Shown piece after piece: positions 1 through 64,000 of a stretch of 64,000 nt of DNA. Made by a program: the position numbers and the translations under genes. Each line of letters starts with the position of its first letter. Within the stretch, counting starts at the first letter, position 1. Under the pieces are notes generated by a model. It was not told the DNA's origin. It made no database searches and worked only from the letters and a program-made list of their open reading frames with translations. This stretch comes from Nitrospirota bacterium (GTDB taxonomy: Bacteria > Nitrospirota > JACRHJ01): positions 192,001 to 256,000 of the forward strand of contig CAVTDB010000003.1 in NCBI GenBank assembly GCA_963733375.1, written 5' to 3'.

Positions 1-1656
1 CGTTTTATAGCCTCGTCTCTCACGTCCTCAATGATCGCGCCTTTATCAACCAGGGCGATATAATCTTCAATCTGCTTTTTCTGATTTTTCTTCTCTCTTG
101 CTATCGCCCTGTAATCCTCTTCCGTGATGTGATAGCCCATTAATTCGCGGTCCTTTGCATGGCAGATATATTCACCCCTAAAGAAGCAAATAATTTCGCC
201 CTTGTTTTTATATACCGGCCTGATTTCAACGCTCTGCCCGATGAACTCAAAAAGCGCCTCATGCTGATATAAAATATTGTCGTATTGAATTCCTTGAGTA
301 GTAACCTTCCTGGGCACTCTTGAAGCGGCCACCACTTCAAGGACTTCGGGCGGCGCTGTTACTTTCGCTACCTTGGAAAATTCACAATGCCTTTCAAGGC
401 ATGATTTTTTAAGCGGCCTTCTAAATTCCTTGTGGTACTTGTCTTTTATGTAGCTGTAAATGATCCGTTCCAGGTCAGCCATTGTTAAAAGCGGCTTTAT
501 ATCGTCCGGGCGATTTTCGGGGTTTCTGCCGCAATAGCCCGGCAGTTTTGAGATACACTGTCCTTCAAAGGTCCTAAAAAATCTTTCAATCGGTTTCGAT
601 GATCCTCTATATGGAATAGCATGAGTTTTATCAACTCCCATGTCATTAAGAAGCGCTTCAAAATCGGCGCTTAAGTAGTCCTTGCCGTTATCGACATAGA
701 CGGATGCCGGAACTCCAAACATTGGATAATCCTTATCCGGCTTGGGCGCGACTCCATTCATAAAGCTCTGCATAATGGTTAAAGAGTTGCCCTGAAAGGT
801 CAGACTATAACCGACAATGCTCATATCACATAGGTCCATCCATGCGGATAGCCAGGGCCTTACTGCCTTGCCATTTTTGTTCTTTATAAAGAGGTCCAGC
901 TTATGATGATCGCCGCACCAAATATCATTTATGAAGTCCGGTTTCTTACGCGCGGTTTTTACTTCAAATTTATCCGTAAAGGTTTTTTTGGTTTCGCGCT
1001 CATGGGCTATTACAGCCGGGGGATACTTCCGATGATCCTCCGGGCGGCGGTATAAGACAATTTCTCGCCCCGCGCATCCGCAATCGGTAGCGTCTTTTCA
1101 TAAACTTCCAAAATGGAATATTTAGGCTTGCTTAAATAAAATTTCTGGAGCGTCTTTTGAACTTCATCGGATACCGCCCGGATAATGCCTTTGTCTTTGC
1201 GGTCCTTACGGCAGAGGGCTTTATAGTCTTTTTCTTTCCAGGCGCGCACCCACCTGAAAACGGTGCGGGGCGACACCTCGTTAGCAGTCTGCGATTTTCC
1301 CGGCCAAAACGGTTCTTATCCGTGGCGTCCGAAAAAAGGAGCGGCTGTATAATTTCTATCTTTTCGCTTACCTCGTTTTTTTCCTCATTGCTTAAATAAA
1401 GCCATTGGCTATCAGTCGGCTTTTGTTCAGGTGCGGGGGACGTGGGCTTTATTGGAAGGTTTGCATTTGCGAGATATTTAGCGGGCAGGTTATACAGGCT
1501 TTCCAATAAAATCAGCGTCTGCCTTTTTCCATTGCGGGACGTGCGGGGGGCCGGGCGAGCGACAAGCGAATATTTTTTAGGAAGACGTTTAGCGGTCCTC
1601 AAGGGGGTTTTGAGGATGTTCGCCATTTCTCCTATGGTTATATACTTATCGTCCAC
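1..1656 (-). CDS. MuA/TnsB-like DDE transposase (3' end outside the window; two apparent frameshifts near 1280 and 1010)
   Basis: Joined frames give N-terminal HTH (YITIGEMANILK), SPRTVFRWVRAW HTH, then manually read IWCGDHHKLD, RPWLSAWMD, VYVDNGKDY, SKPIERFFRTF. Confidence 0.85.
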
Positions 1657-1672
1657 GCCGGGCCCCTTGTGA

Positions 1673-1984
1673 TTAAAAATCCAGCAGGTGTTTTTTATCG
1701 CAGAGGTCCTCAAGGGCGGCTTTCATCTCCTGCGCATACGCTATGGCATTACCCGTCTCCAGGAGGTCCCGCTTGTGGTACTCGTAAAGCTCGATCTCCT
1801 TTACGTCGTGGCTCCCGCTCATAAGGGCTTTTCTTTCCTTCTCCACCCTTGCGATGGTGTCCTTCATGTTTGCCTTTTCTTCGGCAATGAACGTGTCTAT
1901 GCCGCCCTGGATGTAGCGGCTCAGTTTCAGGCTCATTTTCTTCGGGCTGATAATCAGCCTCTTTTTAGTGTTTTCCATCTCCAT
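1673..1984 (-). CDS. Hypothetical 103-aa helical protein upstream of transposase
   Basis: ORF with AAGGAG RBS, co-oriented with and immediately upstream of the transposase. Confidence 0.65.
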   Translation of the reverse strand: MEMENTKKRLIISPKKMSLKLSRYIQGGIDTFIAEEKANMKDTIARVEKERKALMSGSHDVKEIELYEYHKRDLLETGNAIAYAQEMKAALEDLCDKKHLLDF

Positions 1985-2080
1985 CTCCTTAATCTCCTTT
2001 CATTGTTTACTGTTTACAGCGCCCTTAAGATTTGTTAAACTCCCAGTTAATTTTTTCTTGTAGCGGAATATAAATGCAAT

Positions 2081-2123
2081 AATATTTCATTAAACGAAAT
2101 ATGTCAAATAAAATATTTCATTA
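2081..2123. promoter_or_regulatory. Divergent promoter/operator region of element 1
   Basis: AATATTTCATTA at 2081-2092 and 2112-2123, flanking a - strand TTGACA (2102-2107). Confidence 0.5.
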
Positions 2124-2146
2124 TTTACAACTTCATTTAAATTCTA

Positions 2147-2545
2147 ATGCCGCCTTCTTTTAAAGTTGAATTAGGTCAAAGACTTAAAAAAGTGCGCCAA
2201 TCTATGGAAATGACGCAAAAACGATTTTGTCTTCATTTTGGGCCTACTGTTGAAAGTCCAAGCCTGTTAAGCCGGTATGAATCCGGCGATATTAACCCGC
2301 CGATATATCTTTTTAAGCTCCTTGCGGATCAAACGATTAATCTTAATTGGCTGTTTACAGGCGAGGGTCCTATGTACCTCGACGGTGATAAGCCTTTATC
2401 GGTTCCCGACTCTGCTACACGGCGAGAACTTGACGCAATATGGAAAACACATCGGATTTTTAAAGAGTGTGGGGCCGATAAGGTTAAGGCTTTAACGGTC
2501 TTCTTAAATTCCCTTGATCCTGGCCGGGATAATAAAGAGAAGTAA
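2147..2545 (+). CDS. XRE/CI-like HTH repressor
   Basis: LGQRLKKVRQSMEMTQ...LLSRYESG...INLNWLFTGEGPM signature, divergent from the transposase operon. Confidence 0.9.
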   Translation: MPPSFKVELGQRLKKVRQSMEMTQKRFCLHFGPTVESPSLLSRYESGDINPPIYLFKLLADQTINLNWLFTGEGPMYLDGDKPLSVPDSATRRELDAIWKTHRIFKECGADKVKALTVFLNSLDPGRDNKEK

Positions 2546-2572
2546 ACATACTTTTTTAGAAATCGTAACAAA

Positions 2573-2824
2573 CAGGGGCCACAATTTAAAAAGCAAAAGT
2601 GGCCCTGGGATAATTCCTAATAATCGGCACCTAAGAGCCGAAACTCCTTTAAATGTTTAGTTTTTTAGATTTTGGCCCTTGGATTCAAGGTTTTTTAATA
2701 AAAGTGGCCCTGGGATAATTCCTAACAAAGCTTATCCTATTGTAAAATTTAGGCTATCCCGTTTTGAGAGTTTACATAACATTTCCGTTACTGACAAATA
2801 AACTGGCTATTTGGCCCTTGGATT
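2573..2824. repeat. Subterminal repeat cluster (TGGCCC core)
   Basis: Perfect 26-bp repeat at 2595-2620 and 2700-2725; TTTGGCCCTTGGATT at 2671-2685 and 2810-2824; one inverted copy near 2573-2583. Confidence 0.9.
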
Positions 2825-3010
2825 TGGGCGGCTTTCCGATGCCTGGGGCGATAAAATCAGGGGTTTTAAAGGTTTTTTAAAGGAGGGTTAATCTATTGCA
2901 TTATAAGGGATTTAATTTCTCTTTAAATCTCGTTTAAGAGGTTCCATTTCCCACGTAATCCCGCGTTTTCTCGTTTTTTCCCGCGATTTTAATATTGACA
3001 TATAAAGTGA

Positions 3011-3595
3011 CTACCTACAGCCGTGGAGTACCTTGCAGGCGTCTTTCGTCAGCTCCACCTCGCATAGCTCCTTGACCGCCGTGGCCACGTCGTCTTCGTC
3101 CAGCGGCCGGAACTTGTATATCTGGCTTATCCGGGAGAAGAAGTGGGGGTGCCTCTTCAGCATCCGGTCCACCTTGCCCATCCCGATAAGGACGATGGGC
3201 GTGCCGCATTCGTCGTGCAGGTCCCTGAGCGATTCCAGCACCCGCGTATCACGGCAGCAGAAATCTATCTCGTCCACCAGGAGCATGGTTTCCTGTTTCA
3301 TCAGTTTCTCTTTCGCCTGCTCGAAGAGCTTCGCGTAGTTGTATTTGGGCTCCTCGCCCAGTTCCGCGACTATCAGCTCCATCAGCCAGCGCGCGCTTAT
3401 GTTGGCCTTGGCGCGGATGTATTTCGCGTTAGACCCCTTGCGGCCGACGAGCCACGAGCAGGTCTCCGTCTTGCCGAGCCCCGGGTCGCTATAGACAAGC
3501 CCCAGCCCCGGCACGCTTGGCTTCTTATCGCGCAGGTTCTTCACCAGCTCCAGCGTCCGCATCACGTTTTTTGTCTTTACAATGGCATTGCGCAT
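3011..3595 (-). pseudogene. MuB/TnsC-like AAA+ ATPase truncated by element 1
   Basis: Walker A (SDPGLGKT), Walker B (LLVDEID), LRDLHDE...IVLIGM...FFSRI; last codons TGT AGG TAG are supplied by the element 1 terminus. Confidence 0.85.
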
Positions 3596-3670
3596 CTGGT
3601 ATTGTTTCCTCCATTCGTCGTTCGTACTGCTCGGTTTGTTAGGCCCTCGTTGCCGCGGGGGCCATGCTTT

Positions 3671-5794
3671 TTACGCGTACTGAAGTTCCTTTTCGTATCG
3701 CTCCAACCACCCCCTTTCATCCTTCGTCATGGTTGCCTTGCCCTTCAAGTCCTCGTATTTTTCGTAGTCCGACTGGTAGAGCTTGCGGGATAGCTTCGGC
3801 GGCACCGCCTCGGTAGAGGGGCCTGCTGTTTCGCTGGCAGGCATATAAGCTTGTCGGCAAGGGAAGTAGCCGCGCACCGGCGTTCCGTCTCTAACGTGGC
3901 AACGTCCGCTATCAGCCTCGGCATCTCGCGTGTCAGCCTCGCCTGTGACCAGGGCGTCCGGGACTCCGTACCCGGCCGCAAGATATGCCCGCGCGGTTTT
4001 AATCGTCTGTTTTCGGAGGTGGGCCTTGTTCTTGTTCGCCTGGCTGACCGCCTCCATATCCACCTTGCTTCCGGTGAGAGCCGCCATCGCGGGCACGGCC
4101 GTCTGGAGGCTTGCGGAGCAGAGATAGCCGCCGTTCGGAAGATAGACATGCACCTGTTCTACATCGAAGACCGAATACCGGATTTCCGCCCGGCCAGCAT
4201 ATCCGTAGAGGGCGTCGTGCCAGTAGTTCAGGCCGCGCCAGCGTATGCCCTCGCGGGTCACCTTGGTCACCTCGGCTGACATCATCAGGTAGTCGAGTTG
4301 ACGGGCGTCGATGCCGGAGCCGCGTCCAGCGGCGAAGACCTCGGCGGGAATCCGGCCCTGTAGTCCCTTGTGCGGCTGGGAGTGGTGGAACTTGAGCCAC
4401 CGGCCTATCATCTCCACGGCCTGCGGGATGCTGGGGACGAAGTCCCCGTGGGCCTGTTTATGGAATTTCTCGTTGCGCATCATCCAGGTGGGCTTGTCTT
4501 CTATGGAGGCTCCGGTAAAAGACTCGATCATCCGTTCGCACTGGTCCCCGAACGTGCCCCAGAAGCGCTCTATTATCTTCGCCTGGGCGTTGTACGGCCT
4601 GGAGAAAACGGGCTTGATGCCGAGCCTGCCGAAGAGGCCGACTATGCCGCATTGCTCCAGGTCCACATCCGACGTGAAGAACTTCGCCCTGAATGATTTG
4701 CCGTTGTCCTGATAGGCTATGCGCGGGAATTTGCCGAGCGTAAGGATCGCGTTCCGCAGCGCCCCCGCGATTACCTGTGTGGTCTCCTCTATCATGATCT
4801 CGTAGCCGCAGAGGTAACGCGAGGCCCAGTCTATGTAGCCTATCAAGGTCGCCCGGCAGGGCTTGCCGGTCCAGGGATTAATCACGAGGAAGTTCAGCCT
4901 GTGCCCGTCCGTTATGAGCACGTCCCCGACCTCCAGCATCGAGCTATCGCGCTTGATATACGGCGATACCTTGTCGTTTAGGGCCTTCTCGCCCTCGCGC
5001 ATCAGCACCCACAGGTCCCGCTGGGTATCCATGAATTCTTTGATATGGCGCTCTAACGTTTTCGGGGACGAGGGGGAAGGGATTCCCTTCTCTTCGAGGA
5101 CGTACTTCATAAGCCTTATAGCCGTCTGCACCGGGCGTTTCTGGGGGGTAAGCAGGATATTCAGGAGAGTCGTGGACTCGTGGGCCATGACCGAACGGGA
5201 GCCCTTGCTTGTGCCCCACTCCGGCGCCAGGGCGCGGTAGTCGTTGCCCGACTCGATGTATGTCTTTTCCCAGCGGTAAAGGGTGCCCTGGCTGACCGTG
5301 TCCAGCTCCTTGAAAATCTCTTCCAGCAGGACTCCGGAATTGTAGGCCGCGAGGAAACGGCTGAGCGCGATCTTCGTCTTGCGTTCCTTCTTGGCGTCGT
5401 CTTTCGCCTTGTGCCAGGCATGCACGAGGTCCGCTCTGGCAAGGGCCTTTTTCTGGGCCCAGGGCGGGAGGATTCCTGAAGCAACACCGGGAATCATAAC
5501 GCCCCTCCCAGCCCCACTCCCTGCGGCGGGAGGGGGCGTGGCGATGGAGGAGCGGCCCAAGGCCGGAGGAGCCACCGACTGGCCTTGCAATTTAAGATAT
5601 TCAGCCTGGGCGGAAGGGGGAAGGGAGGATAGCGGGACGAGATATTTCATGCCGCCCCGGCCGCCGCGTGAGGGGACTTCTTTGGCGGCGAGTTTCCCGG
5701 AAATTATTTGACGCCGGAGGGTCCGTTCCGTTGTCTGTAAACCTATCGTTCCTAAAAGCTCTGCTACTTGTTTTACTTCAAGTAGTGCCTGCAT
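3671..5794 (-). CDS. MuA-like DDE transposase
   Basis: N-terminal Mu-type HTH (GGRGGMKYLVPLSSLP), ITDGH, YQDNGKSF, AKIIERFW, Mu-transposase C-terminal region; start taken at MQALLEV. Confidence 0.93.
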   Translation of the reverse strand: MQALLEVKQVAELLGTIGLQTTERTLRRQIISGKLAAKEVPSRGGRGGMKYLVPLSSLPPSAQAEYLKLQGQSVAPPALGRSSIATPPPAAGSGAGRGVMIPGVASGILPPWAQKKALARADLVHAWHKAKDDAKKERKTKIALSRFLAAYNSGVLLEEIFKELDTVSQGTLYRWEKTYIESGNDYRALAPEWGTSKGSRSVMAHESTTLLNILLTPQKRPVQTAIRLMKYVLEEKGIPSPSSPKTLERHIKEFMDTQRDLWVLMREGEKALNDKVSPYIKRDSSMLEVGDVLITDGHRLNFLVINPWTGKPCRATLIGYIDWASRYLCGYEIMIEETTQVIAGALRNAILTLGKFPRIAYQDNGKSFRAKFFTSDVDLEQCGIVGLFGRLGIKPVFSRPYNAQAKIIERFWGTFGDQCERMIESFTGASIEDKPTWMMRNEKFHKQAHGDFVPSIPQAVEMIGRWLKFHHSQPHKGLQGRIPAEVFAAGRGSGIDARQLDYLMMSAEVTKVTREGIRWRGLNYWHDALYGYAGRAEIRYSVFDVEQVHVYLPNGGYLCSASLQTAVPAMAALTGSKVDMEAVSQANKNKAHLRKQTIKTARAYLAAGYGVPDALVTGEADTRDAEADSGRCHVRDGTPVRGYFPCRQAYMPASETAGPSTEAVPPKLSRKLYQSDYEKYEDLKGKATMTKDERGWLERYEKELQYA

Positions 5795-5861
5795 ATCCAC
5801 CCTCGGTTTTAGCCGTTGACATTCGCGTTGGGACGTTTTAAAATCCAGTTCAATCTTGAAC

Positions 5862-6146
5862 TCAGGCGGCGCAGTCGTCCGCGCGGTAACGGAGCGGCCA
5901 GAGGGTTTCCTTCGGCACGCCCAGTATGGCGGCGACGTAGGTCTGTACCCGCTCCGATTTGTCCCGGTCGTATACGGCGTACTTAACGCCGTTGCAGGAC
6001 ACACCCATTTGGCGGCCTATTTTCGACCAGTTAAGGTTCCTGCGGCGAAGCTCGTGGTAGATGATCCGGCCCCGTTCCTGGCGGTCCGTCTCAAGATTGA
6101 GCTGGCGGAGGAAGAGCTTCATGTGGGATTTTTCTCTTACTGTCAT
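5862..6146 (-). CDS. Ner-like DNA-binding protein
   Basis: IYHELRRRNLNWSKIG...VAAILGVPKETLWPLRY resembles the Ner/Nlp WPxRY terminus; AAGGAG RBS; upstream of MuA. Confidence 0.75.
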   Translation of the reverse strand: MTVREKSHMKLFLRQLNLETDRQERGRIIYHELRRRNLNWSKIGRQMGVSCNGVKYAVYDRDKSERVQTYVAAILGVPKETLWPLRYRADDCAA

Positions 6147-6165
6147 GTCGGGTACTCCTTAACTA

Positions 6166-6581
6166 TGAGCGGTTATGCCACATACGCGTACTCAAGTAGC
6201 GAACACGTAGCGGAATTAAAAGGATCTCTAACCAAAGAAGATATAGACGCCTTGCGAGAGGACTGCGCCACTCTCGGTAGACCCGCCTGGTACGCCTGGA
6301 TGCGGGATAACAGCGAGGCGATATTTGAATTCCTACTGGCAACACAATCGGTTCGGGACAGGAAGAAGAAATGGAAAGATAAGGTTTACAGGCGGCGGAT
6401 CGTTTACGCCGCCCTACAACAGGCCCGCTGGTCGAAGTCGCTTCTCGACCTACTGGATAGTCGCCCCCTGCAACCGGGGCTTTCATATCGGGAAATGACG
6501 GCAAGGGCCGGGCTGACGTGCCTTGAGATGCTTTTTTTATACAGCCCGGAGTGGCCTTTTGATGCTCCAGTTCCATTTTAA
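6166..6581 (+). CDS. Hypothetical protein (antisense to early operon)
   Basis: ORF from MSGYATY with globular-protein-like composition; no clear RBS. Confidence 0.5.
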
Positions 6582-6680
6582 CGTGCTCCCTTGTGAATTA
6601 ATTCTCTAATGCGGGTGATGTTGAACTGAAAATACACTATTAATTTATTACTGTCAAGCTAAATAAATTAATAATTTATC

Positions 6681-6810
6681 GTCCGCAATGATTTTTGATA
6701 TACTTTGGCGACTTCCCGCCTAACCTATTATTTTATTTAGAATGTTTACTATGTCCGCAAAAGAAAAAACGTCCGCAAAAATGTCCGCAAAAGGGCGCGG
6801 AATGCGGACA
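6681..6810. repeat. GTCCGCAA repeat cluster upstream of repressor
   Basis: Direct copies at 6681, 6753, 6771, 6783; inverted TGCGGAC at 6803. Confidence 0.85.
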
Positions 6811-6825
6811 CGTGTTTCTTTTCCT

Positions 6826-7203
6826 ATGGATGTCGATGAAATCCTTGACCGGATTAAGCGATTTGAGGGTATTACGGAAGACAAAGAGGTGGCTGATAAA
6901 TTATTAATGAAGCCCCAGTCTTTATTTAACGCCAAACTTGCGAGAAGAATTCCCCTTGATATATTAGCTATTTACGCACAGGAAAAGGGTATATTATTCG
7001 AGTGGCTTTTAACCGGCGAAGGCCCTGAGCGGCTGGCCCCACTGGCTTTGAAGGAGGAATACCAGGACATCCGCCTGGCTAATATGATACATCTCGTGCG
7101 GAAAATCTATAAAGAGGGGAAGGCGGCGAAGATCGAGGCGATAGAGTCTCTTTTAAAGGCGCTTAATCCGGAGGAGCCTAAAAGGAGGGGGAAAAAAATA
7201 TGA
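6826..7203 (+). CDS. Phage CI-like repressor HTH protein
   Basis: EILDRIKRFEGITEDKEVADKL...IPLD...FEWLLTGEG; start taken at MDVDEIL. Confidence 0.85.
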   Translation: MDVDEILDRIKRFEGITEDKEVADKLLMKPQSLFNAKLARRIPLDILAIYAQEKGILFEWLLTGEGPERLAPLALKEEYQDIRLANMIHLVRKIYKEGKAAKIEAIESLLKALNPEEPKRRGKKI

Positions 7204-7763
7204 TAACTATGACGAGGTTTTTACAATGCGTGTTCGATCCACAGCCGGAGGAAAACCATCTTGCAAGCCGGTACGATGCCTTTATTGAAGAGGCACAACG
7301 GCTTAAAGGGATTATAGACCGTCACATGCAGGCTGCAAGAGATGGTAAGACCATTAAAACTATAGAAAATAACGTCGAAAAAGCGAAAGCAGCGGCCATA
7401 CAACTAATAAAGATTACGCCGCCTGGACATAAAAATAGCGTCTTTGCAAAAATCATAATTTTTACGGTGATAAATTTTAGACATATAACGACTCTTGAGG
7501 AGATTGTTTTTTTCGATGAGGCAAAAAAGGAATTATTTCAAGCGTTTTATGAAGGTAAAATTACTGACGAAATGCCGCGACCGGGCATAGGAAAGCATCC
7601 AGAATTAAAAATTTTACAATATAAGAAAGCGTTGAGATGGACTTTAAAGGCTTTGGATTTTTTCCCTAATAATGAATGTTTTAATGAATATAAGAGCGAT
7701 ATTACGGAATGCATTGACGAATTAAAACCCATAGCGGGAGCGATAAAGAAGGTGAAAAAATAA
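7200..7763 (+). CDS. Hypothetical AT-rich cargo protein
   Basis: 187-aa ORF with ATGA overlap to the repressor stop. Confidence 0.7.
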   Translation: MITMTRFLQCVFDPQPEENHLASRYDAFIEEAQRLKGIIDRHMQAARDGKTIKTIENNVEKAKAAAIQLIKITPPGHKNSVFAKIIIFTVINFRHITTLEEIVFFDEAKKELFQAFYEGKITDEMPRPGIGKHPELKILQYKKALRWTLKALDFFPNNECFNEYKSDITECIDELKPIAGAIKKVKK

Positions 7764-8007
7764 GGCGGCCTGTGCCGCCCTCTTACATGCGCCGAGCGCA
7801 CGGTTTAAAATTCTCAAATTGCTTGTCTAAAACTGCCCTTCCGAGCCGTTTATTCTCAAATTGGCTTTTCCCGGCGATTTTCAGAATAGTCCTTTAAATC
7901 CCGTTATTTCCCATGTATTCCCGCCTTTTCCCGGCGTTTTCAGATTACTTGTCTTACTATAGTTGGATGAAAATTGCTACAATTTTGCTACATTGCCCGT
8001 TTTTGGC

Positions 8008-8041
8008 AAAAAAAAGGACTCACGGAAATCCGTAAGTCCTT
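8008..8041 (-). terminator. Rho-independent terminator after tRNA-Val
   Basis: AAGGACTTACGG-ATTT-CCGTGAGTCC followed by T8 on the - strand. Confidence 0.75.
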
Positions 8042-8049
8042 GATTTTAA

Positions 8050-8124
8050 TGGTAGGCGATGGGGGGTTCGAACCCTCGACCCCTGCCGTGTGAAGGCAGT
8101 GCTCTCCCGCTGAGCTAATCGCCC
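8050..8124 (-). tRNA. tRNA-Val (anticodon CAC)
   Basis: GGGCGATTAGCTCAGCGGGAGAGCA CTGCC TTCACAC GGCAG GGGTCGAGGGTTCGAACCCCCCATCGCCTACCA. Confidence 0.97.
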
Positions 8125-8236
8125 GTGTTACCTGTACTGATACCATAAAGTACGCCCGTTAGTCAACAGCTTTCGGAAAATGCGGTTGCAGTCTCGATGG
8201 ATGTATGTTAGCATTTTTTTTAAAATGGAGGATACG

Positions 8237-8407
8237 TTGACCAAACCGGGCTCGAAAGATATAGATAACGTGGCGAGGATCCTTACCGCGCTCCCGCCGG
8301 ATGAGGCGAAAAAGGTAATCCGCGAGATAAAGAATGAAAAAGACCCGGCGGGCAAGAAGAGGATTATAGAACTCGCGCTTAAGAAGAAGGGCATTAAACC
8401 GCTTTAG
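8237..8407 (+). CDS. Small hypothetical protein
   Basis: GGAGG RBS before TTG; amphipathic helical 56-aa ORF. Confidence 0.5.
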   Translation: MTKPGSKDIDNVARILTALPPDEAKKVIREIKNEKDPAGKKRIIELALKKKGIKPL

Positions 8408-9507
8408 GGGAATTCTTTAAACCTCGTTCCGGCCCTCGAAAGGACCAGAATCTCTCCGAACATCTCGCCTTGCGATTCCGGTTTTATTATTGAGCTTACG
8501 GCTGTCAGGGACCTGCCCATTATTTTTATTTCCCTGGGCCTTCTGAAAGCCTCCGCCGCGGAGCCGATTACTTCACATTTTGAACACTGGCCCCAGAGTT
8601 TTGCGCTGTCTTTCCCGATGAAGCTTCCGCCGCTGCAACTATATCCTTCAGAGTTTGCCCAACACCTGACGTAGTCTTTCTTGTACATGGGGCACGTCGG
8701 GCAGTTGCATTCCTTGACCTCCCAGCATCTCTTGCCGGTGGGGGCCGCGACGTTCCAGCCAAATACCTCGTCAAGCGGCGGGAGATTTATGAACTCCTGC
8801 ACGGACGTCCCCAGGAGTTCGTGGGACTTAAGCGGCAGATAGTTCTCCACCGATTTGTTCGCCTTCAGCACCACGCCTTCATGGGATAATAAAATAATAC
8901 CGTCCTCCACCTCGTCGAAAATAGTATTCAGCTTCTTCCGCTCCCTGGAGAGTTCCTGCATAAGGTGCGCGTTATCTATGACCACCGCCGCGTAATTGGC
9001 AAGCCTGGCCAGTTCCGCCTTATCTTCGTCCGTAAAGGGCGGGCCGCCCCTGAACGCGGATAGGCCGCCCATTATCTTGCCGTGCGCGATAAGCGGGGCC
9101 AGCGCGGCGGTCGTATAGCCAAGCTCTTTCGCCAGGTCCTTTGAGACGCGGGGGTCGTCGGTTAAATTTTCGCAGAGGATGGATTTCCTGTTTTCCAGCA
9201 CCCAGCCGCAAAGGCCGGACTTCTCTATGGGGAGCCGGATGGAAAGGAATTTCTCCTTGTTCCTGCCGTAGACATGTCCATAATGGATTTCCAGGTTATC
9301 CGGGGAAAGCATGGGGACCGCGACGGTATCTGCGCGTATCATGCGGGCGGCGGTCTGCGCTACAATGTCGATAAGCCTTGCGGGATCAGACTCCTCGGCG
9401 AAGTGCAGCAGGTTCGATTCAAGACTTTCGTATTTTTCGAGCTTGTCTTTAAGGTCTTGAATCTCTCTTTCGTACGGGTTTTGAAGTTCTTCCATCTCTT
9501 GTTCCAT
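8404..9507 (-). CDS. GAF + PAS sensor protein with Cys-rich CW-motif insert
   Basis: GAF (GLCGWVLENRKSIL..DDPR..APLIAHGKIMGGL), PAS (EDGIILLSHEGVVLKAN), CWEVKEC...CWA...CSKCEV. Confidence 0.85.
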   Translation of the reverse strand: MEQEMEELQNPYEREIQDLKDKLEKYESLESNLLHFAEESDPARLIDIVAQTAARMIRADTVAVPMLSPDNLEIHYGHVYGRNKEKFLSIRLPIEKSGLCGWVLENRKSILCENLTDDPRVSKDLAKELGYTTAALAPLIAHGKIMGGLSAFRGGPPFTDEDKAELARLANYAAVVIDNAHLMQELSRERKKLNTIFDEVEDGIILLSHEGVVLKANKSVENYLPLKSHELLGTSVQEFINLPPLDEVFGWNVAAPTGKRCWEVKECNCPTCPMYKKDYVRCWANSEGYSCSGGSFIGKDSAKLWGQCSKCEVIGSAAEAFRRPREIKIMGRSLTAVSSIIKPESQGEMFGEILVLSRAGTRFKEFP

Positions 9508-9852
9508 TTCTCTTTTAAAACATAAAACTAAAAAAAAATTCTAAACAAACATTTTTGCATTATATTTCCGGAAGATAAGCATGTCAACATTTATATAAAT
9601 AAATACTTGAAATTTATTTGTAGAATCTATATAATCTAACCCTAAAGTGTTAGAGGAAACTTAAAAAGAGTTTTTTATTAAGCAAAATCAAAGAGATAGC
9701 ATTTAGGAAAAACTCTCATTTAAGTCTCCGTGACGGTTCCTTGGCAACATAAAAATAAGTAAACCCGCTTGAGGACGGGTTGAAAAAAACCGGAAGTTAG
9801 AGTAAAATAGTTTGTATAACGGGCGGCAAACAAAAAGAAATTGGAGCAAAAT

Positions 9853-10266
9853 ATGACTAACAATTTGATTTATCAGGAAATCGGCAAGCGGATAAGGGAA
9901 CTGAGGGGGAACGAAAGACAGAAGGACTGGGCTTCAAAGATAGGTTGCGACCAGGGTTATATCTCCCAGGTGGAGAACGGCGTGACGAAGCCTTCGCTCT
10001 CGTTCCTTAAAGGGGTCTCCGGCATCACCAACTCGAGCATCGACTGGATGCTGACCGGCAGGGGTGACAGGTGGTGCGGCTTCAAGAGTTATTCCGCGCC
10101 CTCCGGAGACGACACTATCCAGAAGCTGAAGGACAACCCCAAGCTCCTCTTGGCGGTGGACAAGCTCCTTCGGATGAAGGATACCGGTATGGGCGTCCTG
10201 GAAGCCTTCTACGATATGGACGAACTTCGGATCGAGGGGCTTGCCGAGTTCATCGGGGCGAAATAA
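9853..10266 (+). CDS. XRE-family HTH regulator
   Basis: IGKRIRELRG..QGYISQVENGVTKPS..IDWMLTGRG. Confidence 0.9.
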   Translation: MTNNLIYQEIGKRIRELRGNERQKDWASKIGCDQGYISQVENGVTKPSLSFLKGVSGITNSSIDWMLTGRGDRWCGFKSYSAPSGDDTIQKLKDNPKLLLAVDKLLRMKDTGMGVLEAFYDMDELRIEGLAEFIGAK

Positions 10267-10398
10267 CGGCGTTAACCCGTTGCTTATCATCTCCGGACCC
10301 GTTACGAAGATGATCGCCCATCGGCATACTACAGCACGCGCATGCCGCCCCTGGAATGGATGGCCTGATTACGCGAATGCGTGACGAGGGGCGAACAG

Positions 10399-10887
10399 TT
10401 ATGTGTCCTTCAGCAGCCGCCCGAGGAGGTCGATAAGACCGCCTACTATTGCGCCCTCTAACGCGAACACGAATAAAAAGATAATAAAGATAAGGCCGCC
10501 TTCCAGCGAGAAAAGCTGGGCGGCCTCTTTTTTTGCTCCGGAAAAAAATGCCGCAGCGACCGCAACCACTATAAATGCCGCCCATGCCGCCGGCATCAGG
10601 AGCATCAGCCTGAACCAGAACCCCCGCCGGTAGAGCCAGCAGCCCGGGAAAAACGGTTCCAGGGGAGACCTTCTCCGGATGACCAGGTCCAGTATCCCTC
10701 CCAGAAGCGCCCCCGCCCAGCCCGCAAACAGCATCAGCAGGAAAACGTCGAATAATTCCGCCTGGCCTTTGCAACTCCCGGAATAAACATAGTACGAGTA
10801 TCCCGCCCCGGGCAGAAGGGCGGCAAGCGAAAAAACCCACCAGAGCGGCTTTTTCGGCTTTTTTATTCCGGCTGCATCAGCGCACAC
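10399..10887 (-). CDS. Hypothetical 4-TM membrane protein (start uncertain)
   Basis: Four hydrophobic segments; follows rlmI. Confidence 0.55.
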   Translation of the reverse strand: MCADAAGIKKPKKPLWWVFSLAALLPGAGYSYYVYSGSCKGQAELFDVFLLMLFAGWAGALLGGILDLVIRRRSPLEPFFPGCWLYRRGFWFRLMLLMPAAWAAFIVVAVAAAFFSGAKKEAAQLFSLEGGLIFIIFLFVFALEGAIVGGLIDLLGRLLKDT

Positions 10888-12053
10888 TTCAGGTACTCCG
10901 TCTCCGGCGCGCTCAAAAGCACTGGATGGTCCTTCGATTGGGAACGCGTCTCGATTATCCGGACTCCCCTGCCCGTCCCCGACGCACTCGCCCGTAGCAT
11001 TTCATAGAAATCTTCTCTGCCCAGGTGGTGAGAACAGGAACAGGAAATGAAAAATCCCCCCGGCCTGACGAGCCTTAAGGCCTTGGCGTTTAAATCCTTA
11101 TACCCGCGCAGCCCTTCGGCGATTTTGGCCCGGCTCTTTATAAAGGCTGGCGGGTCGGCCACTACCACGTCGAATTTTTTCCCCTCATCCGACATTCTTT
11201 TAAGGGCCGTCAGCGCGTCTTCCCGTATAAAATCCGCCCGCTCCGAACATCCGTTTAATTGTGCATTCTCCCTCGCGAAAGCCAGGGCGGGCGCGGACGA
11301 ATCCACGAAGGTTGCGCCCTTCGCCCCGAATTTAAGCGCTGAGATGCCCCAGGCCCCGGTATGGCAGAAGAGGTCCAGGACATCGGCATTGGCGGATATT
11401 TTCTCAAGCAGGGAATAGTTGTCCGCCTGGTCCAGGAAGAATCCGGTCTTCTGGCCTTCCAGCAGGTCGGCCTTCAGCTTCAGGCCTGATAAATCAATCT
11501 CTACAGCCCCGCCGTATTCACCGTACGCGATTTTTTTCTCCAGCGGCAGGCCCTCCAGGGCACGTAGCTTCGAGTCGTTCCTGAGCACTATGCCGGAAGG
11601 CTTGTAAACCTCCTTCAGCGCGTCCAGCACGTCCGGCAGGAGCCTCTCCATCCCCTGTGTCAGCGCCTGCACGGACAGCCAGTCTCCATACCTGTCCACG
11701 ATAAGCCCCGGCAGGAAATCAGACTCCGAGAACACCGCGCGCCAGGAATTTCTGTCTGGATAAAACCTCTCCCGGAGACGCTTTGCGTCTTCTATCCTTT
11801 TCTTCAAAAGAGCTACTGTAAACGGCTCGTCCCCGCGGGTAAGGAGCCTGACGGCGATCAGGCTGTGCGGGTTGACGTATCCCGTGCCGACGGGCCGTCC
11901 GGCGTAATCGGCCACCAGCACCATATCGCCCGGCGTAAGGCCCTTGGGGATATCCTCGAACTCGTTTGAGAACGCCCACGGGTGCCCACGGCGGATGCGG
12001 CGGTCTTCTTTCTTCTTCAGGCGAAGTGTCTTAATGGATGTATAGTTATTCAA
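10863..12053 (-). CDS. rlmI: 23S rRNA m5C1962-type SAM methyltransferase
   Basis: PUA (GHPWAFSNE), ESDFLPGLIVD, GQKTGFFLDQ, DPPAF, CSCSHH, ETEYLK. Confidence 0.9.
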   Translation of the reverse strand: MNNYTSIKTLRLKKKEDRRIRRGHPWAFSNEFEDIPKGLTPGDMVLVADYAGRPVGTGYVNPHSLIAVRLLTRGDEPFTVALLKKRIEDAKRLRERFYPDRNSWRAVFSESDFLPGLIVDRYGDWLSVQALTQGMERLLPDVLDALKEVYKPSGIVLRNDSKLRALEGLPLEKKIAYGEYGGAVEIDLSGLKLKADLLEGQKTGFFLDQADNYSLLEKISANADVLDLFCHTGAWGISALKFGAKGATFVDSSAPALAFARENAQLNGCSERADFIREDALTALKRMSDEGKKFDVVVADPPAFIKSRAKIAEGLRGYKDLNAKALRLVRPGGFFISCSCSHHLGREDFYEMLRASASGTGRGVRIIETRSQSKDHPVLLSAPETEYLKCALMQPE

Positions 12054-12147
12054 AATTATTCCTTTTTATAAATAAGTTTAAGGGAGATTTATCAAGAAAG
12101 GGCATAGATGTAAAAAAGGAAACTTGATGTGAGGAAGAAATATCTTA

Positions 12148-13140
12148 TCACTTTTTCTTGTGAGTAAGTATAAAGGCTGTTGCAATAATTACAATACCAA
12201 TAGCCACCGCGAAATTTGCACGAGCGCTATCACTAAGATTCTTAATTTTAAGGAAGCTATTAGCACCATACATAAGAGGGATAAGTCCGACTACAACCCC
12301 GGCAATTTTTGTAAACTTCTTCGTAAAAATTGTTTCAATGCTATCCAAAAAACTTTGCTGTAATTCTTTAAGTTTCCCCGAAAGGTGCTCCGTCTCATTA
12401 TCAATTTTAGTGGATAATTCTCCAGTTCTTTTTTCAAACTGCTCTTTCATTAGTAAGACATCTTTTGAAACCATCTCAAATTTTCCATCAAGCGCGACGA
12501 GTTCAGTGCCGATATGATCAAATGGATACCCGGCTTCACGAAGTTGTTTTTTGGGATCAAGTTTAGCAAATGATGACGATATAATTTTATTTTTAGGAAT
12601 GTCGGCTGGAATTTGACGTGTAGAGCGAACTATGCCATCTGAATCTTGATATTTGTCGGTTTCTCGTTCACCGTATGGTAGATTTGGTACTTCATTCCCT
12701 TCGAGAAGAAAGATAGTAAGTTTGAAAATTGGTTCGCCATATTGAACAACGAGTTCTTTATTGGAATTATTTCGAAGGCTCCAATTTAATTTACCTCGAA
12801 ATCCCGCGTCTATTTTAGTTGTAAGTTGAGAAATACCCTCTCGCATCATTGTAGTTGTGGGCGTAATTAAACCCATCAACATGGAATTAGGATAAATCTT
12901 ATTAACCGTGTCAGGCGTAAAATCAATTTTTTCTAAGCTAGAGATAAGTACCGTTTCACCCGGATTGACTTGAAGAAACGTGCCGGGTTTGAGTTCATTT
13001 TCTTCACCCGTCGAACTAAATTTGACATGCGCTCCAAGCCTTAGCTCGATACTATTAGGTTTGATACGATTTTCATCGGAGTCTACAATGATAGAATCCA
13101 ATAATTTCTTAATTTCGTGGTCGGCAAGTACCTGAGCCAT
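12148..13140 (-). CDS. dCTP deaminase/dUTPase-fold protein with coiled coil and two C-terminal TM helices
   Basis: VLADHEI..IKPNSIELRLG..PGETVL..IDAGFRGKL..YGEPI; AT-rich relative to neighbours. Confidence 0.8.
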   Translation of the reverse strand: MAQVLADHEIKKLLDSIIVDSDENRIKPNSIELRLGAHVKFSSTGEENELKPGTFLQVNPGETVLISSLEKIDFTPDTVNKIYPNSMLMGLITPTTTMMREGISQLTTKIDAGFRGKLNWSLRNNSNKELVVQYGEPIFKLTIFLLEGNEVPNLPYGERETDKYQDSDGIVRSTRQIPADIPKNKIISSSFAKLDPKKQLREAGYPFDHIGTELVALDGKFEMVSKDVLLMKEQFEKRTGELSTKIDNETEHLSGKLKELQQSFLDSIETIFTKKFTKIAGVVVGLIPLMYGANSFLKIKNLSDSARANFAVAIGIVIIATAFILTHKKK

Positions 13141-13173
13141 AGAGAATCCTTAATCTGCCCTTAACTAGGCCTG

Positions 13174-14135
13174 TTACTCCCGGACATCGACATACGCCTT
13201 TTCCCGCAGTTCGCCTATCCATTTCGCGAACAGCTTCTCGCCCTGCTGTGCGGAAAGCTCCTCGACTATCTCGGGCCGGGCGTCATCAAGGGTCTTGGAC
13301 GACGCCTCCGTCTTCTCCATCACCTTTATAAGCTGGTATCCTTTATCGTCTGATTTTATCGGCTGGCTAACCTCTCCCTGCTTCATGCCGAACGCGGCGG
13401 CTTCGATATCCGGGGCGAGTTCCCCTTTGCCGAACGTGCCCAGGACACAGCGTCTTGGACGCGCCCTCGTCCCCGGTGCATTTCGCGGCCATCTCCTCGA
13501 ACGGCGTCCCCTTTTCTATCTCCGCCCTCGCCTCGTTCGCGGCCTTTAGCGCCCCGTCCATATCTCCGTCTTTAGCGGGGAACAGGATATGCGCCACCTT
13601 GACGGACGCGGGGATTACGAACTTCGATTTATTCTCGTTATAGTATTTTACGATGTCCTCGTCCTTGATGGATATCCTCGATTTTACGTCGTGGCCGACG
13701 AGCCTCATTATCAGGAGCTGGTCGCCCAGGTTCTGCTTATAGTCGTCGGCGACATATCCCTCGTTCTCCAGCGCGGCGTCGAAGGCGGCTTTATCCATGT
13801 GGTTCTTCTTCATGATGTCATCGATGGCCGCGTCCACCTCTTCCTTGGATACCTCTATCCCCTCTTTCTTCGCCTCCTGGACCTGGAGGTATTTGTCCAC
13901 CAGGCCGTTAACGGTCGCCTTCCTTAGCTTCTCCTCAGCTCTCGCCAGGTCCTCGCCGTCGTAACGCTGTTTAAGCTGGCTAAGCGACGGGGCCATCTCG
14001 CTCTGGAGTTCGCTTAAGGTTATCAACGTCCGGCCCGACTATCGCCACTACCCGGTCTATCTCGACCGCAGACGAAGTCGAAACAAAAAATAGCATCGGC
14101 AAAAGCGCGCCTATGACAAGGCTTAACTTCTTCAT
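13174..14135 (-). CDS. SurA-like parvulin PPIase (frameshifted)
   Basis: Signal peptide, IDRVVAIV/ITLSEL, VKVAHIL, GEVSQPI, WIGELREKAYV across three frames. Confidence 0.85.
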
Positions 14136-14345
14136 AATGGAACACCTTCCGTAGAGATTGCAAACATACCGAAAACTCCCGAAAAGATAACATGAAAGGG
14201 GCTGTCAAAGCAAGCGATATCATAAATACCGGGAACGAGGGCGGACATGAAGCCGATTAAGAATAACAAGCAGGGGTGGACAGATACATGTTGAACGGGC
14301 TTTTCAACTCTGCTAAAGTGCTCTGTCATGAAAAAGCGCCATCTC

Positions 14346-15356
14346 ATGAAAAAAATATTCCTTCTGCTCATCATTTTGGCCCTCGTTTCCTCCTGCTCCA
14401 AAAAAGAAGGGCTGTATCAGGAAACCCGGGTGATAATGGGGACGTATGTCACCATTACCTTAAACGAGAACGGCAAAAGCCAGGACGATTTGACTAAGGC
14501 TGCCAGTGACGCGTTTGCGCAGATTACGAAGGTGGACGAGCTTATGAGCACCTATAAGCCCGAGTCCAACCTGAGCCGGATAAACCAGTCCGCCGGAATA
14601 GCGCCCGTCCATGCGGACCCGGAGGTCATCGATAACATCGAGAAGGCGCTATATGTCGCCAAACTCACGGACGGCGCGTTCGACGTGACCGTCGGGCCGC
14701 TGGTTAATGCCTGGAAGATAGGCTCCAAAGGTGCGCGTGTGCCCTCGCCGGACGAGATAAGGAAGGCGCTCACACTAGTGGGCTGGCGGAATATCGAAAT
14801 CGATAAACACGCCGGGACGGTTTTCATAAAGAAACGGGGCGCATCGATCGACCTTGGCGGTATAGCGAAGGGCTACGCCTCCGACATGGCGGTTTCAGTC
14901 CTGAAGAAGGCGGGCATAAAGGGCGGCATCGTCGCCTGCGCCGGGGATATAAAAGTCTTCGGCGTCCGTCCTGACGGCACGCTCTGGACGGTCGGCATAC
15001 AGCACCCGCGCAAGAAAGATGGCGAGCTGATGGCCAAGCTCACCCTGACAGACTGCGCGCTATCTACCTCCGGCGATTACGAGCGATACTTTCTAAAGGA
15101 CGGCGTGCGCTACCACCATATCCTGGACCCCAGGACGGGCTATCCCGCGCGGGGGCTGATGAGCGTCACGGTGCTGTCGAAGGAGTCGTGGCTCTCGGAC
15201 TCAATGGGTAAGTTGTTCGTCCTCGGGCCGGATAAGGCTTACGCGCTGGCCCTAAAGCATCCGGAAATCGAGGTCCTGATGATAACCGACGCGGGTAAGG
15301 TCCTGGCGACGGGCAGGTTCAAGGGATTAAAGGTGGCGCCGGTAGGGGCCGGATAA
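14346..15356 (+). CDS. apbE: FAD:protein FMN transferase lipoprotein
   Basis: Lipobox, MGT, GAFDVTVGPL, DLGGIAKGY, STSGDYERY, HHILDPRTG. Confidence 0.95.
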   Translation: MKKIFLLLIILALVSSCSKKEGLYQETRVIMGTYVTITLNENGKSQDDLTKAASDAFAQITKVDELMSTYKPESNLSRINQSAGIAPVHADPEVIDNIEKALYVAKLTDGAFDVTVGPLVNAWKIGSKGARVPSPDEIRKALTLVGWRNIEIDKHAGTVFIKKRGASIDLGGIAKGYASDMAVSVLKKAGIKGGIVACAGDIKVFGVRPDGTLWTVGIQHPRKKDGELMAKLTLTDCALSTSGDYERYFLKDGVRYHHILDPRTGYPARGLMSVTVLSKESWLSDSMGKLFVLGPDKAYALALKHPEIEVLMITDAGKVLATGRFKGLKVAPVGAG

Positions 15357-15379
15357 AAAATAAATTTAGGAGATTTCCA

Positions 15380-16072
15380 ATGCAAACTGATTGGCAGAAA
15401 CAGGTAAGTGCTAGTACTTTAGAGGGTGCCGCTATTAGTGTAGTTTTAAAAGGTTTACCTAATACATGTCCAGTATGTAGTCATAAAATGACTCCTCATA
15501 TTCAAGCTATTATTATTATTCCATTTCCGCCGGTGAAAAAGGTACAAGTTGCTTTTAGGTGTGCAAATTCCGCATGTCAAGAATTGTTTATTGGAACTTA
15601 TAATTTACTTCCGGGAAGAACTTCTGACTATTTGTTTTTTAAATCTGAACCCCTAAAATACAGAGAAAAAGAATTTCCCGCAACAATTAAAGAGATTTCG
15701 GTCGATTTTGTCAAAATTTATAACCAAGCACTAGCTGCCGAAGCAGCCAATTTAAACGAAATTGTTGGTATTGGTCTTAGAAAGTCTCTTGAATTTTTAA
15801 TAAAAGATTTTGCTTTGAAAATGAATCCCGATAAGGATGAGGAAATAAAAAAATGCTCGCTTGCATCGTGCATTAGTAATTATGTTGCTGATACAAATAT
15901 TAAAGAATGTGCCAAAAGGGCAACCTGGCTCGGAAACGATGAAACTCACTACATAAAAAAATGGGAAGACAAGGATATTGAGGACTTAAAACGACTTGTT
16001 CATTTAACCGTGAATTGGATAGACAGTGTAATACTAACAAAAAAATATACTGACGAAATGGCAAGTTCTTAA
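15380..16072 (+). CDS. DUF4145-like protein with N-terminal Zn ribbon
   Basis: CPVC..CANSAC, RKSLEFLIKD, WLGNDETH; AT-rich. Confidence 0.75.
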   Translation: MQTDWQKQVSASTLEGAAISVVLKGLPNTCPVCSHKMTPHIQAIIIIPFPPVKKVQVAFRCANSACQELFIGTYNLLPGRTSDYLFFKSEPLKYREKEFPATIKEISVDFVKIYNQALAAEAANLNEIVGIGLRKSLEFLIKDFALKMNPDKDEEIKKCSLASCISNYVADTNIKECAKRATWLGNDETHYIKKWEDKDIEDLKRLVHLTVNWIDSVILTKKYTDEMASS

Positions 16073-16116
16073 GGTTGAAACCTTCTTGCCTATAAGGAGC
16101 TATTGATTAAATATGG

Positions 16117-16144
16117 AAAAGGCCCGGCAATAGCCGGGCCTTTT
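16117..16144. terminator. Bidirectional terminator
   Basis: AAAAGGCCCGGC-AATA-GCCGGGCCTTTT between convergent genes. Confidence 0.85.
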
Positions 16145-16163
16145 GTTGTAGCGTAACAGTGGG

Positions 16164-17963
16164 TTAATCGTCCCCGCCGCGTCCGGACACCCCGGCGAGC
16201 GCCTGAGATATGGCCTGTATCTGCGCGCTCGTAAGAGAGGAACTTAACGAACTCATCTGGTACACGGAGTTCAGTGCGCTCTGTATCGTCGAGGTCGATG
16301 AGCCTCCTATCGACGAAGTTGCGAGCGCTCCATGACAGCTTGAGCAGTACGTCGTGTAAAGGGTCGGCCCATCCAGGGTCGTGGTGCCTCCTCCCCCGGA
16401 GGTGCCGCCTCCGGACGTGGACCCGCTGAGCGCCTGCGCTATGGCCTGTATCTGCGTGGTCGTGAGGGAACTGAGCGAACTCATCTGGGACACGGAGCTT
16501 ATGCCTGTTTGTATCAGCGCGGCGGTTGCGCCTGATTTAGACGAGGTAGCAAGCGGGCCGTGGCAGCCGGAGCAGTATGTGCCGTAAAGCGTTGCCCCGT
16601 CCGTTGTCGTCGTGCCTCCCCCGGTCGAGCCACCGGAAGTGCCGCCCCCGAAGGTGCCTGAAGTGACGTTGCTGTTCTTCCACTGGTACTGGTGCGGCCA
16701 GTTCGTCGTGTCGGTCGAGTTTATCGCGGTATGGCAGATATTGCAGCCGTTTTTTCTCTGCGGGTTCTGGTAGCCGTGCTCTTCGAGATAATCCGACAGG
16801 CCTTCCCCTTTCGAACTGCTGTGGCAGGCCCCGCAACTCCCGATTGTCTTTGCCGCGCCCTGATACTGGTTGGCCTGGTAGTTGTCGGAGGCTTCCCTCG
16901 ACGGCAACATCGCGTGCGGCGAGTTGTGGCAGGCCGAGCAGTGAAGCCCGCCGTGCCCGGCCGCGTTCCTGTACAGGGTCGTGCCCGTATCTACCTCGGC
17001 GACACCCTGATGGCACGTGACGCATTTCGGCTCGCTCATCCAGGGTATCCTGCCGCCGGTCATTGCCGTATTGGCTACGTTCGCCATATCGCCGTGGCAG
17101 GTGGTGCAGCCGCCGTCGGCATTGGTATGCGCAAGGCTCCTGCTGCACTGGGTCTTGTCGCCGGGATGGCAGTCGTAGCAGGTCGCGCCCTTGTCGCTGT
17201 GGAATTTATGCATCGCCACGGAGAGGTATTCCGTCGCGCCGCCCTGGTTGACGGTATGCAGTACCGGGTCGGCATGGCAGCCGGCGCAGAGCACCGGGCC
17301 ACTGCCGGATAAGTGCGTGCCCTGCGCTGCGTCATGTTTTTTAAGGATATCGCCAAGCGGGTCCGTACTGCCGTGGCACTTGGCGCAGTTTATCTCGTCC
17401 GATACCGGCAGCGTCGTCCGCGTCTGGGCGACGACCGTACCGGCCTTGTTCTTCACGGTAATGATTGCGACCTGGTACGGGTTCCATACTCCTTTGTCGT
17501 TGAGCGGAGTGGCGGGTATACCGTCGGCCTCGAACTGAGAGCCGTGAACGACCATTTTGCCGGCAAGCCCGTTGTGTATCGTCGGGTCGACCAAGTTCAG
17601 CCCCGTGTTCGCCTTAAGGGTGATCCCGAACAGCTTCATGCAATTGGCCCAGAACTGTCCAAAGAGACCCTTGCCGGAGGAATAGGTGTTGCCGACTAAG
17701 CTGTAACTTACGGTCAGGCCCGTCGTGACCACCGTCGGCGGGTCGCCTCGCTTTACCACCTGGACTATCAGCGTATTATAAGGCGGCAGGATGACCGCCT
17801 TGTCGAATTCATTGTTGGCGCAGTGCATGCCGAGGTCGTTCCAGGCAAACACCACGTAATTTGATTTAACGGTTACACTTCCAGCCAATGCCGACTGCGC
17901 CAGCATTATAGTGGCAAAAGAAACTACGGTAATCGTCGCTATCATGCGCCTAATTCCAAACAT
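16164..17963 (-). CDS. Secreted multiheme cytochrome c (10 CxxCH)
   Basis: Signal peptide, WNDLGMHC N-domain, 8 clustered CxxCH plus two C-terminal monoheme repeats; AGGAG RBS. Confidence 0.93.
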   Translation of the reverse strand: MFGIRRMIATITVVSFATIMLAQSALAGSVTVKSNYVVFAWNDLGMHCANNEFDKAVILPPYNTLIVQVVKRGDPPTVVTTGLTVSYSLVGNTYSSGKGLFGQFWANCMKLFGITLKANTGLNLVDPTIHNGLAGKMVVHGSQFEADGIPATPLNDKGVWNPYQVAIITVKNKAGTVVAQTRTTLPVSDEINCAKCHGSTDPLGDILKKHDAAQGTHLSGSGPVLCAGCHADPVLHTVNQGGATEYLSVAMHKFHSDKGATCYDCHPGDKTQCSRSLAHTNADGGCTTCHGDMANVANTAMTGGRIPWMSEPKCVTCHQGVAEVDTGTTLYRNAAGHGGLHCSACHNSPHAMLPSREASDNYQANQYQGAAKTIGSCGACHSSSKGEGLSDYLEEHGYQNPQRKNGCNICHTAINSTDTTNWPHQYQWKNSNVTSGTFGGGTSGGSTGGGTTTTDGATLYGTYCSGCHGPLATSSKSGATAALIQTGISSVSQMSSLSSLTTTQIQAIAQALSGSTSGGGTSGGGGTTTLDGPTLYTTYCSSCHGALATSSIGGSSTSTIQSALNSVYQMSSLSSSLTSAQIQAISQALAGVSGRGGDD

Positions 17964-18397
17964 TGTCTTTCTCCTTTTCTTTCTGCTCCACTCGGTATTT
18001 CTTCCATCCGCCGCATTTGAGAAAGCTGCCGTCCGTGGTGCAGGCGTCCTGACCTTCACCTAGTTTATTACCTTTAAGGTAATGTAACCACGGTCCAGGG
18101 TGCGGGCGTCGCGACCTGCACTCCTTATGTCTTGCAAACCATGGTTAAAACTTGCGATAAAGCTACCAGCCGCCCCGCTCACTGTCAATAATAATTATTA
18201 TTAAAAACATTTAACTTGTATCGCATTATTTGGTTTTTGTTAGTGATCAAGGGCGGTTATATAACTGTTTGGCTTAGGATTTTTCTCACGGATTATTAAA
18301 ACCGCTTAAGGCGCATCGCGTTTGATTTTCCTGGTCATCGCGCTATACTTCTAGTTATGTGGGCTATTCTGAGTTTTAACGTGGAGAGGGGACGGCA

Positions 18398-18559
18398 ATG
18401 AAACGTATGCTGATTGCATTTATTGCAGCCCTTGTAGCGGCGGTATCGCTTTCGGGATGTTTCTTCGTGGAGCGTGACCACGATGACAGATACAGGGACA
18501 GGGACAGATACGAGCACCACGATCGCGACTACGACCACGACCGGGGATACCACCATTAC
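18398..18559 (+). CDS. Small His/Asp/Arg-rich lipoprotein (53 aa, not in ORF track)
   Basis: MKRMLIAFIAALVAAVSLSGC lipobox then FFVERDHDDRYRDRDRYEHHDRDYDHDRGYHH; GAGGGG RBS. Confidence 0.8.
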
Positions 18560-18616
18560 AACGGTTTTTAAACTAAGCAGTGATAATCAGGGCGGTTTCG
18601 GGCCGGACGGGAAAAG

Positions 18617-19348
18617 CTAAAATTCCTCACCCGGCCCAAGATATCTCCACTTCCCTTCAGGCAGGTTCGCGAGCATCACGTTCCCGATACGGACGCGTTT
18701 AAGGCCGGTCACCTTCAGCCCCACCTGCTCGCACATCCTTCGTATCTGGCGCTTTTTCCCTTGCTTTAGTATGAACTTAAGCTGGTCCTCGTTCAGCACG
18801 GTAACGACCGCCTTCTTAAGCAGCGCACCGTCCAGCGAGAGGCCGTGGTTCAGGAGCTTTAAGCCCTGTACGGTGAGTACCCCCTCAACGCGCACGACAT
18901 ACTCCTTCTCCACGTCCGACTTCTCGCCGATGAGCCTCTTCGCCACCCGCCCGTCCTGCGTGAATACGATAAGCCCTTGAGAATCAATGTCTAACCGGCC
19001 CGCGGGAGCGAGGTTCTTCAGGTGGTGCGGCGAGAACTTTATCTTTGACGGGTCCCCCTTGGCGCGGTTCGCGGGAGTGAGCAGGACGGAAGCGGGCTTG
19101 TAGCCCCTCTCCGCCTGGCCGGAGACGTAACCTGCCGGTTTATTCAGGATTATCGTAACCAGCCCGGTCTGCTCGGAGGCGGCTTTTTCGTCGAGAGTTA
19201 TCTCGGCGGAAGGGTCCACCTTGATACCCAGCTCGCTCACGCGAAGTCCGTCGACTAATACCAGGCCCCGCTCGATATACGAGTCCGCTTCGCGCCGGGA
19301 GCAAATCCCGCGCTCGGACATCACTTTTGACAGCCGTATTTTTTCCAT
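18617..19348 (-). CDS. rRNA pseudouridine synthase (RsuA/RluB/RluF family)
   Basis: S4 domain [33 protein letters not shown]. Confidence 0.93.
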
Positions 19349-19364
19349 AAACTCCAGAAAAACC

Positions 19365-19497
19365 GTTACTTTTCTTTCTGTCTTCGCTATCGCTCTGGAC
19401 AGGTAAATCATCTCGCGAGAAAGAAAAGTAACACAAAAGAAAGCGGGGCTTTTCAGTCCAAAAGTTTTTGGCGTTACCTTTTTACAAAAAGGTAACG
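19365..19497 (+). repeat. Dispersed hairpin/mirror repeat, copy 1 (with loop insert)
   Basis: GTTACTTTTCTTTC..GAAAGAAAAGTAAC-AC-AAAAGAAAG plus second hairpin CGTTACCTTTTT/AAAAAGGTAACG. Confidence 0.9.
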
Positions 19498-19505
19498 GTC
19501 TTACG

Positions 19506-19916
19506 CTACTTTACTCCCAGCAGTTCTACTTCGAATTTCAGCGTCGCATTCGGCGGAATGGCCCCGCCCGCGCCCTGCGCACCGTATCCAAGGCTTGGCG
19601 GTATCGTGAGGTTCCGGACTCCGCCTACCTTCATCCCCTGGACTCCCTCGTCCCAGCCCTTTATGACTTCCCCGGCGCCGAGATGAAAGGTGAAGGGCTC
19701 GTTCCTGTCCTTGCTGGAATCGAACTTCTTCCCGTTGGTGAGCCAGCCGGTATAATGTACCGTTACCGTCTGCCCCGCCTTCGCCTCCGCGCCCGTACCC
19801 ACCTTCACGTCATCTATTACGAGTCCGTCCTTCATCTTCTTCTCCTTTGCGCATGCAGCCATCGGTATTACCACGACCAGGACGGCCGCAGCCACGACTA
19901 ACAAAAACTTTTTCAT
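19506..19916 (-). CDS. FKBP-type peptidyl-prolyl isomerase
   Basis: [33 protein letters not shown]. Confidence 0.96.
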
Positions 19917-19992
19917 TTCCTCCCCTTTCGTAAGAGTTATGTCTTGACCCCCGTAAAGTTTAGTTAATTGGCCGGATTAAGTCAATTTATTC

Positions 19993-20038
19993 TTGACAGG
20001 TTCTGCCTATGGTGTTACGTTTTCTTTAAAAGTATTAC
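19993..20038 (+). promoter_or_regulatory. Promoter with putative NikR operator
   Basis: TTGACA at 19993; GTGTTAC-N13-GTATTAC at 20012-20038, resembling deltaproteobacterial NikR sites as recalled. Confidence 0.6.
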
Positions 20039-20064
20039 TAATTCAGGAAAAACTCAGGACTAAC

Positions 20065-21927
20065 ATGCACATACCCGACGGGTATCTCTCGCCTCAGACA
20101 TTCGTGCCGCTTTACGGCGTTTCCGCGGGTTTCTGGACGGTGGGCTTAAGGAAACTGAAGCGCGAACTGGCCGTGAAGCAGGTGCCTTATCTCTCGATGG
20201 CCGCCGCTTTTTCATTCCTCATCATGATGTTCAACATACCCATCCCCGGCGGCACGTCCGGACACGCCGTCGGTGCGGGGATTATCGCCATACTGCTCGG
20301 GCCGTGGACTGCCGTTATCGCAGTCTCCGTCGTCCTGGTCATACAGGCGCTGGTATTCGGGGACGGCGGCATAACGGCAATCGGCGCTAACTGTTTCAAT
20401 ATGGCAGTCGTCATGCCGTTTGTTTCGTGGTGGGTCTTCCGCGCCTTCGCTGGAAGGGAGAAGGGCGGCTTCAGACTCATGGCGGGCGCGTTCCTGTCAG
20501 GCTGGATAGGTCTTTCCGCCGCCGCCTTCGCCGCGGGAGTGGAGTTAGGCATCCAGCCGGTAATCGCCCACGGTCCGGGCGGCGCGCCGCTTTACGCCCC
20601 CTACCCGCTTTCGATCGCCCTGCCCGCGATGTTCCTGGAGCACCTGCTCGTATTCGGCCTCCTGGAGGGGATCATAACGATGCTCCTGGTGAAATATTTC
20701 TACTCAATGGACCCTGATTTTGCGGCTGCGTCAGCCAGGACGGGGCCGAAATTCAATTGGAAACTCTGGCTGGCCCTGCTGGCTGCTTGCGGCGCTGACC
20801 CCGCTTGGGATTATAATCCCGGAAAAGCTGGGCGGGGGAGCGGCATGGGGTGAGTGGGGGCCGGAGAAGCTTCGGCGAGATGTATCGGTTACGTCCCTGC
20901 CGGGTTACAGAAGATGAACACGCTGTGGAACCCCCCCATACCCGATTACGGTACTGGCGCCGGGGCGGCCGCATCCGGCGCCGGCGGATACTTGGCGTCG
21001 GGGTTCGCCGGCGCGGTCCTGGCGGTAGCAATAATTTACGTCCTCGTGAGGCTTTTGAGGGGCGGGCCTAAGGCCCCGCGCTCGTATCTTGAGAAAAGCC
21101 TTGACCATATAGCGAAGTTGGTGAAGAACTCGTACGTGCAGTGGGAGCTTTCATCCCGCAAGGGTTTTTTTCAGGAGCTGGACGCGCGGGTAAAGGTTAT
21201 ATTCATGCTTTTGATGCTCATAGCGGTAAACGTCCGCAAGGACCTGCCCACGGAGCTGATTATAGCGGCCTTTGTCCTTATCCTCGCGCTGGCGTCGGGG
21301 GTCGGCCTTAAAGTCATGTATGCCCGGGTGGCCTTCGTCGGGTTCTTTTTCGGCTTCCTTATCGCCCTGCCGTCTTCACTGAACGTAATCACGCCGGGCA
21401 GGGTAGTGTTGCCTCTGCTGTCTCTCCACGAGGCCCACTCGCTCTGGATATATAAAATACCGAAAGAGGTCGGAGTGACGGCCGGGGGGCTATTCGGCGT
21501 GGCAATGCTTACCTTGCGCGTGATAAACTCCGTGTCGCTTGCCATGCTCGTCCTTTTTACCACCCCGTTCACGGAGATAATGCGCGCGCTTAAGATGTTC
21601 CGGGTGCCGGACTCCGTACTGGCGGTCGTCAACCTCACTTATAAATACATCTTTATTTTCGCAAATACCGTGGAGGACATGCACCTGGCGAAGATGAGCA
21701 GGACCGCCGGGGCGCTGGACGGCTCCGAGGCCAGGCGGTGGGCGGCTGGCAGGATGGGCATTATTTTCAAGAAGACTCAAGGGAAGTGCGACGAGATATT
21801 CAAGGCCATGTTGGCTCGCGGGTTTACGGGTGAGATAAAGCTCCGGGGCGGGGGGTCTATGAAAAAATCGGATTGGCTGGTTTTGACGGCAGCGCTAACG
21901 GCAGGTATTGTCCTGATAATCGTTTGA
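20065..21927 (+). CDS. Ni/Co ECF transporter CbiM/NikM + PDGLE-like + CbiQ/NikQ (frameshifted, possibly one fused gene)
   Basis: MHIPDGYL N-terminus, GGTSGHAVG; WGEW..PIPDY; LDARVK..YKYIF..AMLARGF. Confidence 0.85.
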
Positions 21928-21937
21928 GGGATAAAAA

Positions 21938-22747
21938 ATGGAGACCGCGGTTAAGGCGGAAAACGTAAGCTACAGCTATTACGGCAAGATAGCCGCCCTC
22001 CGCGGCGTGAACATCGAGATAGGCCGCGGGGACCGGCTGGCAATCATCGGCTCCAACGGATGCGGGAAGTCAACACTGCTTCAGACGCTGGACGGGCTGA
22101 TAACTCCCGATACGGGCAAAGTCTTTTACATGGGCCGGGAACTCAGCCAGGAAAGCCTGAAGGAACGGGAGTTCCAGAAATTCTTTCGCGGCGGGATGGG
22201 CTACGTCTTCCAGGACTCGGACGTCCAGCTCTTCTGCCCGACGGTGCTGGACGAGATGGTGTTCGGCCCGATGCAGCTTGGGCTCTCCGAGGAAGAGTCG
22301 CTCTCAAGAGCCCACCGCGTGATGGCCGACCTGGGTGTGGAGGCGCTCAAGGACCGTCCGTCTTATATGCTTTCGGGAGGCGAGAAAAAGCGCGTGGCGC
22401 TCGGGTCCGTGCTGGTGATGGACCCGGAGGTCCTGCTCCTGGACGAGCCGACAAGCGGGCTGGACCCGAAGTCCCAGATGTTCTTAATCGAGCTGATGTT
22501 CAGCCTGAACCAGGCCGGGAAAACCATCGTGGTGGCGACGCACGACCTGGCGCTGGTTGACGAGTTAAACGGTACGGTCGCGGTGCTCTCCGAAGAGCAC
22601 AGGATTGAGAAGGTCGGCCCGGCGGACGTCGTGCTTTCCGACCAGGAACTCCTGCTGAAGGTTAACCTGATCCACGAACACGTCCATGCCCACGGCGGCA
22701 CTACCCACCGCCACGTCCATTCCCACTACCAGTTCCACAGGCATTAA
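21938..22747 (+). CDS. cbiO: ECF transporter ATPase with His-rich tail
   Basis: GSNGCGKST, LSGGEKKR, LLLDEPT. Confidence 0.9.
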   Translation: METAVKAENVSYSYYGKIAALRGVNIEIGRGDRLAIIGSNGCGKSTLLQTLDGLITPDTGKVFYMGRELSQESLKEREFQKFFRGGMGYVFQDSDVQLFCPTVLDEMVFGPMQLGLSEEESLSRAHRVMADLGVEALKDRPSYMLSGGEKKRVALGSVLVMDPEVLLLDEPTSGLDPKSQMFLIELMFSLNQAGKTIVVATHDLALVDELNGTVAVLSEEHRIEKVGPADVVLSDQELLLKVNLIHEHVHAHGGTTHRHVHSHYQFHRH

Positions 22748-22788
22748 ATAATTTAAAATTTCCATTCCAGATGGTATCCTATCTCTAA

Positions 22789-25700
22789 ATGGGAATTCTT
22801 GAATCTATCATATCCGGAGATGAAGGGCTTTCCCGATATCTCGCCGGAAAAGGCTTCTCCGACCCCGCGAAAGCCGTCTCGAACCTGCGGCTCATCTCCG
22901 AGAGGGTGGACGAGGGGCTCTTAAGAGAAAACCTCACGCCGCTTGTCCATTACTGTTCGCGCTCGGCGAACCCCGATGTCTGCCTCAACAACTTCGAGAG
23001 GGTCTGCGCCGCCTTCCCGACGCCGGCCGATTTTTTTAAATCAATAGCCGGCCGGCCGGACGCCCTGAAGGTCCTGGCCCCGCTCTTCGCCTCGTCTTTG
23101 TTCCTCGTGAGGTTTATCCTGTCGGAGCCCTTGCATCTGGTCAACTGGCTGACCGGGCCGGGAGTGCTGGACGCGCCCCGGGATAGAGAGGCAGTACGGA
23201 AAGAAATGTTGACGGCATGCCCGCCGCAGACGCCGCTCGTTGATGCATCAAGACTGCTGAGAAGATTTAAATACACCGAGTTCCTCCGGATTACCGCGCG
23301 CGACCTGCTTGGAATCGCGGGGGTTTCGGAGACCACGGCGGAGCTGTCCAACCTGGCGGACGCGGTCCTGGAGGCGGCGTATCGCGCGGGCCGCCATATA
23401 CTTGACAAAAAATACGGACTGCCCCAATACAAAGCTTCGAGCGGGAAAACGTCCCGCTGTCCGTTTACCGTCATAGCGATGGGGAAGCTTGGCGGACGGG
23501 AGCTGAACTTCTCGTCGGACATCGACATACTGTTTTTATATGGAAAGGACGGGAACACGTCCGGCCCCCAGGTAATAACCAACCACCAGTACTTTGTGGA
23601 ACTCTCCGAGATCATCGTGAAGCTTATCGGGGAGAGAACGCCCGACGGGTTCGTGTTCCGTGTGGATACGCGCCTGCGGCCCGAAGGTGAAAGGGGCGAC
23701 CTTGCCCAGAGCCTCGCCGGATACGAGACCTATTACGAGTCCTGGGGCCGCACCTGGGAACGCTCCGCGCTTATCAAGGCGCGCCCGTGCGCCGGGGACA
23801 TGGAACTTGGACGCGATTTCATCCTTGCCCTCAGGCCGTTCGTATTCAGGAAATATCTCGATTACTCAGCCATCGCCGAAATCCGGGACTTGAAGCTCCG
23901 CATCGAAAGCTCGCCGTCGCACGAGGCAAAGGCCCTGGACGTAAAGCTCGGTCCCGGAGGCATCAGGGAGATAGAATTTTTTATATCCACCCTGCATCTC
24001 GTTTATGGAGGCCGCGAGCCGGGTATCCGGGAGCTGGGCACGCTCCGGGCGCTCCACCGGCTTGCGCTTGCGGGCCTTATAACATTCGGGGAACAGGGCG
24101 AGCTCTCCCGCGCGTACGAGTTCCTGCGTCTTGCCGAGCACAGGCTCCAGGTGGTGGACGAGAGGCAGGTCCACTCCTGTCCCCGAAACGATGAAAGCAT
24201 CCGGGCGCTGGCGCTTCGGATGGGATACCGGGATGCGGGGGAGAAGGACGCGGGGGCGGCGTTCATTGAAGACTTCAAAAAGCATACCGGGAAAGTGCGC
24301 GAGATATATGACAGGCTCTTCATGGAACAGCCTGTTGACGTGCGGGAACGGGGCGCCGGAAGCGAATTTGAGCGACTGCTGTCGGAGGATTTAACCGAGC
24401 GGGAAGCGGTGGAGACCTTCCGTCTGGCCGGTTTCAAAGACACGCGCCAGGCATACCGGAATTTTATTCTGCTGAAGGAAGGCACGTCGGAGAGCCCGAT
24501 CACCCCGAGGAGCAGGAACCTTTTCCTCAGGATACTCCCGGCGCTCCTCACGGGTTGCAAGGACGCGCCCGACCCGGACATGGCCTTGAACAACCTGGAG
24601 TCTTTCATAACCTCTTTCGGTTCGCGGGAAGCTATCCACGACCTTGTGACCGAGACACCTCAGGCGGCGGAGCGGATGACCAGGCTGTTCGGTTCGAGCG
24701 AATATTTCTCGCGCCTTCTTGTCTCCCGTCCGGAGATGAGCGACGCGCTTCTCTTCATGGACCCGGGCAGACTTAAAAAGTCCAAAGAAGAATTATCCCG
24801 TGAGCTTGCGGCTAATCTGTCTCACTCCGAGAGTTTCGCGGCCAGGATGGACGCGCTACGCGAGTTCAAGCAATCGGAAGAGCTGCGGGTGGGAATCCGG
24901 GACGTATTCATGGACCCGGGCTGGGTAGAAATCTCGTCTGAATTATCGGCTCTTGCGGAAGTCGTACTGGAAGCGGCTCTTCTGGCCTCAGTCCGGGACA
25001 TGGGTGAGAAATACGGCCTGCCTAAGGACGTGGAAAACGCCAGGGATATCGCGGTAATCGGCTTCGGGAAACTGGGCGGACGGGAGCTGATTTACGGTTC
25101 GGACCTGGACATAACCTTCATCCACGGGAAATTCGCGCCAAACATCTCAGGGAGGGAACATCGGCGGACATGAATTTTACGACCGTCTCTCCGAACGTGT
25201 AATTTTCGCGTTGACCGCGCTGACGCATGAAGGCACGGCATACCGGGTGGACTTAAGGCTTAGGCCGGGCGGCTCCAAGGGTATGCTTACCCATACGCTG
25301 GACGGGCTCACGGAATATTACGCCGCGGCCCCGGTCTGGGAGTTGCAGGCTTTAACCCGCGCGCGCGGGATTGCGGGCGATAAGGAGTTGCTCGCGGGGT
25401 TTGAGCGGATGCGTCAACTTATTCTATCTGCGGCCAGAGAGAAAACGTCACTGGCAAACGAAGTACTGTCCATGCGAAGACGCCTGGAGCGCGAGTCCGC
25501 GAAAAGCAAGGGGATAGACATAAAACGGGGCAGAGGCGGCATCGTGGACGTCGAGTTCGCTGTGCAGTACTTGCAGCTCCTGCACGGACGGACGCACCCG
25601 GAATTACTGGTGCCGGGGACGCTTGCCGCGCTCGATGAGATTATTGAGCAGAAGACTTGTCCCGAAGGCGGAAGGGGCGGCATTTCGCAGTTCATATTTC

Positions 25701-25904
25701 TTTATGAAAGAGCTGGAGTCGCGTCTTCGGATGATAATGGGGGCCGCAGAAACGACGCTCCCGCCGGACGAGGAGAAGCTGGAGCTGACTTCCGCGAGGA
25801 TGGGCTATAAAGGACATGGCCCGGACGCGGCAAAGGCCCTTCTTCACGATTATCAAAAGCATGCCGCGCGGATAAGAGAGATTTTTGATAGAATAATCTC
25901 ATAG
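22789..25904 (+). CDS. glnE: Glutamine synthetase adenylyltransferase (frameshifted)
   Basis: Two NT domains: MGKLGGRELNFSSDID, FGKLGGRELIYGSDLD; RVDTRLRPEG; GGIVDVEFAVQ. Confidence 0.93.
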
Positions 25905-25936
25905 CTTTTAGCGTAAATGCCGGTTTTTATACCCGG

Positions 25937-25976
25937 CTTTCTTTTGGTACTTTTCTTTCACCCGAAAGAAAAGTAC
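25937..25976 (-). repeat. Dispersed repeat copy 2
   Basis: CTTTCTTTT-G-GTACTTTTCTTTC-ACCC-GAAAGAAAAGTAC. Confidence 0.85.
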
Positions 25977-25997
25977 GACTTTGCAAGGAGGCGTTTG

Positions 25998-27119
25998 ATG
26001 TCCAAAGGTGTATTTCACGTCCGCGCGCGGCACACGCTGGGACTACCGCTACAGCGTCCTTGGGCGCTTCGAGAGGATGCTCGGTGAATGCGGCCTGATG
26101 AATTCGACAAGGGCGAGTACGTTGCGGTAAAGACGCACTTCGGCTCCGAGGGCGCGCACCGGATTGTAAGGCCATCGTTCCTCAGGAAAACGACCGACGC
26201 CGTAAAGAACGCGGGCGGAAAACCCTTCGTAACGGACACCGTGCGGATTATGGGCGTGGATTATCTGGAGGTAGCCAATTCAAACGGAATAAACCACCTG
26301 TCCGTAGGCGCGCCGGTGATCCTCGCGGACGGTCCGTTCGGCAAGGACAGCCTGATAATAGCCGCGCCGGGTGACATACTGGGCGAGATTGCCGTCGCGT
26401 CCGCCATTCACGACGCACCCGCGATGGTAGTCTGCTCGCATGTCAAGGGGCATATACAGGCGGGATATGCCGGGGCGTTAAAGAACCTCGCAATGGGCGG
26501 GGTCTCGGCGGCGCACAGGGAAGGCGGCTGGAAGAAGGGGCGCGGGCACATGCACTGCCATGGAGAAGTGCCTCTTTCGTGGGACCCGGAGGTCTGTACG
26601 TACTGCCAGCAGTGCGAGAACGTCTGCCCGAAGGACGCCATAAAATTCGTTGACGAGAAGCTCGTGCACGACGCGTCCCAGTGCTGGTTCTGCGGGAGGT
26701 GCGTCCGCGTCTGCCCGTCCGGCGGGCTGACCCTTCCGGTGGACGACGAGACATTCCAGAAATCGCTTGCCGAGAGCGCCGGCGCGGTGCTTTCCACGTT
26801 CAAGCCGGGCAGGGTAATCTATATCAATTTCATGTTCGAGATCCAGCCGGAGTGCGACTGCATGCCGTCTTGCGACACGCCGATGCTCCAGGACCAGGGG
26901 ATACTGATTTCGGACGATCTGGTCGCCATTGAACAGGCAACTGTCGATATGCTCCGGAAGGCAAACCCTCTGCCGCAGTCGGCGGCCCAGGAGCGGGAAT
27001 GCAAACCCGGTGACGACGTGATGAGCATGGTGAACCCGAGGAACTACTCCCTGTGCATCGAACACGCCGAGAAGCTCGGCCTGGGCAGCAGGGAGTATGC
27101 GTTGGAGGAAATTACTTAA
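25998..27119 (+). CDS. DUF362 Fe-S protein with 2x[4Fe-4S] ferredoxin domain (5' frameshift)
   Basis: VAVKTHFG, SHVKGH..GALKNLAMG, two CxxCxxCxxxCP, PECDC, DQGIL. Confidence 0.88.
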
Positions 27120-27123
27120 AGTC

Positions 27124-27215
27124 GTTACTTTTCTTTCGGGTGAAAGAAAAGTAACACAAAAGAAAGCCGGACAGTTTAAAAGTTTTTGGCGCTACCTTTT
27201 TACCAAAAAGGTAGC
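27124..27215 (+). repeat. Dispersed repeat copy 3
   Basis: Both hairpins present; second stem GCTACC/GGTAGC. Confidence 0.9.
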
Positions 27216-27222
27216 AAAGGTC

Positions 27223-27622
27223 TTACGGCCCCTGCACCGTCCGGAGCATGTTATAAACGAACAGAACTATAGAGATGAACATCACCACGCCGAAGACGAT
27301 AAGTATCTCGTTTCCGCCTGGATTACCAGGCTGCGCAGCAGCCAGCCGATTGCCATCCCCATCATGCCCGCGGACGCCAGCCAGAACTGGACGGTCATCA
27401 GTTTCCGGTTGAATATGGGCTTGCCGGAGAACCTGGGAAGGATATGGTAGCCCACGCCGAATATCATCATGGACATCCAGCCGATCAGGTTCATGTGGAC
27501 GTGCAGGGAAATCCTGTCCTGGTTGGCCGAATCAGGGAAAAAAGAAAGATGACTCCGAGCAGCGTGCCCAGCAGGAAATAGATGACGCTCTGGCGAATAA
27601 ACCAGACGACTTCCTTATCCAT
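27223..27622 (-). CDS. Small 4-TM protein resembling a heme-copper oxidase subunit I fragment (frameshifted)
   Basis: HVHMNLIGWMSMMIFGVGYHILPRFSG. Confidence 0.65.
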
Positions 27623-27753
27623 TTAAAAGACCTCCAATATGTTATCGGGAGGGAGCATTCTCTTTCGAAAAATTATTATTCACAATTACGCTTTAACCGC
27701 TGCCGTTCTGTTTTACGTTCAACGATAATTTTTCTCCGAGAATACTCCTTCCC

Positions 27754-27891
27754 TTAGTGGGCTCCGTGGATGAACATCGGCAGGCAGCGCGCGCACACCC
27801 AGACCGCCTTTCCTTCCTGTTCGCACGATATCAGAAGCTTCGCCGAGCTGTCCGCCCCGCAACTTACGCATATATGTTTTTCCTCTGCCAT
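27754..27891 (-). CDS. 45-aa CxxC..CxxC metal-binding protein
   Basis: MAEEKHICVSCG...WVCARCLPMFIHGAH; GGAGG RBS. Confidence 0.75.
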   Translation of the reverse strand: MAEEKHICVSCGADSSAKLLISCEQEGKAVWVCARCLPMFIHGAH

Positions 27892-27916
27892 GCCGATTAC
27901 CTCCGTTGAAAATTCC

Positions 27917-28005
27917 GTCCTTTTCTTTCTGTCTTCGCTTTCTGTCTTCGCTTTCGCTCTGGACAGGCAAATCATAATCGAGAAAGAAAAAGGACCAAAA
28001 GAAAG
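27917..28005 (+). repeat. Dispersed repeat copy 4 (with loop insert)
   Basis: GTCCTTTTCTTTC..GAAAGAAAAAGGAC-C-AAAAGAAAG. Confidence 0.85.
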
Positions 28006-28094
28006 CTGGGCTATTAACCAGGGCTATTCACACCAATTTATCATCTCCCAGTGCCGGGGTCGCTGATTTCGCGCTGGTTAATAGATGATATTTG

Positions 28095-29411
28095 TCAGGC
28101 CCGGCCCTCGCGAAAGGTGAAGAAGTCATAGATGAACATATATGCCCCGGCGGCGAACCAGCAGGCCGCGACCAAGTCCACGATGAACCAGATCCGCATG
28201 TAGTCCTGAGTAGTGAGGAAGTCTATCCCTACCACCCTGTTAAGATAAGCCTGCACAATGCCTGCGACGGCCAGCGCAAGCCCCATCAGGAACATCCCGG
28301 AGACCATAGCCCAGAAAGAGAACATCCCCCGCCACTGGTTGTAGTTCTCATGGCCTTTAAGCTTCGGAAGGGCGAAATAGAACATCGTGAAGTTCAGCAT
28401 GGCATAAGCTCCGAAGAACGCCATATGACCATGCGACGCGGTAACCTGGGTGCCGTGCGACCACTGGTTTATCTGCGGGAGCGTATGCGCGAAGCCCCAT
28501 ACCCCCGCTCCGACGAAATGGAACCACGCCCCGCCTACCACCCAATAGAGCGCGACCCGGTTGGTTATCTCTATCTTCTTCTGACGGACGTGGCGCATCG
28601 TGTCCATCACCATGAGCAGTATCGGGAGCGGCTCCAGGGCCGAGAATGCCCCGCCCCACCAGTACCAGTACTTCGGCGTCCCTATCCAGTAGTAATGGTG
28701 CCCGGTGCCGATTATGCCGGTAAAAAGCACCAGCCCCACTTCCACGTAAAGCCACTTCTCTATATGTACCCTTTCGATGCCCGTGAGCTTCAGGAGCAGG
28801 AACGCGAGTATCGCCCCCGCGATAAGTTCCCAGGCCCCCTCCACCCAGAGATGAATCACCCACCACCAGAAGAAATACTGCGTGGAGAGGTTTTTCATGA
28901 AGAATATGCCGAATAGGAACATCACGGCCAGGAAAACCATCCCGGCCAGAAGCACCCCCTGTATCGCGGTCCATTTGCCGGTCTTCAATATCGTCATGAA
29001 TACGTTGAAAAGGAATATGAGCGCGGCTATCACTATGACCACTTTAATTATCGTCGGCTGCTCCAGAAACGGCATCCCCCACGAGTAGCCAAGCAGGTAA
29101 GAGACTACGGCCGACACCCCTGCCGCGGCCAGCAGCCAGAACTGGAGCCTTGCCAGTCTCACGCTGTAAAGCTCAGTCTCGGACTCCTCCGGGATCATAT
29201 AATACGTGCCGCCCATGAAACCCAGCAGGAGCCAGAACACGAGGAGGTTTATGTGGATTGCGCGCGAGGTATTGAACGGGATGTAGTAAAGAAGCGGGTC
29301 CGGCCATATGTACTTGACGATTGTCAGGAGGCCGAATATTATCTGGAGTCCGAATAACAGGACCGCCAGGACGAAGTACGGGTAAGCTTCTTTCTGCGTC
29401 GCGCGGGTCAT
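28095..29411 (-). CDS. norB: Nitric oxide reductase large subunit (cNOR)
   Basis: RAIHINL, WWWVIHLWVEGAWE, GTGHHYYWIG, SALEP, SHGHMAFFG. Confidence 0.95.
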   Translation of the reverse strand: MTRATQKEAYPYFVLAVLLFGLQIIFGLLTIVKYIWPDPLLYYIPFNTSRAIHINLLVFWLLLGFMGGTYYMIPEESETELYSVRLARLQFWLLAAAGVSAVVSYLLGYSWGMPFLEQPTIIKVVIVIAALIFLFNVFMTILKTGKWTAIQGVLLAGMVFLAVMFLFGIFFMKNLSTQYFFWWWVIHLWVEGAWELIAGAILAFLLLKLTGIERVHIEKWLYVEVGLVLFTGIIGTGHHYYWIGTPKYWYWWGGAFSALEPLPILLMVMDTMRHVRQKKIEITNRVALYWVVGGAWFHFVGAGVWGFAHTLPQINQWSHGTQVTASHGHMAFFGAYAMLNFTMFYFALPKLKGHENYNQWRGMFSFWAMVSGMFLMGLALAVAGIVQAYLNRVVGIDFLTTQDYMRIWFIVDLVAACWFAAGAYMFIYDFFTFREGRA

Positions 29412-29433
29412 GTTAAAGGGCTCCTCCCAGAGT

Positions 29434-30138
29434 TCATTTCAGCGACACCAGGTAATCCGCCAGCTTCTCCAGGTCGCTTTCGGATAATTTAGCGAATGCG
29501 GGCATAGCCGACTGCGGATGCACCGAGCGCGGGTCCCTCAGGTGCTTTATATGCCACTCCCTGTCCGGGAGCCTTGTCCCCACGTGAGTCAAATCGGGGC
29601 CGACCTTGCCGCCGATGCCGTTCACGGTATGGCAGCTCTGGCAACCCTCCTGTGCGAAAAGCCTCGCCCCCTTTTGCTCCGGCATCTTCCCTTGGCTGCT
29701 GCCGGATACTTCGGGCGCGGCGGCGGCCATCATCGGCGTGGGCGGCCAGTTGTTCGTATCCACAGTGCTTACCCATTTTATAAATGCCACCAGGTTCTCC
29801 ACCTCGCCCGGCCTGAAATTAAATTTCGGCATCCGCCTCTTCGCCGCCCAAACGCCATGCGGGTCCCTAAGGAACCGGGCCAGCCACTCCGGGTCCCTGT
29901 ATTTCGCGACTTTCGTCACATCCGGCGCGTAATATCCGCCGATGCCCAGTATCGTATGGCAGTCGTTGCAATTGTATTTCTGCCACACGCGCTTCCCGGC
30001 CACGACCTCCGAAGTCAATCCGGCCTCGTCCGTGCGCACCGGCATCTGTTTCAGAGAATCATATGAAAGATAAAGGAAGATTATGGAGAAAAAAACGGTG
30101 CCCCAGATAAACATGTATTTGAGCGAGTTCTGGGTCAT
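29434..30138 (-). CDS. norC: Nitric oxide reductase cytochrome c subunit with extra c-type domain
   Basis: TM helix, GKRVWQKYNCNDCHTILGIGGYYAPD, RRMP, NNWPP; second CQSCH..GPDL..MP domain. Confidence 0.9.
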   Translation of the reverse strand: MTQNSLKYMFIWGTVFFSIIFLYLSYDSLKQMPVRTDEAGLTSEVVAGKRVWQKYNCNDCHTILGIGGYYAPDVTKVAKYRDPEWLARFLRDPHGVWAAKRRMPKFNFRPGEVENLVAFIKWVSTVDTNNWPPTPMMAAAAPEVSGSSQGKMPEQKGARLFAQEGCQSCHTVNGIGGKVGPDLTHVGTRLPDREWHIKHLRDPRSVHPQSAMPAFAKLSESDLEKLADYLVSLK

Positions 30139-30243
30139 CCCGGCCTCCGGATTTATAAGGATTTTCAAAAGTATAGCAAAAAATGAGATTTCTGCTTGCG
30201 CCGTGGACGATAATGTGGGGGATGCGGGACAGAAGGGGCGTTA

Positions 30244-30546
30244 CTATGAAAGAATTTTACTGAGCTCTGCGGCGTCAATCCCTGAGGCCATTATGGTCTT
30301 CGATTTTGACGACTGGCCGCGTACGATGGATATTTTCGATTTGGAGATTTTCAGCTTATCCGACAGGAACTCTATAAGCATCTCGTTGGCCGCGCCTTCT
30401 ACCGGAGGGGCGGTAAGCTTTATTTTCAGTACCCCTTCGGATACTCCGGCGACCTGGTTTCTGGACGAGCGGGGCAGGACGCGGACCTGGAACGTAATAC
30501 CTTCCGGCCCTTCCTTTAAGGAGAGGGCGCCGGACGGTTCGCTCAC
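30244..30546 (-). CDS. DUF167/YggU family protein
   Basis: VLPRSSRN..LTAPPVEGAAN..GQSSKSK. Confidence 0.92.
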   Translation of the reverse strand: MSEPSGALSLKEGPEGITFQVRVLPRSSRNQVAGVSEGVLKIKLTAPPVEGAANEMLIEFLSDKLKISKSKISIVRGQSSKSKTIMASGIDAAELSKILS

Positions 30547-31016
30547 TCCCGGCCCTCCTGCTTCTGCTCGTAGTCCAGCATCTTCAGGTGGTCCTCTATG
30601 ACCCCTTTTATCTTCAGGGCGAACCGCTCCTTTATGCGGTTAAGCTCCGTTATCTCCTGCTCTATCTTCGCAAGCTCCTGGCGGGACTTGCGCATCAGGT
30701 CCTCCGCATCCATCTCCGCCTGCTTAAGCCTGAGAGCCGCCTCCTTCTCCGTGCCGAGGCGCATCTCCTCGGACATCTTCTGCGCCGACATCAGGGTGTC
30801 CCGCAGGTTTTTTTCAGTATCCTTGAATTCTGAAAGCGACGCCTGGAGTGTCTGGTTTTCCGTGCGTAGCTGGTCGTTCTCCCGCATCAGCGTCTCCATC
30901 TCGGCGGTAACGTCTTCCAGGAAAGAGTCCACCTCGCTCATGTCGAAGCCGCGGAACTTGAGGCGGAACTGCTTCTGCTTTATGTCGAGGGGCGTAATGT
31001 TCATGTACTCCTCCAT
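30543..31016 (-). CDS. DivIVA domain protein
   Basis: ITPLDIKQKQF..RGFDMSEVDSFL + coiled coil. Confidence 0.93.
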   Translation of the reverse strand: MEEYMNITPLDIKQKQFRLKFRGFDMSEVDSFLEDVTAEMETLMRENDQLRTENQTLQASLSEFKDTEKNLRDTLMSAQKMSEEMRLGTEKEAALRLKQAEMDAEDLMRKSRQELAKIEQEITELNRIKERFALKIKGVIEDHLKMLDYEQKQEGRE

Positions 31017-31043
31017 CCTAATGCATTCTTATCGCCAAGATCG

Positions 31044-31310
31044 CTAAGCGCGCAACGAGGAAATATTTAAGAAAATAAATACAGCTATTACAATAAGCGG
31101 CGAGAAGTCTATACCCATCGCCGGGAGCCTTCTGCGGATAGGCCGGAGCACCGGCTCCGTCGCCGCGTACAGGAACCGGACGATAGGGTTGTAGGGGTCA
31201 GGGTTTACCCATGATAGAATAGCCCTTGCGGCTATGATGATTATATATACCCAGATAATTGTATGCAGCACATAGGCCGCAGCATTTAAAAAATTTCCGA
31301 GAATGAACAT
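31044..31310 (-). CDS. yggT: YggT family membrane protein (3' end probably frameshifted)
   Basis: LSWVNPDPYNPIVRFL..TEPVLRPIRR..IDFSP. Confidence 0.9.
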   Translation of the reverse strand: MFILGNFLNAAAYVLHTIIWVYIIIIAARAILSWVNPDPYNPIVRFLYAATEPVLRPIRRRLPAMGIDFSPLIVIAVFIFLNISSLRA

Positions 31311-31329
31311 TAAGACTCCTTTAATGGCA

Positions 31330-32250
31330 TCAAAAATAAATGACCGCCACGACGGCAATCACCCATAAACCGATATCGACCAGCAGGGGCCTGTCCCCCA
31401 GGAGCGTTGTCGTGGGGCTCCCGCCTTCCTTTTTCTGGTGGATTAGATAAAGGTAGCGGAATATCCCGTATATGACAAATGGCACCGTATAAATCATGCG
31501 CTGGCCAAACTGGATTACCGCGTCCCCGGAAAGGGTGTACAGTATGTAAGCCATAAGCGACGACGCGGTCGTCACGGCGATCATCTGGTCCAGGAAGTAG
31601 GCGCTATACTCGTCGAGGGTCCTCCTGTACCTGATAGCGCATCCTGCGTCATCGGCTGCAGCCGACAGGTCCGGCGGCAGGATTGAAAGCTCGCCCAGCA
31701 ATGTCAGCTCGTGTCTCCTCTTTGCGATCGTAAGGAACAGCGCTATGAGAATAGTGCAGACCAGAAGCCACGACGATACCCTCACAGAGATCGCGACCCC
31801 GCCGGCGGCCGCCCTCAGTACAAACCCCAATGATACCACCATGACATCCACAATGGCTATGCGCTTTAAGTATGACGAATAACAAACGTTCATGATGAAA
31901 TAAACCGCGGCAATTATCCCGAACCCCGTATTTAACGCAAAGGAAAGCGCGAGGGACACAGCGGACATCAGCCCGAAAATGATGCCGGCGCTGTATTTTG
32001 TCATGCGCCCCGCGGCAATCGGCCTGGCCCTCTTTACCGGATGGCACCTGTCTTCCTCCGCATCCAGGATGTCGTTGAATATATATACCGCGCCGGATAG
32101 AAGGCAGAAGATGGCGAACGCGGCGATACTGGTTAACAAAGAGGGCAGGTGGAAGAGGTGTTTTGAAAACAGCAGCGCGGGAAAGATGAACAGGTTCTTG
32201 GCCCACTGATGCGGCCTCATCATCTTAAAGGTATCAGTTAGCATGCTCAA
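31330..32250 (-). CDS. UbiA-family decaprenyl-phosphate phosphoribosyltransferase-like protein
   Basis: RPHQWAKN, YIFNDILD..D..HPVKRARPIAAG, KRRHEL, YGIFRY. Confidence 0.9.
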   Translation of the reverse strand: MSMLTDTFKMMRPHQWAKNLFIFPALLFSKHLFHLPSLLTSIAAFAIFCLLSGAVYIFNDILDAEEDRCHPVKRARPIAAGRMTKYSAGIIFGLMSAVSLALSFALNTGFGIIAAVYFIMNVCYSSYLKRIAIVDVMVVSLGFVLRAAAGGVAISVRVSSWLLVCTILIALFLTIAKRRHELTLLGELSILPPDLSAAADDAGCAIRYRRTLDEYSAYFLDQMIAVTTASSLMAYILYTLSGDAVIQFGQRMIYTVPFVIYGIFRYLYLIHQKKEGGSPTTTLLGDRPLLVDIGLWVIAVVAVIYF

Positions 32251-32327
32251 TCAATAGACCTCGGTTGCCTGGCTCCGGCATTCCATAGGGCTAAAACTCA
32301 CCCATGGAAAACTCATAAGAGCACTAT

Positions 32328-34060
32328 TTATGTTTGTGTTTCCTTAAGAGCTTTTTCCAGGTTTATCTTAGACGTCAGGTCGTTTGGGTCCAGATGGACA
32401 GCGGCCTGGAAGTGCTCTATGGCCTTTTTCATATCCCCTTTCTTCGCATACTCCACGCCGATATTATTGTGCAGCTTCCGCATTGTTGCGCACACTCCGC
32501 GCCGCCGGTAGTTTCACTTTCAGCGCTTCCTCGTATGCCCGTATGGACTCGTCGTACCTTGCCTCTTCTGCCGTATGTGTTGCCGAGGTCCTTATATGCA
32601 ACATACGCATCGTCGGGGATTGGATTGCACTTCGTTGCCGTTATGTATTCCCCTATGGCCAGATCGTCGCGGCCGCTTTTTTCATACATTGCGCCTAGGT
32701 TGATATGCGCACCCGCAGCCAGCAAGAGGTTGTCGCGCGCAACGTCGGACCCGGGGGACTTCTTCAATTCGGCAGTCCAAAGGCTGTAGTCATCCTTCCA
32801 GTCCGCATTCCTGAGTACGGTTCCTGTAGAGTACAGGGCAACCAGCGCTAGGAATACCGACGCGACGGCAATCCTCCTCCCCGAATTCGCAAGCCGGGCC
32901 ATAGTTAAAGTGATCAGCATGATAAACCCGACGGACGGGAGATAGAGGTATCTCTCGCCCAAAACGCTTTGCCCGGTAATCGCGGGTAAATAAAGGCACG
33001 GGAGAAGCGGGACAACTATGGTCAAAAGGCAGAACAAGGCCAGCCTGTCCTTTTTGTACGTGAAATAAAAAAGGGCCGCTACCAGCACCGTCAGGAGGGC
33101 GGACGTCAACGCGTTTACCTCAAGCAGGGAATGGACCGGCTTGAACAAATAAATAAATTTGAGGCTGGTTGGCATGATCAGCTTTTTTAAGTATGTCGCA
33201 AAGATTATAAACAGGTTTCCGAAATAGCCATACTCGCCATGCTGCTTCGAGCTTATCCATCCGAGCGCGTAAAACCTGATGCTCATGTAAGCGGATGCGG
33301 CGAGTGCAAACAAGGCGTATCTCTTTACGATAAATGGAAGGGCCGCTTTCTTTTTATTGAGCAGCAGGTCGTAGGCAATTAACAGGCCCGGGAGGGTTAG
33401 CGCGGGCTCCTTGCACAGTGTACCTATGAAGAAGGCAACTACTGAGAGGTAGTAGCCCGTGTTGAACCTGTTCTCGGACCGGAGGTAGAGATAGAATGAC
33501 AGCAGGCAGAAAAACGTGTACGAGAGGTCCGTGACGGCCGAAATCCACGCGACCGCCTCCGTGTGTATGGGGTGCACCGCGAAAAGGACGGCCACCATCA
33601 GAGGGATCGAGAGATATTTAAAAGGGGCCTTGTATTCGCTGAACAAGTATCCTGGCTATCAGGAAAACAAGGACGGAAGACCCGGCATGGAAAAGGATGT
33701 TGACAAGGTGAAACCCCGCGGGGCATGATACCGAAGACGTAATAGGCCAGCATGTGTATAACTATGCACCATTGGCCGGTAGTAGTTGGTGGTGTCCCCT
33801 GTTAAACCCCCAGTCGCATCGCTTGAAAAGATATTTGGAAGAAACCTCGCATCTTTAATCCAGGGGTTACCCAGCACCTGAAAATTGTCGTCATAAACGA
33901 ACCCGTTTCCAAGGGTGTTTGAATAAACAGCAAGGGAGACGGCTATTATTATAAACAAGGGGAATGGTAGTTCTCTCCAGACGGGTCTTTCGGGTATCTC
34001 TTTCATCTGTGTTTCCTTATCAGACCATACTGCAGATTTCTTGTTTTTTAATCTGCTCAA
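32328..34060 (-). CDS. TMTC-like GT-C glycosyltransferase with TPR repeats (frameshifted)
   Basis: FVYDD, YYRP, FAVHPIHTEAVAWIS, KE, ERYLYLPSVG, RNADWKD, TPR tail. Confidence 0.85.
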
Positions 34061-34083
34061 TGCTGCTTAACTCTGCGGTTAAA

Positions 34084-34896
34084 TTATTTCCCCAGTTCCT
34101 GCGAGCGCTTCGTCGCCGCCTCGACTGCCGCGTAAAGCGCCGCCCGCAGTCCCCTCTCCTCCAGAACCTGGAGCCCCGCGATAGTCGTCCCGCCGGGAGA
34201 AGTCACCATGTCCTTCAGCTTCGACAGCGGCTCCTTCGTCTGGAGCGCCATGCTGGCCGAGCCAACGAGCGTCTGGGCCGCGAGCAGGAACGAATGCTCC
34301 CTGGACAGCCCCATCCGCACCCCCGCGTCCGAGAGCGCTTCGAGAATCACGAACACGTATGCCGGCCCGCTGCCGGAGAGCCCCGTCACCGCGTCCATCA
34401 GCTTCTCGTCGGGGACGGTCACGACCGCCTTGCAGATAGCCGATAAAAGTTTCGTCGCGATTTCCATATCGCCCGGCTTAGTGTTCGGCCCGGCAAACGC
34501 CGCGGCCGAGCCTTCCTGCACCAGCGCGGGCGTATTCGGCATCACCCGTATTACACGCGCCTTCTTCCCCAGCGACTTCTCGATATTGGCGGCGGTTACC
34601 CCTGCCGCGATGGATATGATAAGCTGTTTCGGCGTAACGGACGAGGATATTTCGAGCAATACGCCCGCTATATCCTTCGGCTTCACGGCAAGGATTATCA
34701 CGTCCTTGCCCTTCACGGCCTTGACGTTGTCCGTCACCGCGCCCACTTCGTAGAACTTCTTCATGTGCAGGAGCCGGTTCGGCGACGCGTCCGAGACGGT
34801 AATATCTTCTTTCGGCACAAGGCCGGATATGACAAGGCCTTTGACCATCGCCTCGGCCATGTTACCCGCCCCTATGAAAGCAATTTTTTTATTCAT
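34084..34896 (-). CDS. proC: Pyrroline-5-carboxylate reductase
   Basis: FIGAGNMA, RVMPNTP, LSGSGPAY, VTSPGGTT. Confidence 0.97.
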   Translation of the reverse strand: MNKKIAFIGAGNMAEAMVKGLVISGLVPKEDITVSDASPNRLLHMKKFYEVGAVTDNVKAVKGKDVIILAVKPKDIAGVLLEISSSVTPKQLIISIAAGVTAANIEKSLGKKARVIRVMPNTPALVQEGSAAAFAGPNTKPGDMEIATKLLSAICKAVVTVPDEKLMDAVTGLSGSGPAYVFVILEALSDAGVRMGLSREHSFLLAAQTLVGSASMALQTKEPLSKLKDMVTSPGGTTIAGLQVLEERGLRAALYAAVEAATKRSQELGK

Positions 34897-35610
34897 CCCA
34901 TAGTCCTCGCACCGAAAATAGCCGTCCCCACCCGGACCAGCGTCGCCCCTTCCTCGGCGGCCACCTCATAGTCCTGCGTCATGCCCATTGAAAGCTCGGT
35001 CATCTCGAACCCTTCCAGCGTAAGCTCCGCCGCGAGGCGGTTCATCTCTTTAAAGTACGGGCGGGAACTCTCCGGGTCCTCCGTAAACGGCGGGACGCAC
35101 ATGAGCCCGGTGATTTTTAAATTTTCCAGGCGGGAAGCTTCCTTCATGAAACCGGGCGCTTCCTCCGGGCGGATTCCACGCTTCGTCTCCTCGGAAGCTA
35201 TATTTATTTCAAGAAGCGCCTTCTGGATTATCCCCCTCTTCCCGGCCTGCCTGTCTATCTCCCGTGCCAGGTCGAGCGAGTCAAGCGAGTGAATCAGTTT
35301 GAATACTCCAACCGCCTGCCGGGCCTTGTTTTTCTGGAGCGAGCCTATCAGGTGCCATTCGATCTCCGCACCCGCCCCCCGCGCTCCCCGCCTTCAAGGT
35401 GTCCATTTCCCGCATCTTGGAAAGCGCCTCCTGGACCCGGTTCTCGCCCAGTATGGACGCCCCGGCCGCCACCGCCTCCAAGAGCCTCGGCAGCGGATAC
35501 GGTCTTTGTCACCGCGACCAGCCGGACCAAGAAGGCTCCCTGCCCGCGCGCTTCGCCGCCGCCTCAAGCTTCGCAAGCACCGCGCGCATGTTTTCCGGAA
35601 TGCGGCTCAC
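34893..35610 (-). CDS. yggS: PLP homeostasis protein (frameshifted)
   Basis: LVAVTKT, LGENRVQE, GLMCVPP, LSMGMTQDY, VRVGTAIFG. Confidence 0.9.
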
Positions 35611-36414
35611 AGAAGGACGGTCAAGGCCATCATCCTGCCGGCCCTCCCGCCGCTCCCCCTGTGGGAGTAGAACTTCTCAGGGTTGCATGCGGTGCATGCG
35701 CCAAAAACATTTATCCTGCCGGGCCGGACGCCGGCAATTTCGAAGAGTTTTCATATTTGCCTTCCAGAGGTCCAGCCGCCAATGTCCCGGACGCGAGTTG
35801 GTAATAAACTCAGCCGCGTGAGGCATGGATTCCTTCAGCGGGTCGAGCACCTTCGAGTCGACCTCATAGCAGCACGGGCCGATGGAGGGGCCGATGGACG
35901 CCAGCAGGTTCTCGGGCTTGGAGCCGAAATGACGGCCCATCTCCGCCACCGCCTTCCCCGCTATCCCCTTGACCGTCCCGGCCCAGCCGGCGTGCACCGC
36001 CGCGACCACCGACCTTTTCGGGTCGTATAGCAGGATAGGCACGCAGTCCGCGGTAAGCACCCCTATCGGCACCCGCTTAAGGTCCGTAATTACCGCGTCG
36101 TGCCCCGCAGGCTGCTTCCGCCCGGCTTCGCCGTGTACCCCGGGACCAGGCTCCCGCAGGACATAGATATCATCCCCATGCACCTGCCGGACCATCTTTA
36201 TCTCGGCTCCGGGCAAACCAAGCGCGGCGGTTAAAAGCTCCCGGTTCTTTTTTACGTTCCCGGGGCTGTCCCCCGAGCCCGCGCCCATATTAAGGGACTC
36301 GAAGGGATGTGGGCTTACGCCGCCCTTCCGGGTGGTGAATACTCCTCTCGCCCCTTCCCAGCCGGAAACCTCGTAGAAACCGGCGCCGAATTCATCATGA
36401 AATACAAATGGCAT
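35607..36414 (-). CDS. pgeF: Peptidoglycan editing factor / purine nucleoside phosphorylase YfiH (3' frameshift)
   Basis: TTRKGGVS, QVHG, TADCVP, HAGWAG, GPSIGPCCYEV. Confidence 0.93.
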
Positions 36415-36556
36415 GATACCTTGCCTTAAGTGCGTTTAAATCTTTGAAATTCTAACACTTTGCACGACGGTGTGTCAACAGATATCAATCCCTTGAACAG
36501 CCCGCGCACACCCACTTTGTCCTTGACCGACGGTGACGCCTCTGATAAGATAAGCT

Positions 36557-37048
36557 GTGATTTTTACGAGGGTTATGGTCGATAAACTTGCCATATCGAT
36601 TGCCTCCGGCCTGGGCGCCGGATACTCTCCCGTCGCGCCCGGCACGGCAGGCAGCGTCGTCGGGGTCATTATTGCAATTCTTTTTATACTCCTCTTTGGC
36701 CTCAATATCTTTTCCGGGTTTATTTATGCCCTTACGACCGCCGTCATCTTCGCCATCGGCGTATGGTCCGCCGGGAGGGCTGAAGTCATCTACGGCGAGA
36801 AGGACTGCGGCAAAATCGTGATAGACGAGATTGCCGGGATGCTCGTTACGCTTTACCTGGTGCCGTTTGACTGGCGCTTTCTTCTGGCGGGTTTTCTGCT
36901 GTTCAGATTATTCGACATCGTAAAACCATTTCCCGCAAGGCGCATAGACCAGAGAGTAAAGGGCGGATGGGGCGTGATGCTTGACGACATCGCGGCGGGG
37001 ATTTACGCAAACATAAGCCTCCAGATATTTGTACGGGTTATGCGTTGA
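36557..37048 (+). CDS. pgpA: Phosphatidylglycerophosphatase A
   Basis: APGTAGS, IVIDEIAG, FRLFDIVKP, MLDDIAAG. Confidence 0.96.
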   Translation: MIFTRVMVDKLAISIASGLGAGYSPVAPGTAGSVVGVIIAILFILLFGLNIFSGFIYALTTAVIFAIGVWSAGRAEVIYGEKDCGKIVIDEIAGMLVTLYLVPFDWRFLLAGFLLFRLFDIVKPFPARRIDQRVKGGWGVMLDDIAAGIYANISLQIFVRVMR

Positions 37049-38226
37049 GGGCGGAGGCGGTAATACTGGGACTCCTGCTGCCCGACCCGGAAGGCGGCTA
37101 TATCGAGTCGCTCTCCGATTCACTGAGGGAGTTCGGGCTGGAGCTGGCAGCGGTATCGTTTATCGCGCCAAAGGAAAAAGAGGCCGAAGAGGCCGTCCGT
37201 CTGGCCCTTTCCCGCTCGCTGATGGTGGTGCTGTCGGGCAGGCAGGGACAGGGCAGGGTCGAGGAGCTTTCCAGAAAGACCATCGCGCGCGTCCTGGGGA
37301 AACGGCTGATACTCCACCCGGAACTTGCGGAAAAGGGTTCTACTAAAGCGGCGCTCCTGCCGAGCGGCGCGAGGCCTTTGTCCGACGCGTCCGGAACGCC
37401 CGCCGGTTTCTGGCTGGAGCACGGCGGCAGGTATGTCGTTTTACTCCGGGAAAACGTGAAGCTCAGGGATGTTATTCCGCCGGAGCTTGCAAGGGCGCTC
37501 TCCAAGGGCAGGGGCAGAAAGTTTACCGCGAGCCGGACCATCCGGTGCTATGGCATAAACGAAGACCTGGCGCGTGAGTTCCTTGAAAAAATCTCCGTCC
37601 CGGACGGAGATATCCAGTTCAGCGTCTCCCTTGAAGGCCTGGACATAAAGGCGGCTACGCGCGCCGATACCTACGAGAAGGCGGAGAAGGTCCTCTTGGA
37701 GCTGTGCGCGGAAGTCGTCCGCAAAGTCGGCGACGCCTTTTACGGGACGGACGGGGAGGGCCTACATGAAGCGGCGGCAAGACTCCTCATCGACAGGAAG
37801 CTGACGATTGCGACCGCCGAGTCCTGCACCGGGGGCCTGGTCGCGAAGAGGCTCACCGACATCGCCGGAAGCACGGCTTACATGGAACGCGGCGTGGTGA
37901 CTTACTCCAATAAATCAAAGGAAGAACTGCTCTCGGTCCCGGCGGAGGTGTTAAGCGAGCACGGCGCGGTATCCAGGGAGACGGCGCAGGCAATGGCCGA
38001 GGGGATACGCTGGAACGCGAAGACGGACCTGGGCCTCAGCATCACTGGCATTGCCGGGCCGGGCGGAGGCACTCCTTCAAAGCCGGTCGGGCTGGTGTAT
38101 ATCGGCCTCGCCACGCCGGACGGGGTGACGGTAAAAAGCTTCAATTTTCCGGGCGACCGTGCGGCGGTGCGTTTCGCGTCATCGCAAAAGGCGCTGGACA
38201 TGGTACGGCGATACCTGATAAGCTAA
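37045..38226 (+). CDS. cinA: CinA / NMN deamidase
   Basis: AESCTGG, YSNKSK, GAVS, ITGIAGPGGG; divergent N-terminal domain. Confidence 0.9.
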   Translation: MRAEAVILGLLLPDPEGGYIESLSDSLREFGLELAAVSFIAPKEKEAEEAVRLALSRSLMVVLSGRQGQGRVEELSRKTIARVLGKRLILHPELAEKGSTKAALLPSGARPLSDASGTPAGFWLEHGGRYVVLLRENVKLRDVIPPELARALSKGRGRKFTASRTIRCYGINEDLAREFLEKISVPDGDIQFSVSLEGLDIKAATRADTYEKAEKVLLELCAEVVRKVGDAFYGTDGEGLHEAAARLLIDRKLTIATAESCTGGLVAKRLTDIAGSTAYMERGVVTYSNKSKEELLSVPAEVLSEHGAVSRETAQAMAEGIRWNAKTDLGLSITGIAGPGGGTPSKPVGLVYIGLATPDGVTVKSFNFPGDRAAVRFASSQKALDMVRRYLIS

Positions 38227-38236
38227 CGTCGAAACC

Positions 38237-38322
38237 CCGCCTTTTTGAAAAAAGGCGGCCCAAAAACTTTTAAACTGTCCCGCTTTCTTTTGGTTCTTTT
38301 CTTTCTCGCGAAAGAAAAGAAC
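38237..38322 (-). repeat. Dispersed repeat copy 5 (inverted)
   Basis: CCGCCTTTTT/AAAAAGGCGG and GTTCTTTTCTTTC/GAAAGAAAAGAAC. Confidence 0.9.
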
Positions 38323-38332
38323 GGTTAAAAAA

Positions 38333-38911
38333 ATGTCTCAAAAAGGTTTTATCCGCACCTTCATCGCAATCGAGCTTCCTCCCGAAATAAAGGAGGCGAT
38401 GGCGGGGGTGCAGGCGGAACTTAGGAAATCCGACGCGGACGTGGGCTGGGTGCGCCCGGAAGGCGTGCACCTGACGCTGAAGTTCCTGGGGGACGTGGAG
38501 GAGAAAAAAGTCGCGGAGCTTGGCGACGCGCTTGCGGAAGGGCTGAAGGGGGAAACCCCATTTATCCTTCAGGCGAAAGGCGTCGGCACGTTTCCGACTC
38601 CAAGGGCTCCGCGCGTGGTCTGGCTCGGCGTGGAAGGCGAAGTTACGCGGCTTTCCGCGCTTGCAAAGACGGTGGAAGAAATCTGCGCAAATTTAAAATT
38701 CCCGAAAGAAGACCGTCCTTTCAAGGCGCACCTGACTCTGGGGCGGGTTAAATCGCCAGGGGGACGCGGCGCGCTGGTGAAGATGCTGGAAAATTTCAAG
38801 GACGCGGACCTGGGAGAGTTCAAGGCTGACGCTGTATCCGTGATGAAGAGCGAGCTGCAAAGGAGCGGCGCGGTATATACGGAGATGCGGAGAATTGTTT
38901 TGGCTGCTTGA
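38333..38911 (+). CDS. thpR: RNA 2',3'-cyclic phosphodiesterase
   Basis: RTFIAI, two HLTL motifs. Confidence 0.93.
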   Translation: MSQKGFIRTFIAIELPPEIKEAMAGVQAELRKSDADVGWVRPEGVHLTLKFLGDVEEKKVAELGDALAEGLKGETPFILQAKGVGTFPTPRAPRVVWLGVEGEVTRLSALAKTVEEICANLKFPKEDRPFKAHLTLGRVKSPGGRGALVKMLENFKDADLGEFKADAVSVMKSELQRSGAVYTEMRRIVLAA

Positions 38912-38967
38912 GTTTAATTAATTTTGTACTTGGAATAAACCTGTAGCAATTAGGAAGGAGCAATAAG

Positions 38968-39993
38968 ATGGCGGAAAAGACGGAAAAAGACCAGAAACTG
39001 CGCGCGCTCGACCTGGCGGTGTCGCAGATAGAGAAACAGTTCGGGAAGGGCTCCATCATGCGCCTGGGGAACGACCAGCCGCCGCCGGATGTAGCGGTAA
39101 TACCGACCGGCTCTCTGGGCCTGGACATTGCCCTTGGCGTCGGCGGCTATCCGCGCGGCAGGGTCATCGAGATATATGGCCCGGAGTCTTCCGGCAAGAC
39201 AACACTCTCCCTTAACGCGATCGCGCAGGCCCAGAAGCTGGGCGGCATAGCGGCGTTCATAGACGCGGAACATGCCCTCGACGTCACCTACGCCCGCAAG
39301 CTCGGGGTAAAAACGGACGACCTGCTCATATCGCAGCCGGACTCCGGCGAGCAGGCGCTCGAAGTCGTGGAGACGCTGGTCCGAAGCGGCGCGGTGGACA
39401 TAGTCGTCGTGGACTCTGTCGCGGCACTGGTCCCAAAGGCGGAGATAGAGGGCGAGATGGGGGATTCGCACATGGGGCTCCAGGCAAGGCTCATGTCCCA
39501 GGCCCTGCGTAAATTGACCGCGGCCATCTCCAACACCATGACTACCGTTATCTTCATAAACCAGATACGCATGAAGATAGGCATCGTCTACGGCAACCCG
39601 GAGACGACCACCGGCGGAAACGCCCTTAAGTTCTACGCATCCGTGCGCCTCGATATCAGGAAGGCGGAGGCGATAAAGGACGGCCAGGAAATACTGGGAA
39701 ACAGGGTGCGGGTAAAGGTGGTCAAGAACAAGGTGGCGCCGCCTTTCAAGCAGGCGGAGTTCGATATCCTTTTCAACGAGGGCATTTCGAAAATCGGCGA
39801 AGTAATCGACGCCGGGGTGAATGCCGGCATAATAGAGAAGGCCGGGGCATGGTATTCCTATAACGGAGACCGCATCGGCCAGGGGCGCGAGAACGTAAAA
39901 TCATACATGAAAGACCATCCGGAGTCGTTAGACGATATAGAGGCCGCGGTAAAAGAGAAGGCGGGTCTTGTGCCGCCAGCCGTACCGGCGTAA
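38968..39993 (+). CDS. recA: Recombinase A
   Basis: [33 protein letters not shown]. Confidence 0.99.
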
Positions 39994-40006
39994 GAGGCAA
40001 AAAAAA

Positions 40007-41206
40007 ATGGATATACAGAGCCCGGGAAGCCTTTCGATTAATGACATACTCAAAACGTCCGTCGAACGGCGCGCATCGGACGTTCATATAAAGGTGGGAA
40101 GCCCGCCCGTACTACGAATTGACGGAAAGCTTACGCCGATGCTGGAGCAGAAGCGCCTTACCCAGGAAGACGTGGTGAAGCTCGCGTTCTCCATGATGAA
40201 CCAGACGCAGCGCGAGAAGTTCAAGGCAAAGAACGAAGCGGACTTCGCGTACGGCGTCCCCGGGCTTGGGCGGTTCAGGGTGAACGTGTTCATGCAGAGG
40301 GGCACCGTCGGCACGGTTATGCGCGCCATACCCACCAAGATAGCCTCTATCGAAGACCTGACGCTCCCGCCGGTAATCTCCAAGCTCGCACAGGAGCCGC
40401 GCGGTTTAATACTCGTCACAGGCACCACCGGAAGCGGCAAGTCCACCACGCTCGCCTCGATGATAGACCATATCAACGCGACCAGGACCGAACACATCAT
40501 GACCATAGAGGACCCTATCGAGTTCCTCCACAGGGACAAAAAATCCCTCGTGAACCAGCGCGAGATAGGGATGGATACGGAGTCGTTCTCCCTGGCGCTC
40601 CGCTCCGCGCTCAGGCAGGACCCGGATATTATACTCGTCGGCGAGATGCGGGATTACGACACGATAAGCACCGCGCTTACCGCCGCGGAGACGGGCCATT
40701 TAGTCCTTTCCACCCTCCACACGGTTGACGCCGTGGAGACTATAAACCGCATAATCTCGGTTTTCCCGCCGTACCAGCAGAAACAGGTGCGCCTTCAGCT
40801 CTCTGCGGTACTGAAGGGCGTCGTGTCCCAGAGGCTCATCCCCCGGGCGGACGGAAAGGGACGTGTCCCGGCCTGCGAGATACTGGTCGTGACGGGTACG
40901 ATAAAGGAATGCATCGTAGACCCCGATAAAACCAGGAACATCCATGACCTGGTCGCGTCGGGCGGCTCGCAATACGGTATGCAGACATTCGACCAGTCGC
41001 TCTACGGCCTTTACAAGGCGGGGCTGGTCACCTACGAGGAGGCTCTCAGGAGAAGCTCCAACCCGGACGATTTCGCCCTTAAAATTCGCGGCATCACCTC
41101 CACCTCCGACGATACCTGGGAAGACGCTTCCTCCGGCGGCGTCTCGTCCGGGTTTAATAAACCGGGTGAATCCGGCGGCTTCAAGATCGACCGGCTTGGC
41201 GATTGA
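40007..41206 (+). CDS. pilT: Type IV pilus retraction ATPase PilT/PilU
   Basis: ASDVHI, GTTGSGKST, TIEDPIE, ALRQDPD, AAETGHLV, GMQTFDQ. Confidence 0.93.
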   Translation: MDIQSPGSLSINDILKTSVERRASDVHIKVGSPPVLRIDGKLTPMLEQKRLTQEDVVKLAFSMMNQTQREKFKAKNEADFAYGVPGLGRFRVNVFMQRGTVGTVMRAIPTKIASIEDLTLPPVISKLAQEPRGLILVTGTTGSGKSTTLASMIDHINATRTEHIMTIEDPIEFLHRDKKSLVNQREIGMDTESFSLALRSALRQDPDIILVGEMRDYDTISTALTAAETGHLVLSTLHTVDAVETINRIISVFPPYQQKQVRLQLSAVLKGVVSQRLIPRADGKGRVPACEILVVTGTIKECIVDPDKTRNIHDLVASGGSQYGMQTFDQSLYGLYKAGLVTYEEALRRSSNPDDFALKIRGITSTSDDTWEDASSGGVSSGFNKPGESGGFKIDRLGD

Positions 41207-41677
41207 GCGGGGACAGGGAACTGAAGAGGGCGCGGGAGCTGGCCTACAGGTATCTCGCGCTCCGCGACAGAAGCATCAAAGAGCTTCGGGATTATTTCTG
41301 CCGCAAGGAAGTCCCGGCCGATATTGCGGAAACGGTGCTTGCAGAGTTCATCCGGTACGGGTATTTGGACGACCGCCGGTTTGCCGTCCTCGTTCGCCAG
41401 AGGCTTAATCGAGCGCAGGGGGCTATCCCGGTACGCCCTTAAGATGGAGCTTAAGAGAAAGGGCGTCCCGGAGGGCGACATAGAGGAAGCGCTGGAAGGG
41501 CTTTTCGGGGAAGACGGGTATGACGAGGACGGCATAGCCCTGGCTATAGCGCGCAAAAAGGCTGATTCCATGCGTAACTTGCCGCCGGACAAGGCGAAAA
41601 GGCGGTTGACCGATTATCTGCGCAGGCGTGGATTTTCTTTTGAAGCCGTGAGAAAAGCTATGAACGGGATTATTTAA
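41203..41677 (+). CDS. recX: RecA regulator RecX (frameshifted)
   Basis: YLALRDRSIKEL, GYLDDRRFA, ELKRKGV, YLRRRGF. Confidence 0.9.
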
Positions 41678-41744
41678 AATTTGACTTTTCAGTACATATT
41701 CAAGTATAATTCGTAATAATGTTTGGCATTTGGAGGTTAAACCC

Positions 41745-41933
41745 ATGATAGAAAATCTGTTCCGCCCGATGCACCTTCTTCTGGTGCTGCTTATCGCTTT
41801 AGTCGTGTTCGGCCCCGGGAAGCTCCCGCAGATAGGCAAGGGCTTAGGCGAGAGCATCCAGAACTTCAAGAAGGCGATGAACGGCAGCAAAGAAGAAGAG
41901 CCGAAGAAGGAAATCCCCGCCGACAGCAAGTAG
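41745..41933 (+). CDS. tatA: Twin-arginine translocase subunit
   Basis: VVFGPGKLPQIGKGLGESIQNFKKAM. Confidence 0.93.
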   Translation: MIENLFRPMHLLLVLLIALVVFGPGKLPQIGKGLGESIQNFKKAMNGSKEEEPKKEIPADSK

Positions 41934-42104
41934 GTAACTGGTCAGCCGGGTCGGTCGTCATAGCAAACCATTATGCGGAACTATAACAAGTGGGCGGGAC
42001 GGGTATATGCCGGACCGCCTTTTTTATCCTTTACGCAGAACCGCCTTTTTTTTGTGTATTTATTACGGATCGCCTTTTTTGTCTGCCGGACCCTTCCGGA
42101 CCCC

Positions 42105-43147
42105 CTAAACCCCGACTTGCATTACTAATTTCCCCTGGACGTGCCCCTCTTCCAGCAGCCTGTGGGCCTTTTGCACTGTCTCGGCTGTTAGATTCCCAAG
42201 CACCTTGACCCTCGGGGGCGCGATCTTCCCGCAGTCGAGCCAGCCGCCGATTTCAGAAAGTTTCCTCCCGTACTGCGCCCAGCCGGAAGGCTCGCCCGAT
42301 TTAGCCCTTGCCAGCACATACTCGAAATGGAACGAGGCGGAACGGTAGAAGATCGGACTTCCTCCGGCGCTGAAGATATCATAGGAAAAATCTTCCGGCT
42401 CCGCCACCGTCGAGACTACGCGCCCCTCGTCCCCGACCAGTTGCAGACACAGCTTCTTCATGAATCCGCCCACAAAATCAAAACAGATATCCGGACGCCT
42501 GCCGCCGGAAAGATTTAAATATGCCTTCTCCAGGCCCGCAAGGTCCAGCCCCTTATACATCAGGATATGCTCCGGCTTTATTCCCAGGTGGTCTATGAGG
42601 TAGTCACTGCTCGGAATCATTCCCGGCGGTGCTGAAAATTGTCGCGTGCGCACGGCGCAGGAACTGGATAGCCATCGTGCCTACCCCGCCTGAGCCGCCC
42701 GCGACAAATACCGTCTCGCTATCTTTTTTTACTCTCGCTTTTTCAAAAACGCAGTCCCAGGCCGTAAGCGCGGTGAGCGGCACGGCTGCGGCCTCAGCCT
42801 TTGAGAGACCCGGCGGCTTTTTCGCCGCGAACTGCCACGGAAAGACCGCATACTCGGCATACCCCCCGTTGCTCCTGGGGCCGCCGATGAACGCGAACAC
42901 CTCATCACCCGGCTTGAATTCGGTCACCCCCTCCCCGACTTTGTCCACGACGCCGGAAATATCCAGGCCCAGCACTGCGGGAAGGACGCCTTCGCGCATT
43001 CCCCGGCGCATCTTGTAATCTACCGGGTTAAACGCGGCGAAATGAATTTTTACCCGCATCTCGCCGGCCTTGGGCTCGGGCATCGGGCAAATCCGCGTCT
43101 TTAAAATTTTCGACCCCGCCGAAACCTTCCAGTACCACCGCTTTCAT
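42105..43147 (-). CDS. NADP-dependent quinone-oxidoreductase-type (MDR) enzyme (frameshifted)
   Basis: FNPVDYK, LGLDISGVV, GGYAEY, GGSGGVG, GHVQGKLV. Confidence 0.88.
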
Positions 43148-43235
43148 CATGCCGCCTTTCTTACTTTCTCACATAAAACAAGGGCTGGCAATGAATAGCC
43201 AGCCCTCGTTTCAATTATTCCTCCGTAATCGCTCC

Positions 43236-44393
43236 TCATGCCGCCTTTTCCGCCTTTTTCCTGTCCGCGGGCGGCACGTATTTAAGCCCCCGTTCCCCTA
43301 TATATTCGGACGTGGGCCGGATGAGCCGGTTGTCCGAGAGCTGTTCTATGATATGGCTGCACCAGCCTGCCGAGCGCGCCATGGCGAATATCGGGGTATA
43401 GGTCTCAAGCGGCAGGCCCAGGAGATAATATACCGATGCGGTGAAATAATCGACATTCGGCAGCAGCCCCTTCTCCCGCTTGACTATCTCTTCCACCTTA
43501 AGTGAGATCTCGTGCCAGCGGCAGTAGTTCTCGAACTCGCATATCTCCTTGCTCGCTTCCCTTAGTATCGGAGCGCGGGTGTCGCCGTGTTTATATACCC
43601 TGTGCCCGAAGCCCATTATCCGCTGCTTCTTGGCGAGAGCGTCCATTATCCAGGCTTCCGCCTTCTCCACCGAGCCGATTTCCAGGAGCATCTTCATCAC
43701 CGCCTCGTTCGCGCCGCCATGCAGCGGGCCTTTCAGCGTCCCGACAGCGGAGGTTATGCCGGAATAGATATCAGAGAGCGTGGATACGGTCACCAGGGCG
43801 GCAAATGAAGACGCGTTGTACTCATGTTCGGCATATATGATCATCGAGGAATCGAAAATCCTGCCCGCGGGCCCGTCAGGCTCCTTGCCGTGCAGCATAT
43901 AAAGGAAGTTTTCGGCGACCGAGAGGTCGTCCCTGGGTTCTATCGGTTTTCTTTTGTGCGGGAGCCGATAGCCGAGCGCGACCAAAGTAGGCATGACGGC
44001 TATTATCCTGGCGGCTTTGCGCAGGTTGGCTTCCCTGGAGTTATCCCATGCGTCGGGGTCGTAAAGCGCCGCAAGCGATATCCCGGTACGCAGAAGGTCC
44101 ATGGTGTGGGATTTCGGGGGCACTCTCCTGTAGAGGTCTATAATCTCGTCGGGGACCTCCCGCTCCGATTTCAGCGTATCTGAAAACTCCTTCAGTTCGC
44201 CTTCCGTGGGAAGCTCCCCGTAAAGCAGAAGATATGCCGTCTCCTCGTATGTCGATTTGACCGCCAGTTCCCGGATGTCATATCCCCGGTAGGTAAGCGT
44301 CGCCCGCTCCGGGTCTATCTCGCATACACTCGTCTTCCCGGCGACTATCCCTTCAAGCCCCGGGCTATAGCATTTCTCCTTGTCCTCTTCCAT
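43236..44393 (-). CDS. Citrate / 2-methylcitrate synthase
   Basis: AEHEYNAS, GPLHGGANE, MGFGHRVYK, PNVD, RLIRP. Confidence 0.95.
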   Translation of the reverse strand: MEEDKEKCYSPGLEGIVAGKTSVCEIDPERATLTYRGYDIRELAVKSTYEETAYLLLYGELPTEGELKEFSDTLKSEREVPDEIIDLYRRVPPKSHTMDLLRTGISLAALYDPDAWDNSREANLRKAARIIAVMPTLVALGYRLPHKRKPIEPRDDLSVAENFLYMLHGKEPDGPAGRIFDSSMIIYAEHEYNASSFAALVTVSTLSDIYSGITSAVGTLKGPLHGGANEAVMKMLLEIGSVEKAEAWIMDALAKKQRIMGFGHRVYKHGDTRAPILREASKEICEFENYCRWHEISLKVEEIVKREKGLLPNVDYFTASVYYLLGLPLETYTPIFAMARSAGWCSHIIEQLSDNRLIRPTSEYIGERGLKYVPPADRKKAEKAA

Positions 44394-44633
44394 ATCCGCC
44401 TCCTTCTAAAAGTATAGCAAAAATAGCGGCATTAGAGGGATTTCGACCCGTAATTTGGGCCGCATAGAGTTTTCCGGGTCTGATACAGGTATTGCACCGC
44501 CATGACCGGAGGCGGCACGGGGCCTTTGGGGGCTTTTGGCTTGCTATAGTGAAATGAGTCGAGAAAGGAACTGCGGGAAGGTTATGGCAGAGTCCGAAGT
44601 GGGGAAGAGGTCTATTTTTACTTAATGCCGCGA

Positions 44634-45590
44634 TTAAACCGCCAGGTTTTCCAGGGTGAGTTCGGCGAGAAATTTTATAAATTCCGCGTCGTCGTCGAAA
44701 TTTTTTATCCTCGCATATTTCATCCCCAGCGACTCGGCCAGGGATTTTTGCAGGATGTCGCAGTCGTATAGGGTTTCGATATTCTCCGCCACGAAGCTTA
44801 TCGGCGCGAGCGCCACGCCCTTCACCCCTTCGGCTGCAATCTGCCGCAGTACCGCGTCCGTCTCCGGCTTCAGCCATTCCATACCGGCGCGGCCTTTGCT
44901 CTGGAAGCCGACCTGCGCGACTCTATCCCCAAGCTCCTCCTGGAGCATCGCCGCCGAATGCATTACGTTGTCCAGGTAAGGGTCGCCTTCGCGGATTAAG
45001 TCCTCCGGCAGGCTGTGGGCCGAAAGCACCGCCGCGACCTTCCCCGCCCCAGAAACCTTCGAGAGCGCCGCCAATGTCCTGTCCGCCAGCAGCCTGATAA
45101 ACCTCGGGTCCGCGCCGAACCCTTCATGGAAAACCATCTCCGGCGGGTCCATGTCCTTTTCCATCAGTTTTTTTAAAATGTCGAAGCTGGAGCCTGTTAT
45201 CGCGGGCGAGAAGTGCGGGTACAGGGGCAGGGCGAGCAATTTTTTTACGCCGTCTTTCTTTATCTCCCGGTAAGCGTCCTGGACGGAAGGTTGCGTGTAC
45301 CTGTTGGAGTGATAGACGGATATATTTTGCCCTTTTAATAACTCCCGGAGCGCATCCGCCTGTCTCCGTGTAATCGCGTCCATGGGAGAGCCGCCGCCGA
45401 TTGCCTGGTATTTCTCCCTCACCGGCTCTTTTTTCATGATGGAGATATATGCCGCGAGGAAAGGACGGAGCGGCCCTGGCACACCACGCAGGATCAGCGG
45501 GTCCATGAAGAGCTTCATCAGATAAGGGAAAACCCCGCCTAAAGTGGCGGGGTCTCCCATAGTGATAAGCAGTACGCCTTTTTTATCCAT
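44634..45590 (-). CDS. hemH: Ferrochelatase
   Basis: YQAIGGGSP, LYPHFS, SAHSLP, FQS..WLKP, SFVAENIETLYD. Confidence 0.93.
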   Translation of the reverse strand: MDKKGVLLITMGDPATLGGVFPYLMKLFMDPLILRGVPGPLRPFLAAYISIMKKEPVREKYQAIGGGSPMDAITRRQADALRELLKGQNISVYHSNRYTQPSVQDAYREIKKDGVKKLLALPLYPHFSPAITGSSFDILKKLMEKDMDPPEMVFHEGFGADPRFIRLLADRTLAALSKVSGAGKVAAVLSAHSLPEDLIREGDPYLDNVMHSAAMLQEELGDRVAQVGFQSKGRAGMEWLKPETDAVLRQIAAEGVKGVALAPISFVAENIETLYDCDILQKSLAESLGMKYARIKNFDDDAEFIKFLAELTLENLAV

Positions 45591-45603
45591 TTTTTTAAAA
45601 TTC

Positions 45604-45700
45604 TTACTTTTCTTTCAGGTGAAAGAAAAGTAACAAAAGAAAGCCGGATGTGAAAATAAGTTTAAAAGTTTTTGGTGTTACCTTTTTACAAAAAGGTAAC
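45604..45700 (+). repeat. Dispersed repeat copy 6
   Basis: Both hairpins and AAAAGAAAG mirror tract. Confidence 0.9.
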
Positions 45701-45704
45701 GGTT

Positions 45705-46755
45705 TTAGCTTTTTACCCTGTGCGATTCCCCGTGTTTATGCACGAAATCCACGAGCGCCTTCACGTGGTCCGGCGGGGTCTCCGGGACGATTCCATGCCC
45801 GAGGTTGAATATATGCCCCGTATCGCCCGCGGCGGCCAGAATTTCCTTCACCCGCTTCTCTATCTCCGGTATCGGCGCGAGCAGGAATATCGGGTCCATG
45901 TTCCCCTGGACGGCCTTTGGCGCCCACCTGCCTCCTGGCCTCGGCGATATCGATGCGCCAGTCTATGCCTATCACCTCGCCGCCCGCCTGGGCGACCAGC
46001 GGCAGGAAGCCCTGGCTGTTCCCGACGAAATTGATTACGGGCACCTTTTCGCCTTCGGGCGATTTTTTTATGCCCTCGATAATCCGCCTGGTGTACGGCA
46101 GGACGTAGTTCAGATAATCCGCCGGAGACAGCACGCCGCCCCAGGTATCGAATATCTGTATCGCCTGAGCGCCGGCATCCACCTGCATGTTCAGGTACCT
46201 GATTACCGTCTCCGTCAGCTTCTCCATCAGGGAGCGAAAAATCTTCGGTTCCCGCCACATCATTTTTTTGAGGTTCTGAAAGCTCTTGCTCCCGCCGCCT
46301 TCCACCATATAGCTGGCAAGCGTAAAAGGCGCGCCCGCGAAGCCTATGAGCGGCACATTGCGGGACTCCAGCTCGCGCCGGAGTAGTTGAATCGTCTCCG
46401 CGACGAACGGGACGTCCGCTTCCGGTTCTATTACCCGGAGCGCGTCCACGTCGGCCTGCGTGCGAACAGGTTTCTCGAATACCGGGGCCGGGTTGAAGTC
46501 CAGCTTCAGGCCCATCGGCTCGATGGGGACCAGGATGTCGGAGAATACAATCGCCGCGTCCAGGCCGAACTTGTCAATCGGCTGGAGCGTCACCTCGGTG
46601 CATAACTCAGGCGACTTGCAGAGCGTAAGGAAATCCACCTTCGCCCTGACCGCCCGGTACTCTTCCATGAACCGCCCCGCCTGGCGCATGAGCCAGATGG
46701 GCGTCCTGTCAACGGGCTGGGAAAAGCAGGCTTTAATAAATCGGTAATCGGACAT
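45705..46755 (-). CDS. hemE: Uroporphyrinogen decarboxylase (3' frameshift)
   Basis: PIWLMRQAGR, DAAIVFSDIL, GAPFTLASY, IFNLGHG. Confidence 0.95.
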
Positions 46756-47192
46756 GAACGTCTCCAGGATTAAAGTCCCACTTTCTTTTAAAAAAGAAAG
46801 CGCCAAAAAAATTGCTATTACTACCAAAAATACTTGCAATAGACATTTGTATTAAATACCTTTATCCAGCCTCTTTTAGGACGAAAGGTCCAGATATCTC
46901 GAAGACTAATTTCCATTATCACGGAAAGCGGAATAATAAATGTGTTAGGTAATATTATGAATATTAACCATCCCCTAATACGATTGACAAAAAAAGCAAC
47001 AATCGAACTGGCAATAGAGATGACGAAATTTATTTAATTGTCGGGTCTTTATCCATGACTTCGACAAGAGCATTTACAGGATACAATAATGAACCGATAA
47101 AAAATGCCATTATTCCGAGCAATGATAACTTCTTTGGAAATCGCCCTTCTGCCTATTTCAAATAATGCATGTCAGAAAAGACAATATCCATT

Positions 47193-48281
47193 TTATTTCT
47201 TCCCCGCCTTGTCCTTCTGCATCCTCACCGGCGTATAGTTGCAGAACGGCTCCTCTTCGAGGTAATCGCCGTAGACCGCGTCGGCTCTCGCGCGGCATCC
47301 GCCGCAGACGTTCACGTACTCGCAGACGCCGCATTTGCCCTTGTATTTTTTGAAGTCCCGGAGGTCGTGGAACAGAGGCGCGTTCTCCCATATATCCTTG
47401 AACGGCGTCTTCTTCACGTTGCCCGCGGAGTGCGGGAAGTAGCTGCACGGGAATACCTCGCCCTCGGCTGTGATGAGGCATATCACCTGCCCCGCGAGGC
47501 ACCCCTTCGAGCCGCCCGTGGAGAATTTCAGCGTCCGCCTCTCCAGTTTGTCGCCTTCTTCGGCAAGCTTGTTCATCTGGGGCACGATGCGGTAATAATG
47601 CGGCGCGCATGTCGGGCGCATGAGCATATCAGACTCATTTTTTTCGGTCTCGTAATGCCATTTGAGCAGGTCTTCGTAGTCTTCCTTGGAGATAAGTTCG
47701 GACATTATATCCTCGCCCCGGCCGGTCGGCACGATCATGAACATATACCATGCCTTCGCGCCAAGCTTCTTGGCGAGCTTCATAACTTCCGGTATCTCAG
47801 CCTGGTTCCTTTTCGTGAAGGATGAGTTTATCAGGAACTCGATGCCGTGCTTGTTGAAAAGCGCGGCGGCGCGCACCACGCCCTCGAACGCCCCCGGCTG
47901 GCCGCGGAAGTTGTCGTGGACGGCGGCATTAGACCCGTCCAGACTCATAGAGACCATTTTGATTTTGGCCTCCTTCATCTTCTCGCAGACTTCGTCCGTG
48001 ACCAGGAAGCCGTTCGTGGCGATGCACATCCGAAGGCCAAGTGACGTCCCATACGAGGCTATCTCGAACAGGTCCTTGCGCAGCAGCGGCTCGCCGCCGG
48101 AGAGCACTATGACGGGGGTGGAGAACGAGGCTATATCGTCAAGGAGTTTTTTGGCTTCATCGGTATTAAATGCCGTATCGAATGAATTGCTGGTGGAGGC
48201 GGAGCGGCAGTGGACACAGTTGAGGTTGCATCGGCGGGTTACTTCCCAGGCTATCCACTTGGGGACAAAATCCATGTTCAT
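47193..48281 (-). CDS. Radical SAM/SPASM heme-biosynthesis protein (AhbD/NirJ-like)
   Basis: [42 protein letters not shown]. Confidence 0.85.
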
Positions 48282-48371
48282 CTTTTTACACTCCCAGTAT
48301 GAAAAACTCTTGCAAATGCGTGAGCTTAATATAGCACAGGCGGCTTACCGAAAGCAACCTGAAAGAACATA

Positions 48372-48470
48372 GTTACTTTCTTTTCGAGAAAAGAAAGTAA
48401 CACAAAGAAAAGCGAAACTGTCCGGCTTTCTTTTGGGTACCTTTTCCTTTCACCTGAAAGAAAAGGTACG
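48372..48470. repeat. Dispersed repeat copies 7 and 8 (opposite orientations)
   Basis: GTTACTTTCTTTTC/GAAAAGAAAGTAAC-AC-AAAGAAAAG followed by an inverted unit. Confidence 0.9.
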
Positions 48471-48529
48471 GTTTTCTGCTATACTTTTAAGAATAGGGGT
48501 ATAGTATTTATAAATTCGGAGGGGTTATC

Positions 48530-50625
48530 TTGAAAAAAATGGGCAAAGACGCGCTTTGCATTAATACCATACGTTTCCTGGCGGTGGACGCCGTCCAGAA
48601 TGCCGATTCCGGACATCCCGGCATGCCCATGGGCATGGCCCCCACGGCATATCTCCTGTGGACGAAGTTATTGAAATATAACCCGAAGAACCCCCGCTGG
48701 CCGGACCGGGACCGTTTCGTCCTCTCGGCCGGGCATGGGTCCATGCTCCTTTACTCGATGCTCTTTTTAACGGGATACGACTTAAGTCTCGACGACATAA
48801 AAAGTTTCCGCAAATGGGGGAGCCGCACGCCCGGCCACCCTGAATACGGGGTTACTCCCGGCGTCGAGTGCACGACCGGGCCCCTTGGCCAGGGGTTTGC
48901 GAACGGGGTCGGCATGGCCATCGCCGAGCGGTATCTGGCGGCCAAGTTTAACCGGCCCGGCCATGAGATAGTGGACCATTACACGTTCGTCATCTGCAGC
49001 GACGGGGACATGATGGAAGGCATATCTTCCGAGGCGGCGTCCCTGGCAGGGCACCTGGGCCTTGGAAAGCTCATTTATATATACGATAACAACCACGTCA
49101 CCCTTTCCGCGGACACGAAACTCTCGTTTACCGAAGACGTGAACAGACGCTTCGACGCCTACGGCTGGCATACCCAGAGCGTGGAGGACGGAAACGACCT
49201 GGACGCCATATTAAAGGCCGTAACGGCGGCGAAGGAAGATATAAAAAGGCCGTCTCTCATTTCCGTCCGGACACACCTGGGCTACGGGAGCCCCAACAAG
49301 CAGGACAGCTTCGAGGCGCACGGCTCGCCGCTGGGCGTCGAGGAGGTGCGCCTCACGAAGGATAATCTCGGATGGCCTCCGGACGAGGTATTCTACGTGC
49401 CGGACCAGGCGCTTAAGGTTTTCCGGGAGGCCGGAGAGAAGGGCCCGGGACGGGAAGAGGAATGGACGGAGCTTATGCGCTCTTACGGCAAAAAATATCC
49501 GGAACTCCTGACCGAGTGGGAGCTGATGACCGGGCCGAAGCTCCCGGAAGGCTGGGACCGGGACATCCCGGTGTTCGCTCCGGACGCCAAAGGGATGGCT
49601 ACCCGTTCCGCCGGAGGCAAGGTGCTGAACGCCCTGGCGGAGAAAATCCCGTCGCTTATCGGCGGTTCCGCAGACCTGGACCCGTCCACGAAGACGGCGA
49701 TGGAGGGGCGGGGGGATTTCCAGCACAACGGTAATGGCGACGAGGGCATCCAGGGGGCGGTGGCGGGCCACTGGGGCTACGGCGGGGCAAATATCGCATA
49801 CGGTGTACGAGAACACGCAATGGGGGCTATCAGCACCGGGATGTCCCTGCACGGCGGACTTATCCCGTTCACTGCCACGTTCTTCGTCTTTTCCGACTAC
49901 ATGCGCCCCGCAATCCGTCTGGCCGCGCTCAGTTCGGCCAAGGTCATATACGTCTTCACCCATGACTCCGATCGCGTTGGGCGAGGACGGCCCTACGCAC
50001 CAGCCGTCGAGCAGTTGGCGTCGCTGCGGGCGATGCCGGGGATACGGGTGATCCGTCCGGCGGACGCCAACGAGACGGCCGAGGCGTGGAGGTCGGCTAT
50101 TATGGAGAAGGAAGGGCCGGTCGCCCTGGTGCTCACAAGGCAGAACGTCCCGGTAATCGACCAGGTAAAAATATTCTCTCGCGTCGGGCCTTCACATGGG
50201 TGCATACATCCTTGCGGACGCGCCGAAGGGGCGGCCGGAGCTTGTAATCATCGCCACCGGCTCGGAGGTCCACCTGGCGCTGGAGGCGTACGAGAAGCTT
50301 ATCAAGGAAGGCGCGGCGGTCCGGGTGGTAAGCATGCCTTGCTGGGAGAGTTTCGAGAGGCAGTCGGCGGAGTACCGTGACAAGGTGTTGCCCCCCGGCA
50401 CGGCAAGGGTAACCGTGGAGGCCGCGTCAACTTTCGGCTGGGAAAGATACGCCGGGCATGGAAGGGATATCCATCGGTATAGACCGTTTCGGGGCTTCCG
50501 CCAAGGGAAGCGTCAACCTTGAGAAATTCGGTTTCACCGCGGAGAATATTATAGAGAAGAGCAGGAAACTTCTAAGCCAGGGCGAAGGGGGACGAAAACA
50601 AAAGGCCGCGGGGAAATTATCATAA
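48530..50625 (+). CDS. tkt: Transketolase (frameshifted)
   Basis: [38 protein letters not shown]. Confidence 0.96.
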
Positions 50626-50637
50626 AGGAGACTTAAC

Positions 50638-51784
50638 ATGGCAGGCAATCCTTTATTGGAACTGAACCAGGCCGGGCAGAGCGTCTGGCTGGATTTTCTA
50701 AGCCGCGACATAATCCGCTCCGGTGAACTGAAAAGGCTCATTGCAGGAAGACGGCGTCTGCGGCGTCACTTCCAACCCTACCATATTCCAGGGTGCGATA
50801 GAGGGAAGCGACATCTACGACACGCAGATAAAGGACCTGGTGGAACGCGGGGTCACGGAGCCGAAAAGAATATACGAGGCGCTCACTACGGAGGATATCC
50901 GGGAGGCCGCCGATATCCTTAAGGAGGCCTATGACAAGTCCGGCGGGCAGGACGGGTTCGTCAGCATCGAAGTCTCGCCTGAGCTGGCCCGGGACGCGCA
51001 GGGCTCTATAAGTGAGGCGAAGCGGCTTTTCGCCGAGATAGGCAGGAAAAATATTTTTATAAAGATACCCGGCGTGCCCGAGGGCGCGGAAGCTATCGAG
51101 GCGCTGATTGAGGACGGGATCAACGTAAACGTGACGCTCCTTTTTTCCGTGCAGAGGTACGAGGCGGTGGCGGCCGCCTACCTTAAGGGGATAGAGAAAA
51201 GGATAAGCGCCGGGAAGCCGGTCTCGGAGATCCGCTCCGTCGCAAGCTTCTTCGTCAGCCGGGTGGATACCCTCTTCGACATGATGCTGAACGAGAAGCT
51301 CCCGGCGGCCGGCACCGAGATCGAGGAGCGCAGGATAATGAACCTGTACGGGAAGGTCGGCGTAGCGAACTGCAAGCTCGCGTATCAGAAGTACAAGGAG
51401 CTTTTCTTGAGCACGAACTTCAGGCTTATCCGGGAAAAGGGCGCAAACGACCAGAGGCTCCTGTGGGCTTCGACCGGGACGAAGAACCCGAAATACAGCG
51501 ACATCAAATATGTCGAAGAGCTTATCGCGCCCGATACCGTAAATACCATGCCGCTAAAAACCATGACGGCGTTCAAGGACCACGGCAAGGTCAAAGTGGC
51601 GATAGAGCAGGACATACAGGACGCGCGCGACGTGTTTGAAAAGCTTGCATCTATCGGCATTAACCTGGAACAGGCGACGGTGCAGCTTGAGGAAGAGGGA
51701 GTAAAAAAATTCAGCGATTCCTATAACGACGTGCTCGGCGCGATTGCCAAGAAAGTAGAGGGCATTAAGACGAAAGCCGCATAA
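50638..51784 (+). CDS. tal: Transaldolase (5' frameshift)
   Basis: GQSVWLD, GVTSNPTIF, IKIP, VASFFVSRVD, LWASTGTKNP. Confidence 0.95.
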
Positions 51785-51792
51785 GCAAAACC

Positions 51793-51885
51793 GTTCTTTT
51801 CTTTCACGGGAAAGAAAAGAACCAAAAGAAAGCGGGTCTAAACGGCCCAAAAGTTTTTGGCGCTACCTTTTTCCAAAAAGGTAGC
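51793..51885 (+). repeat. Dispersed repeat copy 9
   Basis: GTTC/GAAC and GCTACC/GGTAGC stems. Confidence 0.9.
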
Positions 51886-51906
51886 AGATTTCAAGGGGGA
51901 ACAAGA

Positions 51907-52818
51907 ATGCAGATTGGGATGATCGGCCTGGGCAAGATGGGCGCGAACATGACCCGCAGGCTTCTACAGGGCGGTCATGCGGCGGTGGTTTTCGACCTCT
52001 CGCCTGAAAATGTAGAGGCCCTTGCAGGTGAAGGGGCGGAGCCGTCTTCCTCGCTGGAAGATTTGGTCGGCAAACTTGCCCCGCCGCGCGCGGTATGGAT
52101 CATGCTCCCCGCCGGAAAACCGGTCGACGACACCATTAATTCGCTTAAAGGGCTCCTGTCGAAGGATGACGTAATCATCGAGGGGGGTAACAGCTTCTAT
52201 AAAGATTCACTCCGGCAGGAAGCCTTCGTCAAAGACGCCGGCATCGGCTTCCTGGACGCCGGAGTGTCGAGCGGCATCTGGGGTCTTGAGAAGGGATACT
52301 GCCTGATGATAGGCGGGGAAAAAAATTTATTCGACCGGCTGACGCCGATATTCGAAACTCTCGCCCCGAAGGACGGGTTCATGCACTGCGGGCCGACGGG
52401 CGCGGGTCATTTCATAAAGATGGTGCATAACGGGATAGAGTACGCGCTTATGGCCGCATACGGCGAGGGTTTCGAGCTGGTGAAAAAATCCCCGTACGGA
52501 GATATAAATTTCGAAAGGCTGGCAAGCCTGTGGAACCACGGGAGCATCATACAGTCATGGCTTCTGGAGTTCGCGGAGATGGCGTTCAAAAAACACGGCG
52601 ACCTGTCTGACATAGAAGGGTACGTCGCGGACTCCGGCGAAGGCAGATGGACGGTGCAGCAGGCCGTGGATTTCGCGGTGCACGCGCCGCTTATCTCCGG
52701 CGCCCTCTTCCAGAGGTTCCGCTCCCGCGAGAAGGAATGTTTCGCGGACAGGCTGCTTGCGGCGCTGCGGGACGAGTTCGGAGGCCACGGCTTCAAAAAA
52801 AGCGGGTCCTCTACATGA
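51907..52818 (+). CDS. gnd: 6-phosphogluconate dehydrogenase (short type)
   Basis: GLGKMG, GHFIKMVHNGIEY, DSGEGRWTV, FGGH. Confidence 0.95.
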   Translation: MQIGMIGLGKMGANMTRRLLQGGHAAVVFDLSPENVEALAGEGAEPSSSLEDLVGKLAPPRAVWIMLPAGKPVDDTINSLKGLLSKDDVIIEGGNSFYKDSLRQEAFVKDAGIGFLDAGVSSGIWGLEKGYCLMIGGEKNLFDRLTPIFETLAPKDGFMHCGPTGAGHFIKMVHNGIEYALMAAYGEGFELVKKSPYGDINFERLASLWNHGSIIQSWLLEFAEMAFKKHGDLSDIEGYVADSGEGRWTVQQAVDFAVHAPLISGALFQRFRSREKECFADRLLAALRDEFGGHGFKKSGSST

Positions 52819-53261
52819 AAATAGGAATCTGCGCCGACCACGGCGGCTTCGACCTGAAGGAAAAGCTGAAGACATACCTGGCCGGGCCTGGCCGCGAGGT
52901 GAAGGATTTCGGCGCTAAAATCCTTAAACCGGACGACGACTTCCCGGACTTCGTCGTGCCGCTCGCGCGCGCGGTGGCTTCGGGCGAGGTAGAAAAGGGC
53001 ATTGCCGTATGCGGGAGCGGGGTAGGCGCGGCGGTCGCGGCGAATAAAGTGCCCGGCGCACGCGCGGCCCTTATCACCGACGCGTTCTCCGCGCACCAGG
53101 GAGTCGAGGACGACGACATGAACATAATCTGCCTGGGCGGCAGGGTCACAGGGTATGAGCTGGCAAGGGACCTGGTTGATATCTTCCTGAACGCGAAATT
53201 CGCGGGCGAAGAACGATTCCTGCGCAGGCTTTCCAAAATAGCGCGGCTGGAGAAGCGATGA
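52815..53261 (+). CDS. rpiB: Ribose-5-phosphate isomerase B
   Basis: ADHGGF, CGSGVG, ANKVPGARAA, RFLRRL. Confidence 0.92.
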   Translation: MKIGICADHGGFDLKEKLKTYLAGPGREVKDFGAKILKPDDDFPDFVVPLARAVASGEVEKGIAVCGSGVGAAVAANKVPGARAALITDAFSAHQGVEDDDMNIICLGGRVTGYELARDLVDIFLNAKFAGEERFLRRLSKIARLEKR

Positions 53262-54820
53262 GCGAGACAGATAAGCCGCCGGAGGGGACAGGCAGTATGC
53301 AGGGTGGAACCCCGCCCGAAGGACACCTGCAAGATTGAGAAGCCCGCCCCGGCGTGCATCGTCATCTTCGGCGCGACCGGCGACCTCTCCACAAGAAAGC
53401 TCGTGCCGTCGCTCTACCGGCTCTTCGCCGACGGACTTCTGCCGGACGAGTTCCTTATACTCGGCGTTTCCCGGACAGAGATGGACGACGACGCCTTCCG
53501 GAAAATAATGGAAGAAGCGGTCGGCCGCTCCCTGCCGGAAAAATTCTCTCCCGAGGCCTGGGACGAAATTCTCCGGCAGGCTCTTCTATGAAACCGTCGC
53601 GGACGTGAATTCCGAAGAGTCCTTCAGGCAGCTCCCCTCGCGTCTTGGGCCGCTTGAGAAGAAGTTCGGCACCTGCGGCAACCGCATATTCTACATGGCG
53701 ATCCCGCCGTCGGTCTATGAGACCGTGATACGCCACCTCGGGACCAGCGGCCTGTCTTCGGAGGAAAACGGCTACTCCCGCATAGTGGTGGAAAAGCCTT
53801 TCGGTTACGACATCAGCTCTTCCAGGCATTTAAACAGCGTCATAACGGAGTCGTTCACCGAGGCCCAGACCTTCCGGATGGACCATTACCTCGCGAAGGA
53901 GAACGTCCAGAACATCCTGATGTTCCGGTTCGCGAACTCGATATTCGAGCCGCTGTGGAACCGCAGGTACATAGACCATGTCGAGATCACCATCTCCGAG
54001 ACCCTGGGGGTGGAGCACAGGGCCGATTACTACGAGGGCGCGGGGGTGCTCCGGGATATGTTCCAGAACCACATCCTGCAACTCCTTTCCCTGACGGCGA
54101 TGGAGCCTCCGGCCATCTTCACGGCCGACAGGGTGCGCGAGGAAAAGGCGAAGGTGTTAAGGTCTATCCGGCCCATACCGCTCGACAAGCTCGACGAGTA
54201 CGTCGCCCTGGGGCAGTACGGGGCGGGGACGGTGGAAGGGAAAGAAGTCCCGGCTTACAAAGACGAGCCGGGCGTGGATAAGAAATCAAAGACGGCGACA
54301 TACGGCGCCATGAAACTCTACATAGACAACTGGCGCTGGAGCGGCGTGCCTTTTTACATGCGCTCCGGGAAAAGGCTCTCGGCTTCGAAAGCGGAGATAG
54401 CCATAACATATAAGACGGTCCCGCATCTGATGTTCTCCCACCTCCTGCCGGACAGGATAGACCCGAGCAACCTTGTGCTGCGGGTCCAGCCGGACGAGGG
54501 CATAAGCCTCCAGTTCCAGACCAAGATGCCGGAATCGCGCGCCTGCCTTCAGCCGGTGCTGATGGACTTCACATATGAGAAAATCTACCTGCTGGACGCA
54601 TACGAGAGGGTGCTCCTGGACACCATGACGGGCGACCAGATGCTCTTTGTAAGCGGGGAGATAGAGGAGCTGACCTGGGGACTTCTCACCCCGGTGATAG
54701 AGCGGCTGGACGGGATGAAAGGGAGGTTGAACTTCCCGAACTACGCCGCCGGTTCAAGCGGGCCGAAAGAGGCCGAGGAACTGATGTCGCGGGACGGGCG
54801 GCAGTGGCGCGGGCTCGTAA
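53258..54820 (+). CDS. zwf: Glucose-6-phosphate dehydrogenase (frameshifted)
   Basis: [39 protein letters not shown]. Confidence 0.95.
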
Positions 54821-54825
54821 GATTA

Positions 54826-56068
54826 TCATCCCACTGCTATCCTGTCTTCCGAGCCGTGATGCAGGCCCACCATCAGGGTCAAATGCTCTCTTAACTGCCT
54901 CGTCAGAAGAAAGTTCTGGCGCACGTACTCCCTCGCATTCCTCCCCATCTCCTCCCGTTTTTCCTTGTTCAGGAGGAGGTAGCGGATGCGCAGGGCCGCC
55001 CCTTCGGGCGTGGTTACCAGAAAGCCCGTGTGGTGGTCGACTACCTGTATCCTGATGCCGCCGGTGTTGCCGCCGATTACCGGCTTCCCCTTCCAGAGCC
55101 CCTCGGTCACCGTAAGCCCGAAGCCTTCCCGTATGGATTTCTGCACCACGATGTCCGCCACGCGCTGAAGGGCGTTGATTGTCCGGTGCGCGTCCGCGGG
55201 CAGGAGCAGGACGTGCACGTCCGGGTCATCCCCGGCCGCCTCCTGGACCTCGTGAAGGACCACCTCCCCTTCCGGGTCGTCGGTGGCGCCGCCGCCCGCT
55301 AAAACGAGCTGAAGGCCCGGCGCGAACTTCTTGGCCAGGCGGTATGCCTTTATCACCCCGACCGGGTCCTTGAACCGGTCGAACCGGGAGACCTGCACGA
55401 TAATCGGGCGGCCGCGGTCCAGGTTGAACATCTCGCTGACGCGGCTCAGCTCCTCTTCCGGCAGGTCCACGTTCTTTTCGGAAAGCGGGTCTATGGACGG
55501 CGGGATAATATACTGGGGGTGCGGCAGCGACTGCGAGAACTCGGCCAGGGAGAAGACGCTCGTATCGTACTGCGCCACGAACCTGCGGAGGTAGTTCCAT
55601 ACCGGCCTGTACGGCTGGGATGCGTCTATATGGCAGCGCCACACCCACTTCCCCTTGCGGTTCGGGAAGTATTTGATAAGCGGCGCGGGCTGGGGGTCGT
55701 GTATAAAGACGACGTCCGCATCTTCCAGTGCTGGCCCTCATCCTGTCGGCGTTTTGCTGGTTCGTCTTCTCGAACTCCTTAAGGAGCCTCTCCGGGATCA
55801 CTACCGGGTTCCCCTGCAATGCGTTATGAAAGCTTTTAGTGCACTGGTAGAAATCCTTTTCGCCGTTTATTACTTCCCATTCGGAAACAAAACCCAGCTC
55901 CTGCTGGAGCGGGATGAGCCGGTAAAGTATTTCGGCGACTCCCCCTCCCTCGCGGGTCGAGTTGACATGCACCACCTTCATCCCTTTCAAAGAAGCCGAG
56001 AGCTGCTTTAAATGGGAGATGGTATCCTCGCCCACCACCTTCGCGTATGCGTCAAGCAGCCCGCTCAT
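54826..56068 (-). CDS. treT: TreT-like GT4 trehalose synthase (frameshifted)
   Basis: HVNSTREGGGVAE, WRCHID, SIDPLSEKN, SRFDRFKDP, EGFGLTVTE. Confidence 0.85.
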
Positions 56069-56729
56069 TTTCTCCCCCCTCTGAAAAAAAACCGTTAAAG
56101 ATGTTCACAATTTTTTCCTTCAGTTCGGTCAGTGGAGATGAAGTACGGGTCCAGCCCCGCGAGCAGGTCGATAAGCGGCCTGAATTCATCGCCGTATTCC
56201 ATCAGCCATTCGCGGAAGTCGTCCACGCGGTCTTTCGTCCTTTTGCGCGCGTCCACGAAATGGAAAAAAAATCGACGACGGGGTCATCAGCGGCGCGGCG
56301 GCGGCCAGCTGGGACGGGTGTTCTATGGTCACGTCCGGTATCGAATATCACTATCTGTGAGCGGATGAACATGAACGGCCTGTCCGCATGTAAGAGCCTC
56401 AGCTTCTCGCTCTCCTCCAGCCTGTCCGAGGTCACCTCCACCACTTGCTGCCTTAAGTCCTCTAAGTCGTCGAAATCGGTCGGGTCTATAACGGAAAGCC
56501 TTTCCGCGAGCGCCTCGTCATGGAGGCCGTGCGCGCTCCTGGCCCAGTTCGCAAAGTCGTTGTTGTACTCCCGGAGGTCGAATGCGGGCCTCAGCAGCTC
56601 TCCCCAGAAATGGTAATAGATGCTCCCGGGGTGCACCGTCATAAGCTGGTCCCGGAGTTCCCTTAAGTTATGCGCGCGCACGCCGGTCGCGATGGCGGCC
56701 AGCGCGCAGTCTTTTATTGCGAATGCCAT
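56065..56729 (-). CDS. DUF5752-like protein (frameshifted)
   Basis: SIYYHF, YNNDFANW, LAERLSVIDP; upstream of treT. Confidence 0.75.
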
Positions 56730-56927
56730 TCTCGCTCTCCTTTAAGTTCACGCCCTCCCCGAATGAGTTTAGTCTACGCCGCCTTTTTTAATTATACCCA
56801 ATTTTCCCCGCTTCCGCCGGAAGCCTTAAAGCGCGCTCCGAGGCTCCTTTTGACGCCGCATTATCGGGGTGTTAGACTTTTTTAAGAACGGATTTGGTAC
56901 AGCAACGAGTGGGACTATTCATGCCGG

Positions 56928-57728
56928 ATGGTAAGGAGAGGCCGCGCGGATGCCGGGCGTGGAAGTAGGCGCGCTTCGGCAGGCGTCATAAATATTTTCG
57001 TCGGTACCTCGGGCTGGAACTACAAGCACTGGAAGGGCCCTTTTTATCCGGAGGGCATAAAGGACCGGGAGATGCTGGAATTTTACGGCCGCTCTTTCTC
57101 CACGGTAGAGCTGAATAACTCGTTTTATCACCTGCCGAGTGAGAAGAGCGTCGATAACTGGCGGGACGCTACGCCGGATAATTTTATTTTCGCCGTCAAG
57201 GCCAGCCGGTTTATAACCCACATAAAAAGGCTGAAGGACTGCGAAGAGCCGCTCAAAACGCTGATAGACCGGATGAGCGGTTTGGATAAGAAACTTGGCC
57301 CGATACTCTTCCAGACCCCGCCCGTGCTTAAGTTCGACCCCGGCAAACTGAAGGAGTTCATCTCGGTCCTGCCCAGGGGATTCCGCTACGTCTTCGAGTT
57401 CAGGAATCCGGGCTGGGTAAATGACGAAACCTTTAAAATCCTGGCCGATAAAAAGATGACCTTCTGCGTTTACGATTTCAACGGCTATTTTACCCCCTGG
57501 GAAATCACGTCGGACCTGGTGTACTTCCGCCTGCACGGCCCGGCCGGAAACTACGCCGGCTCATATCCCGACAGCCTCTTAAGTGAACTTGCGGCGGCTT
57601 TCAGGAAATACGCGCGTGAAGGGCGAGCGGTCTTCTGCTACTTCGACAACGACAATGCGGGCTATGCCGCTTTAAACGCGCTGACCCTTAAAGGCCTTAT
57701 CGAAAGGGCCGGGGCCCGCGCGGCCTAA
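56928..57728 (+). CDS. DUF72 family protein (start uncertain)
   Basis: VGTSGWNY, VELNNSFY, KASRFITH, YFRLHG, YFDND. Confidence 0.92.
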   Translation: MVRRGRADAGRGSRRASAGVINIFVGTSGWNYKHWKGPFYPEGIKDREMLEFYGRSFSTVELNNSFYHLPSEKSVDNWRDATPDNFIFAVKASRFITHIKRLKDCEEPLKTLIDRMSGLDKKLGPILFQTPPVLKFDPGKLKEFISVLPRGFRYVFEFRNPGWVNDETFKILADKKMTFCVYDFNGYFTPWEITSDLVYFRLHGPAGNYAGSYPDSLLSELAAAFRKYAREGRAVFCYFDNDNAGYAALNALTLKGLIERAGARAA

Positions 57729-60700
57729 GCCGGTGACCAGCACGGCTACCGGGAAATCGCGGAGCGCGTCCTCAAGGGGAATCCAGGGCTTTTCTTCCCT
57801 GATTAATATCCCGACCGTCTCACCCGTTAAAATATTCCTATATTCCTTCACCGCCTCTGAAGGCGCCTCCACCGCCGTCTTCGCCCAGACGCCCGCGCCG
57901 ACGGGAGGGTCCTGTATCTCTGTCAGAGGGTAAAAAAGACGCGGCGCGATAACTACGGCAGAGTCTTCTTGCACGCGTCCTTGCGAAGGCGCAGACGTGG
58001 GCCGCTCGCGGCCCTTCCGCGTTCAGCTTCAGGTAGTCGCCCTCCTTGAAAAGCAGTTCCTGCTCGCGTCTGAATGACAATACACGCCAGGTCAGGTACA
58101 TTTTGATCCGGCCGTCTTCCATATCCGACATAATCTCGCGCAGGCCCTCAAGCGTCCCGGAAGGCTGGGCGAACAGCCGCCTAAGGCAGTCCAGCATCTC
58201 GCGGCGTTTTCCGTAATCCACCTGCCTCCTGTTGTCGGGGTCCACTAAATTGAAATTCCACAGCTCGTCGCCCTGGTATATATCCGGCATTCCCGGGCAG
58301 GTGAATTTCAGAAGCGACTGCGACAGGCTGTTGAACATCCCCAGCCGGGAAATTTTCTTATGGAACTGTATAAAGTCCTCGACGAAGATATTCTTTCTCT
58401 GCCGGGTCAGCGCATACCTCACGAAATCCACCAGCGCCTGCTCGTAGTCCGGGTTCGGGTTTATCCAGCTCATATGCACCTTGGCCTCGCGCGCCGCCTT
58501 TATCATATAAGCCGAAACCCGCTCCTCGAAATCCGCCATCTCCCGCCAGCGGTTCTCCAGGCGGTACGCCCGGCGGCCACGCGCCAACGAGCGTCTGATA
58601 AAACATATACTCGTCGTTCCTGCTTGGGGCCATTTTCCCGTCCACTTTCCTTTTCCCTTTTTCGTTCAGCTTGCTCCACCGGGCGACCCGGTCCCGCCAC
58701 TCGGCGGGAAGCTCACTCAGCGCCATAAGGCGCATCCGCACGTCCGCGCTACGTTTACTGTCGTGCGTGGAAGTTGCGAGCATGGAATGGGGAAACCGCT
58801 TCGCCCTCTCCATGTTCGCATGGTGGAACGCCTGGACCGAGACGCCGAAACGGGACGGGTCGCCTCCCACTTCGTTCAGCGAGACCAGGCGGTTATATAT
58901 ATAAAATGCGGTGTCTTCCAGGCCCTTGGCGGTAACGGGGCTGGTGAACTGCTGAAGCTTCATCACGAACCGGGCCGCCGACTCCTTGAAAATATTCAGT
59001 CCGGGATTCCCGCATGTCCGGAAAGCATCACGTCCCTTAAGAAATCGAACACGCTCACGTCCGCCGTCCGGGTGCGCTTCCTTGCCAGGTTAACCGCCCA
59101 GTCCACGTGCATCCTGTCTTCCTGGGTTATAACCTGCCCGCTGATATAGGTGCGGTAAACGGGGAAGCAGGCGACCGTCTCCTTTATGGCGTCCCGGAGG
59201 CTATTCAACGTGAAATCGCGGGTATGCCTGTCGGAGTCGGATATCCGGGAGAGCATGTTCGCAAGCACGTTAAGCTCGGAAGCCAGCGCCACCTTCATGA
59301 TAAGTTTTTTGCGCTCGTACGTGAGCATATCCCAGTCTATGTTATGGCCTATGAGACGGGCATAGACGCGGTCCAGCTTCTTCTCGGCGTCCTGGTTTAC
59401 GAATATCCCGTCAACTAAGCGCATGAAGTCGTAACCGGTCGTGCCGTGGACCGGCCAGTCCTCGGGCAGGTGTTCGTGTCCCGCCAGAATTTTTTCCGCC
59501 ACGACGTACCCGGGCTTCCCGCGGCCCTCTTCCAGAAGCATCCTGCCCAGCTCCGGCTCACCCGCACGGGCGGCCAATGATTCCGCGACCCTTTCCTGAA
59601 GCCGCTGAAAATACTCCAGCGGGTTTTGAAGCCCGTCCGGGTGGTCCACCCGAAGGCCCTGCACCTTCCCCTCGGCGATGAGCTTCAAGACCAGCTCATG
59701 GGTCTTCTCGAAAACCTCGATGTTTTCCGTCCTGAGTCCCGCCAGGTCGTTTATGTCGAAGAACCTGCGGTAGTTTATCTCGTCGGATGCTACCCTCCAG
59801 CAGGCCAGGCGGTACGCCTGCTTCTCCAGCAGTTCGTGCAGCAGGTCGAAGCTCTCCGGCCTCTCCGGGGAGCCTTCGTATTCCCGCATGTTCGCATCTA
59901 AGAACGATGCTATCTCGGCGAGAGGAAGAATAAACCTCCGCGAGCTGTTTCTTGTATATCTCCTTGTCCCGGTTCCTCTCCATCAGGCGCTGGGTATTTT
60001 TTTCCCTCTGCGCCGGGAGGTGGCCAAACGAAGTTATCAGGCTCTGAAACTCCAAAAGTACGGGGTTGTCCGGGCCAAGGCGCCCTCAAGCCCGTTTATG
60101 CCGCGGCCCAGGATGGAAGGATACTGCATCGGGTCTATGGGAAAACGGTGGTTCCAGTAATATACCGAAAACTCGCCCCGCCGGGGATCGAAGACCAGTT
60201 TTAATTCCCCCTTCTCAAGGACGTTCCCGTACTGGTCGTCCAGCACCGGGACATGTACCTTCCCCCGGAGTTCGGGTTTCCCCGGCTGCCAGTCTATGTC
60301 GAAAAAACCGGCATATACCGAAGCCTGCCCGTTCTCCAGCACGTCCAGCCACAAGAGGTTGTCGTCCCCCATCACCGCCATGTGGTTCGGCACCAGGTCC
60401 ATCACCTGGCCCATGCCGTGGTCTTTCAGCGCCCCCGCGAACCTCTCATATTCCTCCCAGGAGCCGATCTCCGGGTTGAGGGCGTTATGGTCTATGATGT
60501 CGTAGCCGTGCTGACTGCCCTTCCGCGTCTTGAAATACGGCGAGCAGTAGCAGTGACTTATCCCAAGCTCGCTTAAGTAGGGGACGATTTCGGCGGCCTG
60601 TACAAAACGGAAACCTCCGTTTAACTGGAGCCTGTATGTCGCGCGGGGATATCTCGCGCCGCAAGGCTTTTAAGCCTGTCCGCCTTAGCCTTCGCCGGAA

Positions 60701-62896
60701 GCGTTCCCCGCTCCTTCCGGAGCATGGACGAAAGCCTCGCCATGAATGCCGAGTCTTTCAAATCGTCTAAGTCCATCGACAGCTTCCTGAGCCAGTTATG
60801 CACCCCCCCGGTTCCAGGGAGGTTTACCTGGTCCGCCTCTTTTGTAACGTCGTCTATGGCGACGGTAAATATTTTGGACGGCGTCCTTGCCAGGTAGGTA
60901 TGGATGGCGAGGATTAAGTCTTCCGACATCTCCGGCACCGTCTTCGGGTCCTCCGTGCTTATCCCCTCCGGCAGAAGGCCCTGGTTCTCCAGCGCGACAA
61001 GGACCGACGTCCTGTCCCTGGCGCGCGCCAGCACCTGCCTCTCCCGCAGGTCGTCCGAGGGAAAGGCGTTATGCTCTTTTCTGAGGAGCAGGTCGCGTCC
61101 CTGCCAGTATCCTATAAGCGTCGGCAGGTCGTGCGTATCGACCACGACCATCGCCTGTTCCGGATACTCCGAGGGCGGCCGGTGCGCCTTCTCGTCCTGC
61201 TCCAGGTAGAATACGCGGTATGAAAATATCCCGTACTCCTTAAGGAGCGGCGGCAGGTAAGCCGGCACGGTGCCCAGGTCCTCCCCGATTATGAGGCACT
61301 TGTTCCTCTGGCTCTCAAGCGCCAGTATCCCGATTAAATCGTCAAGAGGATAATTGACGTAAGCGCCTTCCATCGCGCTTTTGTCCGCCGGCACCCAGAA
61401 GAGCCGGGTGAACGCCATGACGTGGTCGATGCGTAACGCGCCCGTGTTCTTCATGGCCTCGCGCAGCACTTCTATAAAAGGCGCGTAACCTTCTTCCCTC
61501 AGTGCGCCGGGGTTAAACGGCGTGAGATACCATACCTGCCCCTTGAAATTAAAATCGTCCGGCGGAGAACCGATATAACAGCCGTGTGCATGGACGTGCT
61601 GATCCACCCAGGTGTCCGAGCCGTTATGGTAACAGCCGACGGCAAGGTCCTGATAAAGCCCCACGCCGAGCCCCATCTCCATGGAGCGCATGCCCGCCAT
61701 TTCAAGCTGCGCGTGCGCCTGCCACTGCATATACTCGAAATATTCGACCCTCTCCAGGTTCTCTTCCGCGAATTTCTTAACCGCGTCCGAGGAAGGGTCC
61801 CGGTACTCTAGAGGCCAGTCTTTCCAACCGTCCACTTCCGGGTGTTCGAAGATGAACTTTTCGTTTAACGCATCGAACAGGCAGTGCCGAAACAGTTTTT
61901 CGCCCCTGGCGCGCTGGAATTCCCTGAAGGCTTCCGCCGCTTGGAGTCCCGGCATTTAAATGGCCCTGCCCTGAACTGCCGGTACAGCAACTCCAGCATG
62001 GAAAGCTTCGCCTGATAGACCCCGGCATTGTCGAGCATGTCGGATTCCCGGAGCTGGCGGAGCTTCGCCTGGAAATCGGGTGACGAAAAAAGCTCACCGC
62101 GCATCGATGCTTTCGTTAAACTCCTGCACGGCCTCGACGTCTATATACATCACGTTCAAAAACAGCCTGGACGACGGCCCGTATGGGCTTGCCCTTTCCG
62201 GCTTGTGCGGGTACATGGCGTGAAGCGGGTTCACTCCGACCATCGCCGCGCCTTGTCCAGCCCATATTTCGATGAACTCCTTCAGGTCGGTAAAATCGCC
62301 GATGCCCCAGTTGCGTTTGGACTTAAGCGCATAGAGCTGCGTGGAGACGCCCCAGATTTTCCCGTCGCCTTTTAAAGCGTCCGGCAAATAACATGCGGGC
62401 GGTGTTACTATTATCCGGCACCGGCCTTGTTCCTCGCCTTCCTCATCGCTTATATAAAAATCGTGATAGCCTGCCGGGGCCTGTGCGTCGATTTCCAGTA
62501 TGTAGCGGTAATAGTTTTTCCCGCCTGCCTTCCGGATTTCGACAGGCTCGGATGCGAGAGGGCTGAAAATGCCATCAAAGCTCTCGCCCCCCTCAAGCTG
62601 GAAACGCCATTTTAACGGCCGCTCCCGCATATCCTCCTGGAGCGTCACCGTCACGGATATTTTCTGGTTTATCTTGATTACCTGGACGGGCGGAACGGTC
62701 TTCAGCCACGGGCGGTTTTCCATTCTTCCAGCGCCTTGTCCAGGTCTTCCGGGGAATTAACAGGGTAGCCCATGCAGGCCAGGACCGAAGCTTGAGTCTC
62801 CTCGGAAACCGCGTGGAGGTTGCCCCAGATGTCCCAGTACTCGAGGTTTATCCCGCAAAGCCCGGAGAGTTTTCTAAGCTTGTCATTGTCCAGCAT
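57725..62896 (-). CDS. Fused 4-alpha-glucanotransferase (MalQ) - malto-oligosyltrehalose synthase (TreY), several frameshifts
   Basis: MalQ: WGIGDF, ASPY, DLAVG, LRIDH, EDLG, THDLPT; TreY: ATYRLQ, DLVPNHM, NYRRFFD, LRVDHPDG, EKIL, STHDSKR, LVDPDNRR. Confidence 0.88.
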
Positions 62897-64000
62897 CAGG
62901 TCAGCCCCCCCGGCGTTATGGCCTCATTTTCCAAGGAACCAGGCGACCGACCATCGGCGGCATCCTGCCCGAATTCATCTCTTCGATGAGTCCGCACTCC
63001 GACAGGCGCAGCGGCGGATAGCCGGGGAACTCGGGTACGTTTGAGTCCTCCTGCCCCAGGTTGGCGAACGAGGGTAAGCATGCTTCCGTCGTTTAACGTC
63101 CACCAGGCCTTGAAGGCCGTGTCCCCCTGCATTTCGAAACCTGCCCCGTCCACCTTCACGCCTTTGAGTCTTGGAACGATTTCCTTCTTACGGGTTTCTA
63201 TCAGCTCCTTATGCAGCTTATGCCAGAGCGCGTGCTCCGGCTCCGAGAGTTGTTTAAAGTCCAGTATTGCCGACTGGAATGTCCTTTCGTCGGACGGGTC
63301 CGGCATGTCGTCCAAGTTATAGCGCTCCTTGAACATCGGCAGGTCGATGAAGAATTTCAGTCGCCCGTCGGAAATCGCCGGGGCCAGTTCCGGAGATAAA
63401 TCGCTGAAGAACGGGAACGGGCTGTCCGTCATGAACTCCTGGCCCATGAAGATTAGCGGCGGCGCGGGTGAAAGGAGCAGTATCTCCGTTATCGCCCCGA
63501 GCGCCTCCGGCTTTGCCAGCATATTAATGCGGTCGCCCAGCGGCCGGTTACCCACCTGGTCGTGGTTCTGGATAAACGCGACAAACGAAGAAGAATACAA
63601 CTCCCCCGTTTCGCCTCCCCGGTTCTTCTTCCTGTACTCGGACCATTCCCCCTGGTATGCGTAGCCTTCCGTCAGGCTCTTTGCAAGGAAGTAAACCGGC
63701 TTCTCCCTGTAGTCATGGTAATAACCGCTTGTCTCTGTCGTGGCCGACACATGCAGGCAGTGGTGGAGGTCTTCATCCCACATAGCGTTATACAGCCTGG
63801 GCCGCCCCTTATCGTCGCGGCGGAGGTACTCTACCGGGTTGTCGTCGTTCTCCAGTACCAGGTGCTTCCCATATCCCAGGCGTTCACGTATGGTCTTTGC
63901 CATCTCCGTCAAGGAAGTCCGGGCGCGTTTCGTCTATCAGCCAGTCGCTTGCGTCGAACCTTAAGCCGTCGAAGTTATATTCGGTCAGCCAGTAAAGGGC
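62896..64000 (-). CDS. treZ: Malto-oligosyltrehalose trehalohydrolase (partial, frameshifted)
   Basis: FDGLRF, LVLEND, QNHDQVGNR, IFMGQE, FPFF. Confidence 0.9.

Follow-up and report, generated by a model that had tools for sequence, protein, structure and literature searches.

Mu-type elements transpose replicatively and make adjacent deletions, and Tn552 and Tn5053 are elements of a few kilobases that carry a transposase with an ATP-binding partner and no virion genes. Excerpts of PMC7350765 describe Mu insertion as nearly random, and excerpts of PMC10293859 describe tRNA genes as attachment sites for Tn7-like elements.

We analyzed a window of 64,000 nucleotides (G000:C3:192001–256000) and also read the 192 kb of contig C3 that lie upstream of it. 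The assembly is a metagenome bin of 26 contigs that is 81% complete with 5% contamination, and two genomes of the same genus, G001 and G002, served for comparison. The start of the window holds two elements, E1 (window 1–3019) and E2 (window 3020–7961), and G+C content rises abruptly from 0.37 to 0.59 near position 3000, at the junction between them. The features are listed below in window coordinates, except where contig C3 is named.

1–1722, continuing to C3:191826, minus strand: E1 MuA-type transposase pseudogene (rve and Mu-transpos_C)
C3:191131–191802: E1 MuB, next to A, 223 aa (AAA_22; PHROG 296 at 2.6e-35)
1673–1984, minus strand: E1 103-aa ORF in the ner position, no family match
2079–2107, minus strand: E1 early-promoter-like site TTGACA-17-TATTAT, consensus match only
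2147–2545, plus strand: E1 repressor (HTH_3; PHROG transcriptional repressor)
2595–2620 and 2700–2725: two perfect 26-bp direct repeats in the E1 end region
2930–3019, minus strand: E1 left (repressor-proximal) end, by alignment with Mu attL
3011–3595, minus strand: E2 MuB-like AAA+ ATPase (AAA_22/TniB), cut short, 194 aa
3671–6004, minus strand: E2 MuA-type transposase, intact ORF (rve and Mu-transpos_C; maximal ORF 777 aa)
5862–6146, minus strand: E2 ner-like HTH_35 protein
6163–6576, minus strand: E2 137-aa ORF, gene 1 of the early operon, no family match
6629–6657: E2 promoter-like site, consensus match only
6742–7203, plus strand: E2 repressor (Phage_CI_repr)
7200–7763, plus strand: E2 187-aa ORF behind the repressor, no family match
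7842–7961, minus strand: E2 left end, terminus TATAGTAAGACAAG
7962–8049: spacer between E2 and the tRNA gene, with the tRNA terminator hairpin at 8014–8041
8050–8124, minus strand: tRNA-Val(CAC)

The initial annotation had described two different Mu-like elements beside a tRNA gene, with two MuA-type transposases in one orientation and a divergent repressor for each, and all of this is borne out by the features above. The transposase of E2 is an intact ORF, but that of E1 is not a single ORF: the gene is split over three frames (1135–1722, 1013–1315, and 1097 down to C3:191826), so that there are two frameshifts and the gene is a pseudogene. The MuA proteins of E1 and of E2/E3 (E3 being another member of the E2 family) are 22–24% identical, the MuB proteins are 26% identical, and the repressors of E1 and E2 share 33% identity across 66 aa only; judged by MuA and MuB, E1 and E2 belong to different families.

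The end of E1 aligns with that of phage Mu (AF083977): the minus strand reads TGTAGGTAGTCACTT against TGTATTGATTCACTT in Mu, with a TG start and 11 of the first 15 bases identical to Mu attL. Two AAAWCGCGGGA sites follow this terminus. Short-motif scans allowing 1 mismatch were too unspecific, and with the stricter E1 motif that we used instead, the known end holds the sole cluster of this type in the assembly. The gene series of E1 is MuA in three frames, then MuB, Mor and three head genes, and homologues of Mu Mor, gpT, gpG and gpI (Mor, Mu-like_gpT, Phage_tail_S of the gpG family, and Mu-like_Pro) lie at C3:187373–190591. Unlike Mu, E1 spans 7.6 kb and its A gene is frameshifted; C3:163.8–195 kb holds neither terminase nor portal or tail genes, and the head genes are ordered T, G, I rather than G, I, T, which is more rearrangement than one deletion explains. 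The initial annotation had left it undecided whether the elements are prophages or non-viral transposons, and for E1 these homologues indicate a ~7.6-kb prophage remnant that is predicted to be unable to form particles. With the 424-aa piece of its transposase as query we found no relatives of E1 in viral_contigs. The idea that E1 is a compact, capsid-bearing satellite was set aside, given the broken transposase and the absent second end.

E2 is a 4.9-kb stump whose genes follow the Mu series repressor, ner, A, B. As in Mu, the repressor faces the end; B is cut at residue 192. Relatives of its transposase align from residue 71, and the start is probably M71 (window 5794), which would give 707 aa. 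Unlike Mu, E2 and E3 adjoin tRNA genes and their termini are TATA (TATAG... in E2) rather than TG; TG...CA ends, which the initial annotation gave as a hallmark of Mu, thus hold only for the one end of E1, whereas E2 does not have them, and no right end of E1 exists in the assembly. The left end of E2 contains a ~21-bp repeat (7865–7885 and 7925–7944) and is placed at 7960/7961, as homology with G002:C1 (95%) and G001:C28 (91%) begins at window 7961–7965 and three paralogous copies part ways directly after ...GTTATA, marking the end.

No virion genes are present among the remaining E2 genes. A complete relative in the E2/E3 family, G002:C2, is 3,975 bp long, is flanked like Mu by a 5-bp target duplication, and carries no virion genes; it is a non-viral transposon, which answers the prophage question for this family in part. 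In size and gene content this relative resembles Tn552 and Tn5053, but it showed neither a resolvase nor TniQ/TniR, and E2 differs from them further in bearing a phage-type repressor/ner switch.

At the junction, the ATPase ORF of E2 ends in ...CAC GGC TGT AGG TAG. Residues 1–192 (3020–3595) are E2 sequence, and C193, R194 and the stop codon (3011–3019) are supplied by the E1 terminus, as first claimed. Two paralogous MuB genes share the GGC TGT, so the junction is 3019/3020 ± 3 bases. Among the 22 non-self homologues (E<=1e-10), 21 are 212–281 aa long and the other is a 161-aa fragment that covers 60% of the query; none ends near 194 aa, the length for which the initial annotation had advised a check. 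By these lengths, the E2 protein lacks about 40 C-terminal residues. Homology to the closest homologue (86% identical, 233 aa) breaks off in mid-domain and runs out at H191/G192, and the PHROG 296 match stops ~37–41 profile positions before those of the paralogues. Together with the match to Mu attL, this agrees with the claim that a newcomer cut the resident's ATPase. E1 is single-copy within the assembly, and the join therefore does not fall in a repeat of the assembly.

The other ends had been expected upstream, together with the ATPase remainder and a GCCGT duplicate, and none of these turned up. We found no second E1 end in the upstream 192 kb or in the rest of the 26-contig assembly, and blastn with the last 120–170 bp of the E1, E2, E3 and C20 ends returned no inverted partner from the assembly. 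The ATPase remainder is absent from the assembly by tblastn with the C-terminal 47–55 aa of six full-length homologues, a search that did recover the paralogues' own tails (E 1e-9 to 1e-17). No GCCGT duplication lies beside an element end in the assembly, and the 18 genome-wide matches to GCCGT/TG with TGTA are all in G+C-rich coding DNA, none of them end-like; the missing 5-bp duplication of E1 may reflect loss of its other end. For the distal end of E2, which was to be flanked by GTTGG, a GTTGG/TATAC site at C3:186889 fits in place and orientation, yet we rejected it as unconvincing: it is without the ~21-bp repeat of E2, its left flank does not resemble that of G001/G002, and there are 17 such matches genome-wide. 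The island between the tRNA-Val repeats (C3:163.8–200 kb) was likewise rejected as one large E2 with cargo, given that its left border shows no E2-type end. Lacking a second end, E1 and E2 are each an immobile fossil.

We lean toward the reading that the 3019/3020 boundary is a genuine transposition junction, at which an E1 end transposed into the MuB gene of E2, and that both elements then decayed. E2 would first have landed 88–89 bp downstream of tRNA-Val, its transposase-proximal end towards the tRNA gene; the left end of E1, a Mu-like transposable prophage unrelated to E2, would then have been strand-transferred into ATPase codon 192/193, taking off the last ~40 residues, and later decay would have left ~7.6 kb of E1 (its repressor, the frameshifted A, and B, Mor and three head genes) and 4.9 kb of E2. 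The sequence itself shows the junction, the truncation, the identity of the two ends and the lack of a reciprocal junction in this assembly, whereas the order of events, and the deletion of the missing parts at some time after simple nested insertion, are what we infer. Simple nested insertion predicts a reciprocal junction, and its absence counts against this reading; for the same reason, full nesting of E1 in E2 is not demonstrated by this assembly.

The absent junction would also be accommodated if E1 was never nested and lay upstream of E2, with its left end attacking the E2 MuB gene intramolecularly and the intervening DNA (the distal part of E2 and the ATPase remainder) lost as a circle, such that no reciprocal junction ever existed. 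This one event accounts for the missing ATPase remainder, the E2 distal end and the target duplication, and adjacent deletion with replicative transposition is established behavior for Mu-type elements. It needs an intact E1, however, whose distal end should persist upstream, and none is there, so extra deletions are needed here too. The data fit either a simple insertion with a deletion after it or an intramolecular transposition that removed the adjacent DNA, and no sequence feature separates the two; we judge the second unlikely.

It is quite improbable that the join is an assembly artefact or a minority variant absent from most cells. Such an origin would suit a contaminated 26-contig bin, the G+C content of E1 (0.37–0.50), which is far below that of its surroundings, and the absence of E1 from G001 and G002 in a DNA search. 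The break, however, falls exactly at a Mu-type terminus and not in a shared repeat, E1 is a decayed stump rather than a replicating phage yielding many junctions, and the contig runs on for 192 kb upstream without N. Hardly credible is a natural 194-aa short form next to unrelated AT-rich intergenic DNA, for which the one 161-aa homologue in the database might speak, as that protein matches no more than 60% of the query, the remaining 21 are longer (212–281 aa), homology to the closest one stops in mid-domain, and the adjoining DNA has a Mu-like terminus and a repressor/transposase module.

With transposition of E1 into E2 as the favored reading, the junction alone is an ordinary fossil of a transposable phage that struck a second mobile element within an accessory island, followed by decay of the two. 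The junction shows that heterologous Mu-type elements are unprotected from one another, as expected under current models of Mu immunity in the excerpts of PMC7350765.

The more useful result is the context, namely the unusually frequent recurrence of the E2 family at tRNA 3′ flanks in one orientation. Relatives of E2 in the genus lie repeatedly 85–400 bp downstream of tRNA genes in a single orientation: E2 itself is 88–89 bp from tRNA-Val, a C1 copy is 190 bp from tRNA-Met, G002:C2 is 397 bp from tRNA-Leu, and E3, G001:C27 and G001:C28 adjoin tRNA-Val or copies of its 3′ part. The spacer at 7962–8049 with the 3′ half of tRNA-Val has three further copies on contig C3. The chance of such a placement for one random oriented end is ~0.004. 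The transposase family has another clade, from gut and rumen metagenomes, in which 15 of 26 loci show this placement in one orientation, with at least six different tRNA types and a spacing of ~20–150 bp. Against a general preference, no metagenome locus that shares E2's own clade in the transposase tree has a tRNA gene nearby. Judged by this recurrence, a family preference for tRNA 3′ flanks would most simply account for the position of E2, and the proposal that related elements accumulate at this site survives for the E2/E3 family but not for E1. Since tRNA flanks are also tolerated sites and island hot spots, survival bias could mimic homing.

Like Tn7-like elements, E2/E3 combine a transposase (rve and Mu-transpos_C) with an AAA+ regulator and insert in a constant orientation downstream of a conserved gene, to which they turn the transposase-proximal end. 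In contrast to them, the distance from the tRNA gene varies (~20–400 bp) rather than being fixed, and a Pfam scan of the ORFs of C3:114–200 kb, the complete G002:C2 element and the proteins of four gut/rumen loci found no TnsA, TniQ, TnsF-like or Cas families, among them the selectors that the initial annotation had wished to see sought. The third gene also differs, encoding a small winged-helix protein in the E3 type and, in the gut/rumen clade, a 184-aa protein whose sole domain is integrase SAM-like.

It is possible, though rather doubtful, that the E2 lineage consists of TATA-ended MuA/MuB transposons that home one-way to the 3′ flanks of many tRNA genes through this small DNA-binding third protein, without TniQ, TnsD, TnsF or Cas; the pile-up at tRNA-Val would then reflect repeated homing, and the E1 hit on the AAA+ gene would have frozen a resident copy. 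If a small DNA-binding protein does steer a MuA/MuB machine to tRNA flanks, the result would be a compact targeting system, guided by protein and open to tests at the bench. A non-exhaustive full-text literature search found no papers on such elements. The search for close relatives of E2 gave one 43% match in viral_contigs and three of 39–44% in genome_contigs, and two distant relatives, L025 and L027, carry terminase, portal and Gam.

The assembly (G000; 2.39 Mb in 26 contigs, 81% complete, 5% contamination) carries, within the first 8124 positions of the window (C3:192001-256000), two adjoining Mu-type elements beside a tRNA gene: E1, a Mu-like prophage stump that occupies 1-3019 and continues upstream on contig C3, and E2, a Mu-type stump at 3020-7961. 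The features of this region are as follows (window positions).

8050-8124, minus strand: tRNA-Val(CAC)
8014-8041: terminator hairpin of the tRNA-Val
7960/7961: outer boundary of E2
6742-7203, plus strand: CI-type repressor of E2, then a 187-aa ORF
6629-6657, minus strand: promoter-like site of E2, then a 137-aa ORF
5862-6146, minus strand: ner-like HTH_35 gene of E2
3671-6004, minus strand: MuA-type transposase of E2 (rve and Mu-transpos_C; PHROG 310, 1e-101)
3011-3595, minus strand: AAA_22/TniB ATPase of E2 (PHROG 296, 3e-37)
2147-2545, plus strand: HTH_3 repressor of E1
Left of that repressor: promoter-like site and 103-aa ORF of E1

The E2 transposase is probably 707 aa long, with its start at ATG 5794, because the alignment of its relatives begins at residue 71. 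The MuA-type transposase of E1 is split across three reading frames and therefore has two frameshifts. Between the E1 repressor gene and the E1 terminus, two perfect 26-bp direct repeats (2595-2620 and 2700-2725), which may be accessory binding sites, alternate with a second, shorter repeat.

At the 3019/3020 border, G+C changes from 0.59 on the E2 side to 0.37 on the E1 side. The E2 ATPase ORF ends there with ...CAC GGC TGT AGG TAG, where residues 1-192 come from E2, and C193, R194 and the stop codon come from the adjoining E1 DNA. Read on the minus strand, the E1 terminus starts TGTAGGTAGTCACTT; aligned from the TG onward with TGTATTGATTCACTT, the phage Mu left end (AF083977), it agrees at 11 of 15 positions. 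Two AAAWCGCGGGA sites lie behind this terminus and form the sole such cluster in the whole assembly. Since two paralogous ATPase genes also have GGC TGT at the equivalent place, the break is possibly up to 3 bases further left. The initial annotation held that the ATPase is cut at this point, and a search of 5.8 billion proteins bears this out: among 22 non-self matches at E<=1e-10, all except one are 212-281 aa long (the remaining one is a 161-aa fragment with 60% query coverage), and the nearest, of 233 aa and encoded on a 17-kb contig, is 86% identical to the E2 protein. The E2 ATPase is collinear with these homologues to ...ELTKDACK.L and then stops, and every homologue runs on for ~40 residues. 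Both the homologue lengths and this abrupt end of the alignment rule out a natural short form of 194 aa. By far the best reading of 3019/3020 is a transposition junction, because the break coincides exactly with a Mu-type terminus, interrupts a conserved domain midway, and lies in DNA unique within the assembly. As such, it is a fresh instance of an already known type of event.

Upstream of the window, E1 continues on C3 with the following features.

C3:191131-191802: intact E1 MuB, 223 aa
Further upstream, down to C3:187373: 121-aa ORF, Mor, Mu-like gpT, gpG-family protein, gpI
C3:186095-187206 (extracted as L003:6095-7206): N-terminal piece of a large serine recombinase, 252 aa, with Resolvase and Recombinase domains

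Beyond C3:187373 the phage genes end, and what follows is the serine recombinase fragment, an aminotransferase, a histidine kinase, a papain-type protease, and RHS and beta-helix surface proteins. The recombinase piece, which is probably another broken integrase of the island, adjoins the last E1 gene, and a 97-aa ORF in a different frame comes next. Comparison of C3:180001-187400 with two genomes of the same genus (G001 and G002) found nothing conserved beyond 95-bp matches. Whereas phage Mu has its head genes in the order G, I, T, E1 has T, G, I; Mor directly adjoins gpT, and E1 has no genes for terminase, portal, tail or lysis. We therefore read E1 as a ~7.6 kb stump with more than one rearrangement in its past.

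Of the features predicted to lie upstream, among them the other end of E1, the remainder of the ATPase gene, a GCCGT duplicate and the other end of E2, none was found. A blastn search of the assembly gave no inverted partner of the E1 or E2 end, the assembly holds no second E1 motif cluster, and no GCCGT|TG site resembles an element end. Queries made of the C-terminal 47-55 residues from six full-length homologues revealed no orphan ATPase tail; they recovered the tails of both intact paralogues (E 1e-9 to 1e-32) and no other match, so the search does have the power to reveal an orphan tail. One candidate for the distal end of E2, GTTGG|TATACTGC at C3:186889, fits in place and orientation. We do not count it as support: it lacks the ~21-bp repeat of E2, its outer flank differs from the flank in G001 and G002, and its pattern has 17 matches genome-wide.

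The earlier observation is thus real and its positions are well placed; of its proposal that E1 inserted into the MuB gene of E2, the junction and the truncation stand, and complete nesting is unproven, with the reciprocal features absent. A simple insertion of E1 into E2 would have to have been followed by a deletion from within E1 past the far end of E2. A history in which E1 was resident upstream beforehand and, by intramolecular replicative transposition, deleted everything up to the target also fits, and such an event never makes a reciprocal junction. By event count the two histories fit equally well. Quite improbable, for a break that falls where a Mu-type element ends, is a chimeric or minority join at 3019/3020. 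Judged from their sequence, E1 and E2 are both immobile today, because each has one end, the E1 transposase is broken and the E2 ATPase is cut.

The outer end of E2 was located with its paralogues in the same assembly (E3 at C3:160429-163682, and copies at C20:17452-20764 and C1:96881-98577), all three of which are similar through ...GTTATA and divergent past that point. Homology with the two same-genus genomes (95% and 91% identity) runs from 7961-7965 onward. Since the paralogues diverge and this homology starts there, the boundary first assigned to E2 was right to within one base. The TG termini expected for E2 are not what it has; the actual terminus is TATAG..., without TG.

A complete element related to E2 and E3 is present in G002, on contig C2 (L019:10366-14340; 3,975 bp), with both borders delimited. 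The copies on C20 and C1 served to place its left terminus, TATAAATTGACAGG, and its right border, after ...GTATACA, is where homology with G000:C16 (a contig of our assembly) and G001:C48 begins. GCCGC flanks it on both sides, and it codes only for the transposase, a 233-aa ATPase and a 161-aa winged-helix protein. The element is a compact transposon of the Mu type, non-viral and with a 5-bp duplication. Relatives at greater distance, from Elusimicrobia genomes (39-44% identity), carry genes for terminase, portal and Gam in their vicinity. At two such loci, L025:1000-8332 and L027:1501-8280, genes for large terminase, portal and gpG-like proteins are found immediately upstream of the repressor and transposase genes, with a gpF-like gene in addition at L025; in phage Mu, in contrast, the head genes come after the early region. 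E2 has kept a phage-type repressor/ner switch and has lost everything past the ATPase.

The 3′ half of the tRNA-Val plus ~80 bp downstream occurs four times on C3, always in direct orientation. The original is at window 7972-8094, and the other three are listed here.

C3:163722-163845: 93% identity
C3:125341-125436: 88% identity
C3:118536-118628: 87% identity

The segments bounded by these repeats (~7, 38 and 36 kb) are accessory and rich in defence and surface genes, including type I restriction-modification, NACHT, TIR, SLATT, RHS and giant surface proteins. In G002, the tRNA and one such repeat enclose a nif cluster. Islands thus appear to have accreted in tandem at tRNA-Val.

Elements of the E2/E3 family at tRNA-Val sequences always have the transposase-proximal end toward the tRNA 3′ end, and some copies lie after other tRNA genes.

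E2: 88-89 bp from tRNA-Val
E3: ~118 bp from the tRNA-Val copy at 163.7 kb
G001:C27, solo E2-like end: ~85 bp from another tRNA-Val copy
G001:C28, remnant end: ~232 bp from the tRNA-Val of G001
G000:C1:96380-98577 (L008), C20-type end: 190 bp after tRNA-Met
G002:C2 copy: 397 bp after tRNA-Leu

No tRNA is present near the C20, G002:C3, G001:C65 and G001:C55 ends in the DNA available there. The chance that one random oriented end falls within 400 bp after any of 43 tRNA genes is ~0.004. The tolerance of islands and tRNA trailers for insertions makes survival bias the obvious confounder. At the C1 pile-up, an E3-type end is nested 234 bp inside the C20-type end in the same orientation, and the transposase behind it is cut off at about residue 380. 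A C20-type element also occupies one shared chromosomal locus in two genomes (L007, G000:C20:20764; L022:10450, G002:C3), where the termini are offset by 20 bp relative to the common flank, the result either of two insertions made separately or of a 20-bp border indel.

PMC7350765 describes the target choice of phage Mu as near-random, with the consensus 5′-CYSRG, and its cis-immunity as spanning ~5 kb, and also covers genome immunity. According to PMC10293859, TnsF is an inactivated tyrosine recombinase that serves as a Tn7-type target selector. Our literature searches turned up no description of tRNA-flank-homing MuA/MuB elements without TniQ; supplementary files may list some. The tRNA-flank habit of the E2 family is a lead worth following.

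To survey the transposase family, metagenome contigs were scanned with an alignment of six transposases as query, and the best 80 of 136 confirmed loci were sampled. In this sample, ARAGORN called 27 tRNA genes in the 287 kb that precede the transposases, all on the same strand and none on the opposite one, and a single tRNA, on the opposite strand, in 309 kb downstream. The tRNAs cluster at loci with short (~565 aa) transposases, chiefly from gut and rumen samples. Among the same 80, 31 loci are of this short type (match start at query residue 170-200). Of these, 26 extend 700 bp or more upstream of the gene, and 15 of the 26 carry, 375-495 bp before it, a tRNA (Ser, Leu, Ile, Gly, Tyr or Val) on the same strand. 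Alignment of 12 short-transposase loci gave a conserved element start, TATAGGTTTTCAGGACAG, ~20-150 bp after the tRNA. A FastTree phylogeny with Mu as outgroup covers 84 rows, 78 from the 80 metagenome proteins and six others; in it the short-transposase loci (among L079-L115, e.g., L080:5508-9314) mostly belong to one 26-row clade. E2 and E3 fall in a separate 28-row clade, none of whose metagenome loci has a nearby tRNA. Because the clades are distinct in this way, the tRNA habit of E2 and E3 did not simply come down from the gut/rumen clade, and its support comes entirely from the cases within the genus.

Four gut/rumen loci share the gene order transposase, 226-aa ATPase, 184-aa protein, 134-aa HTH protein and variable cargo. 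Among the proteins scanned from these four loci, none has a Pfam match to TniQ or TnsA; the sole Pfam match of the 184-aa protein is an integrase SAM-like domain, and the cargo is defence-like (Macro, SMODS, helicase).

Follow-up and report, generated by a model that had tools for sequence, protein, structure and literature searches.

A membrane-anchored Dcd/dUTPase-like protein encoded by a mobile single gene of uncultured bacteria: a candidate conflict system

The dUTPase/Dcd fold is that of soluble housekeeping enzymes and, in staphylococcal phages, of a moonlighting signalling protein. In trimeric dUTPases the Asp of motif 3 serves as general base, and in both Dcd and dUTPases a C-terminal arm folds over the nucleotide once it is bound. 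Bacterial defence is known to work by depleting nucleotides, as in dCTP deaminase and dGTPase systems, the defensive dCTP deaminases being Zn-dependent enzymes with a cytidine-deaminase-like fold and no known membrane part. The 2TM effectors of CBASS and Pycsar join a ligand-binding domain to transmembrane (TM) helices.

A window of 64,000 nt (the whole stretch of DNA analysed) from a Nitrospirota bacterium contains a single gene whose product carries a head of the dUTPase/Dcd fold followed by a linker, a putative stalk and two TM helices (Table 1). The best sequence and structure matches are archaeal Dcd-type monofunctional dUTPases (E 5e-6 to 1e-8, TMt 0.79–0.89), compared here through P45 (PDB 9ln0/9ln3) and the enzymes of Thermococcus pacificus (8y1w) and Sulfolobus tokodaii (2yzj/2zdc). 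Both groups lack the Dcd catalytic Glu and have in common the (I/V)D(A/P)G(F/W/Y).G motif, the Arg of ..AREG and the Y-Q...S.R C-terminal arm; the archaeal proteins, however, are soluble, of about 155–169 aa, and carry an R/K-S-S/T motif, whereas the present family shows T-T-T, a Lys preceding the Asp and some 154 additional residues. E. coli Dcd (1xs1/2v9x) and the bifunctional Dcd-dUTPases of M. jannaschii and M. tuberculosis share the fold (TMt 0.70–0.75, Foldseek E about 1e-11) and the Pfam family PF22769. The arm motif of Dcd (PY...KY..Q.G...S) can also be aligned, but Dcd has E138 where this protein has Ser121 (Gly in most members, never Glu), and differs from a protein that is membrane-anchored and encoded by a mobile gene. 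With the defensive nucleotide-depleting enzymes a functional analogy is possible, namely a nucleotide-pool enzyme fold in a mobile stand-alone gene. The protein resembles the CBASS/Pycsar effectors in having a cytoplasmic nucleotide-binding head (here predicted) and two TM helices, and may work in a similar way; it differs in the partner cyclase, none being found within ±4 genes, in the fold of the head, in its long, putatively coiled-coil stalk and in a tail that was not seen on other heads.

Table 1. Features of the gene, its product and the surrounding insert (nucleotide positions in the window).
Feature	Residues	Position	Strand	Basis or remark
Whole ORF	330 aa + stop	12148-13140	(-)	Membrane-anchored Dcd/dUTPase-like protein
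Head	1-176	12613-13140	(-)	Dcd/dUTPase beta-barrel including C-terminal arm (aa ~150-176)
Motif PTTTMMRE	94-101	12838-12861	(-)	Replaces R-S-S-x-A-R phosphate-binding motif; Arg100 kept
Motif IDAGFRGKLNWS	110-121	12778-12813	(-)	Asp111 (dUTPase-type Asp) kept; Ser121 at the place of the Dcd catalytic Glu
Linker	177-206	12523-12612	(-)	Contains DPKKQLREAGYPF; most conserved stretch of the family
Stalk	207-278	12307-12522	(-)	Long amphipathic helix, heptad periodicity, putative coiled coil
TM helix 1	279-297	12250-12306	(-)	Hydropathy; conserved Gly/Pro-rich motif G.I.G.IP.MYGG in alignment
TM helix 2	307-327	12160-12222	(-)	Hydropathy; helix 304-327 in model
Basic tail KKK (protein ends HKKK)		12151-12159	(-)	After TM helix 2
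Shine-Dalgarno-like AAGGA		13147-13151	(-)	Upstream of ATG, read from sequence
Low-GC insert, about 1148 bp		12021-13167		blastn against relatives; GC profile

The nucleotide site of the head domain

The Dcd fold proposed in the original prediction was confirmed by the Pfam DCD profile, which matched aa 4–143 at 46.1 bits (cut-off 27; 44 bits in a scan of the host genome), and by Foldseek, which paired the head with Dcd, Dcd-Dut and archaeal dUTPases at probability 1.00 and TMt 0.70–0.89. Model pLDDT was 91–96 up to aa 150 and 84–89 across the arm. When aligned to archaeal dUTPases, PTTTMMRE lies opposite IRSSLARE and IDAGFRGKLNWS opposite VDPGWDGNLTLM, with Asp111 on the D of VDPGW / IDAGY, and the C-terminal arm can be matched to its counterpart in the T. 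pacificus enzyme. When aligned to E. coli Dcd, IDAGFRGKLNWS lies opposite IDPGWSGCIVLE, with the catalytic E138 on S121, in a weak alignment (E = 0.08) with which the fold match agrees.

Conservation was counted over 118 family members. Position 121 is occupied by G in 102, by A in 9, by S in 7 and by E in none, so that the loss of the deaminase Glu, predicted together with the two replaced motifs, holds for the entire set. Because this Glu is missing throughout, the protein, judging from its sequence, cannot be a dCTP deaminase. Its score with the dCTP deaminase equivalog of NCBIfam (TIGR02274) was 49.8 bits, below the cut-off of 92.8. The description of the head as catalytically degenerate was nevertheless overstated, since the nearest proteins of solved structure, archaeal dUTPases likewise devoid of the Glu, are active, and the family never varies at the dUTPase-type Asp111, at an Arg and at the residues of the arm. 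In particular, P94, T95–97, R100, E101, K109, D111, Y164, Q165, S173 and R175 are found in 118/118 members and F114 in 117/118. The head retains the residues for the predicted binding of a deoxynucleoside triphosphate, and nucleotide hydrolysis is a possibility because Asp111, Arg100, Lys109, Phe114 and Tyr164/Gln165/Ser173/Arg175 are kept to this extent.

It is conceivable, though we give it a minor share, that an active head is itself the effector, i.e., a membrane-tethered dUTPase-like dNTP pyrophosphatase depleting or sanitising dUTP, dCTP or modified dNTP, for which stalk and TM hairpin would be an anchor or a regulator, switching the enzyme on, for instance, upon membrane perturbation by phage entry. 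The activity of the nearest solved relatives, the invariance of Asp111 and of the arm and the use of nucleotide depletion in known defence systems all speak for it, as does the mention of 'a dUTPase' among the predicted, unvalidated defence domains in the DefensePredictor study (PMC13092281). Scored entries under names like 'dCTP deaminase' also appear in the supplement of that study, and Burroughs et al. 2015 are credited there with having predicted some nucleotide domains in defence (PMC13092281). However, Thr replaces the first Arg of the R-S-S motif in 118/118 members, leaving only the later Arg100, and the equivalog scores fall far below their cut-offs, not only for dCTP deaminase but also for the monofunctional Dcd-like dUTPase (NF002598 / PRK02253, 22.6 bits versus 130). 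Furthermore, motif 2 varies among more distant TM-linked subfamilies, a pattern more in keeping with a chemistry that has changed or disappeared than with a single reaction kept throughout.

Linker, stalk and membrane hairpin

The region beyond the head (aa 177–330) comprises 154 aa, in agreement with the roughly 150 extra residues, coiled coil, two TM helices and KKK end originally described, and is resolved by hydropathy and by model helices at aa 207–299 and 304–327. Mean column identity is 0.88 for aa 177–222 versus 0.79 for the head, the linker being modelled with modest confidence (pLDDT 65–76). In the stalk, hydrophobic residues account for 56% at a/d positions versus 27% elsewhere. Judging from the basic residues that flank the hairpin at its two cytoplasmic ends, the topology is probably N-in/C-in. 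The conserved motif of TM helix 1 exceeds the needs of a plain anchor, for which the hairpin too would be needless; this counts against a merely tethered enzyme and in favour of a role in conflict with phages or other mobile DNA, as discussed below.

The tail had no significant match in PADLOC, NCBIfam or Pfam (ZorA E = 0.018; EMC3_TMCO1 and Sec10_N E > 0.1) and none with SLATT. With PADLOC v2 the protein as a whole likewise gave nothing but the ZorA hit, the family lying outside its coverage, and the PADLOC dCTPase model, representing the known defensive dCTP deaminase, did not match it. Shuffling of the tail as a module was considered and rejected, since the best 120 of the 295 matches to aa 177–330 all belonged to the same family, with head and tail always together.

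Mobility, spread and neighbourhood

The gene is the lone AT-rich one expected from the original prediction, with exact coordinates and a GC of 0.377 versus 0.549 for the window, between an RlmI-like PUA+SAM methyltransferase gene (10863–12053) and a SurA-like PPIase gene (13174–14026, Pfam SurA_N/Rotamase), whose stop is 33 nt from the start of the gene. No terminator-like site was found, promoter-like sites were as many as expected from shuffled sequence, and searches for flanking repeats or target duplications retrieved only short, chance-like repeats. By blastn, the insert has no counterpart in genomes of the same genus and occupies a variable surA-like/rlmI slot. In relatives this slot comprises 18 bp or encodes a 68-aa ORF, an unknown protein of 240 aa or an HNH nuclease of 280 aa. 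The family gene was detected in 1/41 genomes searched, namely the window's own, and in none of 40 relatives, while rlmI was detected in 21/21.

The protein had 670 homologous matches at about 60% identity, mostly of the same length, and the feature is thus far beyond chance. The family was traced to 46 genome loci in at least 10 phyla, all carriers being uncultured MAGs, with 57–67% identity across phyla. The GC of the gene is lower than that of its flanks in 45/46 loci, sister pairs cross phylum borders, a DDE transposase lies upstream in 7/46 loci, and two phyla have a 1.8-kb transposase+gene unit in common. Across loci the gene stands alone, as predicted, with no conserved neighbour and none of the housekeeping synteny that the prediction had named as a refutation. 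Taken together, the data show a low-GC insert of recent acquisition, a gene that moves horizontally and on its own.

Some sources name the homologues 'deoxycytidine triphosphate deaminase', which would suit a paralogue of dCTP deaminase or dUTPase with a normal housekeeping role. We regard such a paralogue as having next to no probability, considering that the gene was found in none of 40 relatives, the canonical Dut encoded by the host genome itself, the lack of conserved synteny and the membrane anchoring, in addition to the missing Glu and the score below the TIGR02274 cut-off.

A phage or plasmid origin was also considered and rejected. A pattern scan of IMG/VR contigs gave 0 relatives, tblastn searches of 50,697 phage and 72,556 plasmid records returned only head-domain matches of 25–29% identity with no full-length relative, and BFVD gave ordinary phage Dcd/dUTPases only; a holin or phage-lysis function was set aside on these grounds. 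In the ESM Atlas, the homologue P0044 retrieved DCD-family clusters only, some of them made of 279–314-aa 'hypothetical' proteins; distant proteins of 227–281 aa likewise combine a Glu-less DCD head with a TM helix. A full-text literature search gave no description of the family and no DCD-fold protein with TM helices in defence, so this is apparently a large family without a published description.

Defence genes occur near several copies. In one locus the order is hsdR-hsdM-hsdS-gene, with the family gene directly behind a type I R-M system; in another AbiEi/AbiEii are nearby, and matches elsewhere include HmaC, PDC-M43A/B, PDC-M11A/B, SoFic, PDC-S31 and others. By judgement, 12/43 loci have a defence gene within ±4 genes; many neighbours are plain housekeeping genes. 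Raw PADLOC matches (E ≤ 1e-10) amounted to 17/137 at ±1–2 genes, 12/118 at ±3–4 and 11/137 at 7 or more genes away, with 2/57 for a crude, single-genome baseline and a 'far' control that lies within 10 kb. None of the comparisons was significant by Fisher test (near versus baseline p = 0.07, all versus baseline 0.14, near versus far 0.32). The enrichment in defence islands proposed as a check was thus suggestive, but not significant over these crude controls (p = 0.07–0.32).

These data also bear on the gene as accessory or selfish cargo with no part in phage defence, either an IS passenger or a niche membrane nucleotide-handling protein of soil and sediment bacteria, a reading we hold to be unlikely. 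It would account for the IS linkage in 7/46 loci and the 1.8-kb unit, for neighbours that are mostly housekeeping or unknown with no significant defence enrichment, and for the very high sequence conservation. On the other hand, a single-gene low-GC insert in a slot that elsewhere holds an HNH nuclease, and sites immediately after genes of type I R-M or AbiE, are what defence cargo typically shows, and no other physiological context recurs.

The same neighbourhoods, in 43 loci, were searched for CD-NTases and cyclases, with none turning up either in the 137 neighbours at ±2 genes (Pfam and PADLOC) or in the 118 at ±3–4 (PADLOC). Nor did Pfam show a dCMP-hydroxymethylase in those 137. Of the proposed analogy with CBASS/Pycsar, the two C-terminal TM helices stand, while no cyclase was found within ±4 genes. 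An effector of that type, answering a cyclase-made cyclic nucleotide, shares with this protein the general layout of nucleotide-binding head and two TM helices; with no cyclase, no conserved neighbour and a head showing no Pfam match to SAVED, cNMP-binding or other known cyclic-nucleotide sensor domains, it is very improbable.

A possible mechanism and its meaning

We favour, with a probability of roughly 0.4, a single-protein conflict system against phages or other mobile DNA, which would read a nucleotide signal and respond at the membrane in the style of abortive infection; the protein is a plausible candidate for such a role in conflict or abortive infection. Points in its favour are the architecture, the invariant nucleotide site, the G/A/S at the Glu position in 118/118 members, the linker as the most conserved part, and the mobility and accessory nature of the gene with defence genes at some loci. 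Points against it are the non-significant defence association, the many housekeeping neighbours, a PADLOC search with nothing beyond the weak ZorA hit, the failure to find full-length phage or plasmid relatives and a tail that, unlike that of many modular effectors, was met on no other sensor domain. That the protein recognises a phage protein is disfavoured, because the cross-phylum identity would be unusually high for a protein engaged in an arms race.

As every solved member of the fold is trimeric, the superfamily being typified by homotrimers whose active sites lie at subunit interfaces, the head probably forms a trimer, which would bring together a three-stranded stalk and six membrane helices. 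The C-terminal arm here continues directly into linker and stalk, so that filling of the nucleotide site would be transmitted mechanically to the membrane hairpin. Candidate signals would be dUTP, dCTP, dTTP or a phage-made dNTP, or the loss of these. In its most specific and quite speculative form, this mechanism would define a new class of abortive infection, in which a trimeric dUTPase-fold head gauges the deoxynucleotide pool and closure of the arm, transmitted through the coiled coil, opens or closes a six-helix pore, with no need for a cyclase or a partner.

A fold otherwise met in soluble enzymes here heads a highly conserved membrane protein, encoded by a single gene hopping among at least 10 phyla of uncultured bacteria, and together with the shorter 227–281-aa relatives it points to a wider, overlooked superfamily. 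Should the protein prove enzymatically active, no earlier nucleotide depleter of dUTPase type would have been tethered to a membrane. Should it serve in defence or conflict, a single gene would supply a compact sensor-effector that monitors ordinary nucleotide metabolism in place of a dedicated second messenger.

Architecture of the gene and its family

The original prediction of an AT-rich gene between surA-like and rlmI genes, encoding a Dcd-type head, a coiled coil and two transmembrane (TM) helices, was confirmed in all its elements by ORF listing, GC content, Pfam and hydropathy. The gene has a GC content of 0.377 versus 0.549 for the window, and lies in a trough of 0.35–0.42 between flanks of 0.55–0.61. 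It is preceded on its strand by a SurA-like PPIase gene (Pfam SurA_N_3, Rotamase), and an RlmI-like gene with PUA and SAM-methyltransferase domains (Pfam) lies downstream. The start codon, preceded by AAGGA, is 33 nt past the surA-like stop, and no terminator-like site was found. The SurA-like gene directly upstream of the low-GC insert (window 13174–14026, minus strand) is itself split into two ORFs (13367–14026 and 13174–13386) by a 1-nt insertion near 13451, seen in comparison with the intact genes of the two same-genus genomes (AAGACGCTG vs AAGAC-CTG). Either the assembly is wrong here or the gene has recently become a pseudogene.

Pfam PF22769 (DCD, "dCTP deaminase-like") matched aa 4–143 with 46.1 bits (cut-off 27); the equivalog cut-offs of dCTP deaminase (TIGR02274, 49.8 vs 92.8) and archaeal dUTPase (NF002598, 22.6 vs 130) were both missed. 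Hydropathy placed two hydrophobic helices at about aa 279–297 and 307–327, followed by HKKK. The AlphaFold2 model had a mean pLDDT of 84.5 with a 96-sequence alignment and of 69.6 with 22 sequences. Foldseek against PDB returned only Dcd, bifunctional Dcd-dUTPases and dUTPases, including E. coli Dcd (2v9x, E 1.7e-11, TMt 0.74), dUTPase P45 (9ln0, TMt 0.89), T. pacificus dUTPase (8y1w, TMt 0.89) and the S. tokodaii enzyme (2yzj, TMt 0.79). The stalk showed heptad periodicity, with hydrophobic residues at 56% of a/d positions versus 27% elsewhere in 118 sequences. By profile and fold the protein is thus a member of the Dcd/dUTPase superfamily, and belongs to neither equivalog since it lacks the Glu and the R-S-S motif and falls below the cut-offs.

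Coordinates and properties of the gene, of its protein, of the corresponding slot in related genomes (G) and of loci in other genomes (L)
Feature	Location	Strand	Flank distance or model confidence	Mean column identity	Content
Dcd/dUTPase-like membrane protein, 330 aa (ORF listing)	window 12148-13140	-	1148 bp between flanks		Dcd-like membrane gene
Same slot, G008			18 bp between flanks		nothing
Same slot, G002	L048:1272-1478	+	321 bp between flanks		68-aa hydrophobic ORF
Same slot, G001	L049:2684-3406	-	809 bp between flanks		240-aa protein, no family, N-terminal hydrophobic segment
Same slot, G006	L052:2669-3511	-	869 bp between flanks		280-aa protein, Pfam HNH domain
Shared 1.8-kb unit	L015:9155-10947 and L042:9125-10947				transposase and Dcd-like gene
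Head			pLDDT 91-96	0.79	beta-barrel (AlphaFold2)
Extended arm and linker			pLDDT 65-76		AlphaFold2
Linker	aa 177-222			0.88	includes DPKKQLREAGYPF
Stalk	aa 207-278			0.66	
First helix	aa 207-299				single, continuous (AlphaFold2)
TM1				0.68	Gly/Pro-rich motif
Second helix	aa 304-327				AlphaFold2
TM2				0.55	

Of 3282 candidates in the homologue search, 670 matched at E<=1e-3. The best 120 were 294–353 aa long, 57–67% identical and nearly all full-length; an exhaustive search of 50%-identity representatives gave 270 clusters at E<=1e-3, of which 59 also passed E<=1e-30. With aa 177–330 alone as query, no other head on the same tail was found in the best 120 of 295 matches, all from the same family, and head and tail are, as far as these searches go, one co-evolving unit. 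Distant relatives of 227–281 aa (P0244, P0252, P0253, P0261, P0262, P0265, P0266, P0268, P0255, P0224, P0215) likewise carry a Glu-less DCD head, followed by a short helix and by TM helices at the C-terminus, and motif 2 differs from one to the next. These proteins putatively belong to a larger superfamily of Dcd-like proteins tethered to the membrane, and Atlas clusters of "hypothetical" DCD proteins of 279–314 aa point in the same direction.

The nucleotide site

In HMMER alignments PTTTMMREG lies opposite IRSSLAREG of archaeal dUTPase, and KIDAGFRGKLNWSLRN opposite WVDPGWDGNLTLMLYN (P45), VIDAGYKGKVNVAI (S. tokodaii) and RIDPGWSGCIVLEFYN (E. coli Dcd). The last of these puts Ser121 at the position of Dcd E138, the catalytic Glu according to the Dcd literature. 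Among 118 full-length members position 121 is Gly in 102, Ala in 9, Ser in 7 and never Glu, and on sequence grounds deamination by the family is excluded. The proposed catalytic degeneration is supported for the deaminase Glu, but goes too far for the site as such: the best-matching solved archaeal enzymes, with Met, Leu or Ala at the Glu position, are active dUTPases, so that loss of the Glu does not mean a dead site.

Asp111 (the dUTPase motif-3 Asp), Arg100, Lys109, Thr95-97, Asn124 and Ser126 are kept in 118/118 members, as are Tyr156, Tyr164, Gln165, Ser173 and Arg175 of the C-terminal arm, and Phe114 in 117/118. This arm can be aligned with those of T. pacificus dUTPase and E. coli Dcd. 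Only at Thr95, where the R-S-S motif has its first Arg/Lys, does the family clearly part from both enzyme classes. In our reading the head has every appearance of a specific deoxynucleotide-binding site. An enzyme-effector, namely a regulated membrane-tethered dNTP pyrophosphatase, would fit the retained dUTPase residues, less readily Thr95, and is an unlikely though serious candidate. A canonical Dut (PF00692, 121 bits) is encoded on another contig of the window's genome, so the Dcd-like membrane gene is not the cell's dUTPase.

Mobility and gene neighbourhood

Relatives occurred in 46 loci among species-representative genomes, all of them MAGs, from Acidobacteriota, Verrucomicrobiota, Pseudomonadota, Gemmatimonadota, Planctomycetota, Zixiibacteriota, Thermodesulfobacteriota, Binatota, Stahliibacteriota and Vulcanimicrobiota, and in 45/46 the GC of the gene was below that of its flanks. 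Around the window's genome the gene was found in one of the 41 genomes searched, the window's own, being absent from both other genomes of the genus, which are 97% and 94% complete; rlmI was present in 21/21 related genomes. A housekeeping paralogue is nearly excluded. By blastn, same-genus homology ends at window 13168 and restarts at 12020–12035, and the surA-rlmI slot is a cargo hotspot, since both flank distance and content vary among relatives.

In a maximum-likelihood tree of 39 rows (8 left out: 3 lacking a single ORF, 4 with an ORF cut short or split, and a 422-aa form), Syntrophaceae paired with Zixiibacteriota, and Acidobacteriaceae with Vulcanimicrobiota, as starred cross-phylum sisters. 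MAGs of the latter pair have in common a stretch with 71% DNA identity that carries a DDE transposase gene and the Dcd-like gene. An ORF for a transposase of this family, which is IS1/IS240-like, immediately precedes the gene in the same orientation in 7/46 loci. By ORF calling, the homologues in L044:10001-11105 and L046:9962-11028 each appear as two consecutive ORFs, perhaps through a frameshift or decay of the copy, or through an error in the MAG; in L004, L009 and L038 no single ORF spans the homologue match.

When 799 ORFs from the 46 loci and the window were clustered, no neighbour was found in more than 7 loci, the 7-locus cluster being the IS1/IS240-like transposase; the gene stands alone, as predicted, with no partner. 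The analogy with CBASS/Pycsar effectors, drawn from the layout of a ligand-binding domain with two TM helices, fails because no cyclase was found within +-4 genes, and a CBASS-like effector is nearly excluded.

Pfam searches covered the 43 loci with a single target ORF (3 had none) and, at +-2 genes, 137/142 ORFs, all but the 5 longest. They identified housekeeping neighbours (aconitase, transketolase, NadA, GreA, topoisomerase I and others) and conflict or mobile ones: type I hsdM/hsdS, AbiEii, SocA/Panacea (twice), BrnT, Fic, PIN, Schlafen/AlbA_2, DUF499, SDH-type protease (twice) and transposases. Further matches to PADLOC defence-gene profiles near the gene were HmaC, PDC-S05, PDC-M43A/B, PDC-S31, PDC-M11A/B, PDC-M19A, AbiEi, hsdR and LeoA-like. 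In a gammaproteobacterial MAG (L005:5036-10987) the type I restriction genes hsdR-hsdM-hsdS are directly followed by the homologue, all on the same strand, and in locus L017 the order is hsdR fragment, AbiEi, AbiEii, one ORF, homologue.

By judgement, a credible defence-family gene was within +-4 genes in 12/43 loci, generic matches (topoisomerase to DpdF, IscS to DndA, methyltransferases to mad2) being excluded. Mechanical counting at E<=1e-10 gave PADLOC matches for 17/137 ORFs at +-1-2 genes, 12/118 at +-3-4 genes, 11/137 at least 7 genes away in the same loci, and 2/57 window genes outside 8000–18100, a crude baseline from one genome. The anticipated defence-island enrichment was thus seen as an about threefold association that is suggestive but not established, with Fisher p of 0.07 (near vs baseline), 0.14 (all vs baseline) and 0.32 (near vs far), weak controls and a baseline that is not genome-wide. 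An accessory role outside defence, to which the housekeeping neighbours would be congenial and the conflict genes less so, appears improbable. No full-length relative was present in IMG/VR, 50,697 phage records or 72,556 plasmid records.

A second single-gene low-GC islet (GC 0.34–0.40) lies 2.2 kb away, between ApbE-like and multihaem cytochrome genes (window 15380–16072, plus strand). Its product of 230 aa has Cys-rich motifs resembling zinc ribbons and matches DUF4145 just below threshold (21.3 vs 23.1 bits); it had no PADLOC match and was absent from 20/20 related genomes searched. Another low-GC stretch (0.35–0.38; window 9250–10266) runs upstream of and into an XRE-type HTH gene (9841–10266) matching PADLOC HTH_VI (E 8e-8).

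Proposed mechanism and relation to known systems

Known proteins of the Dcd/dUTPase fold are homotrimers whose C-terminal arm orders over the bound nucleotide. By analogy the head would also be a homotrimer. Its arm runs unbroken into the most conserved segment of the family, and from there into stalk and membrane hairpin. Because of this continuity, the most economical mechanism would be one in which nucleotide occupancy of the head is coupled to the membrane part. Since the family is so highly conserved across phyla, its probable ligand is a universal small molecule rather than a fast-evolving phage protein. We tentatively propose, with a probability of about 0.4, a conflict role of the abortive-infection type based on nucleotide-to-membrane coupling.

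The known defensive dCTP deaminases differ in fold from the Dcd-like head, as originally stated, and their PADLOC model gave no match. Full-text literature searches found no description of a DCD-fold protein with TM helices; the DefensePredictor report names "a dUTPase" among defence domains predicted, not validated (PMC13092281). The family thus sets a known fold in a membrane-anchored architecture that is apparently undescribed, and all of its carriers are uncultured.
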